From an uncultured delta proteobacterium (lineage in GTDB: Bacteria; Desulfobacterota; Desulfobacteria; Desulfobacterales; Desulfosalsimonadaceae), in contig CAWGYD010000001.1 in assembly GCA_963826785.1 (NCBI GenBank), positions 480,001-544,000 on the forward strand: a DNA stretch of 64,000 nt, in the 5' to 3' direction. The notes under the pieces are model-generated. The model worked only from the letters and a program-made list of their open reading frames with translations. It did not search any database and was not told where the DNA came from. A program made the translations under genes and the position numbers. Positions 1 to 64,000 of the stretch are shown piece by piece. Each line of letters starts with the position of its first letter. Position 1 is the first letter of the stretch.

Positions 1-1098
1 TTTCTCACCACCGCCATGATCGGCAAGCTCAGTCTCATAAATGACCTTGCTTTAAGCTTCATCGCCCTCAATGCCGGGGCCGAACTCCACCTGGCATCGA
101 TCCGGAAACGCAGCCGGGCAATTCTGGCCGGCGTCTTGCTGCTGACGGCGGTAATCATGGCGGTCATACCGCTGTTTATCGTGGCGGCCGGAGGATACTT
201 TGGCCTTCTGTCTTCCATGGGCATGCGCTCCCTGGTGGTTTTCGCCGTCCTGACCGGCCTGCTGTGCGTTTCTCTGTCTCCCGCCTCCGTGATTGCACTG
301 ATCAACGAATGCCGCGCAAAGGGACCGTTCACGGAAATTATCCTGGCGGTCACCATCGCCATCGATGCGGTGATCATCATGGCGTTCACCACTGCCATAT
401 CGGTCTTTCGGATGATGCTCTACGGCGGCGGGCCGGATCTGCTGCGCCTTGCGGGGACCGGCGTTGAGATGCTCATCTCCGTTGCGGTGGGGATCATGCT
501 GGGAAAGGGGATCGCCCTGTATCAGGAACGGATCGGGCATGATTTCCTGCTGTTTCTTCTCTTTATCGCCTTCGCCGTCTCCAAGGTGTCGGTCTGGCTC
601 ATCGGGTACATGCATGGGCATTTCAATATTTCGCTCCACCTGGAGCCGCTGCTGATCTGCATGAGCGCCGGATATTTCGTCCGGAATCACAGCAGCTCCG
701 GGCATGAGCTGATCCGGGTACTGACGAAAAATTCCCTCCCCATCTACGTGCTGTTCTTCACCCTGGCCGGCGCCTCCCTGGATTTTACCGCACTGGGAGC
801 TGCCTGGTCCCTGGCCCTGGCGGTGGCGGCGATCCGGATCGCCGCGCTTTTTGCGGGAAGCTTCCTGGCAGCAACGATTAGCCGCGATCCGCCGGCGTTC
901 CGGAAAAACGCCTGGATGGCCTATATCACCCAGGCCGGCGTGTCCATCGGCCTGGCCCAGCTGGCGGCGCGGCAGCTGCCGGAAATCGGGGTGAGTCTGA
1001 CAACGGTGGTGCTGGCGGTAATCGCGGTCAACCAGGTGATCGGTCCGGTTGCGTTCAAAATGGCATTGGGGTATGTGGGAGAAACAGGGAAGCGATAA
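1..1098 (+). CDS. Cation:proton antiporter (Na+/H+ exchanger, CPA family), 5'-truncated by window edge
   Basis: Many TM helices; motifs ALSFIALNAGAEL, SPASVIA, AIDAV and QAGVSIGLA resemble CPA exchangers; frame is open back to base 1. Confidence 0.75.
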   Translation, partial: FLTTAMIGKLSLINDLALSFIALNAGAELHLASIRKRSRAILAGVLLLTAVIMAVIPLFIVAAGGYFGLLSSMGMRSLVVFAVLTGLLCVSLSPASVIALINECRAKGPFTEIILAVTIAIDAVIIMAFTTAISVFRMMLYGGGPDLLRLAGTGVEMLISVAVGIMLGKGIALYQERIGHDFLLFLLFIAFAVSKVSVWLIGYMHGHFNISLHLEPLLICMSAGYFVRNHSSSGHELIRVLTKNSLPIYVLFFTLAGASLDFTALGAAWSLALAVAAIRIAALFAGSFLAATISRDPPAFRKNAWMAYITQAGVSIGLAQLAARQLPEIGVSLTTVVLAVIAVNQVIGPVAFKMALGYVGETGKR

Positions 1099-1117
1099 TA
1101 TTTTTGAAAGAGGACCC

Positions 1118-2149
1118 ATGAAACTCAATTTCAAGCAGGACAACGGGCCGGCAGACCGGCTCATCGAAGACCTGATCCGGGAAGCAGGGGGTATCCTGCG
1201 GCCCCGGATCGTCCGGGAGCTGATCCTGGCATCACTCAAGGCCGGCCAGGAAGACGACGGCGGGGTGGATCTGAAGATGATGAACACCTCGGTCAAGGAG
1301 ATGCGCTTTACCGCCAAGATTTTCGGGCAGTACCGCCATGTCAGAAAGGTGACGGTGTTCGGATCGGCCCGCACCCGGCCGGATGAAACCCTCTTCCGGA
1401 TGGCCCGGGATCTGGGAAGCAAGCTTGCGGCGTCCGGCTACCACGTGATTACCGGCGGCGGCCCCGGCATTATGCGGGCTGTCCACGAGGGGGCCGGCCC
1501 GGATTTTTCCTTCGGGGTCAACATCTACCTGCCCTTTGAGCAGGAGTCCAACCCGGTCATCAAGGGCAGCCCGCGAAACATCCAGTACAAATATTTTTTC
1601 AACCGCAAGGTGGCCTTTCTCAAGGAATCGGATGCAGTGGTGGTATTCCCGGGCGGATTCGGCACCCAGGATGAGGTCATGGAAACCCTCACCCTGATCC
1701 AGACCGGCAAGCGCAACCCCATGCCCCTGATCCTGATGGACGAACCGGGCGGCACCTACTGGACCGACTGGGTCGGGTATGTCGAATCGGAACTGCTGGG
1801 CAGGGGATATATCGGCAAATCCGACCTGCACCTGTTTGAACGGGCGGATCGCATCGAGGATGCGGTTTTCAGCATCGATCGGTTCTACCACCGGTATCAC
1901 AGCCTGCGCTACATCGGCACCCACCTGGTTTTGCGCCTCACTTCCCCCGTATCCGAGGCCCGCATCGAGGACCTCAAAACCCGTTTTGCCGATATCCTTG
2001 CTCCCGGCGGCAACATCATCCTCACGGAAGCGTACCCGGAAGAAGAAGACGAAAAAGATATCCGCCACCTTCCCCGGCTGGCCCTCGACTTCACCCGCAA
2101 TCATTTCGGCCGGCTCCGGCAGTTCATCGATGCCGTAAACGAAGAGTAG
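1118..2149 (+). CDS. LOG-family (Rossmann-fold, TIGR00730-like) nucleotide phosphoribohydrolase with C-terminal extension
   Basis: VTVFGSAR, ITGGGPGIM and PGGFGTQDE (PGGxGTxxE) motifs; GAGGA RBS before ATG 1118. Confidence 0.85.
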   Translation: MKLNFKQDNGPADRLIEDLIREAGGILRPRIVRELILASLKAGQEDDGGVDLKMMNTSVKEMRFTAKIFGQYRHVRKVTVFGSARTRPDETLFRMARDLGSKLAASGYHVITGGGPGIMRAVHEGAGPDFSFGVNIYLPFEQESNPVIKGSPRNIQYKYFFNRKVAFLKESDAVVVFPGGFGTQDEVMETLTLIQTGKRNPMPLILMDEPGGTYWTDWVGYVESELLGRGYIGKSDLHLFERADRIEDAVFSIDRFYHRYHSLRYIGTHLVLRLTSPVSEARIEDLKTRFADILAPGGNIILTEAYPEEEDEKDIRHLPRLALDFTRNHFGRLRQFIDAVNEE

Positions 2150-2235
2150 AAGCGGTTGCAGCATAAAGATCGTATTGGATACAGACCCGGAGGCAGCAAA
2201 ATACGCCACAGTAAGTTATTGGGGTTTTTTTGTTT

Positions 2236-2580
2236 CATTGCGATCAGATGCATTCCGGTTCGGCAAGCCGCTACACCCCCCTTTGTCCCCCCTCCAGGGG
2301 GGAATTAAGAGATAACAAAGAGTTGTGAATCACGATCCGTCATTCCGGCAGTCCTTAAGCCGGAATCCAGGAAAACGAAATGCTCAACTACCCGACGGAG
2401 AGGGCTCATAGGGGGACGCTGCGCGTGATTTTGCGCGTATGCCCTGGGGGGAATCAAGGGGTGTGCATTGCGATCAGATGCATTCCGGTTCGGCAAGCCG
2501 CTACACCCCCCTTTGTCCCCCCTCCAGGGGGGAATTAAAAGATGTGTCCCCCTCCAGGGGGGGAATTAAAGGAAGGTGTC
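2236..2580. repeat. 73-bp exact direct repeat (2236-2308 = 2466-2538) with family A palindromes and a family C hairpin between the copies
   Basis: CATTGCGATCAGATGCATTCCGGTTCGGCAAGCCGCTACACCCCCC...GGGGGGAATTAA occurs twice, 230 bp apart; family C hairpin at 2339-2370. Confidence 0.9.
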
Positions 2581-2625
2581 CGGCCGGGCGATGCCGACCT
2601 CATCGCCCGGCGGACGGGAGGCGCT

Positions 2626-3666
2626 CTATTTCGAATCCGTCTCTATCTCTTCGATGTATTGTCCGATCTTGCCGCGAAACACCCAGAACTGGTTGTACGC
2701 ATTGTAGATGAGGATCAGGGGGATGATGACGCCCATGACCACGGTCATGAAGATCAGCGTGGAGAGCGATGCCGCCGAATGGATGATCTGGACCGAGGAC
2801 GTGATGACGTTGGGGATCATGTAGGGATAGAGGGCAAGGGAAATCCCGGTGAAGGAGAACAGGATCACTGCCGCATTGAAGAAGAAGGGCAGGGTTTCAT
2901 ACCGTTTCCAGAGGCTGAAGGCATACAGCACCCCCGAAATTCCGGCAAGGGCGGGGCCGGCCGCGACCCAGTATACGTCCGGCGTCCGGGTCCACTTGTC
3001 GATCATATGCGGATATTTGACAAACATCCACAAATAGACGCCGCAGGAAATGGGAAGCAGGAAGGCGGCGCTGATCCAGGCATACCGGTACCCCAGGGCC
3101 TGGAGCCGCCCTTCGGCCTTGAGGATGAGAAAGCTTGAGCCGAGCATGATATCGCCGAAGATCACCCCCGCGGTAACCAGGAGGCTAAACGGGGTCAGCC
3201 AGTCCCAGATGCTTCCGGCAAACCGCCCCGCCTCCACATGAATGCCGCCCAGCAGTCCGCCCACGGCAAACCCCTGGGTGACGGCCACCAGCAGGCTGCC
3301 CACCGCAAACAGCCACCCGGCAACCGGTTTCCTCCGGGCATGGGCATGGTAGTCCAGCGCCACACCCCGGATGATCAACGCAAACAGCATGGCCATGATG
3401 GGGATGTACAGGGCGGAAAACACCACGGCATAGAAGAGCGGAAACGCACCGAACACCATGCCGCCGACGATGACCAGCCAGGTCTGGTTGGTGTGCCAGG
3501 TGCTTTCAATGGAGCCGATCATGATGGACCGTTCCCTCTCACTCCGATACAGCAGGGACAGAATGCCCAGGCCCAGGTCGGCACCGTCCGAGATGGCGTA
3601 TGAAAGCAGGAAAAAAGCGATAATGCCGATCCACAGGTTGGCCAGAACAGCTTCTGTACCGTTCAT
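2626..3666 (-). CDS. cydB: Cytochrome bd ubiquinol oxidase subunit II
   Basis: DGADLGLG, WHTNQTWLV and GAFPLFYA motifs; overlaps the cydA stop. Confidence 0.92.
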   Translation of the reverse strand: MNGTEAVLANLWIGIIAFFLLSYAISDGADLGLGILSLLYRSERERSIMIGSIESTWHTNQTWLVIVGGMVFGAFPLFYAVVFSALYIPIMAMLFALIIRGVALDYHAHARRKPVAGWLFAVGSLLVAVTQGFAVGGLLGGIHVEAGRFAGSIWDWLTPFSLLVTAGVIFGDIMLGSSFLILKAEGRLQALGYRYAWISAAFLLPISCGVYLWMFVKYPHMIDKWTRTPDVYWVAAGPALAGISGVLYAFSLWKRYETLPFFFNAAVILFSFTGISLALYPYMIPNVITSSVQIIHSAASLSTLIFMTVVMGVIIPLILIYNAYNQFWVFRGKIGQYIEEIETDSK

Positions 3667-5066
3667 GATGTCTTTTGCCCCCGTTTGCCGGCGCGTCCGG
3701 CCCTGGTTCCGGGATCTTTAAACAGCGGTCCCCTGGCTATGATCCGGTAGAAGTACACGGCAAAGACCACCGGGAGGACCAGGTAGAAGACGATGAAGGT
3801 GGCCAGGGTGGATTGGACGGCGGCAGCCGGCAGATCGCTCACCGAATCGGCCGTGCGCACCATCCCGAACATGGTCCAGGGCTGGCGCCCGACTTCGCGC
3901 ACCACCCATCCCGCTTCCATGGCGATGTAGCTCAGGGGCGCGGCGATGATCCAGGACCAGAGCAGCCGCCTCTGGGTGCTCACCTGCGCGACACTCAACT
4001 TTCCCTGGTACCATTTCCAGACGGTCCATAGCATGAGAAGGAAAAAGGCGCCTCCCAGCACGATCATGACGCGAAATCCGATGAAGGGCGGCCAGACCGG
4101 CGGCCGGTCTTCCGGCGGAAATTCCCTCAAACCCATCACCACCCCGGCGGTGGAGCGGGTGGCGATGAGGCTCAATCCATAGGGGATGTTGATTTCCCAC
4201 AGGTTGCGCTCCAGGTCCGCCTGGGGCCAGGCGATGATGTGCCAGGGTGCCCCTCGCCCCCGGTCGTTGGTTACCCAGTGAGATTCCATGGCTGCCAGCT
4301 TGGTGGGCTGATGAAGGTAGGCTTCCCGCCCCACCCCGTCGCCCAGCACGATCTGAAGCGGGGTGATCAGGATGGCCAGCACCACCGCCATCTTGAATGA
4401 TTTGAGGAAAAAGGCCGTGTGGCGGTTTTTGAGGATATATCCGGCACTGATGGCCCCCACAACGAACAGGGAAATCTCCACGCAGGCGATGATCATGTGG
4501 GAAACGCCATAAGGGGCCGCCGGGTTCAAGATGGCATTCCACTGTGAGGTCACCTGGAATTTGCCGTTTTGCATGAACCCGCCGGTGGGCGACTGCATCC
4601 AGGAATTGGCCGCCATGATCCAGAACCCGGACATGAACGCGCCGAAAGAGACCATGGCCGTGGAAAGCATGTGCACGCTATTCGGGACCCTGTGCCAGGC
4701 GAAGATCATCACTCCCAGAAAACTGGCTTCGAGCATGAACGACATGCCCGCCTCGAATCCCAGCAGGTGGCCGAAAACGTCCCCTCCGGCATTGGAAAAG
4801 GCATTCCAGTTGGTCCCGAATTGAAATTCCATGGGAATCCCGGTGGCAACCCCCACGGCAAAATTGAGCAGGAACAGAACGCTCCAGAACCGGGCATGAT
4901 GATAGTATGCCACATCCCGGGTCTTGAGCCACATGGCTTCCATGATGACCAGGAACAGACTCAGCCCGATGGTGAGCACCGGAAAGAGGATATGAAAGAT
5001 CGCTGTCAGGGCGAACTGCGTCCTGGACAGGGTCAGGTGGTTTAAAAATCCCAGTGTTCCTTCCAC
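3663..5066 (-). CDS. cydA: Cytochrome bd ubiquinol oxidase subunit I
   Basis: FHILF, EFQFGTNW, ANSWMQ, QPTKLAAME and EVGRQPW motifs; likely GTG start at 5066 with AAAGGA RBS. Confidence 0.95.
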   Translation of the reverse strand: MEGTLGFLNHLTLSRTQFALTAIFHILFPVLTIGLSLFLVIMEAMWLKTRDVAYYHHARFWSVLFLLNFAVGVATGIPMEFQFGTNWNAFSNAGGDVFGHLLGFEAGMSFMLEASFLGVMIFAWHRVPNSVHMLSTAMVSFGAFMSGFWIMAANSWMQSPTGGFMQNGKFQVTSQWNAILNPAAPYGVSHMIIACVEISLFVVGAISAGYILKNRHTAFFLKSFKMAVVLAILITPLQIVLGDGVGREAYLHQPTKLAAMESHWVTNDRGRGAPWHIIAWPQADLERNLWEINIPYGLSLIATRSTAGVVMGLREFPPEDRPPVWPPFIGFRVMIVLGGAFFLLMLWTVWKWYQGKLSVAQVSTQRRLLWSWIIAAPLSYIAMEAGWVVREVGRQPWTMFGMVRTADSVSDLPAAAVQSTLATFIVFYLVLPVVFAVYFYRIIARGPLFKDPGTRAGRAGKRGQKTS

Positions 5067-5079
5067 GATAATCCTTTCG

Positions 5080-6033
5080 CTATGCGGGCTGCCCCAGTGC
5101 ATCGAGTTTCGGCAGGAGCCGCTCCCGCAGCACCCTCGGAATGGTCATGAATCGATTGGCAATTTCAATATAGGCCCCAAGCGACTCGGCCGAGTCCACC
5201 CCCACGGCGGCCACATTGATCAGCTGGCTCCAGAAAAGCCCCAGGATGTCCTTTGCGGGCAAGGGGTATGATCCGTCCGGGCCTTCTGGCAGTGGGTTTG
5301 ACAGAATCGTGCCGATATTGCGCGCCCGCAGGTGGGGATGGACGGTCCGTTCAAATTCGAGATACCGTCGCCCATTGCCGTTCATGGGAATCTCGGCGGC
5401 TTCAAAATCAAAAAACCCGTGGATGGCGGACATGAAGAAATCGGCATTCCGGTATCCCGCCAACCCGGCATGCCGGATCATCTTTTTTCGTTTGGCCTCC
5501 AGGATGGCGCCGATGGCCCCGTCCATTGAAAATACGAGGGAGGGGGAAGCCTCATAGATGCTTTCCTTGATCATCCAGAGATCGATATAGTCTGTTCCCA
5601 GCAGGTCCAGGCTCTTTTCGAGCTGCTTCAAGCAGGCGGACTTCCCATGTCCGTCGGTGCCCGTAACCAGCAGGAGGTTTTCCCGCTTGACATCCACCAG
5701 GTTCCAGGCGACCAGCTGAACGGCGCGCTCTTCTTCCCACACCAGGTCGAGCACGGTCTTGCCCGGAATGTCAAAGGCCGCCCGGATCAGGGCCGCCGCG
5801 GCGAGTTCGTTGGACATGCCGGCCAGCTTCGCCCCGGAAAATCCGAGGATGGGCACCATCTCCCGGGTTTTTCCCAGCAGCCGATGCGGCATGGAATGAT
5901 ACAGGGACTTGTTGGTGATGGGCCTTTCCGCTGCCGTCGCAGGGGGAAGCGGCAGCGGATTCAATCCCGCGGCCAGTACCGCAAGCATCATCTCTTTCAA
6001 AAAAGAACGCCTGGACAGGATCTGCAATTCCAC
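5080..6033 (-). CDS. Tat-signal aldo/keto reductase-like protein, catalytic residues apparently degenerate
   Basis: SRRSFLK twin-arginine motif; RLLGKTREMVPILGF and SLDLLGTDYIDL are AKR-like; likely GTG start at 6033. Confidence 0.7.
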   Translation of the reverse strand: MELQILSRRSFLKEMMLAVLAAGLNPLPLPPATAAERPITNKSLYHSMPHRLLGKTREMVPILGFSGAKLAGMSNELAAAALIRAAFDIPGKTVLDLVWEEERAVQLVAWNLVDVKRENLLLVTGTDGHGKSACLKQLEKSLDLLGTDYIDLWMIKESIYEASPSLVFSMDGAIGAILEAKRKKMIRHAGLAGYRNADFFMSAIHGFFDFEAAEIPMNGNGRRYLEFERTVHPHLRARNIGTILSNPLPEGPDGSYPLPAKDILGLFWSQLINVAAVGVDSAESLGAYIEIANRFMTIPRVLRERLLPKLDALGQPA

Positions 6034-6374
6034 TTTCTCCTCACGGCAGGTGGGTGAAAACACCGGGGCCAAATAGATAACCATCTATGGAAACTATTTA
6101 TAATCCAAACCGCCGATGGAATAAATCAGGCGCACCCGGTATTCGCGGGCAGTCTTGAAATGTACTTTCAGGCAAAGGAGAGGCTATTTTATCAGCCATG
6201 GGACATGATCTGGTCCAGGCTCCCGAAAACCCGGTTGATTTCAGCCATGCGTTTTCAAACCGCACCGGTCAGGTTTCGACGTATCCCGGTTTGGGGTTTA
6301 CTGTTTGGTAAAGGCACGATGTCGTCCGTGCCCGGTGCGTGTTTGGAAATACCTGAACGAAAAGGCGGTAAACG

Positions 6375-7187
6375 ATGAAAATGGGCGCTGTAAATGGAAA
6401 CAATGCAGAAACTCTGGAAAATCCGCTGGAAGAAAATACACTGGACCCGCAGGAGGCACAGGTGTTCTGCCACTGGTTGTCCCTGATGAACGAAAATGAC
6501 ATCCCCTATGCGGTGAGCGGAGCGTTTGCCATCCACGCGTATACGGGGATCATGCGAAACACCAAGGACCTGGATATCTACATCAAACCGGCCGATCTGA
6601 AGAAAGCCCTGGTCGTGCTGGAAAATGCAGGCTACCGCACGGAAATCCGCGACCGGGCCTGGCTGGCCAAGGTGCACAGCGAAGATATTTTCATGGATCT
6701 CCTTTTTGCCGTTCACCGCCAGCGGTTCCGGATCGAAGACAACTGGTTTCAACACAGAAGACGGGCGAAGATCCTGGATGTCGAAGCCCATGTCCTTGCC
6801 CCGGAGGAGCTGTTCGTGTCCAAGGCCCACCTGGTCAAGACCTACCGGTTCGACGGAGCCGACCTGATGCACTTGATCCGCAGCCTCGAGGGGCGCCTGG
6901 ACTGGCATCGGATACTCGATTACCTGGACGACGAGCGGGACCTGCTGCTCTGGTACCTGCTGCTGTTTCAATTTGTCTATCCGGGCCATATCGATTATCT
7001 GCCCACCGGCCTGATGGAAGATCTTTTCACGAAAATCCGGCAGGACTGGAAGAGCCGGCCGGCAAAAGACGCTTTTCGCGGCGCCCTGCTCGACCCGGAT
7101 GGATTTGCCATGGATGTAAAGAATTGGGGATATATAGACTACGGTAAAGACCTGCCCCTGGTAAGCGAAAAAGGAGACCTTCTATGA
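6375..7187 (+). CDS. Uncharacterised Pol-beta-superfamily nucleotidyltransferase
   Basis: YAVSGAFA...TKDLDIY (hG[GS]...DxD) motif. Confidence 0.75.
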   Translation: MKMGAVNGNNAETLENPLEENTLDPQEAQVFCHWLSLMNENDIPYAVSGAFAIHAYTGIMRNTKDLDIYIKPADLKKALVVLENAGYRTEIRDRAWLAKVHSEDIFMDLLFAVHRQRFRIEDNWFQHRRRAKILDVEAHVLAPEELFVSKAHLVKTYRFDGADLMHLIRSLEGRLDWHRILDYLDDERDLLLWYLLLFQFVYPGHIDYLPTGLMEDLFTKIRQDWKSRPAKDAFRGALLDPDGFAMDVKNWGYIDYGKDLPLVSEKGDLL

Positions 7188-7888
7188 GAGTCGCCGCCAT
7201 TGCAGACCTGCACTGCTGTCGGGAATCGAGATCCGAACTGGCGCGGATCTTTACCGAGATCAATCGCTGCGCCGACATTTTGGTGATGGCTGGGGATCTG
7301 ACCAACGTCGGGCGTGTGGAGGAAATAGAAAGCCTCATCGGGCTGCTCAAAGACATCTCCCTCCCCAAGGTGGCCGTGTTGGGCAACCACGACCACCAGG
7401 AGGATCATGCCGAAACCCTGCACATGATGATGGAGGCTGCCGGCGTCCATGTGCTGGATGCCTCCGCTTACATCACCGGAGATGTCGCGTTCATCGGTAC
7501 GAAAGGGTTCTGCGGCGGGTTTGGCGACCTTCGCATTCAGCCTTTTGGCGAAAAGGCTTTAAAAGCTTTTGTTCAGGTGGGAATCGATGAGGCCCAACGA
7601 ATGGCGGAAACCCTCACCTATATTAAAACCCGGCACAAAATCGCCGTGCTCCATTACGCGCCCATCCCCGAAACGCTGGCTGGCGAGGCTCCGGAACTCT
7701 TCCCCTTTCTGGGCGCCTCCCTTCTGGCCGAGGCCCTGGACCGGCATGGCGTGGATGTCATTTTTCACGGCCATGCCCACCACGGCTCCCCCCGGGGGGC
7801 CACCCCCGGCGGCATTCCCGTGCACAACGTCTGCCGCTTCGTCCAGAAGCGCGCTTTCGGGAGGGACTGCTTCATTTATGAAACCTGA
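7184..7888 (+). CDS. Calcineurin-like metallophosphoesterase
   Basis: ADLH, AGDLT, GNHDH and HGHAH motifs; ATGA overlap with the upstream gene. Confidence 0.9.
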   Translation: MRVAAIADLHCCRESRSELARIFTEINRCADILVMAGDLTNVGRVEEIESLIGLLKDISLPKVAVLGNHDHQEDHAETLHMMMEAAGVHVLDASAYITGDVAFIGTKGFCGGFGDLRIQPFGEKALKAFVQVGIDEAQRMAETLTYIKTRHKIAVLHYAPIPETLAGEAPELFPFLGASLLAEALDRHGVDVIFHGHAHHGSPRGATPGGIPVHNVCRFVQKRAFGRDCFIYET

Positions 7889-7904
7889 AAAAAACGGGGC
7901 GACG

Positions 7905-8732
7905 TTAACCGGCAGGGGAGGGAAGCGGCACGACCAGCTCCGCCGCGCGCTTCTGGATCCAGCACGCCCGTCCGTCATCCAGGCGGATCCTGAACCAGTC
8001 TCCACGCTCTTCGATGACATGAAACTCCGTCCCTTCGTGCAAAGGCGCCCTGCAACTGTCCGGATATTCCATGCCATCCCTTTTCCCGGGCACCACCTGA
8101 TCGGCAAGGATCACCCCGGCGGGATGCCGGATCCGGTTGATGTGCTCGGCTGCAAACATCGCCAGAAATAGGATCAGAATGGAGCAGACCCCGTACAGAA
8201 AGGGTCGGCCGATTTTTTCAGAAGTCAGCCACACGAAAAAAGTGACCCAGAACATGACATACCCGAAGGAGAAAAAGAGCGCCCGCGCTTCCGGCGAAAA
8301 ATCGTGGCGCCAGAACAGAAGGGCTTCAAACAGTCTGTGTTTCTGTGCTTCTCCGAATTTGTCGATCCGCTGGCTCCGGGCAAATTCGAGGTTGCGCTTC
8401 AGGTTCGGATCATTTGGGATGTAGCGCTCGGCCCGGCGGTAATTCAAAATGGCCCGTCCCACGTTGCCGTCCCGGAAATAGGCCTGTCCGAGGTGATAAT
8501 AATTTTTCCCGGTTTGCATCCCGCCGGCCGAAACCGTCTGCTCCAGCCGCGCAATCTCATGGCCGGGGGGCTCACGGACCTGCATCGAAGGCACCCGGTC
8601 AGCCGCAGCCGCGTGGCCGTTTACCCTGATGAGAATGGCGCACAAAGCAACCATCAGAAAAAGGAAGCGGCCCACTGTCCGCGGAACCGGCCGTCCCGGA
8701 TCCTGCAATGAGAAAAGAGTGAAAAAAAGCAT
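7905..8732 (-). CDS. TPR + SH3-like membrane protein (BatE-like)
   Basis: TPR (YYHLGQAYFRDGNVGRAILNYRRAERYIPND), two TM helices, C-terminal LHEGTEF...WFRIRL...WI. Confidence 0.75.
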   Translation of the reverse strand: MLFFTLFSLQDPGRPVPRTVGRFLFLMVALCAILIRVNGHAAAADRVPSMQVREPPGHEIARLEQTVSAGGMQTGKNYYHLGQAYFRDGNVGRAILNYRRAERYIPNDPNLKRNLEFARSQRIDKFGEAQKHRLFEALLFWRHDFSPEARALFFSFGYVMFWVTFFVWLTSEKIGRPFLYGVCSILILFLAMFAAEHINRIRHPAGVILADQVVPGKRDGMEYPDSCRAPLHEGTEFHVIEERGDWFRIRLDDGRACWIQKRAAELVVPLPSPAG

Positions 8733-8748
8733 TATCCTGCTTTCTCTG

Positions 8749-9366
8749 TCAATGCAGCGTTTTTCCTGCTTCCGCTTCCAGTTTCACCTCCACATGGGTG
8801 CTGTCCTTGATGCTGTTGAACACCGGGGAATAGTGCTGGGCCATCCGGATCAGCTCTTGCTTTTCGTCTCGTGAAATATCCGCATCGATATCGAAGTAGA
8901 CCCGGATCGCCTCGTATTGCTTTTTCACATCATCGTCAAGGCCCAGGAATCCGCGAAGGTCGATATCCCCTTCATACCGTGACTTGACCCCGTTCAATTG
9001 AATCCCCCTGGCCGCGGCATGGGTGACCAGGGCGGTGGTCAGACATCCGGACAGGGCGATCAGCAGGTATTCCACCGGGTTCGGACCCTGGTTTTCTCCC
9101 AGCAGCACGGGCGGTTCATCCTCGCTGAAGTTCATGGCCGATCGCGTGTCGTCCTCCTGCAGGGCGCCGTAAAAATCCTTGACGGAGGCCCGGTTGTGGG
9201 CACCACTGATCCAGTTATTCATGGCTCGGAACTGAAATCTGGCAATTTCCGGGTCTTGCCGTATCTTGTCAAGGGTGCCGCGCAGCGCATAGGTATCCAG
9301 ACCGTTGATGATGCCGGGCCGGGCGGGTTTGCCTGCCGGACGAGTTGTGTTTTTCTTGGTTTCCAT
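8749..9366 (-). CDS. OsmC/Ohr-like family protein
   Basis: DEPPVLLGENQGPNPVEYLLIALSGC and GDIDLRGFLG motifs. Confidence 0.85.
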   Translation of the reverse strand: METKKNTTRPAGKPARPGIINGLDTYALRGTLDKIRQDPEIARFQFRAMNNWISGAHNRASVKDFYGALQEDDTRSAMNFSEDEPPVLLGENQGPNPVEYLLIALSGCLTTALVTHAAARGIQLNGVKSRYEGDIDLRGFLGLDDDVKKQYEAIRVYFDIDADISRDEKQELIRMAQHYSPVFNSIKDSTHVEVKLEAEAGKTLH

Positions 9367-9634
9367 TTCTATCTCCTCCCTGCATATGTCGAAAGTTGAA
9401 AAATGTATCGGTCCGGTGTGGTTCCATCTTGAGATGAAATCTGTGCACCGCGGTGCCGGTCATCAATGGGGTGAATTCTGTAGGAGCGGACTGCAGGTCA
9501 TGTACGCATGCGTACCGTCGGGATTTTGAAAGTGCTTATCGCCGATTTCATGGGTGCAACGGAGGCAAAAATCTGCGATTCCTTCGACGATATCATCGAA
9601 GCCCGCGGGCCGGGTCATCGTGTTTTTTTGAATT

Positions 9635-10570
9635 TCAGTGCTTTTCGGACTTGTCTTCGGGATTTTCGAACTCAGGGTTGAAATAATCGGGATAAAGTTT
9701 TCGGGCGCAATCCGGGCAGATGCCGTGGCTGAATTTTGCCTTTGAATGATGGGTAATGTAGGATTCGATCTGGTTCCAGTATCCCGAATCGTCCCGGATT
9801 TTTTTGCAGGAGGCACAGATGGGGAGCAGACCGCTCAGGGTTTTGACTTCGGCCAGGGCGTGTTTGAGTTCTTCGATGAGTTTCTGCTGGGCGTCCTGGG
9901 CTTTTATCCGCTGTTCGACTTCGGACTGGATTTTCTGATGAGCCTTGCGAACCTCGCGGTTCTGGTGGCGGAGGCGCTGCCGGAGGGTGGAGATAAATCC
10001 GCCGAAAAGGGCAAACCAGGTCAGCAGGATACCAAACATCACAAATACGAAGATTTCATATTCCGGATCGAATCCGGGGCGCTCCCGCAGGTATTCGATG
10101 GATAGCAGCCCTCCATAAAGTGCCATCACGCAACACACGGCATTCATGTACTGTCGGCGGGAAAGGCGCAACATGCCGAAACAGAAAGCGGGCACGTAAA
10201 ACATCAGAACGACGGGGCGGATGCCCGGCAGGGCGTGCAGAAGAATAATGCCCCACATGCCTGAAAACAGGATCTGGATCCAGGTCAGGGAAGGATCGGC
10301 AAACCGCAGGCTGATGCCTGAATAGAGCAGGAAAAAAAACAGCAGGTTGTTGAAAATGCCCACACCGATCACCATCACCCACAGCATCGGGGAAATCTGG
10401 CCCAGGCCGAGCTGTGTGGTTAAAAATGCGGTCAGCGTCACCATGACATACGTTAAAAAAGCGATGCCGAAACGCTGCAGTCGCAGGTGCCTGGCATGCT
10501 GCATATCGGCGGCATCCGGCTCGATCTGACCGTGATGATGGTGTTTAATGATGGTTTTTTCTGCGATCAT
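9635..10570 (-). CDS. Multi-TM membrane sensor-like protein with coiled coil and C-terminal Cys/His-rich domain
   Basis: About 6 TM helices (LRFADPSLT), coiled coil, then LPICASCKKIRDD.GYW...FSHGICPDC; ATG 10570 has AAAGGA RBS. Confidence 0.75.
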   Translation of the reverse strand: MIAEKTIIKHHHHGQIEPDAADMQHARHLRLQRFGIAFLTYVMVTLTAFLTTQLGLGQISPMLWVMVIGVGIFNNLLFFFLLYSGISLRFADPSLTWIQILFSGMWGIILLHALPGIRPVVLMFYVPAFCFGMLRLSRRQYMNAVCCVMALYGGLLSIEYLRERPGFDPEYEIFVFVMFGILLTWFALFGGFISTLRQRLRHQNREVRKAHQKIQSEVEQRIKAQDAQQKLIEELKHALAEVKTLSGLLPICASCKKIRDDSGYWNQIESYITHHSKAKFSHGICPDCARKLYPDYFNPEFENPEDKSEKH

Positions 10571-10724
10571 GATTCCTTTATGGATCTGAAACAGCCCGGC
10601 ATCCGGACCTCCGGACATTGCAAGTATTCGTAGTTTAAAAGAAAAATCTTGGAAAAAACGTAGCATGAGATATGCTCCGATGCAATTCATTTTCATGCTT
10701 TTTAATGATTGTGAAACTCAAATT

Positions 10725-10797
10725 GTCATTGGGCAGTCTTCAAGCCGGAATCCAGTTTTTCCAATCGGTTCTGGACCCCGGCCTGCACCGGGGAGAC
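10725..10797. repeat. Degenerate family C (GTCATTCCGGC...GCCGGAATCCAG) hairpin pair
   Basis: GTCATTGGGCAGTCTTCAAGCCGGAATCCAG followed by inverted CTGGACCCCGGCCTGCACCGGGGAGAC. Confidence 0.65.
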
Positions 10798-10840
10798 GAA
10801 CCTTGGTATTTAATGGCCTATCAGGTTCGTCATCCTTAAA

Positions 10841-10891
10841 TTGACATTTTTTCCGATTTTTGATAGCCATGAAGCTGACCATTAGTTTTCA
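10841..10891 (+). promoter_or_regulatory. Possible sigma70 promoter and imperfect palindrome upstream of the ABC1 kinase gene
   Basis: TTGACA (10841)-N17-TAGCCA with upstream TG; TGAAGCTGACCATTAGTTTTCA imperfect inverted repeat follows. Confidence 0.35.
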
Positions 10892-10958
10892 CACCAGCCA
10901 GACCCGGCGCGGCTTCCGGGATTTCAACCCTTCTTGAGAAATTCGGACGAACGGTTTC

Positions 10959-13007
10959 ATGGGTTCTAAAAAGAAGCGCTCCCAAATCGAACTCCTGCAG
11001 GAGCAGATTGTCCATGTTTTCAAGGAAGCCGGACTCTACACCTGGCACAGCCTGAACGTGACCCGCGCCTTTCTGCCGCTGGCCCGGGTGCTGGCCGTCC
11101 GGGAAAACGCCACGGTGGAAGAGGTTTCCGCCATTATCGATTCGATCTTTGCGGCCCTCTATGAGCACCCCGTCACCCGACAGGGGCATACGCTCACCGA
11201 TTTTCTGCGCAAAAAGAACATCCTTCCCAACGAGCAGTCCACGGAAAAGCTGATCCGCTACGTAGTGGACCAGATCCTGCTCCGGAGCCCCGTAAAGGTC
11301 CCGGAGATGGTGGTCAACGAGTTCTGGTCCTTCTTCGACGAGCTGTTCAGCGAACCCGAACTCAAAGGGCTGGTGGAGCTCAACCTGGACATCGTCCGGA
11401 TCATCCTGCGCTGCTATGAACCCCTGCTCACCGACATCATCAACATCATCAAGGAAACCCGGCGGCTCAACAAATCCATTTTAAACGATCTGGGGGGGCG
11501 GCTCGGCCTGGTCCGGGGCGACCTGGCCATCATCCGCCGCCAGATCCGCGCCCTTCGCTACATCAAGCCGTTTTTCGCCACAGACCCCAAGGACTTTGCC
11601 ACCCAGGCGCGGATCGTGGCGGCCATGGTCAGCGAATTCGGACCGTTTTTCATCAAGATGGCCCAGGTGGCCGCGGCCGGTTCCGATTTTCTGCCAGACG
11701 AAATCGCCCGGGAGCTCAAGGTGTTCCAGGAGGATGTGCCGCCCATGAGCGCCGCTGAAGTCTACTCGGCCTTCGAGGAATGCTTCGGGAAAAAGCCCCA
11801 TGAGTGCTATTTCGACTTCGATGTGGACCGGCCCCTGAAGTCCGGGTCCATCGGATCGGTGTACCTGGCCAAGAAGCCGATGGTCAAGAACGGGGAGGAA
11901 GTCCTTTTGCCGGTGATCATCAAGATCAGCAGAAACGGGCTGGACCGGGAATTCACCCTGGGCCGGACGGTGCTGGGCGTGGCCATCATCAGCAGCCATT
12001 ACTGGGCGCCCCATTCCAAGCTGGCCCCGTTTCTGGAAGCCCTGCAGCAGCAGGCGGAAGAATTCGTCAAGGGATTCCAGCGGGAGATCGATTTTGCCCA
12101 GGAGGCCGAAAACCAGCGGCGGTTTTTCGAAAGAAGCCGGGATTCGCTCATCTGGCATGTCCCGGAAGTATTCCGGGCGTCAAAACGCATCATCGAAATG
12201 GAGTATATCGAAAACGCCACCAGCATCGCCCGTATCCTGGACTATGTCCCGGAAAAGAGCCGGGCGAAAAACGCCCGCCACATCGCCTCTCGCTTTTTGT
12301 ACACCATCTGCCTGCACGCCCTGGTGTACCAGGAGTTTCACGGCGACCTGCACCCGGGAAACGTCCTGTTCGATACCTGCGGCGACATGTATTTTGCCGA
12401 CTGGGGCAACTGCGTCGACCTGAAGGAAAAATGGAAACCCCTGTGGGATTATATCCACGGCGCACTGTCCGCGGATGTGGATCTGCTGACCACCGCCCTG
12501 ATCAACATCAGTTCCAATCCCGAGCAGAACATAAAACGCGAAGCCGAAATCCGCGCCACTCTGGCCCAGACGCTGCGTAAGAAGAACGTGAAGCCGCTGT
12601 CCCGCTGCATTCTGATTCAGCTCAGCCGGGAGGGGATGCCCGGCCTGCGCCGAAGGCTTCAGGTGGTGGCCCATCTCCTGTCCAACACCCAGCACCTGGG
12701 ACTGGTGGTCAAGAGCGAGTACCTGCATTTGTCGCGCTCCATCGCCGCCTTCGTGGGCACCTACCTGCAGCTGTACAAGGATGTCCCGAAAATGTACATC
12801 GTGTTCGACTCCGCGCGCACCCTGACCCAGTTCCCCGTCTCCCTGGTGCTCGACCGGTTCGCGGACAAGCGCTCCACCCGCTACATGCAGCTGCTGCACA
12901 AACTCCCGCTCCTGGCCGGGTTCAAAAAGCCCGCCCCCCTGTCCCTCACCGGCCCCATGCACATGTTCCCCCGCCGGATCGAATACGCAGAAATGATATC
13001 CGCCTGA
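10959..13007 (+). CDS. ABC1/AarF/UbiB-family atypical kinase with long N-terminal extension
   Basis: GPFFIKMAQ, FQEDVPP, SGSIGSVY, EIDFAQEAEN, HGDLHPGN and DWG motifs. Confidence 0.88.
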   Translation: MGSKKKRSQIELLQEQIVHVFKEAGLYTWHSLNVTRAFLPLARVLAVRENATVEEVSAIIDSIFAALYEHPVTRQGHTLTDFLRKKNILPNEQSTEKLIRYVVDQILLRSPVKVPEMVVNEFWSFFDELFSEPELKGLVELNLDIVRIILRCYEPLLTDIINIIKETRRLNKSILNDLGGRLGLVRGDLAIIRRQIRALRYIKPFFATDPKDFATQARIVAAMVSEFGPFFIKMAQVAAAGSDFLPDEIARELKVFQEDVPPMSAAEVYSAFEECFGKKPHECYFDFDVDRPLKSGSIGSVYLAKKPMVKNGEEVLLPVIIKISRNGLDREFTLGRTVLGVAIISSHYWAPHSKLAPFLEALQQQAEEFVKGFQREIDFAQEAENQRRFFERSRDSLIWHVPEVFRASKRIIEMEYIENATSIARILDYVPEKSRAKNARHIASRFLYTICLHALVYQEFHGDLHPGNVLFDTCGDMYFADWGNCVDLKEKWKPLWDYIHGALSADVDLLTTALINISSNPEQNIKREAEIRATLAQTLRKKNVKPLSRCILIQLSREGMPGLRRRLQVVAHLLSNTQHLGLVVKSEYLHLSRSIAAFVGTYLQLYKDVPKMYIVFDSARTLTQFPVSLVLDRFADKRSTRYMQLLHKLPLLAGFKKPAPLSLTGPMHMFPRRIEYAEMISA

Positions 13008-13044
13008 ACCCACACGATTCCCCCCGCAAGGGCCCTGTAAGGGA

Positions 13045-13290
13045 GCACCCCCAAAACTACCCCTGAGGTAAGCACCCTAACAATTCGTCCGCCTGAGGTG
13101 GGCACCCTTACAATTCCCCCCCGAAAGGAGAGCACCCCTGCAATTCCCCCCGTGAGAGGTGCACCCCCACTTGGACCCCAGTGAGAGGAGCACCCCCACA
13201 ACGACCCCGGTGAGAGGCACACCCCCACTATCCCCCTTGAAGAACCCCCCCTTCACAATTCCCCCCTTGAGGGGGGCGCAGGGGGGTGTC
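13045..13290. repeat. Degenerate ~29-bp tandem array ending in an intact family A palindrome
   Basis: GCACCC unit starts at 13045, 13072, 13102, 13132, 13161 and 13190; ends AATTCCCCCCTTGAGGGGGGCGCAGGGGGGTGT. Confidence 0.85.
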
Positions 13291-13551
13291 CCCCCCGGAT
13301 CACAATCCACGCTCATACGTCCGATTTCAAAATACATCCAATCAACACCAGGAGGCTCTATGCTTTTCGAAAGGTATTGCTTCACCTGCCGGCTGGAAAA
13401 CCGATGCTGAACTCCCGTACGACAAAGGATCGACTTTCCGAGGCGTGTTCGGCCGCGCCCTTGAGACGTCGTCAATCTGTCGTGTCTATTTTGCCGGTAT
13501 GCCATTGTGCCGGAAAAGACCTGAATTGCGAAAGGATTGAGAAAAAGGGAG

Positions 13552-13588
13552 AAAAAAAAGGGGCGCACCCGATATGCGGGTGTGCCCC
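13552..13588 (-). terminator. Intrinsic terminator of the acyl-CoA synthetase gene
   Basis: GGGGCGCACCCG-ATATG-CGGGTGTGCCCC hairpin with adjacent A8 on + (U-tract on -). Confidence 0.7.
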
Positions 13589-13644
13589 GTGTTCCTGGCA
13601 GAGCGGAAATGGCTGGCGGAGACGGTCTGTTTTTAGGTTTTTGC

Positions 13645-15300
13645 TTACGCCTCGAACAGGTCTTGGAAATTTTTGCGCATGGTGCGTTTGAGGATCTTGC
13701 CCGTGGGGGTTTTGGGCAGGGCATCCACGAAGACCACGGACTTGGGGACCTTGTAGCCGGCCAGCTCCTTTTTGCACAGTGAGATGATTTCTTCTTCGCT
13801 GATGGTCTGGCCTTTGCGCGCAACGATGACGGCGGCAACGGCCTCGACCCACTTGGGGTGGGGCACGCCCACCACCGCGACTTCTTCCACGCGCTTGTCC
13901 AGGTAAATGGCCTCCTCCACTTCCCGGGTGGAGACGTTCTCGCCGCCGGTCTTGATCATGTCTTTTTTGCGGTCCACCACGCTGATGTAGCGGTCTTGGT
14001 CCATCACGCCGATATCGCCGGAATGAAACCAGCCGCCCTGCATGGCCGCGTCCGTCTTTTCCGGGTCCTTGAAATACATGATCATGGCATGGGGCCCTTT
14101 GCCGCAGATTTCGCCGGGCAGGCCGGGTTCCTCCACGGGATTGAATTCTTCATCCTCCAGCCGGGTTTCCATGTTCAGGCCGGCCATGCCGGCGGACCCC
14201 AGCTTGGTCATGGCGTCTTGTGCTTTTAAAATGGTGTGGTAGGGCGCAAGTTCCGTCTGGCCGTAGTAATTATAGACCTTGCATCCGGGCAGCCGCTCCA
14301 TGAGTTCTTTCAACACTTCCACCGGCATGATGGAGGCGCCGTAATAGCACTTGGTCAGGCAGGAGAGATCGTATTTGGCAAAATCGGGATGGCGCAGGAT
14401 GCCGATCCACACGGTGGGCGGTGCAAAGAACATGTTGGCGCGATAGCGGTCGATGGTGGAAAGGATCTTTCCGATGTCCGGGGCCATCAGGATGTTGGTG
14501 CCGCCGGTCAGGAAAATGGGGTTGAGAAAGACGTCGCGCTGGGCGCAATGATAGATGGGCAGGGCGTTGACGTTGATGTCGGCGGATTCATAGCCGCCGT
14601 CGATGATGGCCCCCATGTACTGCGCCAGCAGGGCCTGGTTTGAGATGATGACCCCCTTGGGCAGCGATTCCGTGCCGCTGGTATACGTCATCTGGCAGGG
14701 GTCTTCGATGTGCAGGAGCACGTCGGGCGCTTCGGCGGTGGCGGCGGCGACCCACGGATCGAAATCCAGGAACCGGCCGTCCACCGGCGGCTGCCCGGCG
14801 CCCTGGTTGGACCACACCAGCGTCTCGACGGTGGGCATCTGGTCCAGCACGTCTTCCACCAGCCCGTAAAGAGCGTCTTCCACGACGAAGAGCCGGCTTT
14901 CCGAGTGGTTGATGCAGTAGGTGATGTCCTTGCCCCGCAGCAGGTAGTTGATGGCCAGGTAAACCGCGCCGATCTTGCAGCAGCCCAGCCAGGTGAGCAC
15001 ATGGTGCACGGTGTTGTGGGCCAGGATGGCCACGCGGTCATATTTTGTAATGCCCTGCCCGGCAAGGGCGTTTGCCGTCCGGTTGGCGGCCTCCTCCAGC
15101 TGGCGGTAGGTCAGCGTCTGTTCACCGAAGATCAGCGCCGGCTTGTCGGGGTAGTGGTAGGCGGTCCGGCGCACCATGTCCGCAATCACCCAGCGGTTGA
15201 CGTGGTTGTAGCGGTTCATCAAAAATTCGAGATTTTCCTTGTTCAGGACATTGAAACGTTCTTTTTCTTCTACGGTCATGGGCTGGGTGGACGACGGCAT
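13645..15300 (-). CDS. Acyl-CoA synthetase (AMP-binding, fatty-acid CoA ligase family)
   Basis: YTSGTESLPKG, YGQTE, GWFHSGD, DRKKDMIKTGGENV and LPKTPTGKI motifs. Confidence 0.93.
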   Translation of the reverse strand: MPSSTQPMTVEEKERFNVLNKENLEFLMNRYNHVNRWVIADMVRRTAYHYPDKPALIFGEQTLTYRQLEEAANRTANALAGQGITKYDRVAILAHNTVHHVLTWLGCCKIGAVYLAINYLLRGKDITYCINHSESRLFVVEDALYGLVEDVLDQMPTVETLVWSNQGAGQPPVDGRFLDFDPWVAAATAEAPDVLLHIEDPCQMTYTSGTESLPKGVIISNQALLAQYMGAIIDGGYESADINVNALPIYHCAQRDVFLNPIFLTGGTNILMAPDIGKILSTIDRYRANMFFAPPTVWIGILRHPDFAKYDLSCLTKCYYGASIMPVEVLKELMERLPGCKVYNYYGQTELAPYHTILKAQDAMTKLGSAGMAGLNMETRLEDEEFNPVEEPGLPGEICGKGPHAMIMYFKDPEKTDAAMQGGWFHSGDIGVMDQDRYISVVDRKKDMIKTGGENVSTREVEEAIYLDKRVEEVAVVGVPHPKWVEAVAAVIVARKGQTISEEEIISLCKKELAGYKVPKSVVFVDALPKTPTGKILKRTMRKNFQDLFEA

Positions 15301-15648
15301 GGATGATTCCTCCTCTGGTTGGGGTGTGGGATCTCGGGTTTGCCTGGGATTCTTTTGTTGAGGATAGCCTGTAATTCATCGAAAATCAAATCTTTGATGG
15401 CATGACTGTGCCCCCCATCTGATGCGTTGCGCCCATATTGAAATGATGTTGCTGTCGGGCCAAAATACGGATTTTCCCTTATTTCCGCCCGGCCCGGATT
15501 CAAGATAAAGTGTGAGAGTTTCAGCGCCACTGAGCAAATCCATCCCCCCCGCGCTCCCTTTGGGAAGGGGCTGAGAATGTGGCGTCAAGGCGCGCTGATG
15601 GAGATATATGGATGCGCACGTTCATTTTTATTTGTTGAGGGTCATCCG

Positions 15649-16122
15649 ATGAATGCATCGCGGAAAAATATCCCCCTGGAGCGGCTCAATCGGGTGGCCT
15701 GGCTGCTGGACAATTCAATCCGGGTTCCCGGCATCGACTACCGGATCGGGATCGATCCGCTGATCGGATTCGTGCCCGGCATCGGGGATGCCGTGGGCGC
15801 GCTGCTGTCCCTGTATATCATTGCCGAAGCCGCCAGGGCGCATCTGCCGCTGACGCTCATCTCAAGGATGGTGTTCAATGTGGCCGTGGAAACCATCGTC
15901 GGCGTCATTCCCCTGGCGGGGGACCTGTTTGACCTGACATGGAAGGCGAACATGAAAAATGCCCGCATCGTCCGGGATTATGCCGCCTCCCCCAGCGCGG
16001 CCCTCGCCAGGAATCGCCGGATGGTCTGGTCCGTTCTTGCGGTCCTGGCTTTTTTCATGATCGCCGCACTCTATTTTGGGTTTTTAGTGCTGCGGTGGCT
16101 CTGGACGGCGCTGTCGGCCTGA
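15649..16122 (+). CDS. DUF4112-like membrane protein
   Basis: LLDNSIRVPG...GIDPLIGFVPGIGD...IPLAGDLFD..WKAN pattern. Confidence 0.8.
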   Translation: MNASRKNIPLERLNRVAWLLDNSIRVPGIDYRIGIDPLIGFVPGIGDAVGALLSLYIIAEAARAHLPLTLISRMVFNVAVETIVGVIPLAGDLFDLTWKANMKNARIVRDYAASPSAALARNRRMVWSVLAVLAFFMIAALYFGFLVLRWLWTALSA

Positions 16123-16265
16123 GTGTGAATCGTTTCAACCTCAGGTCAAAACAGCTGTTTCGATCATTTCGTGTTGCGGGAGACGCTTTTTCCAGTTTTT
16201 TGCATTATTTTTCTCGCCGGTTTCCTGTTCCTGGTCGGAATGCTTTCAAAAATTTGAGGTCGGTG

Positions 16266-17102
16266 ATGAGTTTTTTAAATGCAGAACATTATCTGGGCCT
16301 GGTTGCTTTGGGGATTGCGGTGGGGAGTTACGGGACGCTCATCGGCGCAGGCGGGGGCTTTGTGTTGATGCCGGTGCTGCTGCTGCTCTACCCGGACCAG
16401 AGCGCCGATCTGCTGACGAGTATCTCCCTTGCGGTGGTATTTTTTAACGCGATGTCGGGGTCGGAAGCCTATGCATTGCTGAAACGCATTGACTATCGGT
16501 CGGGATTGATGTTTTCCATGGCGACCATACCGGGGGCCGTGCTGGGGGCCTTGAACACCTCGTTTGTGCCCCGCCGTCTGTTCGATTTCATTTTTGCCAT
16601 ATCGCTGCTGGCGGCCGCAGCCTTTTTGGGGTGGCAGCCCCGCAGGGACAAAACCGGCCGGAAACCCGTCCGGACAAACCGTCTCCGGGCAATGCGCCGG
16701 CTGATCGATGTTCATGGCATAACATATGAGTATAACTACAATTGGGGGATCGGAATGGCGATAAGCGCCATTGTCGGTTATGTTTCAAGTTTTTTGGGGA
16801 TTGGCGGCGGCATCATTCATGTCCCGGCGCTCTCATATCTCTTGAATTTTCCCATACACATCGCCACCGCCACGTCCCACTTCATTCTGGCCATCATGGC
16901 ACTGACAGGCACCATCGTTCACATTTTGACCGGGACCTTCGCCCATGGCGTTCATCGAACCATCGCCCTGGCCATTGGCGTGATGATAGGCGCCCAGATA
17001 GGAGCGCGCCTGTCCGAGAAAGTCCGGGGGGGCTGGATCATTCGAATTCTGGCGATGGCCCTGGGGATTGTGGGCCTGCGAATCCTGATGATGGCCTGGT
17101 AG
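16266..17102 (+). CDS. Sulfite exporter TauE/SafE family permease
   Basis: Duplicated GAGGGFVLMP / GIGGGIIHVP motifs, ATATSHF; GAGGT RBS before ATG 16266. Confidence 0.88.
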   Translation: MSFLNAEHYLGLVALGIAVGSYGTLIGAGGGFVLMPVLLLLYPDQSADLLTSISLAVVFFNAMSGSEAYALLKRIDYRSGLMFSMATIPGAVLGALNTSFVPRRLFDFIFAISLLAAAAFLGWQPRRDKTGRKPVRTNRLRAMRRLIDVHGITYEYNYNWGIGMAISAIVGYVSSFLGIGGGIIHVPALSYLLNFPIHIATATSHFILAIMALTGTIVHILTGTFAHGVHRTIALAIGVMIGAQIGARLSEKVRGGWIIRILAMALGIVGLRILMMAW

Positions 17103-17182
17103 CAGACGGTCGCACCCTCAGCGCATCGGCTCGAAAGGCGGCAAAGCGGCCTTGGCCTTTCAAAACCGGTGGGGAAATTTTC

Positions 17183-17566
17183 ATGAAAATGAAAAACAGC
17201 CATGACAATGAGAATCTTATCGTGGATGCGATTCTGGCCTTTCTGCAGGAAAAAAGAACAGCACTTTCGATGGTACGGATCGGCATCACTACGATTGTCG
17301 CACAAATCGCCGTTTTCGGTTTTCTGATCGCCACCTCAAGGTACTATCGATGGGTGGAGGTTCTGCACCTGGTGATCCCTTTTGCACTGCTCAATATCAT
17401 CGTTCTCGGGTTTGCCGGCTACTTTATTATTCGACCGGTTATCCTGATCCATCAACTGGATCGCCAGATTCTGAGGCACAAAAAACGCCTCAGCGGATTT
17501 GCCGGCCTTAAAGCGGATCCTCGAGACGCGGCACGGGAAGGCAAGGAGAAGGGTGCGTCCCCTTAA
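17183..17566 (+). CDS. Small 2-TM membrane protein (DUF202-like)
   Basis: LQEKRTALSMVRIGI resembles the LAxERTxLAWxR motif; two hydrophobic segments. Confidence 0.55.
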   Translation: MKMKNSHDNENLIVDAILAFLQEKRTALSMVRIGITTIVAQIAVFGFLIATSRYYRWVEVLHLVIPFALLNIIVLGFAGYFIIRPVILIHQLDRQILRHKKRLSGFAGLKADPRDAAREGKEKGASP

Positions 17567-17669
17567 GCGGCCAGTCGGATTTTGGTGCGGACGGGTAGCA
17601 GGGTTTAAAAAATGGTCCTATAGTTTGGGAGTCAACAATCATCGACTGACTTGATCTTCATTAGATAAT

Positions 17670-19250
17670 ATGAATATGCGGTTAAAAACAGGCTTGCGCC
17701 TCTGGTTTTGCATACTGGTCCTCGGATTGTTTGTATCCCGGGCTTCTGCTGTCGGCGGTGAAAACCCCGATGCCGGCCAAAAGCCTTTTGGTTTCGATGA
17801 CGTGATCAAGATTGCCGCCGGGATGTCGAAAGCGCCATTTGATCCGCCCGGCAACACCGTCCCCCAGTTTCTCCTGGACATGAGCTATGACCAGTGGCGG
17901 GATATCCGTTTCAAGACGGAAAACAGCCTGTGGCGGAAGGAAAACCTCCCCTTTGAAATCCAGTTCTTCCATCCCGGCGCATTCTACACTCACCCGGTGG
18001 ACATCCGGGTGATCGACGGAAAGGATGTAAAACCGGTCGCCTTTTCACCGGACCTGTTCAACTACGGACAGAACCCGTTTAAGGACAAGGTCCCGCAAGA
18101 CCTCGGATTCGCCGGTTTCCGGATTCACTATAACATCAACAATCCCGGGTACAAGGACGAGGTCGCCGTTTTCCTCGGGGCCACCTATTTCCGGGCGGTG
18201 GCCCGGGATCAGCAGTACGGGCTTTCGGCAAGGGGGCTGGCGCTAAATACCGGCCAGGATTCCGGGGAGGAATTTCCCGTGTTCAAATCCTTCTGGCTGG
18301 TCAGGCCGGATGCGAAGGCCGACCGACTGGCCCTGTATGCGCTGCTCGACTCCAAGAGCTACACGGGTGCGTATGCGTTCGTCATCCGGCCCGGGGAGAA
18401 AACCGTCTTTTCGGTCGATTCCCGCCTGTTTCAGCGGCAGCCGGTGAAAAAAATCGGGATCGCGCCGCTCACCTCCATGTTTTATTACGGAGAGAACACC
18501 GCCGTCCGTCCGGCGGATGATTTCCGGCCCGAAGTCCATGATTCCGACGGGCTGCTGATCGCGCTGTCCTCCGGGGAATGGATCTGGCAGCCCCTTCAGA
18601 ATCCCGAGACGCTGTCCCTGTCGATCTTCGAGGCCCCGAACCCCGCTGGATTCGGCCTGCTCCAGCGCGATCTCAAATTCGACCACTACCAGGACCTCGA
18701 ATCCCGCTACGACAAGCGGCCCAGCGCCTGGATCGTCCCGAAGAAAGGCGACTGGGGCAGCGGACACGTGGAACTGGTGATGATTCCGTCCGACAGCGAG
18801 GTCAACGACAACATCGTGGCGTTCTGGGTGCCGGACGTGCCGGCGGAAAAAAAGGAACTGTCCTTTTCCTATGATATCACCTGGTATTCCCCTTCGGGCA
18901 GCCCGCACGGCGGGGGAGTCGTGATCGGCACCTACTGCGCGCGCAAGGACAACCAGGACGCGACGTTTCTGATCGATTTTGCAGGCGGCCGGCTCCGGGA
19001 ACTCGATTCCGAGGCACACCCCGAGGCGGTGGTTGCCGCGGGGGATTCGGCGGGCATCTCCGATCAGCGGGTCCAGAGGAATCCGTTTATCAATGGGTGG
19101 CGACTGGTGTTCAACCTGCACGACGACAACGCGCAGAATGCGCTGGAGAAAGTCCTCCCCGGCAAGGCCGAGCCGGTGGATCTGAGGGCGTTCATGCGCC
19201 TGGAAGACGATGTGCTGACCGAGACCTGGGTCTACACGTTCTTCCCCTGA
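17670..19250 (+). CDS. opgG: Osmoregulated periplasmic glucan biosynthesis protein G
   Basis: Signal peptide; FLGATYFRA, YGLSARGLA, RPEVHDSDGL, DNIVAFW and LTETWVY motifs. Confidence 0.93.
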   Translation: MNMRLKTGLRLWFCILVLGLFVSRASAVGGENPDAGQKPFGFDDVIKIAAGMSKAPFDPPGNTVPQFLLDMSYDQWRDIRFKTENSLWRKENLPFEIQFFHPGAFYTHPVDIRVIDGKDVKPVAFSPDLFNYGQNPFKDKVPQDLGFAGFRIHYNINNPGYKDEVAVFLGATYFRAVARDQQYGLSARGLALNTGQDSGEEFPVFKSFWLVRPDAKADRLALYALLDSKSYTGAYAFVIRPGEKTVFSVDSRLFQRQPVKKIGIAPLTSMFYYGENTAVRPADDFRPEVHDSDGLLIALSSGEWIWQPLQNPETLSLSIFEAPNPAGFGLLQRDLKFDHYQDLESRYDKRPSAWIVPKKGDWGSGHVELVMIPSDSEVNDNIVAFWVPDVPAEKKELSFSYDITWYSPSGSPHGGGVVIGTYCARKDNQDATFLIDFAGGRLRELDSEAHPEAVVAAGDSAGISDQRVQRNPFINGWRLVFNLHDDNAQNALEKVLPGKAEPVDLRAFMRLEDDVLTETWVYTFFP

Positions 19251-19262
19251 CACCCTGACACG

Positions 19263-19715
19263 TTGATGGTAATAATGAACCCTGCAATCATCGACCACGG
19301 CAGCGGCTCCGGATCCCGCGACGGCCGTCTGAAGATGGCCCGCAACCGGATGCTGATCTACATGGATGCGCTGGACATGGATCCGGTGGAGGCGGCCGAA
19401 ATGACCCGGCAGGTTCTGGAAAATACCCGGGGCCGCATGGCAGCCGATCCCCGCGTGGAGCCGGTTTCGCTTGCCATGCAGTCCCTGCGCCAAATCCTTG
19501 CCGGAAAAAACCGGATCGATCCGGTTGGCCGGATGGTCCGGATCACTGAAATGGTTTTTCTTCCGCCCACGCCGCCCCTCAACATCGGCCACATGGTTCC
19601 CCAGAAGCTGGAGAGGAAACTGTTTTCCCGCACCGCCGCATCCGTGCGCCTCCGCTGGATCCTTTTCTATACGGGATTTCTGCTCCTGCTGGCCGCGATT
19701 TACAGCCTGATCTGA
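19263..19715 (+). CDS. Small protein between opgG and opgH, possibly a detached OpgH N-terminal region
   Basis: Operonic spacing; PTPPLNIGHMVP segment and C-terminal TM helix; exact start uncertain. Confidence 0.55.
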   Translation: MMVIMNPAIIDHGSGSGSRDGRLKMARNRMLIYMDALDMDPVEAAEMTRQVLENTRGRMAADPRVEPVSLAMQSLRQILAGKNRIDPVGRMVRITEMVFLPPTPPLNIGHMVPQKLERKLFSRTAASVRLRWILFYTGFLLLLAAIYSLI

Positions 19716-19729
19716 AAGCATACAGCGAC

Positions 19730-21847
19730 ATGGAAACCGATGATCTGAGCAGAAAATGGAGACGCAGGGCCAATACGCGCCGCCTGGCCCTATTGATACT
19801 GATCCTCCTGCCGACCTGCATCGCCACCGGGTACATGGCCTATGTCCTTCCCCAAAACGGGCCCCCGATCATCAACGGCGCCGTGCTTTTCATGTTTGCC
19901 ATACTCTACGCGTGGATCGCGGTGGGTTTCTGGACGGCCATGGCCGGATGGATGGTGCTGATGAAAGGCCTCGATAAATGGTCCATTTCATGGATATGCC
20001 GGGAGGGGCAAGGCGCCCCGGTTTCCCGGGATTTCAGGACCGCGGTGATCATGCCGATCTGCAATGAGGATGTAAACCAGGTGACCGCCGGAATATCGGC
20101 GGCGGTGCAATCGCTTGCGGCCACCGGCCGGGGGGACGCGTTTGACATCTTCATCCTGAGCGACCCCGGTGATCCGGACATCTGGGTCCGGGAGGAGATC
20201 GGGTGGGCGGAGCTCAAATACCGCCATAGAGAGGATCCGGTCCATATCTATTACCGCCGCCGCCGGAACAATGCCAAGCGCAAGAGCGGCAACGTGGCCG
20301 ATTTCTGCCGCCGCTGGGGCAAAAACTACCGCTACCTCATCGTACTGGATGCCGACAGCATCATGTCCGGCAAAACCATGGTGGAAATGGTGAGGATGAT
20401 GGAGTGCCGCCCCCGGATCGGCATCCTGCAGACCGCACCGCAGCCGGTCAACCGGCAGACCCTGGTAGCGCGGACCCAGCAGTTTGCCGGCAGCGTCTAC
20501 GGCCCCATGTTCGCCGCGGGGCTGAATTTCTGGCTGCTGGGGGATTCCCAGTTCTGGGGGCACAATGCCATCATCCGGGTGGAGCCGTTCATGACCCACT
20601 GCGCGCTGCCCCGGCTGTCCGGCAGACCGCCGCTGGGCGGCGATATCCTGAGCCATGATTTCGTGGAGTCCGCCCTCATGCGGCGATCCGGATACGAGGT
20701 CTGGATGGGCTACGACCTGGAAGGATCGTTCGAGGAGCCGCCGCCCACGCTACTGGAGGAACTCAAGCGGGACCGGCGGTGGTGCCAGGGAAACCTCCAG
20801 CATCTTCGCCTGCTCTTTACCCGGGGAATCCAGGGGGCCCACCGGGCGCTGTTTTTAAACGGGGCACTGGCGTATGGCTCGGCCCTGCTGTGGTTCCTGT
20901 TCCTGGCGGCGAGCACCGCGCTTGCCGCTGCCCGGAACCTGCGGGAACCGGATTACTTCCCCTCCGGGCGGAGCCTGTTTCCCAGCTGGCCGGTCTGGGA
21001 ACCCCAGTGGGCGCTGGTGCTGCTGGCGTCCACGGCGATCCTGCTTTTTCTTCCCAAGCTGTGCGGTTTCCTTTACATCCGGTTCAAGAAGAAACAGGTG
21101 CATCTGTACGGGGGGAGCTGGCGGCTGGCGGCCGGCATCCTGCTGGAAATCGTCATCTCCACTTTGCTGGCGCCGACGCGGATGCTGTTTCATGCCCGGT
21201 TCGTATTCCTGACCCTGGTGGGCCGCCAGATTTCATGGGAAGCCCAGCAGAGGGCGGATGTGGGGACTTCCTGGGGCGAGGCCCTGAAATTTCACTGGGG
21301 GGAGACGGTTTTCGCAATGGTCTGGGGAGGCGGCCTGTATATGGTCAACCGCTCGTTTTTCTGGTGGATCTCCCCGATCCTGATTTCCCTGGCCCTTTCC
21401 ATCCCCCTGTCCGTTTGGCTGAGCCAAAAAAGCGCCGGGCTTGGGTTTCGGAGGGCAGGCCTGCTCGTGATCCCCGAAGAAGCAGCCGTGCAGGCGCCGC
21501 TTTCCCCGTCGAACCGGCAGGTGCCGGAAGACCGGGACATATTCCGTCCTCTGCCCGGCCAGTCCGAGGCAGCCGGCTTTATCCGGGCCGTCGTGGATCC
21601 CGGTGCCTATTCCCTGCACCTGGGGATGTCCCCCGGGGGGCGGCACCATGCCGGCAGGTCGTCCGTCTACCGGAAGCACCTGGGGGACAAGGCGCTGCTC
21701 AAGGGGCCCCAGTCGCTCAGCGCATCGGAAAAGGGCGAAATCCTCTCCGATCCGGCCCTGTTGTCGGCCCTGCACCGGAAGGTATGGGAACTGTCCGACC
21801 CCGAGAGTATCCGTTCCTGGCAGTTGGGCCCGGATCTGACCTTCTGA
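19730..21847 (+). CDS. opgH: Glucan biosynthesis glucosyltransferase H (GT2)
   Basis: MPICNED, RKSGNVADF, LDADS, WGHNAIIR, SHDFVE and RDRRWCQGN motifs. Confidence 0.95.
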   Translation: METDDLSRKWRRRANTRRLALLILILLPTCIATGYMAYVLPQNGPPIINGAVLFMFAILYAWIAVGFWTAMAGWMVLMKGLDKWSISWICREGQGAPVSRDFRTAVIMPICNEDVNQVTAGISAAVQSLAATGRGDAFDIFILSDPGDPDIWVREEIGWAELKYRHREDPVHIYYRRRRNNAKRKSGNVADFCRRWGKNYRYLIVLDADSIMSGKTMVEMVRMMECRPRIGILQTAPQPVNRQTLVARTQQFAGSVYGPMFAAGLNFWLLGDSQFWGHNAIIRVEPFMTHCALPRLSGRPPLGGDILSHDFVESALMRRSGYEVWMGYDLEGSFEEPPPTLLEELKRDRRWCQGNLQHLRLLFTRGIQGAHRALFLNGALAYGSALLWFLFLAASTALAAARNLREPDYFPSGRSLFPSWPVWEPQWALVLLASTAILLFLPKLCGFLYIRFKKKQVHLYGGSWRLAAGILLEIVISTLLAPTRMLFHARFVFLTLVGRQISWEAQQRADVGTSWGEALKFHWGETVFAMVWGGGLYMVNRSFFWWISPILISLALSIPLSVWLSQKSAGLGFRRAGLLVIPEEAAVQAPLSPSNRQVPEDRDIFRPLPGQSEAAGFIRAVVDPGAYSLHLGMSPGGRHHAGRSSVYRKHLGDKALLKGPQSLSASEKGEILSDPALLSALHRKVWELSDPESIRSWQLGPDLTF

Positions 21848-21895
21848 TCAGGCGCGTGTTTGCCTTGTTATGCCATGCTTCCTTTCTTCAGGGAG

Positions 21896-22232
21896 ACACC
21901 CCTCTGGCCGCCCTCAAGGAAGAACACCCCCCTGACCCCCCTCAAGGTGGGAACACCCCCCTGACCCCCCTCAAGGGGGGAATCGTATAGCGTGAAGAAT
22001 CCACGGGCCACGGGCCACCCTTCTTCCGGGATACATATAAAAAGGCGATTCCCTCCATTGTCACAGAGCGGCGGTACAATACTCCCAGGTTATTACAGAG
22101 CATGCGGGGCAGCATAGTGATCCCAGGTTATTCCGGAGCGAGAGCGGCAGCACTATGAATTCCCAGTAATTGCAAAGCATCGGATTCCTATCAAATACAA
22201 TTCCCCCCTTGAGGGGGGGCCAGGGGGGTGTT
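21896..22232. repeat. Family A element: three tandem left arms (21896-21984) and an inverted right arm (22199-22232)
   Basis: ACACCCCCCTGACCCCCCTCAAGGGGGGAAT versus AATTCCCCCCTTGAGGGGGGGCCAGGGGGGTGT. Confidence 0.85.
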
Positions 22233-22276
22233 CCGGCCGGGTTATCCGGCCGGAAAATATCAATATATCAATACCT

Positions 22277-23272
22277 TTACTGCTGCTGATTTTGCCCCTG
22301 GTTGGGGTGCCGGCCGGTTCCCTGGTTCTGCTGGTTTTGATCTCCCTGGCCCTGCTGCCCCTGCTGGTTCTGGTTCTGCCCCCCGCTCCATGGCCAGGAA
22401 CCACCGCCCTGGTTTGTTCCCTGGCTGTTCTGGTTCTGTCCTTCATTGCCATAGTAGCCCCGGGCATGGTCCGGATAACCCCCGGGTTGGCCCTGCTGGT
22501 TCTGGCTGTTCCATGGGTAGTAGGCGCCGTTCTGGTTGTCCTGCTGCGGGTAGTGCCCCTGGTTGAAGGCGTTCTGCCCGTATCCCGTATTCTGCTGATC
22601 TTGATCCCCGTAGTAGCCGCGGGTCTGGTTTGGATAACCCTGCCCGTTTGTTTGCTGCGGGTCTTCATCGTGTCCGCCGGACCATGGCCGGAACCCGTCA
22701 TTCTGATTGTCCTGACCATTCTGATTATTCTGATCATTCTGCTTCAGATACCAGCCCTGCTGGTAGGGGTAGCGGCCGTTTCCCTGGCCCTGCGGGGGAT
22801 CCTGATCGCCATAGTATCCACGGGGCTGATCCTGGTCGCGATGTTGGTTTTCGTCATACCCGCGGTTGGAATTCTCATTGCCGTAATACCCGCGATTGTG
22901 CTCCCGGTATTCCCGCCCTTCCTGCTCCTGCCGGTTCCGGTTTCCTTCGCCGTTCCAGGGCCAGAAGCCCTGATCGCCGCGATTTTGGTATTCCCCCTGT
23001 TCATTCCGGTTCTGCTGGTTTCGATCCCCGTAATACTGGTAATAATATCCCCGGGGCCGCTCTTGTTCCTGTTCCTGCCCATTCCAGGTCGGCTGCCAGA
23101 ATCCTCCATTCTGGTCGTTCCGGTCCTGGTCATCCACCTGCTGAAACCGGCCCTGTCCGGCATCCGGATTCCCGTTTTGCTGCGAAACAGCCGGACCTGC
23201 CGTAAAGCAGATGATAAAGCCCCCGGTGATCGCCGCAGTGATTGCCTTTATACGCGTAGATGTTTTCATCAT
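22277..23272 (-). CDS. Secreted low-complexity Q/N/G/Y-rich protein with RGYYG and PW[NS] repeats
   Basis: GAGGA RBS, N-terminal signal-like hydrophobic stretch, then ~300 aa of polar low-complexity sequence. Confidence 0.8.
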   Translation of the reverse strand: MMKTSTRIKAITAAITGGFIICFTAGPAVSQQNGNPDAGQGRFQQVDDQDRNDQNGGFWQPTWNGQEQEQERPRGYYYQYYGDRNQQNRNEQGEYQNRGDQGFWPWNGEGNRNRQEQEGREYREHNRGYYGNENSNRGYDENQHRDQDQPRGYYGDQDPPQGQGNGRYPYQQGWYLKQNDQNNQNGQDNQNDGFRPWSGGHDEDPQQTNGQGYPNQTRGYYGDQDQQNTGYGQNAFNQGHYPQQDNQNGAYYPWNSQNQQGQPGGYPDHARGYYGNEGQNQNSQGTNQGGGSWPWSGGQNQNQQGQQGQGDQNQQNQGTGRHPNQGQNQQQ

Positions 23273-23511
23273 TTCCTCCTTGTGGTTAGGTTTGCCTCAC
23301 TTTTTCTGAAGAGACCTTCAAACATTTCCTAATCTTAACCACCGAAGTTTTAAAGCGTATGGGTTGATGCGGGTATTTGCAGCAAAGAAGGCAATGTATA
23401 TCACTGATGGGCCGTTATGGGCGCACTTGCCCGGCGCGGTTTGCCCCCTTCGGCAAAGACTTCCGGGAAGCAGGCGATGTCGCGGGAGTCACAGGGGATC
23501 GATCCCGTCCG

Positions 23512-24435
23512 TCATTTACGGGAATGTGGCAATCCTGCGGTTGCCGGGGGAGATTTCGCATTGCCGCCGGTAAGCACGGGACGGGCCCTGGCGCTCTTGA
23601 TGGACGGCGTTTTTTCCTCTCCGCCGGCGCCGGCCGCCAGAATCCGGGCGATAGCAATGAAGACTTCGGGGGCGAATATGAGGCCGAAATGCGTGGTCTG
23701 GACTTCCACGTGATGGATTTGTTTATTGACCTGGTCGATGCAGGCCTCCCAGGCCACAATATGGTCATTCCGGGAATATATGGCGGTAACCGGGATGGTG
23801 AGCGGGTTTTTATCGCGGGCCTCCACCTGTTTTTCAACCTCGTCGAGATCGTACCCCCGCTTTTGAAATTCCGTCGCAATCGCGGTGTATTTCGGACCCC
23901 CCACCACCGGGCTGCCCAGGGTAATCACCTGGCTGATGTATTTCGGCGTTTCCCGGGCGATTTCCCGTGCCAGGTAGCCGCCCAGGCTCCAGCCGATCAG
24001 GATCAGCCGGTGTTTGCCATGATCGGATTCATCCCCCACCATTTTGATCAGCGCGGAGGCCACCGCCGGCACTTTTCCATTGTTGACCCCCATGCCCCAG
24101 CCGATGGGATGGTATCCTAAAAATTTCAGGTACAGCCGGAGCAGGTAGGTGAATTTGTCATCCGTGCTGTAGCCCGGAATCACCAGGATCTTCTGTCCGC
24201 TTCCCCGGGGCTGGCGCGCCAGTTCCGGAAATCTCAGCACCAGTTTGGGCAGCTCGAACAGCGCCAGCATCTCCCGGAACAAACCCAGGCGTGACGGCGG
24301 GAGGATGTTCGAGATGGCATCCGCCGTATCGATTTCAAACGGCAACTCCGATTCGAACTGTTCGGGGCCGTCATCCGCCGGGGTAGAAGCCGTCTTTCCG
24401 GACAGCCCTTTGACAAAATCGGGTATGAATTTCAT
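23512..24435 (-). CDS. Alpha/beta hydrolase (lipase/esterase-like)
   Basis: IPGY oxyanion motif, GWSLGG nucleophile, ITLGSP, YSRNDHIV and THFGL. Confidence 0.85.
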   Translation of the reverse strand: MKFIPDFVKGLSGKTASTPADDGPEQFESELPFEIDTADAISNILPPSRLGLFREMLALFELPKLVLRFPELARQPRGSGQKILVIPGYSTDDKFTYLLRLYLKFLGYHPIGWGMGVNNGKVPAVASALIKMVGDESDHGKHRLILIGWSLGGYLAREIARETPKYISQVITLGSPVVGGPKYTAIATEFQKRGYDLDEVEKQVEARDKNPLTIPVTAIYSRNDHIVAWEACIDQVNKQIHHVEVQTTHFGLIFAPEVFIAIARILAAGAGGEEKTPSIKSARARPVLTGGNAKSPPATAGLPHSRK

Positions 24436-24491
24436 GCAGATGATCTCTAAGAAGTTTATGGAAAACGGTCTTTTTTCACCGATCTTTTATG

Positions 24492-25186
24492 TCAGTCCAC
24501 CACAAAGGGAATCCGGATTTCCCCGAAATCGCGGCCGTTTTTTGCATCCACCAGGTCTGCACGGTACGTTACCTTAGGTACATCAGTGACTTTTTCGAAG
24601 TAGAGATAACCGTCCAGCATTCCGCCGTTTAAAAGGACGCCTTCGGGAAGGGCCCGGTCGACCATTTCCTTGGTGGGCAGCTGAATTTCCCGCCACTTCC
24701 GGTAATCGGGATTGTCGTAATAGGAATTATACCCGTACATGCCGTTGTAAGGCGACATGCCGGGATACAGCTTTGAGTACATGGGCGCCAGCATGAAACT
24801 TTCGGCACCGAACAGCGGACTGTCAATCGGTCCGTAGGGGGGGACTACCAGGGGTTTCTGGTCCACCTTCACGTCCACCTGGAAAGGGGACAGGGCGGAA
24901 AATCTTTTCCCGTCAGGCGCCACCAGGGCAAACTGGTCATAGGAGATGCGAAGGGGCTTGCCGCTCTGATTTTTGATGATCACCCGCACCGGGGTCAGCT
25001 TCTCCTTTATCTGGGCATATCCGGGCCAATCGGCGGTTTGAACGGTCATTTGAACATTATCAACCGAATTTCTTGCCGCATCTTCCATACCCGTCACTTT
25101 TTCAGCCGATGACGCCGGTTCCAGCCCCTGAGAAGCACAGGCCGCGACAAACATTATCATCATCATAAGGCAAAATATTTCTTCAT
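24492..25186 (-). CDS. Putative lipoprotein (1-bp indel in signal peptide)
   Basis: GGAGG RBS and ATG 25186; one extra A in the AAA run gives MKKIFCLMMMIMFVAAC with lipobox VAAC. Confidence 0.6.
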
Positions 25187-25266
25187 GATATAAAACCTCC
25201 CTTTATTCAGATAATTGCTTTTTTTAACTTTTCTGGTTATCCCCGAAGAATCCAGTAATCATTTTT

Positions 25267-25353
25267 CTCCCCCCTTTTGAAAAGGGGGGCGGGGGGGATT
25301 TCTCCCGGGAGGCGCCAAATCCCCCTAAATCCCCCTTTTCCAAAGGGGGACTT
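25267..25353. repeat. Family B palindromic repeat pair (CCCCCTTTTnnAAAGGGGG)
   Basis: CTCCCCCCTTTTGAAAAGGGGGGCGGGGGGGATTT and AAATCCCCCTAAATCCCCCTTTTCCAAAGGGGGAC in inverted arrangement. Confidence 0.8.
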
Positions 25354-25833
25354 TGAATCCGGATTTCTGACTGGAGTAGTCCGGAAACCAGATTAGCTTT
25401 TTCCTCATTTACATTAACGGATGACCCCTGATGCGCCAATGGGGTCTGCGGCCCATATGCGGCCGGCCGGGAACGCAATTATTGGATAAAGCCCTGTATT
25501 TCAATTCTCCGCGAAGAGATCAGGTTGGCGGTTTCGTAAAGATCGGTTTTCAAGTCATGCCTGCAAGGCAATGCATCCATAATAAGGCGTCATTTCTGGA
25601 TATAGACCTTCGCGAAGATGGCCCTAGCCAGATTTTTCCGGCTTTTCAAGCCCACATCAAAATTCAAGGCGGTTTTTTTGTTTTCCAACGGGAATCATGT
25701 CCGGGAAAACCCAAAATAAGGTCCTTCCGTTATTTTCCTGCCGGTGACAAAAGCGGATAATGAATGAAAACATTGGAATCTTTGACATCATCGTGGGAAA
25801 CAACCGTTTTATTATCTGCAGCGGTGGGGTTTT

Positions 25834-26826
25834 ATGAACAGGCCGAATCACGATATCATCGTAATGGGTGCCTCATTTGGAGGCATCAAGGCGCTCTCCC
25901 GCCTGGTTTCACGGCTGCCCCCGGATCTTTCTGCCGCAGTTTTCATCGTTCAGCACATGTCTCCCAACGTGGACAGCATCCTGGACCGGATTCTCTCCGA
26001 AAAAGGGTCCTTGCCGGCCGTAAAGGCCGAGGACGGCCGAAAAATCGAGTCGGGTTTGGTTTACGTGGCCCAGCCGAATCATCACCTCATCCTCAACGAA
26101 GCACACATGTCGCTTTCCGCCGGACCCCGGGAAAATAGGGCGCGCCCCTCCATCGACGTGCTCTTTCGGTCCGCGGCCGCCTTTCACACGACACGGGTGA
26201 TCGGGGTCATCCTCACCGGGTACCTGGATGACGGGGTGAACGGACTGCATGCCGTCAAGCGATGCGGGGGGATTGCCGTGGCCCAGGATCCTGCAGAGGC
26301 CGAGGCCCATGAAATGCCCGAAAATGCCATCCGGGATGTGCAGGTGGATCATATTCTCCCGCTGGACCAGATGGCATCCATGCTGCCGATCCTTTCCGGC
26401 CGGCCGGCGGGTGAACCGCTTCCCGTCCCGGAGGACATCATGGAAGAGATCAGAATTTCCGAACAGGCGGTCCCGAACCTGGACAATATGGAAAAACAGG
26501 GGCAAAAAACTTCGTTTACGTGTCCGGAATGCGGCGGTGTTCTATGGAAGGTGGATGAAGAACCGGTTCCCCGGTTCCGCTGCCATACCGGGCATGCCTT
26601 TACCCTGCGGACTTACATGGAAGGTCAGGCCGAAGCGCTTGAAAACTCGCTCTGGGGAGCCGCCCGTTTCATGCGGGCCCGGGTCAAGCGTTTAAAAACC
26701 ATGGCCCGGAAGGAAAGGGAAAAATCCCGCTTCAAGTCGGCCGAAAGTTATGAAAAAACCATGGCGGAACTCTCCAACCATGTCCAGGTGATCCGTCAAT
26801 TCATCATTTCAGGTGTACTGAAATAA
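25834..26826 (+). CDS. Stand-alone CheB-type methylesterase with C-terminal CxxC/CxxGH domain, no receiver domain
   Basis: GASFGG, VQHM, RPSIDVLF and TGYLDDG; C-terminal CPECGG...CHTGH. Confidence 0.85.
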   Translation: MNRPNHDIIVMGASFGGIKALSRLVSRLPPDLSAAVFIVQHMSPNVDSILDRILSEKGSLPAVKAEDGRKIESGLVYVAQPNHHLILNEAHMSLSAGPRENRARPSIDVLFRSAAAFHTTRVIGVILTGYLDDGVNGLHAVKRCGGIAVAQDPAEAEAHEMPENAIRDVQVDHILPLDQMASMLPILSGRPAGEPLPVPEDIMEEIRISEQAVPNLDNMEKQGQKTSFTCPECGGVLWKVDEEPVPRFRCHTGHAFTLRTYMEGQAEALENSLWGAARFMRARVKRLKTMARKEREKSRFKSAESYEKTMAELSNHVQVIRQFIISGVLK

Positions 26827-26910
26827 GAATTCGAACCCATTGCTTAAAACAGGTCAGGTCGTTTGCTGCGCTGATGTAAGGTGTGTTTCTGAAATTTGAC
26901 GAGGACAGCG

Positions 26911-29304
26911 ATGAATAAAATATTGAAAATTCTTGCCGCATTGATTGCGGCCGCCGGCATATTCGTCCTGGTCGTGTTTATCGCCGCCAAAATCATCATC
27001 ACCCCTGAAAGGGTGCGCGAGGCGGTGATTCCCCGGGCGGAGGCGGCTTTGAATCGGCCCGTTTCAATCGGTGATATCCGCATCAATATTTTTTCGGGAA
27101 TCGGGATCAAGAATTTTGCGGTAAAAAGCCAAAACGGAAAAGAAACCTTTATCGCCGCAAGCGCCCTGGTGCTGCGATATCAGTTCTGGCCCCTGCTGAA
27201 AAAGCGCATCGTCCTGGATGAAGCCCGCCTGGAAAGCCCCGAGATCCGGGTGGTGAGATTTGAAAACGGGGATTTCAACTTCAGTGATCTTTTGAAAACC
27301 AAGCCCCAGCCGGAAAAGGCGCCCCAACCGTCTCCCGGGCCCGGCGGCGGGCCGTCCTTTGATTTCAACGTCAATCAAATGCGGATTTCAAATGGCCGCC
27401 TCGATTTTATAGACCATTCCGCGGGGCCGGGGGAGCACGCATACCATTTGACCCAACTCAATCTGTCCGCCGATCAGATTTCCCTTCAGCAGGCCTTTCC
27501 CTTTGAATTTGAAGTCCAGTTGAACGGGGCGCCCATCTCCATAAAAGGCACATTTAATCCGGACACGCTCAATGGCAAGGCCCACGTGACCGGCAAAAAC
27601 CTCGATGTCAACCAGTTTGCGCCCTACCTTGCCGGAAAGGTTCCGGGCAAGCTTGAATCCATGACACTTGATCTGGACATCAATGTCAGCCGGGAGGGAA
27701 ACACACTGTCATCTTCCGGAAAGATCAAGGCTGGCCGGATCAATCTGGCTTTGGATGCCATGCCTGAAGCGCCGATTCAAAACGGGCGCCTGGGATTGAC
27801 CTTCGATGGGGCCGTGGATACGGGCTCTGAGAACATCCGGATCAATCAGGCCAAAGCCGATATCAACGGGATCCCCCTTCAGATGTCCGGAACCATCGCC
27901 GCATACAAAACCCGTCCGGTCCTGGACCTGCATGCGGTCCTTCCGCCCACCGGCATGGATGTTCTGCTGTCGGCCCTGCCGCAGAAGCTGCTGGGCGCTT
28001 ACGGCCAGATGAATCCGGAGGGGCGGATTGGCGCTGAATTCCAACTGGCAGGGTCCCCGGACCGGATCCAGACTCTCGTTCAGCAGGGGGAAATCCGCCT
28101 CGATTCCATCCGGGCGACCTATAACGGCCTGCGGGCGGGCTTAAACGGGCGGGTGCAATTCAAGGGCGACTCGGCTGTGGGGGAAAATATTGTCATCGGG
28201 CTCGATGAACAAACCGCCCGGCTCGATTTCAAAGCTGAGAATCTGACCGGCAAACCCATCCGCATCACGCAGAAACTGACCTCGGATGCGTTGAATCTGG
28301 ACAAGATCACGGCCGCCATGGGGGGCGGCGCCAAGGCGCCCCCGGAAAAAAAGCCTCCGGGAAAAACCGGACCTGCCCCGCCCTCCGAACCCATGAATCT
28401 TCCCATGGTGGCGGACGGAACGGTCCGGGTGGCCAACGCGGTTTACCAAGGATTGAACGTAACGGATTTTGCCCTGCTGTACCACCTGGAAAACAATATT
28501 TTGAACATCAACGAGATCAGCATGCAGGTGGCAGGAGGCACCATAAAGGGCAAGGGTCGGATCGATCTGGGACAGGCGGATATGGGGTACAATGCCGATG
28601 TATCGGTGGATGGGACACAAACGGATGATCTGGTTTCCGCCCTGTTTCCGAAGGCGGCCAATACGATTTTCGGAAATCTGTTTTTAAATGCGAAACTCTC
28701 CGGCAGCGGGATCGATCTTTCCGGAATTCAAAAAAGCCTCACCGCCCAGGCCGATATGCGGGTGACGGAGGGGAAACTCACCGGCATCGGGCTGACCCGG
28801 GGGCTGGCCGCGTTTTTAAATGCACAATCGCTTCAGGTGCTCAATTTCGATGCGGTCAAAGGCAATATCCGGCTCAACAACGGCAAGTTCGTGCTGGATA
28901 CGGATTACAACAGCAAGGATCTGCGCATGAACCCCACGGGGACCATCGGCCTGGACGGGTCCATCGACCTGTCGCTCAATATGCGGCTGGCCCCGGAAAT
29001 CGCCGCCCGTATCAAAGGCAATCAGCTGGTTTCCCAGGTGCTCACCGACCAGGAGGGATGGGCGCTGCTGCCCCTGGATGTCGCGGGGTCATTGAAAGAC
29101 CCGCGTTTTGCCCTGGATACCACCGTCGTACAGAAACAGCTGAAGGAAAAAGCCACCCAGAAACTCCAGGAGCAGATCAGGGAAAAGCTGTTCAAGCAAT
29201 CTGCTCCGAAGCAGCAGGAGGGGCAAAAACCCGCACCGCCGGAACAGAAAGGTCAACCGCCGTTGGACAAAATGCTGGAAGATACCCTTAAAAACATCTT
29301 CTGA
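26911..29304 (+). CDS. AsmA-family protein
   Basis: N-terminal anchor, beta-rich body, GDFNFSDLL and C-terminal LPLDVAGSLKDPRF. Confidence 0.8.
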   Translation: MNKILKILAALIAAAGIFVLVVFIAAKIIITPERVREAVIPRAEAALNRPVSIGDIRINIFSGIGIKNFAVKSQNGKETFIAASALVLRYQFWPLLKKRIVLDEARLESPEIRVVRFENGDFNFSDLLKTKPQPEKAPQPSPGPGGGPSFDFNVNQMRISNGRLDFIDHSAGPGEHAYHLTQLNLSADQISLQQAFPFEFEVQLNGAPISIKGTFNPDTLNGKAHVTGKNLDVNQFAPYLAGKVPGKLESMTLDLDINVSREGNTLSSSGKIKAGRINLALDAMPEAPIQNGRLGLTFDGAVDTGSENIRINQAKADINGIPLQMSGTIAAYKTRPVLDLHAVLPPTGMDVLLSALPQKLLGAYGQMNPEGRIGAEFQLAGSPDRIQTLVQQGEIRLDSIRATYNGLRAGLNGRVQFKGDSAVGENIVIGLDEQTARLDFKAENLTGKPIRITQKLTSDALNLDKITAAMGGGAKAPPEKKPPGKTGPAPPSEPMNLPMVADGTVRVANAVYQGLNVTDFALLYHLENNILNINEISMQVAGGTIKGKGRIDLGQADMGYNADVSVDGTQTDDLVSALFPKAANTIFGNLFLNAKLSGSGIDLSGIQKSLTAQADMRVTEGKLTGIGLTRGLAAFLNAQSLQVLNFDAVKGNIRLNNGKFVLDTDYNSKDLRMNPTGTIGLDGSIDLSLNMRLAPEIAARIKGNQLVSQVLTDQEGWALLPLDVAGSLKDPRFALDTTVVQKQLKEKATQKLQEQIREKLFKQSAPKQQEGQKPAPPEQKGQPPLDKMLEDTLKNIF

Positions 29305-29403
29305 CATGAGTTTGAAGAAGGGAGGGGCCGTATCCCCATGCAGCGGCCGTGGGGCTGCTGATCATGATGCCGGGGCCGGACCCTCCCCGCCCGGTGCGGA
29401 TGC

Positions 29404-29832
29404 CTATTTTAATACGCCGTTGATGTAGTTGAGATGGCGTCGCTCGTCGCTCAGGTTCTTTTCCACGATGGCTTTTGCCGCCGGGGTCAGGTCCCATTCG
29501 GTTGCACTTTCATAATATTTGTTGGTTAATTGTTCGTTGCCCTGCATGGCCTTGAGCGCCCCTTGGGTCCCGGTGATGCTGCGCAGGCTGGTAAACCCCT
29601 CGATCAGGTAGCCCTTGAAGTCCTTTGAATATGCTTCGGGCGTGCCCCCCAGTTCCCGGACTTCCTGGGACAGTTCGGTGATGTGGCGTTCATGGTCCCG
29701 CTGCTGCCCCTGGATATTATCCCTGATCACGGCATCTGAGATATTGCCGATGGCCTGCTCATAGGCGTGGGCCGCGTCGATGTCGAGCTGGATGAGCTGG
29801 TTGAGTTTTTTGATCATTTCGTCTTTGTTCAT
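29404..29832 (-). CDS. Ferritin-like four-helix protein (DUF2383/PA2169-like)
   Basis: LNQLIQLDIDAAHAYEQAI, DHERH and DERRH diiron-type motifs. Confidence 0.85.
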   Translation of the reverse strand: MNKDEMIKKLNQLIQLDIDAAHAYEQAIGNISDAVIRDNIQGQQRDHERHITELSQEVRELGGTPEAYSKDFKGYLIEGFTSLRSITGTQGALKAMQGNEQLTNKYYESATEWDLTPAAKAIVEKNLSDERRHLNYINGVLK

Positions 29833-29873
29833 GAATATCTCCTTGGTTCGGTTGTGGTTTCCATGGCTGTTTT

Positions 29874-30740
29874 TCAGCCGTTGACGATCCGGCCGCCGTT
29901 GGGGTGCAGCACCTGGCCGGTCATATAGGATGAATCCGATGATGCCAGAAAAACGTAGCAGGGGGCGATTTCCTCCGGCTGCCCGGCCCGGCCCATAGGG
30001 GTATTGGCCCCGAATTCGGCTACGTGCGATTCGCTGAAGCTGGCCGGAATCAAGGGGGTCCAGACCGGACCCGGCGCCACGGCATTGACCCGGATGCCGT
30101 CTGCAGCCAGGCGGATGGCCATCGACCGGGTAAAGGCCGTGATCGCCCCCTTGGTGGCCGCATAATCGAGCAGCCTGGGATGTCCCTGGTAGGCGGTCAC
30201 CGAAGTGGTGTTGATGATGGCACTCCCGCCGTTGAGGTGGGAAAGCGCCGCCTGGGTCATGAAGAACATGGAAAAAATATTGGTCTTGAAGGTTCGCTCC
30301 AGCTGCTCCCGGGTGATGTCCACCAGGCTGTCGTATTCGTGCTGCTCGCTGGCGTTGTTCACCAGGATGTCCAGGCGGCCGAAGGCGTCGAGCGTTTTTT
30401 CCACGGCATTGTTGCAGAAGGATTCCTCCCCCACATCCCCGGAAATCAGCAGATACCGGCGCCCTTCGTTTTCGATCAGGCGGCCGGTTTCCTGGGCGTC
30501 TTCATGTTCATCCAGGTAGACCACGCAGACGTCGGCGCCTTCCCGGGCGAACAGCACGGCCACGGCCCGGCCGATGCCGCTGTCCCCGCCGGTGATCAGG
30601 GCCGCTTTGCCGTCGAGTTTGCCGCTGCCCCGATAGGGCCGCTCATCGGTTTTGGGCTGCGGGTGCATCCCGGACTGCTCTCCCGGCTGATTTTCCTGGT
30701 GCTGGGGTGGAAACTGCCACTCTTGTTCGTCCATATACAC
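29874..30740 (-). CDS. SDR oxidoreductase, YghA/YhdF general-stress type
   Basis: YRGSGKL.GK.ALITGGDSGIG, YAATK and APGPVWTPLIP. Confidence 0.9.
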   Translation of the reverse strand: MYMDEQEWQFPPQHQENQPGEQSGMHPQPKTDERPYRGSGKLDGKAALITGGDSGIGRAVAVLFAREGADVCVVYLDEHEDAQETGRLIENEGRRYLLISGDVGEESFCNNAVEKTLDAFGRLDILVNNASEQHEYDSLVDITREQLERTFKTNIFSMFFMTQAALSHLNGGSAIINTTSVTAYQGHPRLLDYAATKGAITAFTRSMAIRLAADGIRVNAVAPGPVWTPLIPASFSESHVAEFGANTPMGRAGQPEEIAPCYVFLASSDSSYMTGQVLHPNGGRIVNG

Positions 30741-30782
30741 TTCCTTTTATGGTTAAGGGTTCTAATTTACAATTGATCACCA

Positions 30783-31136
30783 TCAAAATTGAATTTTCTC
30801 CAGTACTCCCTTTGCCTCCTTCAGCCCCTTGCGGTGGATGCCGGTGGCGGGGAATTCGACCCCGGCGACCAGGCTGATGGCGATATTGACCTGCCGTAAA
30901 TGTTTATTGGCGGTCTGGGCTTCCACCAGGTCCCGGGACTGCCGGTGCTTGCCGATCAGCGCATTGCGCAGATGCACCAGGGTCTGCTCCGATCGGTCCG
31001 CGTCCGCATCGAGTTTCACCGGCGGCTGCTTTAAGGCGAATTCGATCTGTTCGACGGCTTTTTGGCACAGGCCGGCCATCTCCTCTGCCGGGGCGCTCTG
31101 TTGTTCGTCTATGATAAATTCGGTGGTGTCATCCAT
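30783..31136 (-). CDS. Hypothetical helical protein at the end of the FDH cluster
   Basis: Begins 3 nt after the NrfD-like gene stop; GGAG RBS; 117 aa. Confidence 0.6.
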   Translation of the reverse strand: MDDTTEFIIDEQQSAPAEEMAGLCQKAVEQIEFALKQPPVKLDADADRSEQTLVHLRNALIGKHRQSRDLVEAQTANKHLRQVNIAISLVAGVEFPATGIHRKGLKEAKGVLEKIQF

Positions 31137-31139
31137 TTC

Positions 31140-32321
31140 CTATCTCCTTTTGAACATCGCGCATACGGCGAACCCCGCGCCTGCGGCCAGCAGTCCGAAG
31201 AGCAGCTTTTTCCCCCTGCCAGGCCGAACCGGCTGTCTTAATGAAGCGGCCTCTATATCGGAGATGCCCGTATGTTCATCTTCACGGCTTTTTCGGACCG
31301 GCTCGCTGGTGAGACTGAGGTAATCCGCCGCGTGCTTTCCCGATTCGCGCCCGGCATAGATGATGCCAAGAAGGAATGTGAGTCCGCCGGCGAGTCCGGA
31401 CAGACCGGCCATCCACCGGACGACGGGGTGTGATTTTCCCGTGGATGCGGATAGCAGCCGAAGCGCAAGGGGAAACGCCGCTCCGGATAAGATGCCCGCC
31501 AGCACCATCTTTTCGTGCCTGGAATGCTGAAAAGAGGCGGCGCTCGCGTGATTTCGCCAGCGCAGAAATGTAATGGCAGCCAAAGACAGCTGAAGGGATT
31601 CGGCGGTCATGGCCATTGTGTCCAGGCGCCGGGCGGCATCTTTGGAGACCGGCATCAGGGAAAGGGCGGCAAAGCCGTTGCAGGCGGCCACCGATGCCAG
31701 CAGCGGCGACATCAGGGGATAGGCACTCACCCACAGGGGCATCTGGGTTTCCTCCAGTTCGGTGCCCGTATAGGCGGACACGACTCCGCCGGCTACAGCA
31801 GCCGGAATTCCGGCCGCCCGGGCCAGGCCCCGGCCGGTTTTTTGCCATCCCAGATCTTCTGCCAGCTGCCCTGCGGCCGCCGCCCCGCTGAGCAAACCCA
31901 GACCCGAGAGTGACCAGACGCCAATGGACATGGGGGAGGTGGGGCGAAAGATGCGAAGCATGTTATACCAGCGCTTACGGGTATGCAGGGCGCTGATGAG
32001 GGTGCCGGGGCTGATACTGGAGCCTGCCAGGGCCAGGTAACGCCCGGCGCGGACCAGGGAACGGTCCTTTCCCCCCCCGATCAAATCGGCCAGGGTGGCC
32101 GTGATCTGGGCGAATCCACCGATCCCTTCGGCAAAGAAGCTGACCGCGGTCAACCACCGGTAATGGCTGTGCTTGAGGGCGGGCATATCGTAGTAGGTGG
32201 GGCCGTCATATGTCGCCGGCACGTTTTTCAGCGGGGTGGTGATGGGAATGAGATCCCGGTCCGGCCATTGCCTCAGCTGTTCGCCCGGCATGGGTTGCAC
32301 CAATTGTTCATGATCCATCAT
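31140..32321 (-). CDS. NrfD/PsrC-family membrane anchor of formate dehydrogenase
   Basis: YYDMPALK..HYRW, NMLRIFRPTSPMSIGVW, YTG.L...P.W; multiple TM helices. Confidence 0.8.
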   Translation of the reverse strand: MMDHEQLVQPMPGEQLRQWPDRDLIPITTPLKNVPATYDGPTYYDMPALKHSHYRWLTAVSFFAEGIGGFAQITATLADLIGGGKDRSLVRAGRYLALAGSSISPGTLISALHTRKRWYNMLRIFRPTSPMSIGVWSLSGLGLLSGAAAAGQLAEDLGWQKTGRGLARAAGIPAAVAGGVVSAYTGTELEETQMPLWVSAYPLMSPLLASVAACNGFAALSLMPVSKDAARRLDTMAMTAESLQLSLAAITFLRWRNHASAASFQHSRHEKMVLAGILSGAAFPLALRLLSASTGKSHPVVRWMAGLSGLAGGLTFLLGIIYAGRESGKHAADYLSLTSEPVRKSREDEHTGISDIEAASLRQPVRPGRGKKLLFGLLAAGAGFAVCAMFKRR

Positions 32322-32400
32322 GATCTCCTGTTTCCTGTTTCCTGTTTCCTTTTCCGTTTTGCGCTGTAAACGAAAGCGCTTCTATGGCCAATCCGCCCGA

Positions 32401-32575
32401 ACACCCCCCTGGCCCCCCTCAAGGGGGGATTCAGATTTAATTCCTCCTCACCCGAAGGGGGATGGAGAAACTTTAATTCCATCCTCCAAAGTGGGATTTA
32501 GCCATTAAAATTAGAACCCCTTCAGATGGAACCGAGCGCTAATTCCCCCCTCGAGGGGGGATAAAGGGGGGTGTC
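32401..32575. repeat. Family A element with degenerate internal units, inside the FDH operon
   Basis: ACACCCCCCTGGCCCCCCTCAAGGGGGGAT ... AATTCCCCCCTCGAGGGGGGATAAAGGGGGGTGT. Confidence 0.85.
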
Positions 32576-32638
32576 GCTGCCGGGCAGATTGCAAACTATT
32601 TTTGTTTTTAAAAGCACTGAACAGCCATGATCATTTCG

Positions 32639-33559
32639 CTATCGCCGGGCGGCAAGGGCCATGGCGGCTGCCGCCGTCAGCCCCGCCACTGCGGCCACCC
32701 CGCTGCCCAGGCTGGACCGGATCCGGGGGGCGGCCAGCCGCGGGTTGGCGGGCAAGTTGTATACTTCCGGAGGCGCCAGGAGCAGGAAAAAGGCGTGGAG
32801 CGCCTCCACGCCCCCGGTGGCCCCGGGTCCGCCGGGAACCCCGTACAGGTAGGCTTCCTTTCTCCCCATCTCCCTGAGGCGCGCAGCCCGGGCGTACGCC
32901 CGATCCACCAGTTCTTCCACCTCGCCGAACTGGATGGAATTGGTGGGGCAGGTCTTGGCGCAGGCCGGCTCCAGCCCGCCTTTTAACCGGTCGTAGCACA
33001 GGGTGCACTTGTGGGCCTTGCCGTCGCGCAGGTTCAGCTCGATCACCCCGAAGGGGCAGGAGGGGACGCAGTAGGCGCAGCCGTTACAGATATCCTCCTG
33101 GACCACCACCGTGTTAAATTCGGTGCGGAACAGGGCGCCGGTGGGGCAGGCCTCCAGGCAACCGGCGCGTTTGCAGTGCTTGCATACATCGCTCATCATC
33201 AGCCAGTGGCTCTGGAAGGGCTTGAGGTGCGTGGCCCGGTGCCCTTCCCGGTCCTTGATCATTTCCACAAACGCCACATGCCGCCAGGTGGCGGCGGACA
33301 AAGCCCGGGTATTGTCGTAGCTCATCCCGGAGATGGCGATCTTGTCCGCGGGCAGGGCGTTCCATTCCTTGCAGGCCACTTCGCAGGCCTTGCACCCGAT
33401 GCACAGGCTGGTGTCGGTGAAAAATCCGTAAGACTTGCCGGGCCGAATGGTCACCCCGGCGGAAAGTTCGGATTCATCGGGGATCATGGCGTTCATGATG
33501 GAATCGGTATAGTCCCTGGCCCGGGGATGGACCGGGGGCGGATAGAGTGGGCCGGTCAT
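32639..33559 (-). CDS. Formate dehydrogenase iron-sulfur (beta) subunit
   Basis: Four 4Fe-4S motifs (CIGCKACEVAC, CKHC..AGCLEACP, CNGCAYCVPSCP, CTLC...CAKTCP); C-terminal TM; ATGA overlap with alpha subunit. Confidence 0.9.
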   Translation of the reverse strand: MTGPLYPPPVHPRARDYTDSIMNAMIPDESELSAGVTIRPGKSYGFFTDTSLCIGCKACEVACKEWNALPADKIAISGMSYDNTRALSAATWRHVAFVEMIKDREGHRATHLKPFQSHWLMMSDVCKHCKRAGCLEACPTGALFRTEFNTVVVQEDICNGCAYCVPSCPFGVIELNLRDGKAHKCTLCYDRLKGGLEPACAKTCPTNSIQFGEVEELVDRAYARAARLREMGRKEAYLYGVPGGPGATGGVEALHAFFLLLAPPEVYNLPANPRLAAPRIRSSLGSGVAAVAGLTAAAAMALAARR

Positions 33560-36500
33560 AGGATCCTCCTGGTTCTTTTTTCCTTGAACAGGTTGCAGGT
33601 AAAGGCCTTTCCTTCGTGGATGGAGGTGTTGGGCTCCCCCACGACGGCGGTCAGGGTATTGGCGATATCGCCGGTGGCGTACCCCTGCCATCCGAAATGC
33701 CAGGGCATGCCGATCTGGTAGATCCTCTGGCCGTTGCTGTAAAAGGGGCGCAGCCGATGGGTTACCAGCACCCGGGCCCGGACCTGTCCCCGGGCGGTGG
33801 CCAGCACCGCCCAGTCGAGGTTGGCCAAATCCTTTTCACGGGCCAGCTCCGGGGGGATCTCGATGAAGCCCTCGGGCATCAGCTCCGCAGTGATGGGGGT
33901 CATGCGGGTGGGAATGGCGCCCGAGTGGTGTTCGGTGAGCCGGTAGGTGGTCATGGCATAGGGGTAGTCCGGGTCGGCCGGGGCATGGTAGGGATTGCTT
34001 TGTCTCACCCATTTCCGGGCCGCCGGGTTGTCCTGCTGTTTGTAGAGCAGGTTGATCACCGGCGACTCCACCGGCTCATAGTGGGTGGGCAGCGGCCCAT
34101 CCTTCAATCCCGACGGGACAAACAAAGATCCTTTGCCGTCCGATATCATGATGAAGGGGGATTTGCCGTCAATGGCCGCCATCCCCTCCGGGTTTTTGGA
34201 CCAGTCCGGTGTCATGCCCGGGGGCTTGGATTTGGAAAAGTCGGGCACGTCGGGCCCATCCCATTTTTCCTTTTCCGCATTCCAGAACATGTAGGATTTT
34301 TTTGCAGACCATGGCTTTCCCGCCGGGTCGGCCGAGGCCCGGTTGTACAGGATGCGGCGGTTGTCCGGCCAGGAGAAGGCCCAGTTGAGGTGCGTCCCCG
34401 GCCCGTCGGCGCCGTCGGGCACCCGGGAGCGGGACCGGTTGTCCCCGTCTTCGGGAAAGATGCCGGAATAGATCCAGCACCCGCAGGCCGTGGAGCCGTC
34501 CGCCTTGATGCTCTTGATGCCCGAAATCTGCTTTTTGTCCGGCCAGGTATATCCGTTGATCTCCTTTAACACCGCCTCGGCCGATGGGTCGCGGTTCTCC
34601 CCCATCTCCGGGTAGTCCCAGGTGAGGGTCTGGATGGGCACGTCCTTTTGATCGGTGCTGTCCCGGTACAGCGCTTTGAGTTTCTTTCCCAGGTGGTAGA
34701 TGAACCAGAGATCGGAGCGGCAGTCGGCCGGCGGCTCCACCACCTTGTCGTGCCACTGGATCAGGCGGTGCAGGTTGGTGTAGGTGCCGTCCTTCTCTCC
34801 CGGCAGGGAGGCCGGCAGCATGAAAATCTCCGTCTGGATCTCGTGGGTTTTTAACGTCCCGTCAGCGATTTCCGGCGACTTGTACCAGAAGGAGGCGGTC
34901 TCGTTTTCAAAGATCTCCCGGACCACCATCCATTCCAGGTTGGGAAGGGCCTTGCGGATCATCTTGCTGTTTGATCCGCCGACCACCGGGTTCTGGCCGA
35001 TCAGGAGCAGGCCCCGGATGACCCCCGAATTGATGGCAAGGGTCATGGGCAGCTGACTGTGATCCCCCATGATCTTGGGGATGCGGTCAAATCCCCAGCC
35101 GTTTTCCGCCCCGGCGCTGTCCCCGTACCAGGCCCGAAGCAGGCTGACGGTGAATTTGGGGAAGTTGTGCCAGTACCCGGTGGGCACGGTTTCGGATTCG
35201 ATGTATTTTTCAAAGGTGTGGTGATAGGGTTTTCGGGCGTTGGGATGCCGCAGGTATCCCGGCAGCATGTTGTACAGGGTGGGGATGTCCGTGCTCCCCT
35301 GGATGCTGCAGTGTCCCCGCAGGGCCAGGATGCCGCCGCCGGGCCGGCCGATGTTGCCCAGCAGGAGCTGGATGATGCCCGCGGCCCGGATGATCTGCAC
35401 CCCGGTGGTGTGATGGGTCCAGCCCACCGCATAGGAGAACGCGCCGGTCTTCTCCGGCCCGCTGTTTTTCGCCAGGGCCTCGGCCACGGAGAGGAAGGTT
35501 TCTTTCGGGCACCCGGTGACCTTCTCCACCATCTCCGGCGTGTAGGCGGCATAATGGCGCTTTAAAATCTGGTAGACGCAGTTTTTATGCTGCAGGGTCA
35601 GGTCCTTGGGGATTTCCCCCTTGCTGAATCGCTTGAGCTTCTCGCTGTAGGATTCCCCGGTGCTCACCTGGTGTTCGGTCAGTGAAGAGGGGACGACCTC
35701 CCCCCGGTACTGCCAGGAGGCCATGTCATAGGAGCGGGTGTCGGCGTCCCACCCGGAAAACAGGCCGTCCAGGTCCGAGGCGTCCTTGAATTCATCGGAG
35801 ATGATGGTGGCGATATTGGTGTAATTTAAGGCATATTCCTTGAACCACAGGTCGTTTTCCAGGATGTAGTTGATGATGCCGCCCAGAAAAGCGATGTCGG
35901 TCCCGCAGCGGATGGGGGCGTAGATGTCGGACAGTGCCGAGGTGCGGGTGAATCGCGGATCCACGTGGATGACCGTCGCCCCCCGCTCTTTTGCCTGCAG
36001 CACGAACCGGAAGGTGATGGGGTGGCATTCGGCCATGTTTGACCCCATGATCACGATGCAGTCGGTGTTGGCCAGGTCCCACTGGGCGGTGGTGGAGGCC
36101 CCCCTGCCGAAGCTTGCGCCCAGACCGGGCACGGAAGCGCTGTGTCAGACCCGGGCCTGGTTTTCCACCCAGACCATGCCCAGGCCGCCGGCGCAGAGCT
36201 TCTTGATGAGATAGTTCTCCTCGTTATCCAGGGTGGCGCCCCCCAGTTCGGCCAGGGCCAGGGTGTGGTTGACGACTGTGCCGTCCGGGAGCGTCTCCAC
36301 AAACGTTTCGTCCCGGGTCTGCTTGATCTTCTCGGCAATCCGGTCCATGGCCCAGTCAAGCGGCTTGTCCTCCCAGTGGTCGGAATAGGGCGCCCGGTAT
36401 TTCACCGTGGTCAGGCGCTGGGGGCTGGAGCAGCCACCCGAAGGTGGCCGCCCCTTTGGGGCACAGGGTTCCCTGGTTGATGGGGCTTCTGGGGTCGCCC

Positions 36501-36736
36501 TCCATGTGGATGATGTCTTCCCCCCTGGCATAGACCAGCTGGGCACACCCCACTGCACAATACGGGCATATGGAGGTGCCCACCCGGTCGGCCTCCTCCA
36601 GGCGCGGCCGCAGCCGCCGGGACAGATCCGATTCGGCGGCTTTGCCCAGCGGGTCCTCGCCCGCCATCTGTTTGGGAAGCGACCAGTTGCGGCGCACTTT
36701 TCCTGCTCTGTCGTTGTCGTTTTGCTTTTCCGGCAT
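33556..36736 (-). CDS. Selenocysteine-containing Mo/W formate dehydrogenase alpha subunit (UGA at 36145-36147; +1 frameshift at G5 run 36420-36424)
   Basis: CPYCAVGC and LCPKG in the first frame; ENQARV-UGA-HSASVPGL; ALRGHCSIQGSTD; no Tat signal. Confidence 0.88.
36116..36132 (-). promoter_or_regulatory. Bacterial SECIS hairpin
   Basis: GUGCCC-GGUCU-GGGCGC starting 12 nt 3' of the in-frame UGA; GGUCU also occurs at the apex of the E. coli fdhF SECIS. Confidence 0.8.
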
Positions 36737-36824
36737 GACTTCTCCTGTATTCCGTTCGAATTTTCGGGGAACTTAATCCGCCAGGTGTTTTAATACGTTG
36801 ATTTTTGGGCTTCCCGCAGGTCCG

Positions 36825-37003
36825 ACACCCCCCAAGCCCCCCTCAAGGGGGGAATCAGGAAGGGGTGCCCCCCCTCGAGAGGGGAATTGAGAAGGGGCCG
36901 CCCCACTGATATATTTATCCCCCCCTTCGTCCCTCTCAATGGGGAATAAAGGAGGGGCGGCTCCCCAGTTATACTCCCCCCTTGAGGGGGGCAGGGGGGG
37001 TGT
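36825..37003. repeat. Family A element with internal tandem units
   Basis: ACACCCCCCAAGCCCCCCTCAAGGGGGGAATC ... CTCCCCCCTTGAGGGGGGCAGGGGGGGTGT. Confidence 0.85.
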
Positions 37004-37063
37004 GCCGACGGCATCCGATGCAAAAACCGCTGGGCGGGGCGCAATGCTTCAAAGGAAGTTCCA

Positions 37064-37300
37064 TTAGCTGAGCGGCTGCACCTTGTGCGCAATTCCCGAG
37101 GCCAGGTTCGGCTCCCCCTCGTACTGGACCATGACCGGTATCTTGAACTTGTGCCAACGGTTCAGCTCCAGGTTGCCCACCGGGGCGGAATGCGAAAGGG
37201 TGAGCAGGTGCCGCCGGCCGACGGCGTCCTTGATCTGAAAACGGTTCTCCTGCACCAGCAGAATTTGGCCGTGGGTCTGTTTGAGCGGTTCTTGCGCCAT
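37064..37300 (-). CDS. Small hypothetical protein upstream of the FDH alpha subunit
   Basis: 78 aa, beta-strand-like pattern (GQILLVQENRFQI...VMVQYEG), AAGGA RBS, co-oriented with fdh. Confidence 0.55.
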   Translation of the reverse strand: MAQEPLKQTHGQILLVQENRFQIKDAVGRRHLLTLSHSAPVGNLELNRWHKFKIPVMVQYEGEPNLASGIAHKVQPLS

Positions 37301-37543
37301 ATTATGGATCCTTTCTATTCAGATAAGCATAATAATCGGTGTGAAGGGCCGGCATTATGGATTGACGGTATTTTGGAAATTGAAGGGGTGTATTTGACCG
37401 CAGAAACAGCGGGGCCGCTCACGCAGGCAGGCGGCATCCGGCCGGTCCCGGGGCTTTGGTGATGCCTGCCATCACCATGTGGATCAATAATCTATTGGAA
37501 AAAAGACGAGATTCGGATGGTTATAGAGAATTGAAAGAGAGGA

Positions 37544-38848
37544 TCATGCTTCCCGGTCGGCCCCTTTACGGATGAGCAAAAACAGCAGGCCCAGGGCAAT
37601 GGCGGAGAGGACGACAAAGACCCAGAATCCCTGGCTGTAGCCCATGTCCGGCGACCATTTGACGAACAGGCCCATGGCCGGGGGGATGACAAACCCGCCG
37701 AATGCGCCCAGCCCGCCCACGATGCCGGATGCGCCGCCCACCGCCGCGGGGCTGTATCGGGGGACCAGCTTGAACACGGCGGCATTGGCAAATCCCATGC
37801 CCAGTGCCATGATCATCTGGCCGGCAAAGGCCAGTGCCGCAGACGCGGTGACCATCACCATCATCACCGCGCCGGCCCCGGTAATGACAAAAGAGGCCAG
37901 CACCATCTTCTCCCCGCCCGCCTTGTCGGCGGCCCATCCCCCCGCCACCCGCAGCAGCGATGAAGAAAGGGAATAGCCGGCGGTCAGGAATCCGGCAGTG
38001 ACGATGCCGGTCTTGAAGAACTCGGACCAGTAGGTGGGAAACCAGACGGTGAGCGCAATGAACCCGCCGAAGGTGGTGAAATAGAAAAAGGTCAGCACCC
38101 AGGTGCGCCAGTCGGCGGCGGCTTTTTTGATGGAGTCCGTGGCGTTTCCGGACGGAACCAGCTCTTCGCCGCAGGCGTTGAGCAGGGCATCCCTGTCGAT
38201 CTCGATCCCCATTTCCCGGTACTGGAAGTAAGGGGCGTCCTTCATGAAGATCATGACCAGGATAAACAGGAGCATCACCGATAAAAACCAGGACAGGTAG
38301 GAAATGGTAAACCCCATGAAGGCCACCATGGAGGGCAGGGCCATGGCAAACAGCCCCGGGGCGAGGTTTCCCAGGCCGGCATACGCCGCCAGCGCCGAGC
38401 CCTGCTTCTTCTGGGGATACCAGTAGGAAACCGTGGGAATCCCCACCGAAAATACGGCGATGCCGCACCCGCACAGGACGCCGGAAAATAAAAACAGCGG
38501 ATACTGGGTGATGGTGGGCGAGGGGTAGAGGGCGAACAGGGCCATGATGGCAAACACCCCCAGCCCGGCCAGGCCCAGCAGGACCAGGATCGGCTTCTTG
38601 CCCCCGGTCCGGTCCACCATGGCCCCGAATGGAATCCGCAGCAGGGACCCGGTCAGGGCGGGGCAGGAGGAGAGCAGCCCGATGAGAAACGCGCCGATGT
38701 CCATGGATTCTTTTATCCGGTGAACAATGGGGCCAAAAGCGCTCACCCCGGCAAACCCGCCGAAAAAAGCCAGGGTGGTCCAGGCCAGGGCCGCCCCTTT
38801 GCTGGATTTGGCATGACAGACAGCGCCGTCTGAGTTGGGTTCAGTCAT
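37544..38848 (-). CDS. narK: Nitrate/nitrite MFS transporter
   Basis: GSLLRIPFG, AGLGNL, YFTTFGGF and GIVGGLGAFGGF; directly downstream of narI. Confidence 0.85.
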   Translation of the reverse strand: MTEPNSDGAVCHAKSSKGAALAWTTLAFFGGFAGVSAFGPIVHRIKESMDIGAFLIGLLSSCPALTGSLLRIPFGAMVDRTGGKKPILVLLGLAGLGVFAIMALFALYPSPTITQYPLFLFSGVLCGCGIAVFSVGIPTVSYWYPQKKQGSALAAYAGLGNLAPGLFAMALPSMVAFMGFTISYLSWFLSVMLLFILVMIFMKDAPYFQYREMGIEIDRDALLNACGEELVPSGNATDSIKKAAADWRTWVLTFFYFTTFGGFIALTVWFPTYWSEFFKTGIVTAGFLTAGYSLSSSLLRVAGGWAADKAGGEKMVLASFVITGAGAVMMVMVTASAALAFAGQMIMALGMGFANAAVFKLVPRYSPAAVGGASGIVGGLGAFGGFVIPPAMGLFVKWSPDMGYSQGFWVFVVLSAIALGLLFLLIRKGADREA

Positions 38849-38919
38849 AAGCTCCCCGTGTTCTTTCGGGTTTCATTGACGGTTCATCAAAAGTCCCAAA
38901 GTCCCGGAAAAAAGTCCGC

Positions 38920-39597
38920 CTACATCTCCCCCGCCCGCCGGCGGAAAACCACGTACCGGCGAAACACGTATGTCACCGGGATGCTCCAGATGTGCACCAG
39001 CCGGGTAAACGGGCTGTATGCCAGCAGGGCCAGGGCCAGGGTGATGTGAAGCTTGAAGGAGACCGGCGCGGCGGCCATCAGTTCCGGTCTGGGGGCCAGC
39101 ACCAGGATGCTGCGGATCCAGGGGGCTACCTTGAACAGCACATCGTATTTGGCAAACAGCAGGTTGTAGAGCCCCAGACCCGACACCAGCAGCAGAAACA
39201 GCAGCAGAAAATAATCGTTTTTCGATGTCGTGGCGAAGATCCGCCCGCGGAGAGTCCGCCGCACCAGCAGCCAGAAGACCCCGAAAACCATGAGGACGCC
39301 GGACAGCAGTCCCAGCCAGCGGGCCACCAGTTCATGGCGGTGGGTATCGAATCCAATCACGTCGTAGAGCGCCTGGGGGATCAGCATCCCGCCGAAGTGG
39401 CCCAGAAAAACGATGATCACCCCCCAGTGGAAAATACTGATGCCGTACCGGAGACTGCTTTTGTCGAGAAGCTGGCTCGACTTGGCATTCCAGTGGGTCC
39501 AGTCGGTGGCGTAGCGAAAGGCGTGGCCGACCACGAACAGGGTCAGCGCCAGGTACGGAAAAATGAGAAATGCCGCAATATTGATGGTTTCAGCCAT
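38920..39597 (-). CDS. narI: Respiratory nitrate reductase gamma subunit (cytochrome b)
   Basis: WNAKSSQLL, FHWG...GH, KLH and PFTRLVHIWS. Confidence 0.92.
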   Translation of the reverse strand: MAETINIAAFLIFPYLALTLFVVGHAFRYATDWTHWNAKSSQLLDKSSLRYGISIFHWGVIIVFLGHFGGMLIPQALYDVIGFDTHRHELVARWLGLLSGVLMVFGVFWLLVRRTLRGRIFATTSKNDYFLLLFLLLVSGLGLYNLLFAKYDVLFKVAPWIRSILVLAPRPELMAAAPVSFKLHITLALALLAYSPFTRLVHIWSIPVTYVFRRYVVFRRRAGEM

Positions 39598-39680
39598 TTT
39601 TCGGTCCGGTGATCATCGTTTTTTTTTGCTTGCCCATATCACTCCGGTAGTGATTTTTGGTTTTCCTGTTCATCCATTGT

Positions 39681-39718
39681 CTCCCCCCTTTTTTTCAAAG
39701 GGGGGCGGGGGGGATTTT
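39681..39718. repeat. Family B palindrome overlapping the narJ stop codon
   Basis: CTCCCCCCTTTTTTTCAAAGGGGGGCGGGGGGGATTT, near-identical to 25267-25301. Confidence 0.8.
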
Positions 39719-40261
39719 TCGCTTGCCCGGCTTCACGCTTTCAAATATCTCGGCCAGGTTTTCAAAAACGCAGCTGTAGGGATTGTCGTTTTCTTTCAAT
39801 CGTCTGGCCAGTTCGGCCACCGGCCGGGCGTAATCGGTCCGGATCCAGTCCAGGTCGCCAAGATCGCACAGGGAGAAAAATTCAAGAACCATGGGAAGAT
39901 AATCCGGCAGTTCCCGGGTGGTCCGTTCAAAGCCGGCCTTTTCGTAGGCTTCGGCAAAGCGCGCCAGGGCCGCCCCCCGCTCCTTGTTGTCGCCATAGCG
40001 GTGGTAGGTCAGGTTCAGGCAGCGGTCCGGATTGAGGTCAAAGGTTTCCGAGTAGGCCTCCTGCAGTTTGAGCAGGGGCGTGTCGAGCAGATATCGGACC
40101 AGGTGATGCAGCCGGTCTTCCCCGGTATCCGCCAGCACCTTTTCCACCCGGGGCCTGGAATAGGCCAGGCTTTCGATCAGATCCTCGTCCGGAAACTGGA
40201 GCAGGGCCGACAGCAGCCGGAACACGTCGCAGATCAGTTTATTGTTGTCTTCGTTTACCAT
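39695..40261 (-). CDS. narJ: Nitrate reductase molybdenum cofactor assembly chaperone
   Basis: LQEAYSETFD, YGDNKERG and ELPDYLPMVLEF. Confidence 0.92.
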   Translation of the reverse strand: MVNEDNNKLICDVFRLLSALLQFPDEDLIESLAYSRPRVEKVLADTGEDRLHHLVRYLLDTPLLKLQEAYSETFDLNPDRCLNLTYHRYGDNKERGAALARFAEAYEKAGFERTTRELPDYLPMVLEFFSLCDLGDLDWIRTDYARPVAELARRLKENDNPYSCVFENLAEIFESVKPGKRKIPPAPL

Positions 40262-41676
40262 CCGAATCCCTCCTCTCCCTGAATGTCGAGCATGTCTGCA
40301 TCCTCAGGTGTTTTCTTGACCGGGAGCACGAACCGGTCCGGGTACTTGGCAATGGCCAGCAATTTGTACATCTCCTTCGCATCTGTTTCCGTCAGGCCGG
40401 TCTGTTCAAGGCCCCCCGCATCGGCCCGGCCGTCCACCTCCATGCCCCGCATGTATTGGCGCAGCGCCATCAGCCGCTTCAGGGACAACCGGACCGGGGT
40501 CTCGTCACCGGCGGCCAGGAGATTGGCCAGGTATTTTACCGGGATGCGCATGGCATCGATCACCTCATCCGGTGTCGCCGCATCGGAAATCCCGCCTTTT
40601 ACCGGGCTCATGGGCGGCACGTACCAGACCATGGGCAGGGTCCTGAACTCCGGGTGCAGCGGCAGGGCCAGCCGCCAGGTTTTAATCAATCGAAACACCG
40701 GCGACCGGCGGGCCGCTTCCAGGTAACCCGGGGGGATCCCCTGTTTTTCCGCGGCCTGCATCACTTCTGCATCACTCGGGTCCAGGATCAGATCCAGGTG
40801 CGCCGGGTAGATCTGCCCGGGGTCTTTCACTGCGGCGGCTTGACCGATCCGGTCCGCATCATAGAGGAGGACGCCCACATAGCGGATGCGGCCCACGCAC
40901 GATTTGGCGCACAGGGTGGTCTCCCCGTTTTCCACCCGGGGATAGCAGAAGATGCATTTTTCAGAGGTCCCCCGCTTCCAGTTGAAATAGACCTTCTTGT
41001 AGGGGCACCCGGACACGCAGTACCGCCACCCCCGGCACCGGGCCTGGTCCACCAGGACGATGCCGTCCTCGTCGCGCTTGTACAGCGCACCGGACGGGCA
41101 GGAGGCCACGCACCCGGGGTTGAGGCAGTGTTCGCACAGCCGGGGCAGCCAGAACATGAACACCCGCTCAAATTCCAGGTAAGCCTTGGCGTCGATCCCG
41201 TCGAAATTGACGTCCCCGCCGCCGGTTTCCACCGTCCCGGCCAGGTCGTCTTCCCAGTTGGGTCCCCACTTGATGCGCATGTGTTTTTTCGTGATCACCG
41301 AATGGGGGCGGATGGCCGGCTGGTGCTTTTTCCGGGGGCTGTCGGTCAGATGCTGGTAGTTATAGTCCCAGGGTTCATAGTAATCGTCGATGGCAGGCAG
41401 ATCGGGGTTGTTGAAGATGCGGGCCAGTTTGTAGAAGCGGCTGCCGGCCTTCAAACGGAGCCGCCCGTTTTTCTCCTCCCATCCGCCCCGGTAGATCGCC
41501 TGGTTTTCCCATTTTTTGGGATACCCGATTCCCGGCTTGGTTTCCACGTTGTTGAACCAGATGTACTCGGCCCCTTCCCGGCGGGTCCACACGTTCTTGC
41601 AGGGGAGGCTGCAGGTGTGGCATCCGATGCACTTGTCCAGGTTCAACACCATGGCGGTCTGCACCTTAATCTTCAT
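40255..41676 (-). CDS. narH: Respiratory nitrate reductase beta subunit
   Basis: LNLDKCIGCHTCS, WFNNVETKPG, PRLCEHCLNP and CRGWRYCVSGCPYKK. Confidence 0.96.
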   Translation of the reverse strand: MKIKVQTAMVLNLDKCIGCHTCSLPCKNVWTRREGAEYIWFNNVETKPGIGYPKKWENQAIYRGGWEEKNGRLRLKAGSRFYKLARIFNNPDLPAIDDYYEPWDYNYQHLTDSPRKKHQPAIRPHSVITKKHMRIKWGPNWEDDLAGTVETGGGDVNFDGIDAKAYLEFERVFMFWLPRLCEHCLNPGCVASCPSGALYKRDEDGIVLVDQARCRGWRYCVSGCPYKKVYFNWKRGTSEKCIFCYPRVENGETTLCAKSCVGRIRYVGVLLYDADRIGQAAAVKDPGQIYPAHLDLILDPSDAEVMQAAEKQGIPPGYLEAARRSPVFRLIKTWRLALPLHPEFRTLPMVWYVPPMSPVKGGISDAATPDEVIDAMRIPVKYLANLLAAGDETPVRLSLKRLMALRQYMRGMEVDGRADAGGLEQTGLTETDAKEMYKLLAIAKYPDRFVLPVKKTPEDADMLDIQGEEGFGW

Positions 41677-44600
41677 ACCAGTCCACCTCCCCGGCCTTTT
41701 TCACGATGATCACCTCGTCACGCTGGGCCCCGGTGGGGCCGTAATAGTTGAACCCGTAGCTGAACTGCGCATATCCGCCGATCATCTGGGTGGGCTTGAT
41801 CATGATCCGGGTCACGCTGTTGTGGGTGCCGCCCCGCTGGCCGGAGCGCTTCGACCCCGGCGTGTTGATCAGCCGTTCCTGGGCGTGGTACATGAACGCT
41901 TTTCCCCTGGGGATGCGGTGGCTGACCACCGCCTTGGCCATGACCACGCCGTTGACGTTGAAGCATTCGATCCAGTCGTTGTCGGCCACATCGATGGCGG
42001 CGGCATCCTCGCTGTTGATCCAGACCGCCTCGCCCCCCCGGAACAGGGTCAGCATCAGGAGGGTATCCGAGTAGGTGGAGTGGATCGACCACTTGGAATG
42101 GGGGGTGAGGTAGTTTAAGACGATATATTTTCCGCTCTCCCGGATGCCGGCGGTGGACCCCATGGCCCGGGTGTCCAGCGGCGGCTTGTACACGGGCAGG
42201 CTTTCCCCGAAATCGACCATCCAGGGGTGGTCCTGGTAAAACTGGGCCCGGCCCGTCAGGGTGCGAAAAGGGAGTTTCTGCTCGATATTGATGACAAAAG
42301 GGGAATATCTCCGGTTTTCCGCCTCGATGCCGCTCCAGGTGGGGGAGGTGAGGATCGCGCGCGGCTGGGCGGTGATGTCGGAAAAGGTGATCCGGTCGCC
42401 TTGCCGCTCGGCGCTGAGATGGGAAAGGGACAGCCCGCTGGTCTTTTCCACGCCGTGCCACGATTTGACCGAGGTCTTCCCGTTGGTCTCCGGGGCCATG
42501 GCTAAAATCACCTGCGCCGCGGCCTTGCCGGTATCGAGCCGGGGCATGCCGAAGCTGACCCCCGGTGCGGTGACCGTGCCGAGTTCATCCTTCAATGCCG
42601 CGTATTCGTCATCGGCCTTCCAGGAAACCCCCTTGGCCCCCATCCCTTTTTCGGCGCAGAGCGGCCCTAAAGCCGTATACATGTTGTAGGTGTTGGGGTA
42701 GTCCCGGTTCACCACGGTGAGGTTGGGCATGGTTTTTCCGGGGACGGGATCGCACTCCCCCTTTTTCCAGTCCCGGATTTCGGGCTGGGCGATTTCGCCC
42801 GGGGTGTCATGGGAAAGCGGTGTGGCCACCAGGTCTTTTTCCACCCCCAGATGCCCGGGGGCCAGCCGGGAGAACTTTTCGGCCAGGGTCTTGAATTGGT
42901 CCCAGTTGGTTTTGGATTCCCATGGCGGGTCGATGGCCGGGTTGAAGGGGTGGATGAACGGGTGCAGGTCGGTGGTGCTCAGGTCGTGCATCTCGTACCA
43001 GGAGGCGGCCGGCAGGACCACGTCGGCATACAGGGCCGAGGTGGACATGCGGATTTCAGATGTCACCAGCAGATCGAGTTTTCCCTCCGGGGCGGTCTCC
43101 GGCCACTCGATCTCCTGGGTGCGGTGCGCGCTTTCTTCATTGTTCACCGCGTTTTCCACCCCCAGCAGGTGCTTTAAGAAATATTCGTGCCCCTTGCCGC
43201 TGGCGCCCAGGACGTTGGCCCGCCAGAAAAACATCACCCGGGGAAAATTCTCCGGGCTGTCCGGGGCCTCGGCGGCAAACCGTAAGCTGCCCGATTTAAG
43301 TTGCCGGGTCACCTGCTCAATGATGGCATCATCGGTTTTTGCGCCGTCTTTTTGGGCCTGGCGGCACAGATCGATGGGGTTGCAGTCAAACTGGGGAAAC
43401 GATGGGAGCCAGCCCAGGCGCGCTGCCACGGCATTGTAGTCGGCCGGGTGCCGGTACAGGGGTGCGCGGCGCGCAGGGGGGGAAAGGGTGGTGGCATCCA
43501 GCGGGTCGTAGCGCCACTGGCCGGTGGCGAAATAAAAAAAAGAGGTCCCGTTCTGCTGCCGGGCCGGACGAACCCAGTCCAGGCCGAAGGCAACCTGCAT
43601 CCAAGAGGCGATGGGCCGGATCTTTTCCTGCCCCACGTAATGGGCCCACCCGCCGCCGTTGACCCCCTGGCAGCCGCACAGGGTGGTCAGGTTCAGAATG
43701 GCCCGGTAGGTCATGTCGCTGTGAAACCAATGGTTGGTTCCCGCGCCAACGAAAATCATGGCCCGGCCCCGGGTTTTCTCGGCGGTTTGGGCAAACTCCC
43801 GGGCCACCCGGACCGCATCTTTCGCGGCAACCCCGGTGATGGACTCCTGCCAGGCCGGAGTATACGGCTTTTTATCCTCATACCCGGAAGGATAACCGTC
43901 AAGATCGGCATCATCAGGAAAGCCGGAGGCGCCCGCTTTTGGACGGATGCCCAGGTTGGCCGCCATCAGGTCAAATACCGTGGCCACCCGGATATCGCCC
44001 CGGTCGGTCCGGACGGTTTTCACCGGCACGCACCCGGTCTTTTCTTCGATGCCGGAAAGGGCGAACACGGGAAATTTCAGATGCACCCACCCGTCGTTTT
44101 CCTCGGCAAAACTCAACAACGGGTCGATTGGCACCCCTGTGTCCGGGTGTTCGAGTTTTAAATTCCAGCGCCCCTCTTCGTTCCACCGGAATCCGATGCT
44201 GCCGTTGGGGACCACCGGCGATGCGGTATTCGCATCGAATATCACGGTTTTCCATTCGGCATGGTTGTCTTTTCGTCCCAGGTCTGCGGCCCGAAGGAAC
44301 CGGCCGGCTGCGTCGCCGCCCGTTTCGGCCGACTCGATCTTCACCAGGAAGGGAAGGTCCGTGTAGGTCTTGGCATACGGATAAAAGTAGTCGGATTGCC
44401 GGTCGATGAAAAATTCCTTGAAGACCACATGGGTCATGGCCATGGCCAGGGCCCCGTCCGTGCCGGCCTTGGCCGGCAGCCAGGTGTCGGCAAATTTCAC
44501 GTATTCCGCATAATCCGGTGAGACGGCCGCCACCTTCGTCCCCCGGTACCGGGCCTCGGTGTAAAAATGGGCGTCGGGGGTCCGGGTCTGGGGAAGATTG

Positions 44601-45391
44601 GTTCCCCACACGATCATGTAGTCGGCCCCGAACCAGTCCGCGCTCTCGGGCACGTCGGTCTGGTCCCCCCAGATCTGGGGCGAGGCCGGCGGCAGGTCGG
44701 CATACCAGTCATAGAAGCTGAGCATGGCCCCGCCGATGAGCGACAGGAACCGGGCGCCCGAGGCGTAGCAGACCATGGACATGGCCGGTATGGGGGTAAA
44801 TCCGAAGATCCGGTCCGGCCCGTAGGTCTTGATGGTGTGGATCAGCGACGCGGCCACCAGGGTGGCGGCCTCATCCCAGGAAACCCTGACCAGTCCGCCC
44901 TTGCCTCGGGCCTTCTGGTACAGCCGGATATTTTCCCGGTCGGCGGCAATGTGCGCCCAGGCCTCCACCGGGTCCGGGTGCGCCGCCAGGGCGGTGCGCC
45001 ACAGATTCAGAAGCTCCGAACGGATGTAGGGGTACTTGATCCGCACCGGGCTGTAAACATACCAGGAAAACGTGGTTCCCCGGGGGCAGCCCCGGGGTTC
45101 GTGGTCGGGCAGGGCCGCGCCGCAGCCCGGATAATCGGTCGCCTGCAGCTCCCAGACGATCACCCCGTTCTTGACATGGACCTCCCAGGAGCACGAACCG
45201 GTGCAGTTCACCCCGTGGGTGGATCGGACCTTTTTATCGAACTGCCAGCGGCTGCGGTAAAACGATTCCCATTCCCGCTGATCACAGCGCACCTCGGCCA
45301 GGCCATCGGCCAGATTTTCTTTTCTGCACGCGCGGTCTTTTCCGCGGGGGCGCAGGAACCGTAGTCTCGAAAATAAAGGGGTTCGCCTCAT
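41666..45391 (-). CDS. narG: Respiratory nitrate reductase alpha subunit
   Basis: RSTHGVNCTGSC, PRGCPRG, SFYDWYADLPPASPQ, HYVGQEK and YGFNYYGP; GGAGG RBS before ATG 45391. Confidence 0.96.
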   Translation of the reverse strand: MRRTPLFSRLRFLRPRGKDRACRKENLADGLAEVRCDQREWESFYRSRWQFDKKVRSTHGVNCTGSCSWEVHVKNGVIVWELQATDYPGCGAALPDHEPRGCPRGTTFSWYVYSPVRIKYPYIRSELLNLWRTALAAHPDPVEAWAHIAADRENIRLYQKARGKGGLVRVSWDEAATLVAASLIHTIKTYGPDRIFGFTPIPAMSMVCYASGARFLSLIGGAMLSFYDWYADLPPASPQIWGDQTDVPESADWFGADYMIVWGTNLPQTRTPDAHFYTEARYRGTKVAAVSPDYAEYVKFADTWLPAKAGTDGALAMAMTHVVFKEFFIDRQSDYFYPYAKTYTDLPFLVKIESAETGGDAAGRFLRAADLGRKDNHAEWKTVIFDANTASPVVPNGSIGFRWNEEGRWNLKLEHPDTGVPIDPLLSFAEENDGWVHLKFPVFALSGIEEKTGCVPVKTVRTDRGDIRVATVFDLMAANLGIRPKAGASGFPDDADLDGYPSGYEDKKPYTPAWQESITGVAAKDAVRVAREFAQTAEKTRGRAMIFVGAGTNHWFHSDMTYRAILNLTTLCGCQGVNGGGWAHYVGQEKIRPIASWMQVAFGLDWVRPARQQNGTSFFYFATGQWRYDPLDATTLSPPARRAPLYRHPADYNAVAARLGWLPSFPQFDCNPIDLCRQAQKDGAKTDDAIIEQVTRQLKSGSLRFAAEAPDSPENFPRVMFFWRANVLGASGKGHEYFLKHLLGVENAVNNEESAHRTQEIEWPETAPEGKLDLLVTSEIRMSTSALYADVVLPAASWYEMHDLSTTDLHPFIHPFNPAIDPPWESKTNWDQFKTLAEKFSRLAPGHLGVEKDLVATPLSHDTPGEIAQPEIRDWKKGECDPVPGKTMPNLTVVNRDYPNTYNMYTALGPLCAEKGMGAKGVSWKADDEYAALKDELGTVTAPGVSFGMPRLDTGKAAAQVILAMAPETNGKTSVKSWHGVEKTSGLSLSHLSAERQGDRITFSDITAQPRAILTSPTWSGIEAENRRYSPFVINIEQKLPFRTLTGRAQFYQDHPWMVDFGESLPVYKPPLDTRAMGSTAGIRESGKYIVLNYLTPHSKWSIHSTYSDTLLMLTLFRGGEAVWINSEDAAAIDVADNDWIECFNVNGVVMAKAVVSHRIPRGKAFMYHAQERLINTPGSKRSGQRGGTHNSVTRIMIKPTQMIGGYAQFSYGFNYYGPTGAQRDEVIIVKKAGEVDWYED

Positions 45392-45436
45392 CCGGCCTCC
45401 GTGATGCGGTTTTTGATTGCGGCATTTTGATAACAA

Positions 45437-45502
45437 AGAATGCGGTTTGCAAAAAAAGTTGTCAAACCGGAGAGAAGAGGCGTAGTTTATTTGATCGGAT
45501 CA
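45437..45502 (-). promoter_or_regulatory. Possible nar promoter plus upstream palindrome
   Basis: TTGACA (45465-45460)-N17-CATTCT on the minus strand; TGATC-G-GATCA palindrome at 45492-45502. Confidence 0.4.
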
Positions 45503-45644
45503 TAAATATCTTGTTCCCGGTTGTCTTTGCGCGAAGAACTTTTTGAAAGTGGATAAAAAGAAGCAAAGCGAATCGACATCATAACCTTTTTTACTTCTGG
45601 CTCCTTTTTCGATCCGTGGGAATTGGAAACGCAGGGAAAACATC

Positions 45645-47000
45645 ATGAACCCATCAAACGAACAAACGGATGTGGTATTGGTTTACCCGTACTATTACAC
45701 GCATGCCCTCAAGGCCATGCTGTTTCATCCGCTGGGAATCGCCCAGTTGGCCGCGCTGCTGCGCGAAAGGGGCATTTCCACCCGGGTGGTCGACTGCACC
45801 TTTCTGGACAGGGATTCGGCGATCGCCTCAGTTGCGGCGGCCCGGCCGAAAATCGTGGGCATTTACATCATGCTGTCCATGTCGGCAAACGCCCTGGCGC
45901 TTGCGGCGGCCCTTCGAGACCGCCTTCCCGGAGCCGCAATCGTCTGCGGAGGACCGCTTCCCACTTTGCGCCCCGAAGTTTTTTCGCCGGTATTCGATAT
46001 GGTTTTCCGGGGGGAGGCGGCCCAATCGTTTCCGGATTTCTGCGCCGATTACCTGGCGGAAACGCAGCCGAATGCGGATTTCGCATCCGTTATTGACGAG
46101 CCGACCCGATATCCGGGAATCTATCGGCGGCAGCCCGGCGGCGGGATTGTTTCATCCCCATCCCGGCATTCCGATGAAGACCAGATCAATCTACTGCCGA
46201 AACCGGATCGCAGCGATTATCCCCATGCGGCTTACCAGCGCTTCTGGCGCGATGCGCAGGGATTTTCCCTTGCCGGCATCATGACCACTTACGGCTGCCC
46301 GTATCACTGCGATTTCTGTTCAAAACCGATTTACGGGAATATCCTGCGGCGGCGATCCATGGACCGCATTTTCGAAGAGATCGCCGACATCAAACAACGG
46401 GGATACGACGGACTGTGGATCGCCGATGACTGCTTCAGCATCGACCCGGGCCATGTCCGGGCTTTCTGCCGTCGGCTGATTTCGGAAAAACTCGACATGA
46501 AATGGTTCTGCCTGGCCCGGGTGGACGGCATCTCTTCGGCCGACATCGGCCTGTGGGAGGCGGCGGGCTGCAAAAAGGTGTTTTTCGGACTGGAATCCGG
46601 GGACAACCGGGTGCTTTCTCTGATGAACAAGAAGACCACCACCGAAATGGCGGAGCGCACGCTTGACCGGTTTGCCAAAAGCGGCATCGATACCGCCGGG
46701 TTCTTTATCGTGGGATACCCCGGCGAAACCCACGAGAGCATCGAGACCACCTTTACGTGGGCGCTTTCCCTCCCGCTGGATGAAATCTCTTTTTCCGTTC
46801 CGTACCCGCTTCCCGGCACGCCCCTCCATGACCGGGTCGTCCTTTCCGGAAACCAAGCCGACTGGAACTACGAAAACGAAAACAAGATGGTCTATGCCTC
46901 GGATTTCGATGAATCCTACCTGAAAGCCCGAATCGATTCGGCATATGCCGAATTTGCGGCCCGGCGCCAAAAGCGGCCGACTGCGGGAACCCGCCGATAA
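45645..47000 (+). CDS. B12-binding-domain radical SAM protein
   Basis: HPLGIAQLAA cobalamin-binding-type N-terminus; CPYHCDFC; FGLESG; PLPGT. Confidence 0.88.
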   Translation: MNPSNEQTDVVLVYPYYYTHALKAMLFHPLGIAQLAALLRERGISTRVVDCTFLDRDSAIASVAAARPKIVGIYIMLSMSANALALAAALRDRLPGAAIVCGGPLPTLRPEVFSPVFDMVFRGEAAQSFPDFCADYLAETQPNADFASVIDEPTRYPGIYRRQPGGGIVSSPSRHSDEDQINLLPKPDRSDYPHAAYQRFWRDAQGFSLAGIMTTYGCPYHCDFCSKPIYGNILRRRSMDRIFEEIADIKQRGYDGLWIADDCFSIDPGHVRAFCRRLISEKLDMKWFCLARVDGISSADIGLWEAAGCKKVFFGLESGDNRVLSLMNKKTTTEMAERTLDRFAKSGIDTAGFFIVGYPGETHESIETTFTWALSLPLDEISFSVPYPLPGTPLHDRVVLSGNQADWNYENENKMVYASDFDESYLKARIDSAYAEFAARRQKRPTAGTRR

Positions 47001-47800
47001 TGATCCACAGGCTCGGGTTGCCGGATGGATTGTACCTGGTTCATTCCGATCAGCCGGGAGAAGGCAAAACCCGGGGCATGGCCAAAGGGCCGCACCTGGG
47101 GTGTGGCCATACCCTGTTTGCCGGCGGATCATCGGGTTTCGGACTTCCGGTCTTAAAGACGCCGGGACGGACGGTCTTTTCGTCCCTGCACGCCATCTCC
47201 CGGCCGGCACCGGACTGCCTTGAAATCGTCTATGATGTAAACCGGATCGTTTCATGGCATTTCCTGGGCGTAAAAACCCCGTCGATTTTTTCCGAGGTTC
47301 TGGAGAAATTGACGGATGGGTACATGAAAGTCCCCGGATGCCAGCAGGGCCTGCTGATGATCCGCAACCGGCTGTTTCAGCTTTTTCGGATTAAAAGCCG
47401 CATGGCAAAAGACCGCAGCCGGGGCCTTTGTCGGGTGACCTGCCGGACTGAAACCGGGAAACTGGCGATCCGGGTGGACGGCAGGGACCTGGCGGGCACA
47501 GGAGAATTGATCCTGTTAAACGAGGCGGCGGGAAACGCCTTTACCCGGCTGCGGATCAACGGCCGGATCTATGACGATCATCAGATTCCCGCCTGGATTT
47601 CCTGCCCCCTGGCCGCCCGTTTTGAAAATCCGGATGCCGGCGTGGGCTTTGGGGTTGATTTTCCGGACAAGGAGCCGGGAAAATTCCGGTTGGATGCCGG
47701 CCGGGAAGTCGGCCGGGGGCTGAACTGGGCCGGATTTGCGCTGACCATGGGCCGGCGCGCCTTTGCCTACCAGGTCCATTTTGACACCGATCGATGCTGA
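47000..47800 (+). CDS. Hypothetical protein coupled to the radical SAM gene
   Basis: TAATG stop/start overlap; 266 aa; no recognised motif. Confidence 0.6.
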   Translation: MIHRLGLPDGLYLVHSDQPGEGKTRGMAKGPHLGCGHTLFAGGSSGFGLPVLKTPGRTVFSSLHAISRPAPDCLEIVYDVNRIVSWHFLGVKTPSIFSEVLEKLTDGYMKVPGCQQGLLMIRNRLFQLFRIKSRMAKDRSRGLCRVTCRTETGKLAIRVDGRDLAGTGELILLNEAAGNAFTRLRINGRIYDDHQIPAWISCPLAARFENPDAGVGFGVDFPDKEPGKFRLDAGREVGRGLNWAGFALTMGRRAFAYQVHFDTDRC

Positions 47801-47861
47801 TGGATACGCAACGCATTGCCTCCCGACCCGGCCGCCCCGCCCGCCCCGCCTGCACCGTCCG

Positions 47862-48110
47862 CACCCCCTTTTTTTTTATTCCCCCTCGAGGGGACTCCCC
47901 ATTTTTCACTCCCCCTTCGAGGGGACTTCTCGATTTTTTATTACTCCCTCAAGGGAACCACCCCCTTTTCATTCCCCCCTCAAGGGAACCACCCCCTTTT
48001 CATTCCCCCCTCAAGGGAACCACCTCCTTTTCATTCCCACCTCGAGGGAGCCACCTCCTTTTTACTCTCTCCTCGAGGGGATCTCCCCCTTTTTATTCCC
48101 CCCTCGAGGG
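47862..48110. repeat. ~31-bp tandem array (about 8 units) of family A half-units
   Basis: Units such as CCACCCCCTTTTCATTCCCCCCTCAAGGGAA repeated contiguously; element resumes at 48584-48612 after the insertion. Confidence 0.88.
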
Positions 48111-48170
48111 CATAGGCGCTAACTTAATGACCGATGCAATATCTTCTAATTTGTCGTTCCTCTTAAGAGC

Positions 48171-48534
48171 GTCATTCCGGCAGTCTTTAAGCCGGAATCC
48201 AGGAAGACGAAATGAACAGGCAACCAGCGGTATACATTCTTGCAAATAAAAGAAACGGCACCCTTTATATCGGTGTGACCTCCGACCTCATCAAGCGAGT
48301 TTGGGAACATAGAAACAATTTCGTGGAAGGGTTCACCAAAAAGTATGGAGTCCATTTTTTGGTTTGGTATGAGCTTCATGGAAGTATGGAATCTGCTATC
48401 CAGCGAGAGAAACGATTGAAAGACTGGAAACGAAAGTGGAAAATGCATTTGATTGAGAGAACGAATCCCGATTGGGAGGATTTGTATCCCGCAATCATTT
48501 AGATGGATTCCGGCTAAAAGACTGCCGGAATGAC
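48171..48534. repeat. Inverted pair of family C REP-like hairpins bracketing the GIY-YIG gene
   Basis: GTCATTCCGGCAGTCTTTAAGCCGGAATCCA (48171-48201) and its reverse complement at 48504-48534 (30/31). Confidence 0.9.
48212..48502 (+). CDS. Small stand-alone GIY-YIG nuclease
   Basis: VYILANKRNGTLYIGVTSDLIKRVWEH, FTKKYGV, AIQREKRLKDWKRKWK and NPDWEDL. Confidence 0.92.
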   Translation: MNRQPAVYILANKRNGTLYIGVTSDLIKRVWEHRNNFVEGFTKKYGVHFLVWYELHGSMESAIQREKRLKDWKRKWKMHLIERTNPDWEDLYPAII

Positions 48535-48675
48535 ATAAAGGATGATTACGGGGGGGATACTATGCGTTAAGTCAGCGCTTATGCCCCTCGAGGGGGGGGC
48601 AGGGGGGGTGTTCGGACCGGCGAAAAAAACTTATTTTAAACCCTTGTCGAGTTGAGGCCCTTGAAAGGAGCGACC

Positions 48676-49825
48676 ATGCCGTTTGATTTCTTCCTGATGT
48701 TGAAGATGCTGTTCAAGTCCGTGGTCTCCTACCGGGCCACCGGTTTGAAATTTACCCCCCAGCGGATCGCCTTCACCCTCTTTTTCCCGGTGATGTTTTT
48801 GTTCCAGGAACTGATCACCTGGGCCTGTCTGCTGCTCGATGACCAGATCTACCCCGACTACCGGAAGGTCGAGGTGAACCGTCCCCTGTTCATCGTGGGA
48901 TTTCCCCGAAGCGGAACCACTTACCTGCACCGGCTCATCGACAGTGATCCGCAGTTCACCGCGTTGAAGATGTGGGAGTTGATGTTTGCTCCCTCGATTC
49001 TTCAGAAGAAGTTTTTTCTGGCCCTGGGCAGACTGGACCGCAGAATCGGACATCCCCTTTACCGGATGGTGTTGAAATTCGAAGACAAAGCGTTTGCCGG
49101 GTCCCGCAAGATGCACCGGATCAGCCATTTCGAGGCGGAAGAAGACGAACTTATCCTGCTTCACATCTTTTCTTCGGCATTTCTGTTTTTCATGTTTCCT
49201 TTTGACGAGATGAAGCGGTTCACGCATTTCGACACGGATGTGCCCGCCCGCCGGCGCCGGGCGATTATGCGCTTTCTATAAAAAATGCGTACAGCGGCAT
49301 TTGTTCATGTTCGGCCCGGAAAAGATCTTTTTATCCAAGAACCCGGCTGGCAGCGGTAAAATCGAATCCCTCTATGAGACGTTTCCCGATGCGAAAATCG
49401 TGTGCATGGTGCGAAACCCGCTGGATGCCGTGCCCTCTGCCATCAGCTGGATGTCCTACGGGTTCAATACGTTCAATACCGATGAAAAACCCTACCAGAC
49501 AAAGCGGATCATGTCCGCCATTTCCCACTGGTACGCCTATCCCCTCATGCGGCTGGATTTAAGGGATGCGCATCAGCAGGCGATAAAAATCTACGATGCG
49601 CTGGTTTCCGATCCCGCCCCCTTTGTCAGAGGTCTCTATGAGCGGTTCGGGTATACTCTCTCCGGTGATTTTGAGGTGTTTTTAGCCAAAGAATCGGAAA
49701 AAGCGAAAAGTTATAAAAGCGGCCACGACTATTCCCTTGATCAGTTCGGCCTGACCCGTGAGCAGGTCGTGTCTGATTTTGCGCCGGTTTTTGAGCGGTT
49801 TGGTTTTCCGGAAAGGCAGGTTTAG
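48676..49825 (+). CDS. PAPS-dependent sulfotransferase (+1 frameshift at TTT 49273-49275)
   Basis: FIVGFPRSGTT in the first frame; LSKNP and VRNPLDAVPS in the second; removing one T gives MRFYKKCVQRH. Confidence 0.8.
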
Positions 49826-49985
49826 ACGCCTGTAATCCCTATCATCGGCAAATATATCCGAATTCATGATGAATTTGCGCTTGATAAACAAGCCTTTTGT
49901 TTTATTATTTCCAAGTTCCCCCGTTGTTTACCCGCAACCGATTCAATAACTTATATTTCATACCGCAGCTGGTCTGGACAGCGGA

Positions 49986-50228
49986 CCCGATGTGGTGGTG
50001 ATGGATGTCTCCATACCGAAGATGGACGGCGCAGAGTCCACCCGCCGGATCAAGGCCGAATTGCCCCAGGTGCGGGGAATTGCTTTATCCATGTTTGATG
50101 GTCAATATGTGCATAAAAGAATGGCTTTTGCAGGAGCGGAGACATTTGTCAGTAAAAATTCATCTTCGGATGACTTGCTCAAGGCGATTTTTGGCGAATC
50201 CAGCCCGAACCCAAAGGGAAATTCTTGA
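49986..50228 (+). pseudogene. Truncated receiver-domain remnant paralogous to the C-terminus of the downstream kinase
   Basis: 49986-50189 aligns without gaps to 52176-52379 (PDVVVMD.S.PKMDGA...SKNSSS.DLLK); N-terminal part of the domain is missing. Confidence 0.7.
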
Positions 50229-50258
50229 GAATTCTGAATCTGGAAAATTTTAGATAAA

Positions 50259-52427
50259 ATGAATCCCAGCAAATTAAGCGATCCTGATTTTAAAGTCCTG
50301 TTCGAGTCGGTACCCGGCCTTTATCTGGTGCTTGACCCGGATTTGAACATTGCCGCCGCAAGCAATGCCTATCTGGAGGCAACCCGTACACGCCGCGCCG
50401 ACATCCTTGGCCGGCACTTGTTCGACGTTTTTCCGGACAACCCCGACGATCCCTCGGCCGATGCCATCCGCAACACCCGCGCCTCGCTGAACCGCGTGCT
50501 GCAAACGCACCAGCCGGATGCCATGGTGGTGCAGCGCCATGACATCCGAAAACCGGAAGCAGAGGGCGGCGGGTTCGAGGTGCGCTACTGGAGTCCGGTC
50601 AATTCGCCTGTTTTAAATCCTGACGGTTCCCTTGCCTACATCATTCACCGGGTTGAAAATGTCACCGATTTTGTGTTTCTGAAGCAGGAGGGCGTTGAGA
50701 AATCCAGGTTGACGGATGAACTGCGGGAGCGGGCCGTCCAAATGGAGGCGGATCTGTATACCCGGTCCCGGGAGGTGGCGGACATCAGCCTGGAGCTTAA
50801 GCAGGCAAACCAGGAACTGATCCGGCTAAACGAAAAGGATGAACGCCGGCGCGCCAGCCGGATTCTGCAGCGGAGCGAGGAGCGATACCGCACCCTTTTC
50901 GAATCGATGGATGAGGGTTTCTGCATCATCGAAGTCTTGTTTGATGCAAGCGATAAACCCGTTGATTACCGCTTTTTGGAAATGAACCCCGCTTTCGAGA
51001 AACACACCGGACTGCACAACGCGGCAGGGAAGCGCATGCGGGAACTGGAGCCCCACCAGGAGGAGCACTGGTTTAAGACCTACGGCCGAATCGCCATGAC
51101 CGGCGAGCCGGAAAGATTCATCAACCATGCCGAGCACCTTGAAAACCGCTGGTTCGAAGTTTATGCATTCCGGATCGGTCAACCCCGGGAACGGAAAGTG
51201 GCCGTTCTTTTCAGTGACATCACGGATCGCCGAGAGGCGGAAGAATCCCTTCGGCAGTTGAACGCGACGTTGGAGCAGCGGGTATCGGAACGCACCGAAC
51301 TGGCCGAGGCCCGGGCCAGGCAGCTTCAGGCGCTGGCAGTTGAGCTGATCGAAGCCGAGGAAAAGGAACGCCGGCGGATCGCCGAGCTTCTGCACGAGGA
51401 CCTGCAGCAGCTCCTGGCCGGCGCACGGATGCAGGTGCAGGCGGCCGCCAACCGGCAGTCGGACAGGCCCATCCTGGACAATGTGGACCGTATCCTCGAA
51501 GAATCCATTGAAAAGTCGAGACAGTTGTCGCACGAACTCGACCCCCCGGTGCTGCGCCATTCCGGTTTAATCGATTCACTGGAGTGGCTGGTCCGGCAGA
51601 TGGAGAAGCAGTTCGGCCTGACAGTAGCGCTCGAGGTGGAAGGGGCGCGCCGGTTTGAGCGATTCCACATGAAAACCTTCATTTTCAGGGCCGTGCAGGA
51701 GCTCCTGCTCAATATCGCCAGGCACTCCGGGGCCAGGAGCGCCCGGGTGGTCCTGTCGGATTCAGAGGAAGCACTGGTCGTCATGATCAGTGACCCGGGC
51801 CGGGGGTTCATTCCCGGCAATCTGGCGGCCAACGGAAAATCCGGACTGGGCCTGGCGAGTTTGAGCGAGCGATCCCAGTATATCGGCGGCGGCCTGAAGA
51901 TCGAAAGCGCACCGGGTAAAGGCAGCCGCATCACCCTGACCATTCCAAAGGCCCTGCCCGAAGCGGGCACACTGGTTCCAGCGGCCGGGTGGCAAAGGCG
52001 CACGCAAAAGAAAGAAGCGGAAGATGGCAATACAGCGCTCCGGGTGCTGTTTGCCGATGATCACAAGGTGATGCGCCAGGGATTGATCAATCTCATCGAG
52101 GGCCAGCCGGATATCCTGGTGGTGGGCGAGGCTTCCAATGGTGAAGAAGCGCTTGAACTGACCCGGAAGCTAACCCCCGATGTGGTGGTGATGGATTTCT
52201 CCATGCCAAAGATGGACGGTGCGCAGGCCACCCGCCTGATCAAGGCCGAAATGCCCCGGGTGCGGGTGATCGGCCTGTCCATGTTCATGGATAATAAAAT
52301 CATCCGGAAAATGAGCATGGCCGGGGCGGATGCGTTCGTCAGCAAAAATTCCTCTTCCGCTGATTTGCTGAAGGAGATCTATGAAATTGGCAGGCGAAAA
52401 GGGGATGGCGGCACTGCCGATGCATAA
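50259..52427 (+). CDS. PAS-PAS hybrid sensor histidine kinase (HisKA_3 type) with C-terminal receiver
   Basis: Two PAS domains, ERRRIAELLHEDLQQ H-box, QELLLNIARHS, GLGL and ADDH...MD..MPKMDG. Confidence 0.9.
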   Translation: MNPSKLSDPDFKVLFESVPGLYLVLDPDLNIAAASNAYLEATRTRRADILGRHLFDVFPDNPDDPSADAIRNTRASLNRVLQTHQPDAMVVQRHDIRKPEAEGGGFEVRYWSPVNSPVLNPDGSLAYIIHRVENVTDFVFLKQEGVEKSRLTDELRERAVQMEADLYTRSREVADISLELKQANQELIRLNEKDERRRASRILQRSEERYRTLFESMDEGFCIIEVLFDASDKPVDYRFLEMNPAFEKHTGLHNAAGKRMRELEPHQEEHWFKTYGRIAMTGEPERFINHAEHLENRWFEVYAFRIGQPRERKVAVLFSDITDRREAEESLRQLNATLEQRVSERTELAEARARQLQALAVELIEAEEKERRRIAELLHEDLQQLLAGARMQVQAAANRQSDRPILDNVDRILEESIEKSRQLSHELDPPVLRHSGLIDSLEWLVRQMEKQFGLTVALEVEGARRFERFHMKTFIFRAVQELLLNIARHSGARSARVVLSDSEEALVVMISDPGRGFIPGNLAANGKSGLGLASLSERSQYIGGGLKIESAPGKGSRITLTIPKALPEAGTLVPAAGWQRRTQKKEAEDGNTALRVLFADDHKVMRQGLINLIEGQPDILVVGEASNGEEALELTRKLTPDVVVMDFSMPKMDGAQATRLIKAEMPRVRVIGLSMFMDNKIIRKMSMAGADAFVSKNSSSADLLKEIYEIGRRKGDGGTADA

Positions 52428-52609
52428 GGCTATGGAATATCACCTCACCAAAAAGCCCATCCTTCAATTCAGGATATATAAGATTGCGGCTTACGCCCGG
52501 CATCACCGCGAAAAAGCCGTCGCGGTTTCCAGGGAAGTAATTTTTACAAATGCTATAAATAATGGGTTCTGTTGGTAATTGCTATTGTTTAGCCCCGCCG
52601 GTTGTCCGT

Positions 52610-52761
52610 ACACCCCCCTTGGTCCCCCCTCGCAGGGGGGAATAAAAGAAAAGCCCCCCTCGCAAGGGGGATTTAAAAAAGGAGTCCCCCCTCGATGGGG
52701 GAAATAAGATCGTAATTTCAAGGCCTAATCCCCCCTTGAGGGGGGAATTAAAGGGGGGTGT
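52610..52761. repeat. Family A element with tandem units
   Basis: ACACCCCCCTTGGTCCCCCCTCGCAGGGGGGAAT... ending CCCCCCTTGAGGGGGGAATTAAAGGGGGGTGT. Confidence 0.85.
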
Positions 52762-52994
52762 GCGGGCGGCGGCCGTTACGATTCGAAAGTTCCTTTCTGT
52801 AAAAACTCCGCGCAACGGAATCGGAAGCTTTTTACGATGAGAAAGCCCGGTGCGCCTGAACATTTTAAAGCATGCGCTTTTCCGGGTCGGCGCGGCTGCC
52901 GTTGTTGGGCATATTTCAATATAATCAATGATATTTTCTGCACGCATCACAACAGTGAATTGCAATCAGGAGACTCCTGATTTAGAGCCGTCCC

Positions 52995-53555
52995 TCAGCC
53001 CTTGAGGGTGCAGGCATCCTTCAGATTCTCCACATTATCTCCGAAGGGTTTCGACATGATTTCATTCTTGTCGCCATAAATGAGAGTTGCCGCAAATTCT
53101 GCAATGTCAGTAATGATTTCCCGGCAGTGAAGCGCATGCTCCCGGCAGAGCCAGCTGTCTTTCCACTGCTTGCAGATTTCCCGGCACAATGTGTGGCCGT
53201 ATTTAGCCTTGATCAAATTGGGCAGCTGGTTGAACATTCGATAAAGCCCGGGATTTCCGTACAGCTGTTCGGCAGCGGCCCTGGCTGCGGCTTTTCTGTC
53301 CTCCCCTTCGGGGAGGCTGCTTCGGCCATGTACCGCACCGACAGCCAGTACCGCACCCACGATTGCACCGCAGGTGTCCCCGTAAAGTCCGACACCGCCT
53401 CCCAATCCCGTAGCCAATCTGAGGGTTTCTCTGGGAAGGCCTGTATCCACATGCTCCAGCACTGCTTCCAGGACACATTCCGCACAATTGAATCCCTTTG
53501 AAAAATTTTTCCTTGCCCGTTCTTTTACCAGCGTAATTTTTTCTTCAGTTTCCAT
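52995..53555 (-). CDS. C_GCAxxG_C_C-family putative redox protein
   Basis: NCAECV, TCGAIVG, LCREI and HCREI; GAGGA RBS before ATG 53555. Confidence 0.85.
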   Translation of the reverse strand: METEEKITLVKERARKNFSKGFNCAECVLEAVLEHVDTGLPRETLRLATGLGGGVGLYGDTCGAIVGAVLAVGAVHGRSSLPEGEDRKAAARAAAEQLYGNPGLYRMFNQLPNLIKAKYGHTLCREICKQWKDSWLCREHALHCREIITDIAEFAATLIYGDKNEIMSKPFGDNVENLKDACTLKG

Positions 53556-53800
53556 ATTATCCTCTAAGATCCGTTTTGATGAAGTCATAAAAGTCTGAAA
53601 AGCATGGTCGTCGTCATTTCAGCGAAGTTAGAACCCGTCATGACGAGAATTTGATCGATGCATGCCAAGGGGACTTATGTTGAAAGGGTTCATGAAAAAG
53701 CATTCATTGAAATGAACAGGGTTTTCCGGAAATCCCAATATACGCTCAAATGATTTTTCCGTCTACCAAAACTGCAGGAAAAATAACGGCCGCCGCCGGG

Positions 53801-53882
53801 ACACCCCCCTGCCCCCCTCGAGGGGGGATTAGGACTTGAAATTACGACCAAATTCCCCCCTTGAGGGGGGGCAGGGGGGTGT
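53801..53882. repeat. Compact ~82-bp family A element (two inverted palindromic arms plus spacer)
   Basis: ACACCCCCCTGCCCCCCTCGAGGGGGGATTAGGACTTGAAATTACGACCAAATTCCCCCCTTGAGGGGGGGCAGGGGGGTGT. Confidence 0.9.
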
Positions 53883-53916
53883 TCGGACCTGCAGAAGCCA
53901 AAAATCTGAATCAATA

Positions 53917-56900
53917 TCATCCCGCGTATTCCGCCCGTTCGATGAGCTCCATCTGGATGTCTTTGTTGAGCTGCGTGAAGTAGGCGTTGTAGCCGGAGAT
54001 CCGAACCATGAGGTGGCGGTAGTTTTCCGGGTGGGCCATGGCGTCTTTCAAGGTTTCCGAATTGACCACGTTGAACTGCAGCTGCATCCCGCCCATGCCG
54101 AAATAGGTTTTTACGTAGGCGCACAGGGTCTCCACGCTCTTTTCCCGGGTGTCGTTCGGATCCAGGTTGAACTTGACGTTAAAGGCGATGTTGTTGTCCA
54201 TGGTGTCTGGGTCCAGGGCGGCCACATCCCTTAAGTTGTCCAGGAAGGTTTTGGAGGCCAGGGGATGCGGGGTGAGGCCGGGGGTGAAGGCTTTGCCGAA
54301 GACCCGGCCCGAGGGGAGCGCCCCGGACAGCGATCCGTAGGCCACGTGCTGGGACATGGACCAGAATCCGGTGGTGTAGGGGCCGCCCCGGAAGTTTTTG
54401 TGTTCCCGGTGGATGTCGTGCACCAGGGCGGTCACCCGCCGGGCCATTTCAAGCGCCCCGGGATCTCCGGAGCCGAATTTCTTCACCCGGGTTGCCGCCT
54501 GGGCCTGCAGGGCGGGGTCGTTTTCGAAATTTTCGTCGATGGCTGCTTTCAGGCGGGAAAAGGGGACGCGCTTTTCATCATAGACCAGCTGTTTGATCAC
54601 CAGGAGGGAATCGATCACGTCGGACAGGCCGATGTTGGAGGTCCCCGATGAATTGTACACGGCGCCGCCCGCGGTGACATCGAGGCCCTTTTCGATGGTC
54701 CCCTGCATCAGGGCGCTCAAAAAAGGGGTGGGCCGCTTCTCGGAATGGACTTTGGCCAGCAGGTTGTTGAAATCCACGGCCTGGCCGATGAGAAATCTTA
54801 ATTGCTGTTCATAGGCGGCAAAGAAGGATTCAAAGTCGGGGAAAACGTCATCTTCGATGCTGCCGGTTTTCGGCCCCGGGGCCCAGCGCATCAGCGGATG
54901 GCAGCCGTCATGCAGGGCCATTTCCAGAGGCGCCACCAGGTTGAACAGGATGGCCCCGGTGTGTCCCATGTGCTTTCCGGAAATGGTGGGTTCCACGCAC
55001 CCGGTGGCCGACCAGTTCCGGATATCTTCTTCGGGATAGCCGTGCTGGGAAAGGGAGGCGAACACCGCCCTGTCGTTGTGCAGGGACGGGGTGCCGGCGG
55101 TGATGATGTTCACCTCGCACAGCCGCTTCAGATAGGTTTCGCTGTTGATCTCCGGGTGATGCCGGGCGTTTACGTTGACATCGCGCAGGGTCAGCATTTC
55201 CGCGGCTTTGAGCATGATGTAGGTCATGTCGTTCACCGCGTCCCTGCCGTCGGGCGTCACCCCGCCAATGGTGAGGGCCTGGGTGGAGGAGGCCCCCCCG
55301 AACAGGTAGTTGCCGATGTCCGGGGACAGGGGGAGATGGTCTGAAAAGCGCAGGAACAGGCAGCCGATCAGGTCGACGGCGTGTTTGATGCAGACCTTCT
55401 TTTCCGCATCGGTGGCGCATTTTTCCATGTCGGTTTCAAAATAAGGCTGGAGCCACTGGTCCAGCCGGCCGAACGACATGCCGGTGTTGGCGTTTTCCAT
55501 GTTGACGGCGATCCAGGTGAGGTTTAGCACATTGACCGCCTCGTCCAAGGTTAACGCGGGGTTTGCCGGCACGTTTTGAAGGATTTCGGCCAGGCGGAGA
55601 AGCTGCGCCCGCTGTTTCGGATCCTTTTCCGACCCGGCTTGCATTTCGGCCGCACCCCCAAGGCTTTTTGCATAGGCGTCCAACCCGTCCAGGGCAATCC
55701 GCATGGCCGAAAGCGTATTCTTTCCCTCGGCAGACAGGCCTGTATCGGCCAGGCGAGCCTCGATTTCTTTTCTTATCCCCGTGGTTCCCTTTTTCAGAAT
55801 GGTTGGAAAATCCGGTATGGTGTGGGATATTCCCACCGATTTCCAGACAAAGTAGGGGACCCATCGCTCCTCGATTTTCTGGCACAGGGGATAGCCGTTT
55901 TCCACGCGCACCCAGTTCCTGAAATTGCGCTCGGCCCAATAGGGAAAGATATCGAAGTGGAGTTTTTCCACCGTCTTTTCGGATATGGCATAGGGGTTTA
56001 AGATCCGGTGCGCGATGGAGCCGAGCTCCCCCCACAGCATGGTCCCCTGGGCCTCGGGATAGACCACCACCCCGATGGTGGGATTTGCGGTGGTGGTCCC
56101 GGCGATCAGGTCATTTTCCCGGATCAGCGGGGCCTTTTTCGCCATGATGTGCGCAAATACCCTGGCCTGCCGAAGGATCGGGTTCCAGGGGGCGCCGCCT
56201 ACGTCTGTTTCAAATCCGTTTTGCCGGCACCAGGCGGTAAGCAGTTCGGCGCGCTCGGGGCAGATCTCGGGCTTGATGCCAAAATAGGCGTCCCGGAAGG
56301 CCTTGAGCCGGGGAAAGTCATCCAGGCTGTATTCGGACAGGTAGGGATCGGGCAGATATTTGACCCCGGGATCAGTGCCCGGACATTTCATCCGGTATCG
56401 CCGCCGCTCCTTTAGAATGCCGGCCAGTCCGGCCGGGCACCCGGAATATGTCTTTTTACGCTCGGCCACATCCGTCCGGTGGCGTTTTTGAAGCATCTTC
56501 AAATGCTTGTTTCCCATGAGCAGGGAGACCAGAAAATTGAACAGCTGCAGGTAGGAGAGGTTGCCTTCCAGGATCATCCGGTTTTTCAGGATGAGGTTTA
56601 ACACCTCGTTGGGCGTGACCCGCAGCATTTCCAGAAGGGCCGCCTCGTCCTTGAACTTCAGCAGGGCATCGGCATCTTCCGGGATGGTTTTGCTCACCGA
56701 CATCTTTCCGTTTGAAAACACCGCGGCCAGGCGGACGCTGCGGGTCTCCGTGACAAAACCGATGGTAAAGTCAAGCGGCCCGTCCTTTACCGTCAGATAG
56801 CGGTTCAGGGCCGGGCGCTTGTTGAAAAGCAGGGCCATAAGTGACAGCAGCGCATGGGACATGCCGTTAAAGACCATTCCCTTGCTTTTTCGGGCAAACG

Positions 56901-56958
56901 GGATTCCCGGAGTGACCAGAAGGGTCTGGTTGGCCTGCAGGATCGGTGTGCGTTTCAT
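53917..56958 (-). CDS. Glycyl radical enzyme (PFL2/eliminase-like) with N-terminal SCP2-like domain
   Basis: SFGRLDQ, GCVEP active-site loop and C-terminal MVRISGYNAYF; ~200-aa N-terminal extension including DALLKFKD...ILKNRMILEGN. Confidence 0.88.
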   Translation of the reverse strand: MKRTPILQANQTLLVTPGIPFARKSKGMVFNGMSHALLSLMALLFNKRPALNRYLTVKDGPLDFTIGFVTETRSVRLAAVFSNGKMSVSKTIPEDADALLKFKDEAALLEMLRVTPNEVLNLILKNRMILEGNLSYLQLFNFLVSLLMGNKHLKMLQKRHRTDVAERKKTYSGCPAGLAGILKERRRYRMKCPGTDPGVKYLPDPYLSEYSLDDFPRLKAFRDAYFGIKPEICPERAELLTAWCRQNGFETDVGGAPWNPILRQARVFAHIMAKKAPLIRENDLIAGTTTANPTIGVVVYPEAQGTMLWGELGSIAHRILNPYAISEKTVEKLHFDIFPYWAERNFRNWVRVENGYPLCQKIEERWVPYFVWKSVGISHTIPDFPTILKKGTTGIRKEIEARLADTGLSAEGKNTLSAMRIALDGLDAYAKSLGGAAEMQAGSEKDPKQRAQLLRLAEILQNVPANPALTLDEAVNVLNLTWIAVNMENANTGMSFGRLDQWLQPYFETDMEKCATDAEKKVCIKHAVDLIGCLFLRFSDHLPLSPDIGNYLFGGASSTQALTIGGVTPDGRDAVNDMTYIMLKAAEMLTLRDVNVNARHHPEINSETYLKRLCEVNIITAGTPSLHNDRAVFASLSQHGYPEEDIRNWSATGCVEPTISGKHMGHTGAILFNLVAPLEMALHDGCHPLMRWAPGPKTGSIEDDVFPDFESFFAAYEQQLRFLIGQAVDFNNLLAKVHSEKRPTPFLSALMQGTIEKGLDVTAGGAVYNSSGTSNIGLSDVIDSLLVIKQLVYDEKRVPFSRLKAAIDENFENDPALQAQAATRVKKFGSGDPGALEMARRVTALVHDIHREHKNFRGGPYTTGFWSMSQHVAYGSLSGALPSGRVFGKAFTPGLTPHPLASKTFLDNLRDVAALDPDTMDNNIAFNVKFNLDPNDTREKSVETLCAYVKTYFGMGGMQLQFNVVNSETLKDAMAHPENYRHLMVRISGYNAYFTQLNKDIQMELIERAEYAG

Positions 56959-57025
56959 GGCGATGCCTCCAAAAGGGGTCGGTCAGGGGGTTAAGAAATC
57001 CTGGATGACGAAACGGCCAGCCGGT

Positions 57026-57060
57026 CGTTAAACTTAACGTCGTTCAATTGACATGTCAAT
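57026..57060 (-). promoter_or_regulatory. Sigma70-type promoter of the GRE gene overlapped by two palindromes
   Basis: TTGACA (57059-57054)-N17-TAAGTT; ATTGACATGTCAAT (57047-57060) and CGTTAA-AC-TTAACG (57026-57039). Confidence 0.55.
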
Positions 57061-57075
57061 ATACCCTTGGCGCCG

Positions 57076-57924
57076 CTAATCCTTGCGCACCCGCATAAAA
57101 GAAGCAAACCGGGGGATGCCGTTTTTCGTCAGCCCTTGGTATTTGAATGTGACGGTAGTTCCGATCGCGGGGGGCTGACGGCGCTCGGCATCGGTAAATC
57201 CGGTGCCGAGTTTAAACTCGGTGCCGTTTTCGAGGACCAGGGTCAGGCTGCCCATCATGCCCTTGAGTCTGCCTTCTCCCGGATTGATCGCGATCACCTT
57301 TCCTTCCATATCGCTGAAGCGCTTGACCTTCAGTACACGGGGGCTGCGCCCGGCATGAAATGACAGGGCGGGATCCTTGATCACCACGCCTTCGCCGCCC
57401 CTGGATTCAATCTCGGTCAAAAAGGCATCGAGGTGATCGGGGCCGCTGCATACGATCTGATCAATGATCCGGACATGCGCCACCCGATGCGTTTTAAACC
57501 ATTTCCGTGCCTTGTCGAGCCGGGCGGGAAAATCACCGGATGCACCGGGCACTTCGAAAATGTTATATGTGATTTCCTTCCAGTTTTCCGAAGGCTTCTG
57601 ATCCATGACGGTATTCTGCACAAAGGAAAAATCGCTGCGTTTGCGCCACAGTTCGCCATCCAGGGCAAACGGGGGCAGCGATTGGGTGAACCATGCCGGT
57701 GCATGGATCACCTGTCCTTTGCGGGTGAGCAGTTCAGAACCGGTCCAGTACCCCCGGATGCCGTCGAGCTTCTCACTCATCAGCCAGCCGGCAACCGCTT
57801 CAGTGCCGGTGTAGGCGTCTGCATGCTGAAGAACAGGTGCTTCGGCCGCTTCAAGCGACCCTGCCGGGATGACCCCTGCCAAAAAAACCAAAATGCCGAC
57901 GGCCATACGAAAAAGAGCGGACAT
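57076..57924 (-). CDS. Minimal ATP-dependent DNA ligase with signal peptide (LigE type)
   Basis: SEKLDG (KxDG), LDGELW, GEGVV, LKVK and OB-fold GTGF...PRFASF; N-terminal signal peptide; AAGGAGG RBS before ATG 57924. Confidence 0.9.
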   Translation of the reverse strand: MSALFRMAVGILVFLAGVIPAGSLEAAEAPVLQHADAYTGTEAVAGWLMSEKLDGIRGYWTGSELLTRKGQVIHAPAWFTQSLPPFALDGELWRKRSDFSFVQNTVMDQKPSENWKEITYNIFEVPGASGDFPARLDKARKWFKTHRVAHVRIIDQIVCSGPDHLDAFLTEIESRGGEGVVIKDPALSFHAGRSPRVLKVKRFSDMEGKVIAINPGEGRLKGMMGSLTLVLENGTEFKLGTGFTDAERRQPPAIGTTVTFKYQGLTKNGIPRFASFMRVRKD

Positions 57925-58093
57925 AACAAACCTCCTTGAATGGTGAATACCCCAAAAAGCGTATCCCGGTGATCGAAAATCGATGCAAATCAAAATGGTT
58001 TTCAAAGGTTGATTCCTGAGCCGATTCGTGTCATTAAATTTTAATATCCGGGTTCACTTTATTCTTATCTAATTTAATCAGGTAAATAAACCC

Positions 58094-59314
58094 ATGAATA
58101 ATCAATCGAACAAGGCTGCAGGCTATCGGTGGGTGGTGCTTCTGGTATTTTCAGTCATCAATGCGGTCATGCAGATCCAGTGGCTGACTTTTGCGCCGGT
58201 GGCGCGGGAAGCCCGGCTGGTTTACGGCGTGACGGCCCTGCAGATCGATTTTCTCTCCATGATCTTCATGGGGGTGTTTATCGTGATATGCCTTCCGGCT
58301 TCTTACATCATCGATACTTTCGGCATTCGGATCGGCGTCGGAATCGGCGCTCTGCTGATCGGCATATTCGGTGTTCTCAAGGGAATATACGCAAATGACT
58401 ACACCATGGTGTTGATTTCCCAGACCGGCCTTGCCGTTGCCCAGCCGTTTATTTTAAATGCCGTCACCAAGGTCGCCGGCCGCTGGTTCCCGGTGGAAGA
58501 AAGGGCGACCGCCGTCGGAATCGCAACCCTTTCCCAGTTCATCGGCATCATCGTGGCCATGATCGCCACCCCGCTGCTGGTGACGCAGAATGCGGACGGG
58601 AACTACCAGCTCGGGCATATGCTTTTATTCTACGGCATCATTTCCGCAGCCAGTGCAGTCCTGCTCCTGATATTTTTAAAAGAGCCGCCGGTGGAATCTT
58701 TGGATCAGGAAATCATCGATGGACGGATCGACGTGTTTGCCGGTGCGCTGCACATCCTGCGGCACAGGGACATGCGCCTGATGCTGCTGCTTTTTTTTCT
58801 GGGTCTGGGGATGTTCAATGCCATCAGCACCTGCATTGACCAGATCTGCCAGATCAAGGGACTGACCACCGAGCAAACCGGCATGGTAGGGGGGATGATG
58901 CTGATTGCGGGGATTTTCGGTGCGCTCATCCTGCCGGTCCTGTCCGATAAGCTCCGCAAGCGGAAAGCGTTTATCGTGGCGGGGATATTTCTGGCCACGC
59001 CCGGATTGGCCGGCCTGACTTTTGCGAGCGGGTATATCGTCCTGCTTTTGTCTTCTTTTGTTCTCGGGTTTTTTCTGCTGGGCGCATGCGCGCCGGTGGG
59101 CTTTCAATATTGCGCGGAAATCAGCTTCCCTGCGCCGGAATCGATCTCCCAGGGGCTCATTCTGCTTGCGGGTCAGATTTCCGGCGTGTTGTTCATCTAT
59201 GGGATGAACAAATTGGGAATGATCTTCTCCCTGACGGTTTTTGTCGGATTTTCAATCATTGGGGTCATTCTGAGCGCGATGGTCAAAGAATCGCCGCTGA
59301 TCCTGACGCCATAA
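58094..59314 (+). CDS. MFS transporter (FLVCR/SLC49-like)
   Basis: About 12 TM helices; YRWVVL, QWLTFAP and WFPVEERATA. Confidence 0.85.
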   Translation: MNNQSNKAAGYRWVVLLVFSVINAVMQIQWLTFAPVAREARLVYGVTALQIDFLSMIFMGVFIVICLPASYIIDTFGIRIGVGIGALLIGIFGVLKGIYANDYTMVLISQTGLAVAQPFILNAVTKVAGRWFPVEERATAVGIATLSQFIGIIVAMIATPLLVTQNADGNYQLGHMLLFYGIISAASAVLLLIFLKEPPVESLDQEIIDGRIDVFAGALHILRHRDMRLMLLLFFLGLGMFNAISTCIDQICQIKGLTTEQTGMVGGMMLIAGIFGALILPVLSDKLRKRKAFIVAGIFLATPGLAGLTFASGYIVLLLSSFVLGFFLLGACAPVGFQYCAEISFPAPESISQGLILLAGQISGVLFIYGMNKLGMIFSLTVFVGFSIIGVILSAMVKESPLILTP

Positions 59315-59355
59315 CACCGGGCTTATATGGAAATGGATTTCCGCGGATGATGCGC

Positions 59356-59919
59356 TTATCTCATTCCCCCCTGATTCAGATCATTCGGATTCCCGTAGCC
59401 TTCCTGACTTTCTTCCTGATTCAAATTTCGCTGTTGGGATGACGAACCGTAATAGCCCCGCACTTTGTTTTCAACGTTCGGGCTTGCAAAATTGGGCCAC
59501 TGATTTGCGCTGAACACCGGCGCATTCTGCAATTGCTGCCGACTGACGCTGATTTGAACCCGGCCGTTCAAATAGGTCGGATTCGCCGCGTCCCAGGGAA
59601 TCGGAATCAACTCTCCGCCTCTCCCGCTTAATCCCTGCTGGGAATACCCCGGGTTCACGATGATGTAATCGATCCCGCCATTTTGGCCGATCAGGATGTT
59701 TTCGACCTGCCCGATATTCTGCCCCTGGGAATCAACGACGTTCTGATTGATCATCTGTTGAAGGGTCGCGTATGCCTGCTGGATAGCCTCCTGCCCGGTA
59801 AGGATTTGGTTCAAGATATTCCCCGCCTGATTCTGGGCCAGGCCCGGCGTCGATCCGAGTGCACCGATCAAGCAAAGAGAAAGAAAGATTTTAAGCATTT
59901 TAGAGTTGAGCTTTTTCAT
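59356..59919 (-). CDS. Secreted PRC-barrel domain protein
   Basis: Signal peptide; VVDSQGQNIGQVENILI...LIPIPW...LQNAP. Confidence 0.8.
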   Translation of the reverse strand: MKKLNSKMLKIFLSLCLIGALGSTPGLAQNQAGNILNQILTGQEAIQQAYATLQQMINQNVVDSQGQNIGQVENILIGQNGGIDYIIVNPGYSQQGLSGRGGELIPIPWDAANPTYLNGRVQISVSRQQLQNAPVFSANQWPNFASPNVENKVRGYYGSSSQQRNLNQEESQEGYGNPNDLNQGGMR

Positions 59920-59949
59920 TCTGGTTTTTCCCCTCTTTTAAAATAGGCT

Positions 59950-59996
59950 GCGTTGCCCGGCAGCATTGACGAAAAATGACGGCTGCCGGGCAACGC
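59950..59996. terminator. Perfect 15-bp inverted repeat between the csbD-like and PRC-barrel genes (terminator or stabiliser hairpin)
   Basis: GCGTTGCCCGGCAGC-N17-GCTGCCGGGCAACGC; no clear U-tract. Confidence 0.45.
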
Positions 59997-60037
59997 GCAA
60001 CTTTGACGATTTGCGTCGTCAAATTAGCCGGTTATGA

Positions 60038-60235
60038 TTATAAAGTTCTGCCGAAATCGTCTACTTCTCTTTCAGCTTTTTCCCTTGCCATTCCATACTT
60101 TTCCTGGATTTTGCCGATGAGCTCTTCACGTTTTCCCTCAACCACATCGAGATCGTCATCCGTAAGCTTGCCCCATTTCTGCCGGGCTTTGCCCTTCGTC
60201 TGTTTCCAGTTTCCCTTGATCTGATTCCAATCCAT
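60038..60235 (-). CDS. CsbD/YjbJ-family general stress protein
   Basis: WNQIKGNWKQTKGKARQKWGKLTDDDL...G.IQEKYG; AAGGAG RBS. Confidence 0.92.
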   Translation of the reverse strand: MDWNQIKGNWKQTKGKARQKWGKLTDDDLDVVEGKREELIGKIQEKYGMAREKAEREVDDFGRTL

Positions 60236-60508
60236 AGTGCAAATCTCCTTCCTTTGGGTTTAATCGCAGGGTTTCTGATAGGGTAAAATACGCTGCATCA
60301 CTAACTTAAAGTCTAACTTGGGATCGTCGAAAAACAATGGAGGAAATCTTGTATTTTGGCCTCCCGGCCCCATGCAGAAACGGTATTTTCGATGGTACGT
60401 GCTTCCGGTCCTGCTCGTGAACGTGATCGCCGGTTTCTTACTGCAAAAACGCCGCGCAGCGAAGTAGATGGCTTTATACCAGGAGACAATCCGGGGGAAC
60501 CAGGCCGT

Positions 60509-63500
60509 TTATACCGGCCGGACCGCTTCCGCATTCAGGGTGACCGCCCCCCAGTTTTCATCGACTTTGCCCGAGAGCAGAAACGGCCGGCCGTAATCCA
60601 GGATATGGCAGAAGCGATTGTAGATTTTGGGAAAGAGGACGGTTTCCACGATGCCGGTCTCATCCTCGAAGGTGACGAACTTCATGGGGTCGCCCTTGGC
60701 AGTGAGCACGGTCTTGCCGGTGATGAGCCACCCGGCGAATTGCACGCGGCGGCCCAGGTGTTTGGGGATGGCATCGGCCCTGGTAAGATTCAGCGGTTTT
60801 AAGCGGTCTTCAAACAGGGTCATGGGGTGGCAGGCACATAGAAACCCCAGCACGGCAAATTCGTACCGCAGCCGGTTTTGGGGGTCGTCTTCGGGGAGAT
60901 CGGGCATAGCCGCGGGGGCGCAATCGGAAAACAAGGACAGGTTGGTGTTTTTTGGGGCGCGCGCTTTTTGCCATTTTGAAAACTGCCACAGGAGTGCGGC
61001 CCGGTGTTTCCGAGATGAAAACCGGTCCAGGGCGCCGGAGTGAATCAGGGCCCTGGCTTCGGTCTCATCGGGCCGGACCCGCGCAAAGAAATCATCCGCG
61101 CTTTTAAACGCCTCTTTTTCCCGTTCCTCGATGATGCGCTCCCGGCAGGCCGCGGAGAGATCTTTAATGGACAGAAACCCCACCCGCAGGGTGCGGTCAC
61201 AGCCCATCCAGCGGGTGCGGCTTTGCTGAACATCCGGTCCCAGGATGGTGATCCCCAAACGCCGGGCCTCGGACACGTAGGCAAACGCGGAGTAAAACCC
61301 GCCCTGGTTGCTGATGACCGCGGCCATGAACTCGGCCGGGAAATGGGTCTTCAGATACGCGGCCTGGAAGGAGACCCGGGCATAGGAGGCGCTGTGGGGC
61401 TTGCAGAAGGAATAGCCGTTAAAGCTCATGATCATCTTCCAGATCTGTTTGATCTGATGGTCACTCACCCCACGGGCGCGGGCCCCGGCAACAAACCGGC
61501 CCAGGTAGTCGCGCAGCTGGTGCTCCCGGTCTTTTTTCGACATGACCTTGCGCAGGCCGTCGGCTTCCGCGTGGGAAAACCCGGCCAGCGCCACGGCCAC
61601 CCGGGAGACATCCTCCTGGTAGACCATCAGGCCGAACGTCTCGGAAAGCACGTCGTTTAACAGGGGGTGGATCGCCTCCCAGGCGCCGCCGTGGAGCCGG
61701 CGAAGATACTCCTGGATCACGTCGTTGGCCGCCGGCCGGATAATGGAGGAGTGGATGACCAGGTGCTCGAAGTCGCCCACCCCGGACTTTAGCTGCAAAA
61801 GCCGCGTGGCCGGGCTTTCGATGTAGAAGCACCCCATGGTCCCGCCCCTGGCCAGCGACTCCTGGGTGGCAAAATCGTCTTCGGGCGCCCAGCGGCGCTC
61901 ATCGAGTTCGCGCCCGTTTTCGCGCAAATTGGAAATGGCATCCCGGATCACCCCCAGGCTGCGGTTGCCTAAAAGATCGATCTTGACCAGGCCGGCGTCC
62001 TCGGCGGCATCCTTTTCCCACTGGATGATGGGGACCCCCTTGGGTGCGGTCTGCACCGGCACATAGGTGTCGATGGGATTGGGCGTGATCACCACCCCGC
62101 CGGGATGGACGGAAAGATGCCGGGGCAGGCCGATGATCCGCTGGGCGATGGACAGGATCTCCGGCCAGGGGTGGGGAAAATCGATCCCCCGCATCTGCGG
62201 CAGGGCGGCGATCCGTTCCTGAAAGTCCTGGTCGGATTCCTCCATGCGCCACAGCCAGGGAAGGCGTTTTGCCACCTGGTTGATCTCGGCATCGGTCAGG
62301 CCGAAGACTCTCGCGGTCTCGCGCACGGCCATGCGGGGCTGAAAGCAGACATGGTTTGAAACGAGTGCGGCCCGGCCCGCAAATTTCTGCAATACGCCCG
62401 CAATCACGTGATCGCGCTCGTCCCAGGCAAAGTCCACGTCGATATCCGGCGGATCGGTGCGGCCGGGGTTTAAAAACCGCTCGAAATAGAGGTTGTGCTT
62501 GACCGGGCAGACATTGGTGATCCCCAGGCAGTAGGCCACCAGCGAGGCCGCCCCCGATCCCCGGCCGCAGGTGCGGGGGCTTCTGGCCACAATGTCGGCC
62601 ACGATGAGAAAATAGGCATCAAACCCCATCTGGGAAATGATGGCCAGTTCATGCTCCAGCCGGTCGGCCACGGTTTCCGATATCTCGCCGTAGCGTTTGC
62701 GGGCCCCCGTATAGGCGGCCTGGCGCAGGTGGGTTGCGGCATGCTTTGGATCGCCCGTTTCATAGGGCGGCATGACAATGCCGAAATCCGGCCGGGAAAA
62801 AGTGATCCGTTCGGCCAGTTTACGGGTGTTCTCGATGGCCTCGGGGCAGACGGAAAAGCGCTTTTCGTATTCGGCCGGGCCGGCCAGATACGCATCGGGG
62901 GGCGCGGCGTCCCCGGGCCGGAGGCGGGAGATCGCCGTATTTTGATCGATGGCCCTCAGCACCCGATGAATGTCAATCTCTTCGGGTGCTAAAAAGAAAC
63001 TCCCCGGGGTGGCCACCAGGGGGATGCCCAGTTGCCTGGCCGTTTGCCGCAGGGGGTGGATGCCGGACACGGGTTTTCGGGGCATGGCCGCGGCCGTATC
63101 CACCCCGGCCGCATGCCAGGCGCACAGCCATTCCGGGTTGGAAGTGAGCACGATCAGGCCACGGTGAAATCGGGTGACGGCGGTCTTCAGGTCAAAACCG
63201 GCATCCCTGTGGCGGCGGGTCAGCAGTTGGCAGAGATGTCCGTACCCGACCGCGTCCTTGACCAGGCAGACGGCCCGGAAGGCGGATTGGGGATCGGTGA
63301 CCTCAGCTCCGACAACCGGCCGGATCCCTTCGCGTTCGCAGGCATTCAGAAAGGGCCACAGGCCGTAGAGGTTGTCCGTGTCGGTCAGGGCCAGCCGGTC
63401 ATAGCCGAGCCTGCGGGCATGGCGGCACAGGGCCTTGATGTCCGCAGTCCCCCACATCAGGGAGTATGCGGATCGGACGGCAAGAGGGAGTAGGCTTTTT

Positions 63501-63526
63501 TCATTCACAATCGGTCGTTTTTTCAT
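60509..63526 (-). CDS. dnaE2: Error-prone DNA polymerase III alpha paralogue
   Basis: PHP domain, GRGSGAAS, PPDIDVDF, KIDLLG, YSFCKPHS and OB-fold FEDETG; short C-terminus; downstream of a Y-family gene. Confidence 0.85.
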   Translation of the reverse strand: MKKRPIVNEKSLLPLAVRSAYSLMWGTADIKALCRHARRLGYDRLALTDTDNLYGLWPFLNACEREGIRPVVGAEVTDPQSAFRAVCLVKDAVGYGHLCQLLTRRHRDAGFDLKTAVTRFHRGLIVLTSNPEWLCAWHAAGVDTAAAMPRKPVSGIHPLRQTARQLGIPLVATPGSFFLAPEEIDIHRVLRAIDQNTAISRLRPGDAAPPDAYLAGPAEYEKRFSVCPEAIENTRKLAERITFSRPDFGIVMPPYETGDPKHAATHLRQAAYTGARKRYGEISETVADRLEHELAIISQMGFDAYFLIVADIVARSPRTCGRGSGAASLVAYCLGITNVCPVKHNLYFERFLNPGRTDPPDIDVDFAWDERDHVIAGVLQKFAGRAALVSNHVCFQPRMAVRETARVFGLTDAEINQVAKRLPWLWRMEESDQDFQERIAALPQMRGIDFPHPWPEILSIAQRIIGLPRHLSVHPGGVVITPNPIDTYVPVQTAPKGVPIIQWEKDAAEDAGLVKIDLLGNRSLGVIRDAISNLRENGRELDERRWAPEDDFATQESLARGGTMGCFYIESPATRLLQLKSGVGDFEHLVIHSSIIRPAANDVIQEYLRRLHGGAWEAIHPLLNDVLSETFGLMVYQEDVSRVAVALAGFSHAEADGLRKVMSKKDREHQLRDYLGRFVAGARARGVSDHQIKQIWKMIMSFNGYSFCKPHSASYARVSFQAAYLKTHFPAEFMAAVISNQGGFYSAFAYVSEARRLGITILGPDVQQSRTRWMGCDRTLRVGFLSIKDLSAACRERIIEEREKEAFKSADDFFARVRPDETEARALIHSGALDRFSSRKHRAALLWQFSKWQKARAPKNTNLSLFSDCAPAAMPDLPEDDPQNRLRYEFAVLGFLCACHPMTLFEDRLKPLNLTRADAIPKHLGRRVQFAGWLITGKTVLTAKGDPMKFVTFEDETGIVETVLFPKIYNRFCHILDYGRPFLLSGKVDENWGAVTLNAEAVRPV

Positions 63527-63530
63527 CTTT

Positions 63531-64000
63531 TCATGATGCCATTGCCCGCCCCATGTGTATGCTGTCCGGGCCGAACCGATCCCGGATGCGGTCCATGGCA
63601 TTTATCATCGAGGCGCGTTTTTGAAAGATCTGTCCGGGTTCGGGGAAAAGCGCCATCTGGGCGGGCGGGAATACCGGCCGGGGGCAGGTCAGGCCGATGT
63701 GGCGCAGTCGCACCCGCCGGGTCCAGGCCTTGTACAGGATGGACCGTGCGGATTCAAACAGGGTGATATCGTCGGCCGACGGCCGGACAAGCTTTGCCTG
63801 CCCGAACCGGCGCAGTCCGTCGGAGTGGTCCAGCACGATGGAAAGCACCGCCGCCGTCTTGCCCTGCTGCCGCAGCGCGGCGCCAATCGTCTCCACCAGC
63901 AGGTATACCGCCCGTTCCACGGTGGGTACATCATTGGTGTCATTGCCGAATTCATGACCGGCGGTGACCTTCGGCGGCTTCTGCCCGGCGGGCAGCACCG
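63531..64000 (-). CDS. Y-family polymerase (DinB/ImuB-like), C-terminal part only
   Basis: Little-finger-like RRVRLRHIGL, clamp-binding-like QMALF and MDRIRDRFG; runs off the window end. Confidence 0.75.
   Translation of the reverse strand, partial: VLPAGQKPPKVTAGHEFGNDTNDVPTVERAVYLLVETIGAALRQQGKTAAVLSIVLDHSDGLRRFGQAKLVRPSADDITLFESARSILYKAWTRRVRLRHIGLTCPRPVFPPAQMALFPEPGQIFQKRASMINAMDRIRDRFGPDSIHMGRAMAS

Follow-up and report, generated by a model that had tools for sequence, protein, structure and literature searches.

A cassette of 473 bp with IS186-type ends and no transposase gene, which carries an Ssn-family nuclease gene between two inverted hairpins, has multiplied recently in this genome within a second repeat family (family A); an IS186-type DDE transposase acting in trans has probably moved it, with the SRM-ssn-SRM module as its passenger. 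The ends, the target duplication, the number of copies, the target and the family of the cargo can all be read directly from the assembly. The window, the whole stretch of 64,000 nt analysed here, corresponds to C1:480001-544000 (contig and positions) of a 4.43-Mb assembly of 11 contigs that is 87.8% complete, and the entire assembly was searched. The features of the insertion and of its model target are as follows.

47872..48110, + strand: tandem array of degenerate family A units with a period of 31 bp, its last unit occupied by the cassette
48100..48110, + strand: left 11-bp target duplication, CCCCTCGAGGG
48111-48583: whole cassette, 473 bp, no transposase, with 17-bp TIRs and an 11-bp target duplication
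48111..48127, + strand: left TIR, CATAGGCGCTAACTTAA, 16/17 identical to the IS186 end
about 48170..48201, + strand: left CGTC-tagged SRM hairpin (family C), with an 8-bp stem (ATTCCGGC/GCCGGAAT) and a 9-nt loop
48212..48502, + strand: 96-aa single-domain GIY-YIG nuclease of the Ssn family, residues Y8, Y19, R29 and E66 present
48504..48534, - strand: right SRM hairpin, inverted relative to the left one
48567..48583, - strand: right TIR, CATAAGCGCTGACTTAA (other strand), 16/17 identical to the IS186 end
48584..48594, + strand: right 11-bp target duplication, CCCCTCGAGGG
48595..48613, + strand: what is left of the split family A unit, namely its G run and the G-rich tail
53851..53882, + strand: intact BoxC/triplex-motif-like family A unit, taken as a model for the target before insertion

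All the parts named in the initial annotation (a split family A palindrome, an 11-bp repeat, TIRs, hairpins, a 96-aa GIY-YIG ORF and no transposase) are present in the sequence. The left and right TIRs are alike at 15/17 positions, the two hairpins are 31-nt inverted copies with 97% complementarity and folding z values of -4.1 (left) and -3.9 (right) against 200 shuffles, and the ORF matched the Pfam GIY-YIG profile above its cut-off (E 7.8e-15). No gene other than this ORF was found inside the cassette, a transposase gene of its own being absent; a promoter and terminator scan gave chance level only, and no solved structure was matched by sequence. Deletion of 48111-48594 in silico yielded ATT-C6-TCGA-G8-CA-G7-TGT, a normal family A unit like that at 53851-53882, just as the annotation had claimed, and its placement of the element among the non-autonomous cassettes of the IS231 group (IS4 family) with an 11-bp duplication holds and can be refined to IS186/IS421-type ends. 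The duplications of 5, 7 or 9 bp that it had entertained are formally possible at the window site but are excluded by other loci: the copy at C5:294105 has a non-palindromic duplication (GGGGTCAGGGG), so the element end is CAT and the duplication length is 11, and CC rather than GG adjoins CAT in IS186A and in many outside elements. Just downstream of the insertion, at 48652-49825, a sulfotransferase gene lies in two overlapping frames (209 and 195 aa), reflecting a frameshift or a read error.

A search of the genome for the TIR and for an IS4 transposase with the same ends, both suggested by the initial annotation, returned 12 two-ended cassette loci (6 full and 6 internally deleted) and no such transposase in the 87.8%-complete assembly. 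Five of the full copies are 473 bp long with an intact gene and the sixth is 475 bp long with a frameshift; the six differ by 1-6 nt. Five of the shortened copies, 245-246 bp long, have one internal deletion junction in common, the sixth measures 333 bp and its right end is doubled, and five further loci are partial, older or degraded. The target duplication is an exact 11 bp at 7 of the 12 loci, where it represents five different sequences, 11 bp with one mismatch at 2, and 10-12 bp with 1-2 mismatches at 3. The five 245/246-bp derivatives, from which most of the gene is gone, occupy five different sites, each with its own duplication. In three very young full copies (C3:319655, C8:28207 and C5:314836) the upstream duplication has TCGA and the downstream one TTGA by family A polarity, a mismatch that may stem from recombination between copies or conversion of the loop.

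The proposal that the cassette targets one repeat family was borne out, as family A is the site of all 12 loci; in 11 of them the insertion spans the hairpin loop, and the remaining one is in the G-rich tail. The genome has 357 family A cores against about 22 expected under a fifth-order Markov model, and family A holds 1670/10984 of the (CCC or GGG)-N5-(CCC or GGG) sites genome-wide and 1218/2206 of those outside long ORFs; the latter share, the stricter control though based on a crude mask, gives p about 8e-4 for 12/12. In outside flanks (134 distinct ones), G or C makes up 85-92% at positions -11 to -9 and -3 to -1 but 51-66% in between, with both polarities, CCC..GGG and GGG..CCC, represented.

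Family A consists of three tracts laid out as in BoxC/TM, with a C run, a short loop, a G run, a spacer and a second G run. It resembles the BoxC/PIT/TM intrastrand-triplex repeats (PMC4666352) in this three-tract plan, in its intergenic place and in its hundreds of copies, and differs from them in having pure C6/G6 tracts instead of CCCTCNCCC, in flanking a DUF559 gene and in serving as an insertion target. The E. coli TM consensus CCCTCNCCC-N3-6-GGGNGAGGG-N3-GGGNGAGGG is not matched, and with its plain C6/G6 tracts the family is BoxC-like, not BoxC. In the available text of PMC4666352, no mobility route had been found for BoxC/TM repeats. The single DUF559 gene of the genome (C5:9468-9773) is bracketed by inverted family A units in a REPtron-like layout, and because of this bracketing the insertion in the window amounts to one nuclease-hairpin module dropped into the hairpin of another. 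REPs were already known as IS targets, and REP-targeting insertion sequences likewise enter extragenic palindromes (PMC1525189), the cassette differing from them as a non-autonomous element; REP dimers within other palindromes have been noted before as well (PMC3733652). At C9:12133-12537 we also observed two SRM hairpins around a cluster of BoxC-like hairpins with a gene-free interior.

The consensus TIR of the genome copies is identical to the 17 nt with which IS186A of E. coli K-12 begins (CATAAGCGCTAACTTAAGGGTTG at both ends), and the cassette ends fit the IS231-group signature CAT-------AA--TAA. The IS231 group of the IS4 family is described with these ends and with 10-12-bp direct repeats (PMC2266710), and IS421, which shares 99% identity with IS186, is listed among its members (PMC6352166). 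The cassette has in common with IS186/IS421 the first 17 nt of the ends, the 10-12-bp duplication and the G/C-rich targets, and it is unlike IS186 in being without a transposase, in its TIR of 17 nt (23 in IS186) and in carrying a passenger gene. Its target is CCCC-N4-GGG within a BoxC-like hairpin, as against GGGG-N6-CCCC for IS186A; the IS186 target consensus is GGGG(N6/N7)CCCC, with which the IS186 sites seen here agree. A MIC is defined by IS ends around a passenger gene with no transposase, and this is the structure of the cassette. IS231-ended cassettes with passenger genes are known and were shown to move in trans (PMC6199540), MIC231 of Bacillus cereus likewise combining IS231-group ends with a passenger gene and no transposase; the present cassette departs from that account in lying below the reported 0.7-3 kb, in its IS186-type ends, in its nuclease-hairpin cargo and in having another repeat family as its target.

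Five queries of the 87.8%-complete assembly found no cognate IS186-type transposase or remnant of one. The PF01609 profile gave 4 matches, all with other ends or contexts, the IS186 protein and an alignment of transposases gave none, eight outside transposases used as queries reached a best E of 0.053, and the 3 matches to NF033592 were all below its cut-off. Multi-copy elements often fail to assemble. Outside this genome, a TIR scan of genome contigs returned at least 122 loci. Among the matches listed whose partner end lay within reach, at least eight are large elements with these ends, 1324-1475 bp long, with proteins of 361-447 aa (one pairing doubtful) and 10-11-bp duplications; five of their proteins together with that of IS186 have 29-60% identity to the first one aligned. 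These autonomous relatives contain the IS4 DDE motif Y-(2)-R-(3)-E-(6)-K (Y303, R306, E310 and K317), and NF033592 was matched by 6/6.

Small elements with the same ends are numerous, with at least 41 distinct minis of 86-562 bp among the matches listed, and no transposase remnant was found in these 41 interiors. Duplications of 10-12 bp with at most 2 mismatches flank 28 of the 41, again among the matches listed, and most of these minis are without Ssn or SRM. Interiors folding at z < -2 make up 30/41 of the minis listed vs 2/24 windows of large elements (12-25 shuffles each). In this TIR-only sample the coding cargo of the listed minis includes at least 2 Ssn genes, from one genome, at least 2 DUF559 genes, also from one genome (Pfam on one), and at least 4 genes for an IVP four-helix protein (Pfam on two), and the bare hairpins in IS186-ended minis presumably belong to the repeat families to which our own motifs assign them. 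Some minis (L192, L213, L221, L226 and L229) are themselves inserted within SRM hairpins with 10-bp duplications, and locus L127, from a Klebsiella MAG, is a minimal element of 30 bp that is fully palindromic, its two TIRs overlapping at TTAA.

Among 251 genomes of the order, the exact TIR occurs in 14 and the transposase alignment was matched in 13, six of them IS186-type by score or ends; an IS186-type transposase is present in 3/14 genomes with the exact TIR vs 3/237 others (Fisher p 0.0025, kin not being independent). G013, a genome of the same family, has an IS186-type element split over two contig ends, and both it and G019 contain decayed relatives of the right arm of this cassette. Three genomes (G145, G230 and G234) have many IS186-type ends bordering ATTGATT heptamer arrays, and in G145, with 45 such ends, no transposase match was found. 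The 119 viral loci with the TIR are mostly IS186 itself, and none contains Ssn.

By its sequence, the GIY-YIG protein of the cassette is a member of the Ssn family with the catalytic residues kept. Over 93 aa it shares 63% identity with the product of a Neisseria gonorrhoeae gene that is unannotated and has NTS hairpins on its flanks; we infer this gene to be ssnA from the NTS flanks and the residue numbering, and the mutated SsnA residues Y6, Y17 and E64 align to its Y8, Y19 and E66. The Ssn nuclease-SRM hairpin system was published in 2025 (PMC11893778); SsnA (cd10448) cleaves ssDNA on the 5' side of its own hairpin at a distance of a few bases, reduces transforming-DNA integration, and in that account is shown to cut only, not to join DNA. 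The module in the cassette agrees with this system (Ssn with NTS/SRM, PMC11893778) in having a single-domain GIY-YIG protein of 94-96 aa, the catalytic residues and inverted CGTC hairpins on both sides; it differs in the GGC/GCC stem and 9-nt loop of its hairpin and in being enclosed by IS ends, a vehicle not described in the available text of that paper. REPtrons with a RAYT gene similarly bracket a gene with its own hairpins (PMC3733652), but the gene here is a nuclease rather than a HUH transposase. The HUH/Y1 transposase between REPs that would mark a REPtron is thus replaced by GIY-YIG, and the 5 Y1_Tnp matches of the genome lie elsewhere. Ssn homologues with at most 63% identity were found in 33 plasmid records (flanks checked for one).

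In the mechanism that we favour, an IS4-family transposase would read CATAAGCGCTAACTTAA at the ends and move the cassette by cut-and-paste, making an 11-bp staggered cut in (G/C)3-N5-(G/C)3 sites, for which family A would be the best source in this genome. The helper may since have been lost, or may lie in an unassembled part of the genome. Like SsnA, the nuclease would cut ssDNA immediately 5' of the SRM hairpin, and it would not catalyse the jump. It is probably not the engine, because nuclease-less derivatives have their own target duplications, though deleted copies could be acted on in trans by the nuclease of intact ones. Movement by a borrowed transposase is likely, and would explain the spread of nuclease-hairpin modules between bacteria. 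Several observations count against this reading: no IS186-type transposase was found in the genome (87.8% complete) although the copies look very young; within the order sample the transposase is present in only 3/14 exact-TIR genomes, and G145 has 45 ends and none; no other strain with an empty site was seen in the low-cover reads; the target polarity is CCCC..GGG here vs GGGG..CC in E. coli IS186; and purifying selection on the nuclease (dN/dS 0.13-0.26) is not explained by a pure passenger model alone.

This selection was examined with near-full-length distinct Ssn genes only. The matches listed contain at least 34 TIR-linked genes (4 from this genome, 26 metagenomic and 4 from three other genomes) and 26 that are not TIR-linked, the outside TIR-linked genes (at least 30) being 67-78% identical; the metagenome scan combined TIR and SRM (at least 122 loci), so SRM cargo was selected by design. 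In three outside lineages with common TIR-to-hairpin spacers, dN/dS was 0.13, 0.26 and 0.22, and their pooled variants comprise 98 synonymous vs 88 non-synonymous changes, with about 21% synonymous under neutrality (the counts being phylogenetically non-independent). Judged from these substitution patterns, the nuclease is under purifying selection within cassette lineages. Recent copies within this genome have two non-synonymous and zero synonymous changes, plus a frameshift and deletions, and copies would seem to decay inside a genome while intact genes may be favoured between genomes. A tree of 60 Ssn proteins (96 columns) needs 6-7 changes of the TIR label, and a single old capture has an AU p of 0.62; one capture and several are both compatible with this tree.

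Such a gene might be a working accessory of the cassette, selected for the sake of the element, if cutting ssDNA beside the hairpins aids the entry of the module, its change of vehicle or the persistence of the cassette, an explanation that we consider rather improbable. It would accommodate the dN/dS values and the excess of synonymous variants just given, the presence of stops in only 2/34 TIR-linked full-length genes among the matches listed, the variation of the spacers by lineage, and the cutting by SsnA in the variable flank 5' of the hairpin, which is the spacer here; neutral decay in one genome with selection between genomes is also the pattern of a selfish-element gene. However, minis that have these ends but neither nuclease nor SRM jump with the same duplication, equal dN/dS would result if the host profited (by restriction of incoming ssDNA), the tree is compatible with a single old capture, and for no given lineage did we see an empty precursor of the form TIR-spacer-TIR. 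The continued selection of the gene fits a benefit to the host as well as one to the element.

The initial annotation had further suggested that the delivered nuclease propagates family C, with copies at 2339 and 10725 of the window, of which the former is real and the latter is degenerate.

2339..2382, + strand: solo family C hairpin followed by the upstream sequence of the nuclease and its ATG, no TIR
10725..10755, + strand: family C hairpin, degenerate and non-folding (z 0.13), no TIR

That the nuclease itself makes new family C hairpins genome-wide, as RAYT does for REPINs, is unlikely, still more so than the accessory role. The SRM-ssn-SRM arrangement resembles a REPtron, and the idea was raised by the Ssn authors (PMC11893778), for whose SsnA only cutting of DNA was shown, and no joining. 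The genome contains 105 SRM-like regex matches; 23 of these, some of them chance matches or missed MITE copies, lie outside TIR-bounded elements, but 82 lie inside two kinds of such element, 26 in IS186-type cassettes and 56 in an unrelated 132-bp MITE, so SRM copy number is explained by hitch-hiking and the proposed propagation in this genome is not upheld. The solo hairpin at 2339 is followed by the 14 nt found upstream of the start codon of the nuclease, with cassette sequence up to the ATG, and because of this leader it is probably a relic of a cassette arm. At 2236-2543, this hairpin is bracketed by a direct repeat of 78 nt that includes family A.

The second MITE (for example at C1:550823, just past the window, and on C5, C8 and C10) has a head-to-head SRM pair and ends, GATGAA..CGTAAAAAGTC, that are unrelated to those of the cassette; 23 copies have the length of 132 bp, and 18 paired cases have a 6-bp AT-rich duplication. 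Three of its copies (C5:304620, C5:280852 and C10:16661) are split by a 1.85-kb element that starts GTGCG and encodes an RT-like protein with YADD, resembling a group II intron, and two of the three insertions sit at the second hairpin of the MITE.

Reads from three runs (shares 0.07-0.08) gave scattered pieces with low cover over 44000-54500 and no contig spanning the insertion site, and one read joint at 48585, which may be chimeric, places the right end beside another family A flank only. It is most improbable that the copies arose as an artefact in assembling this repeat-rich metagenome-assembled genome. Although the copy at C6:201835 is full of indels resembling read error and paired duplications differ by one base in three full copies, the exact 11-bp duplications at seven loci, which are site-specific and represent five different sequences, a single junction common to the deletion derivatives, and related cassettes in independent genomes and metagenomes all speak against it.

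Each part of the cassette is of a known kind. Our search of the openly searchable literature, with ISfinder and subscription papers outside its scope, found no published account of Ssn or other REP modules inside IS186-type ends. CGTC-type REPs have been reported without a dedicated transposase, their mobilisation by other transposases being an open guess in that source (PMC3733652). We tentatively suggest that IS186-type ends may act as a cross-phylum shuttle for transposase-less repeat-gene modules (Ssn/SRM, DUF559/BoxC-like, IVP four-helix/heptamer arrays and bare REP pairs) that are picked up and dropped into other REPs; the shuttle could possibly be a main engine spreading non-RAYT REP families and nucleases within and between genomes, the nuclease being kept intact as it serves the travelling unit. 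The 17-nt end motif can be used to mine many Ssn-hairpin pairs, and the copy number of SRM and its linkage to ssn should be read with caution, as neither necessarily implies that the repeats are made by the nuclease. CGTC-type and BoxC-like repeats both ride in ordinary DDE-ended minis, one kind being the landing site of the other, which provides a route, open to testing, by which the Ssn system could spread.
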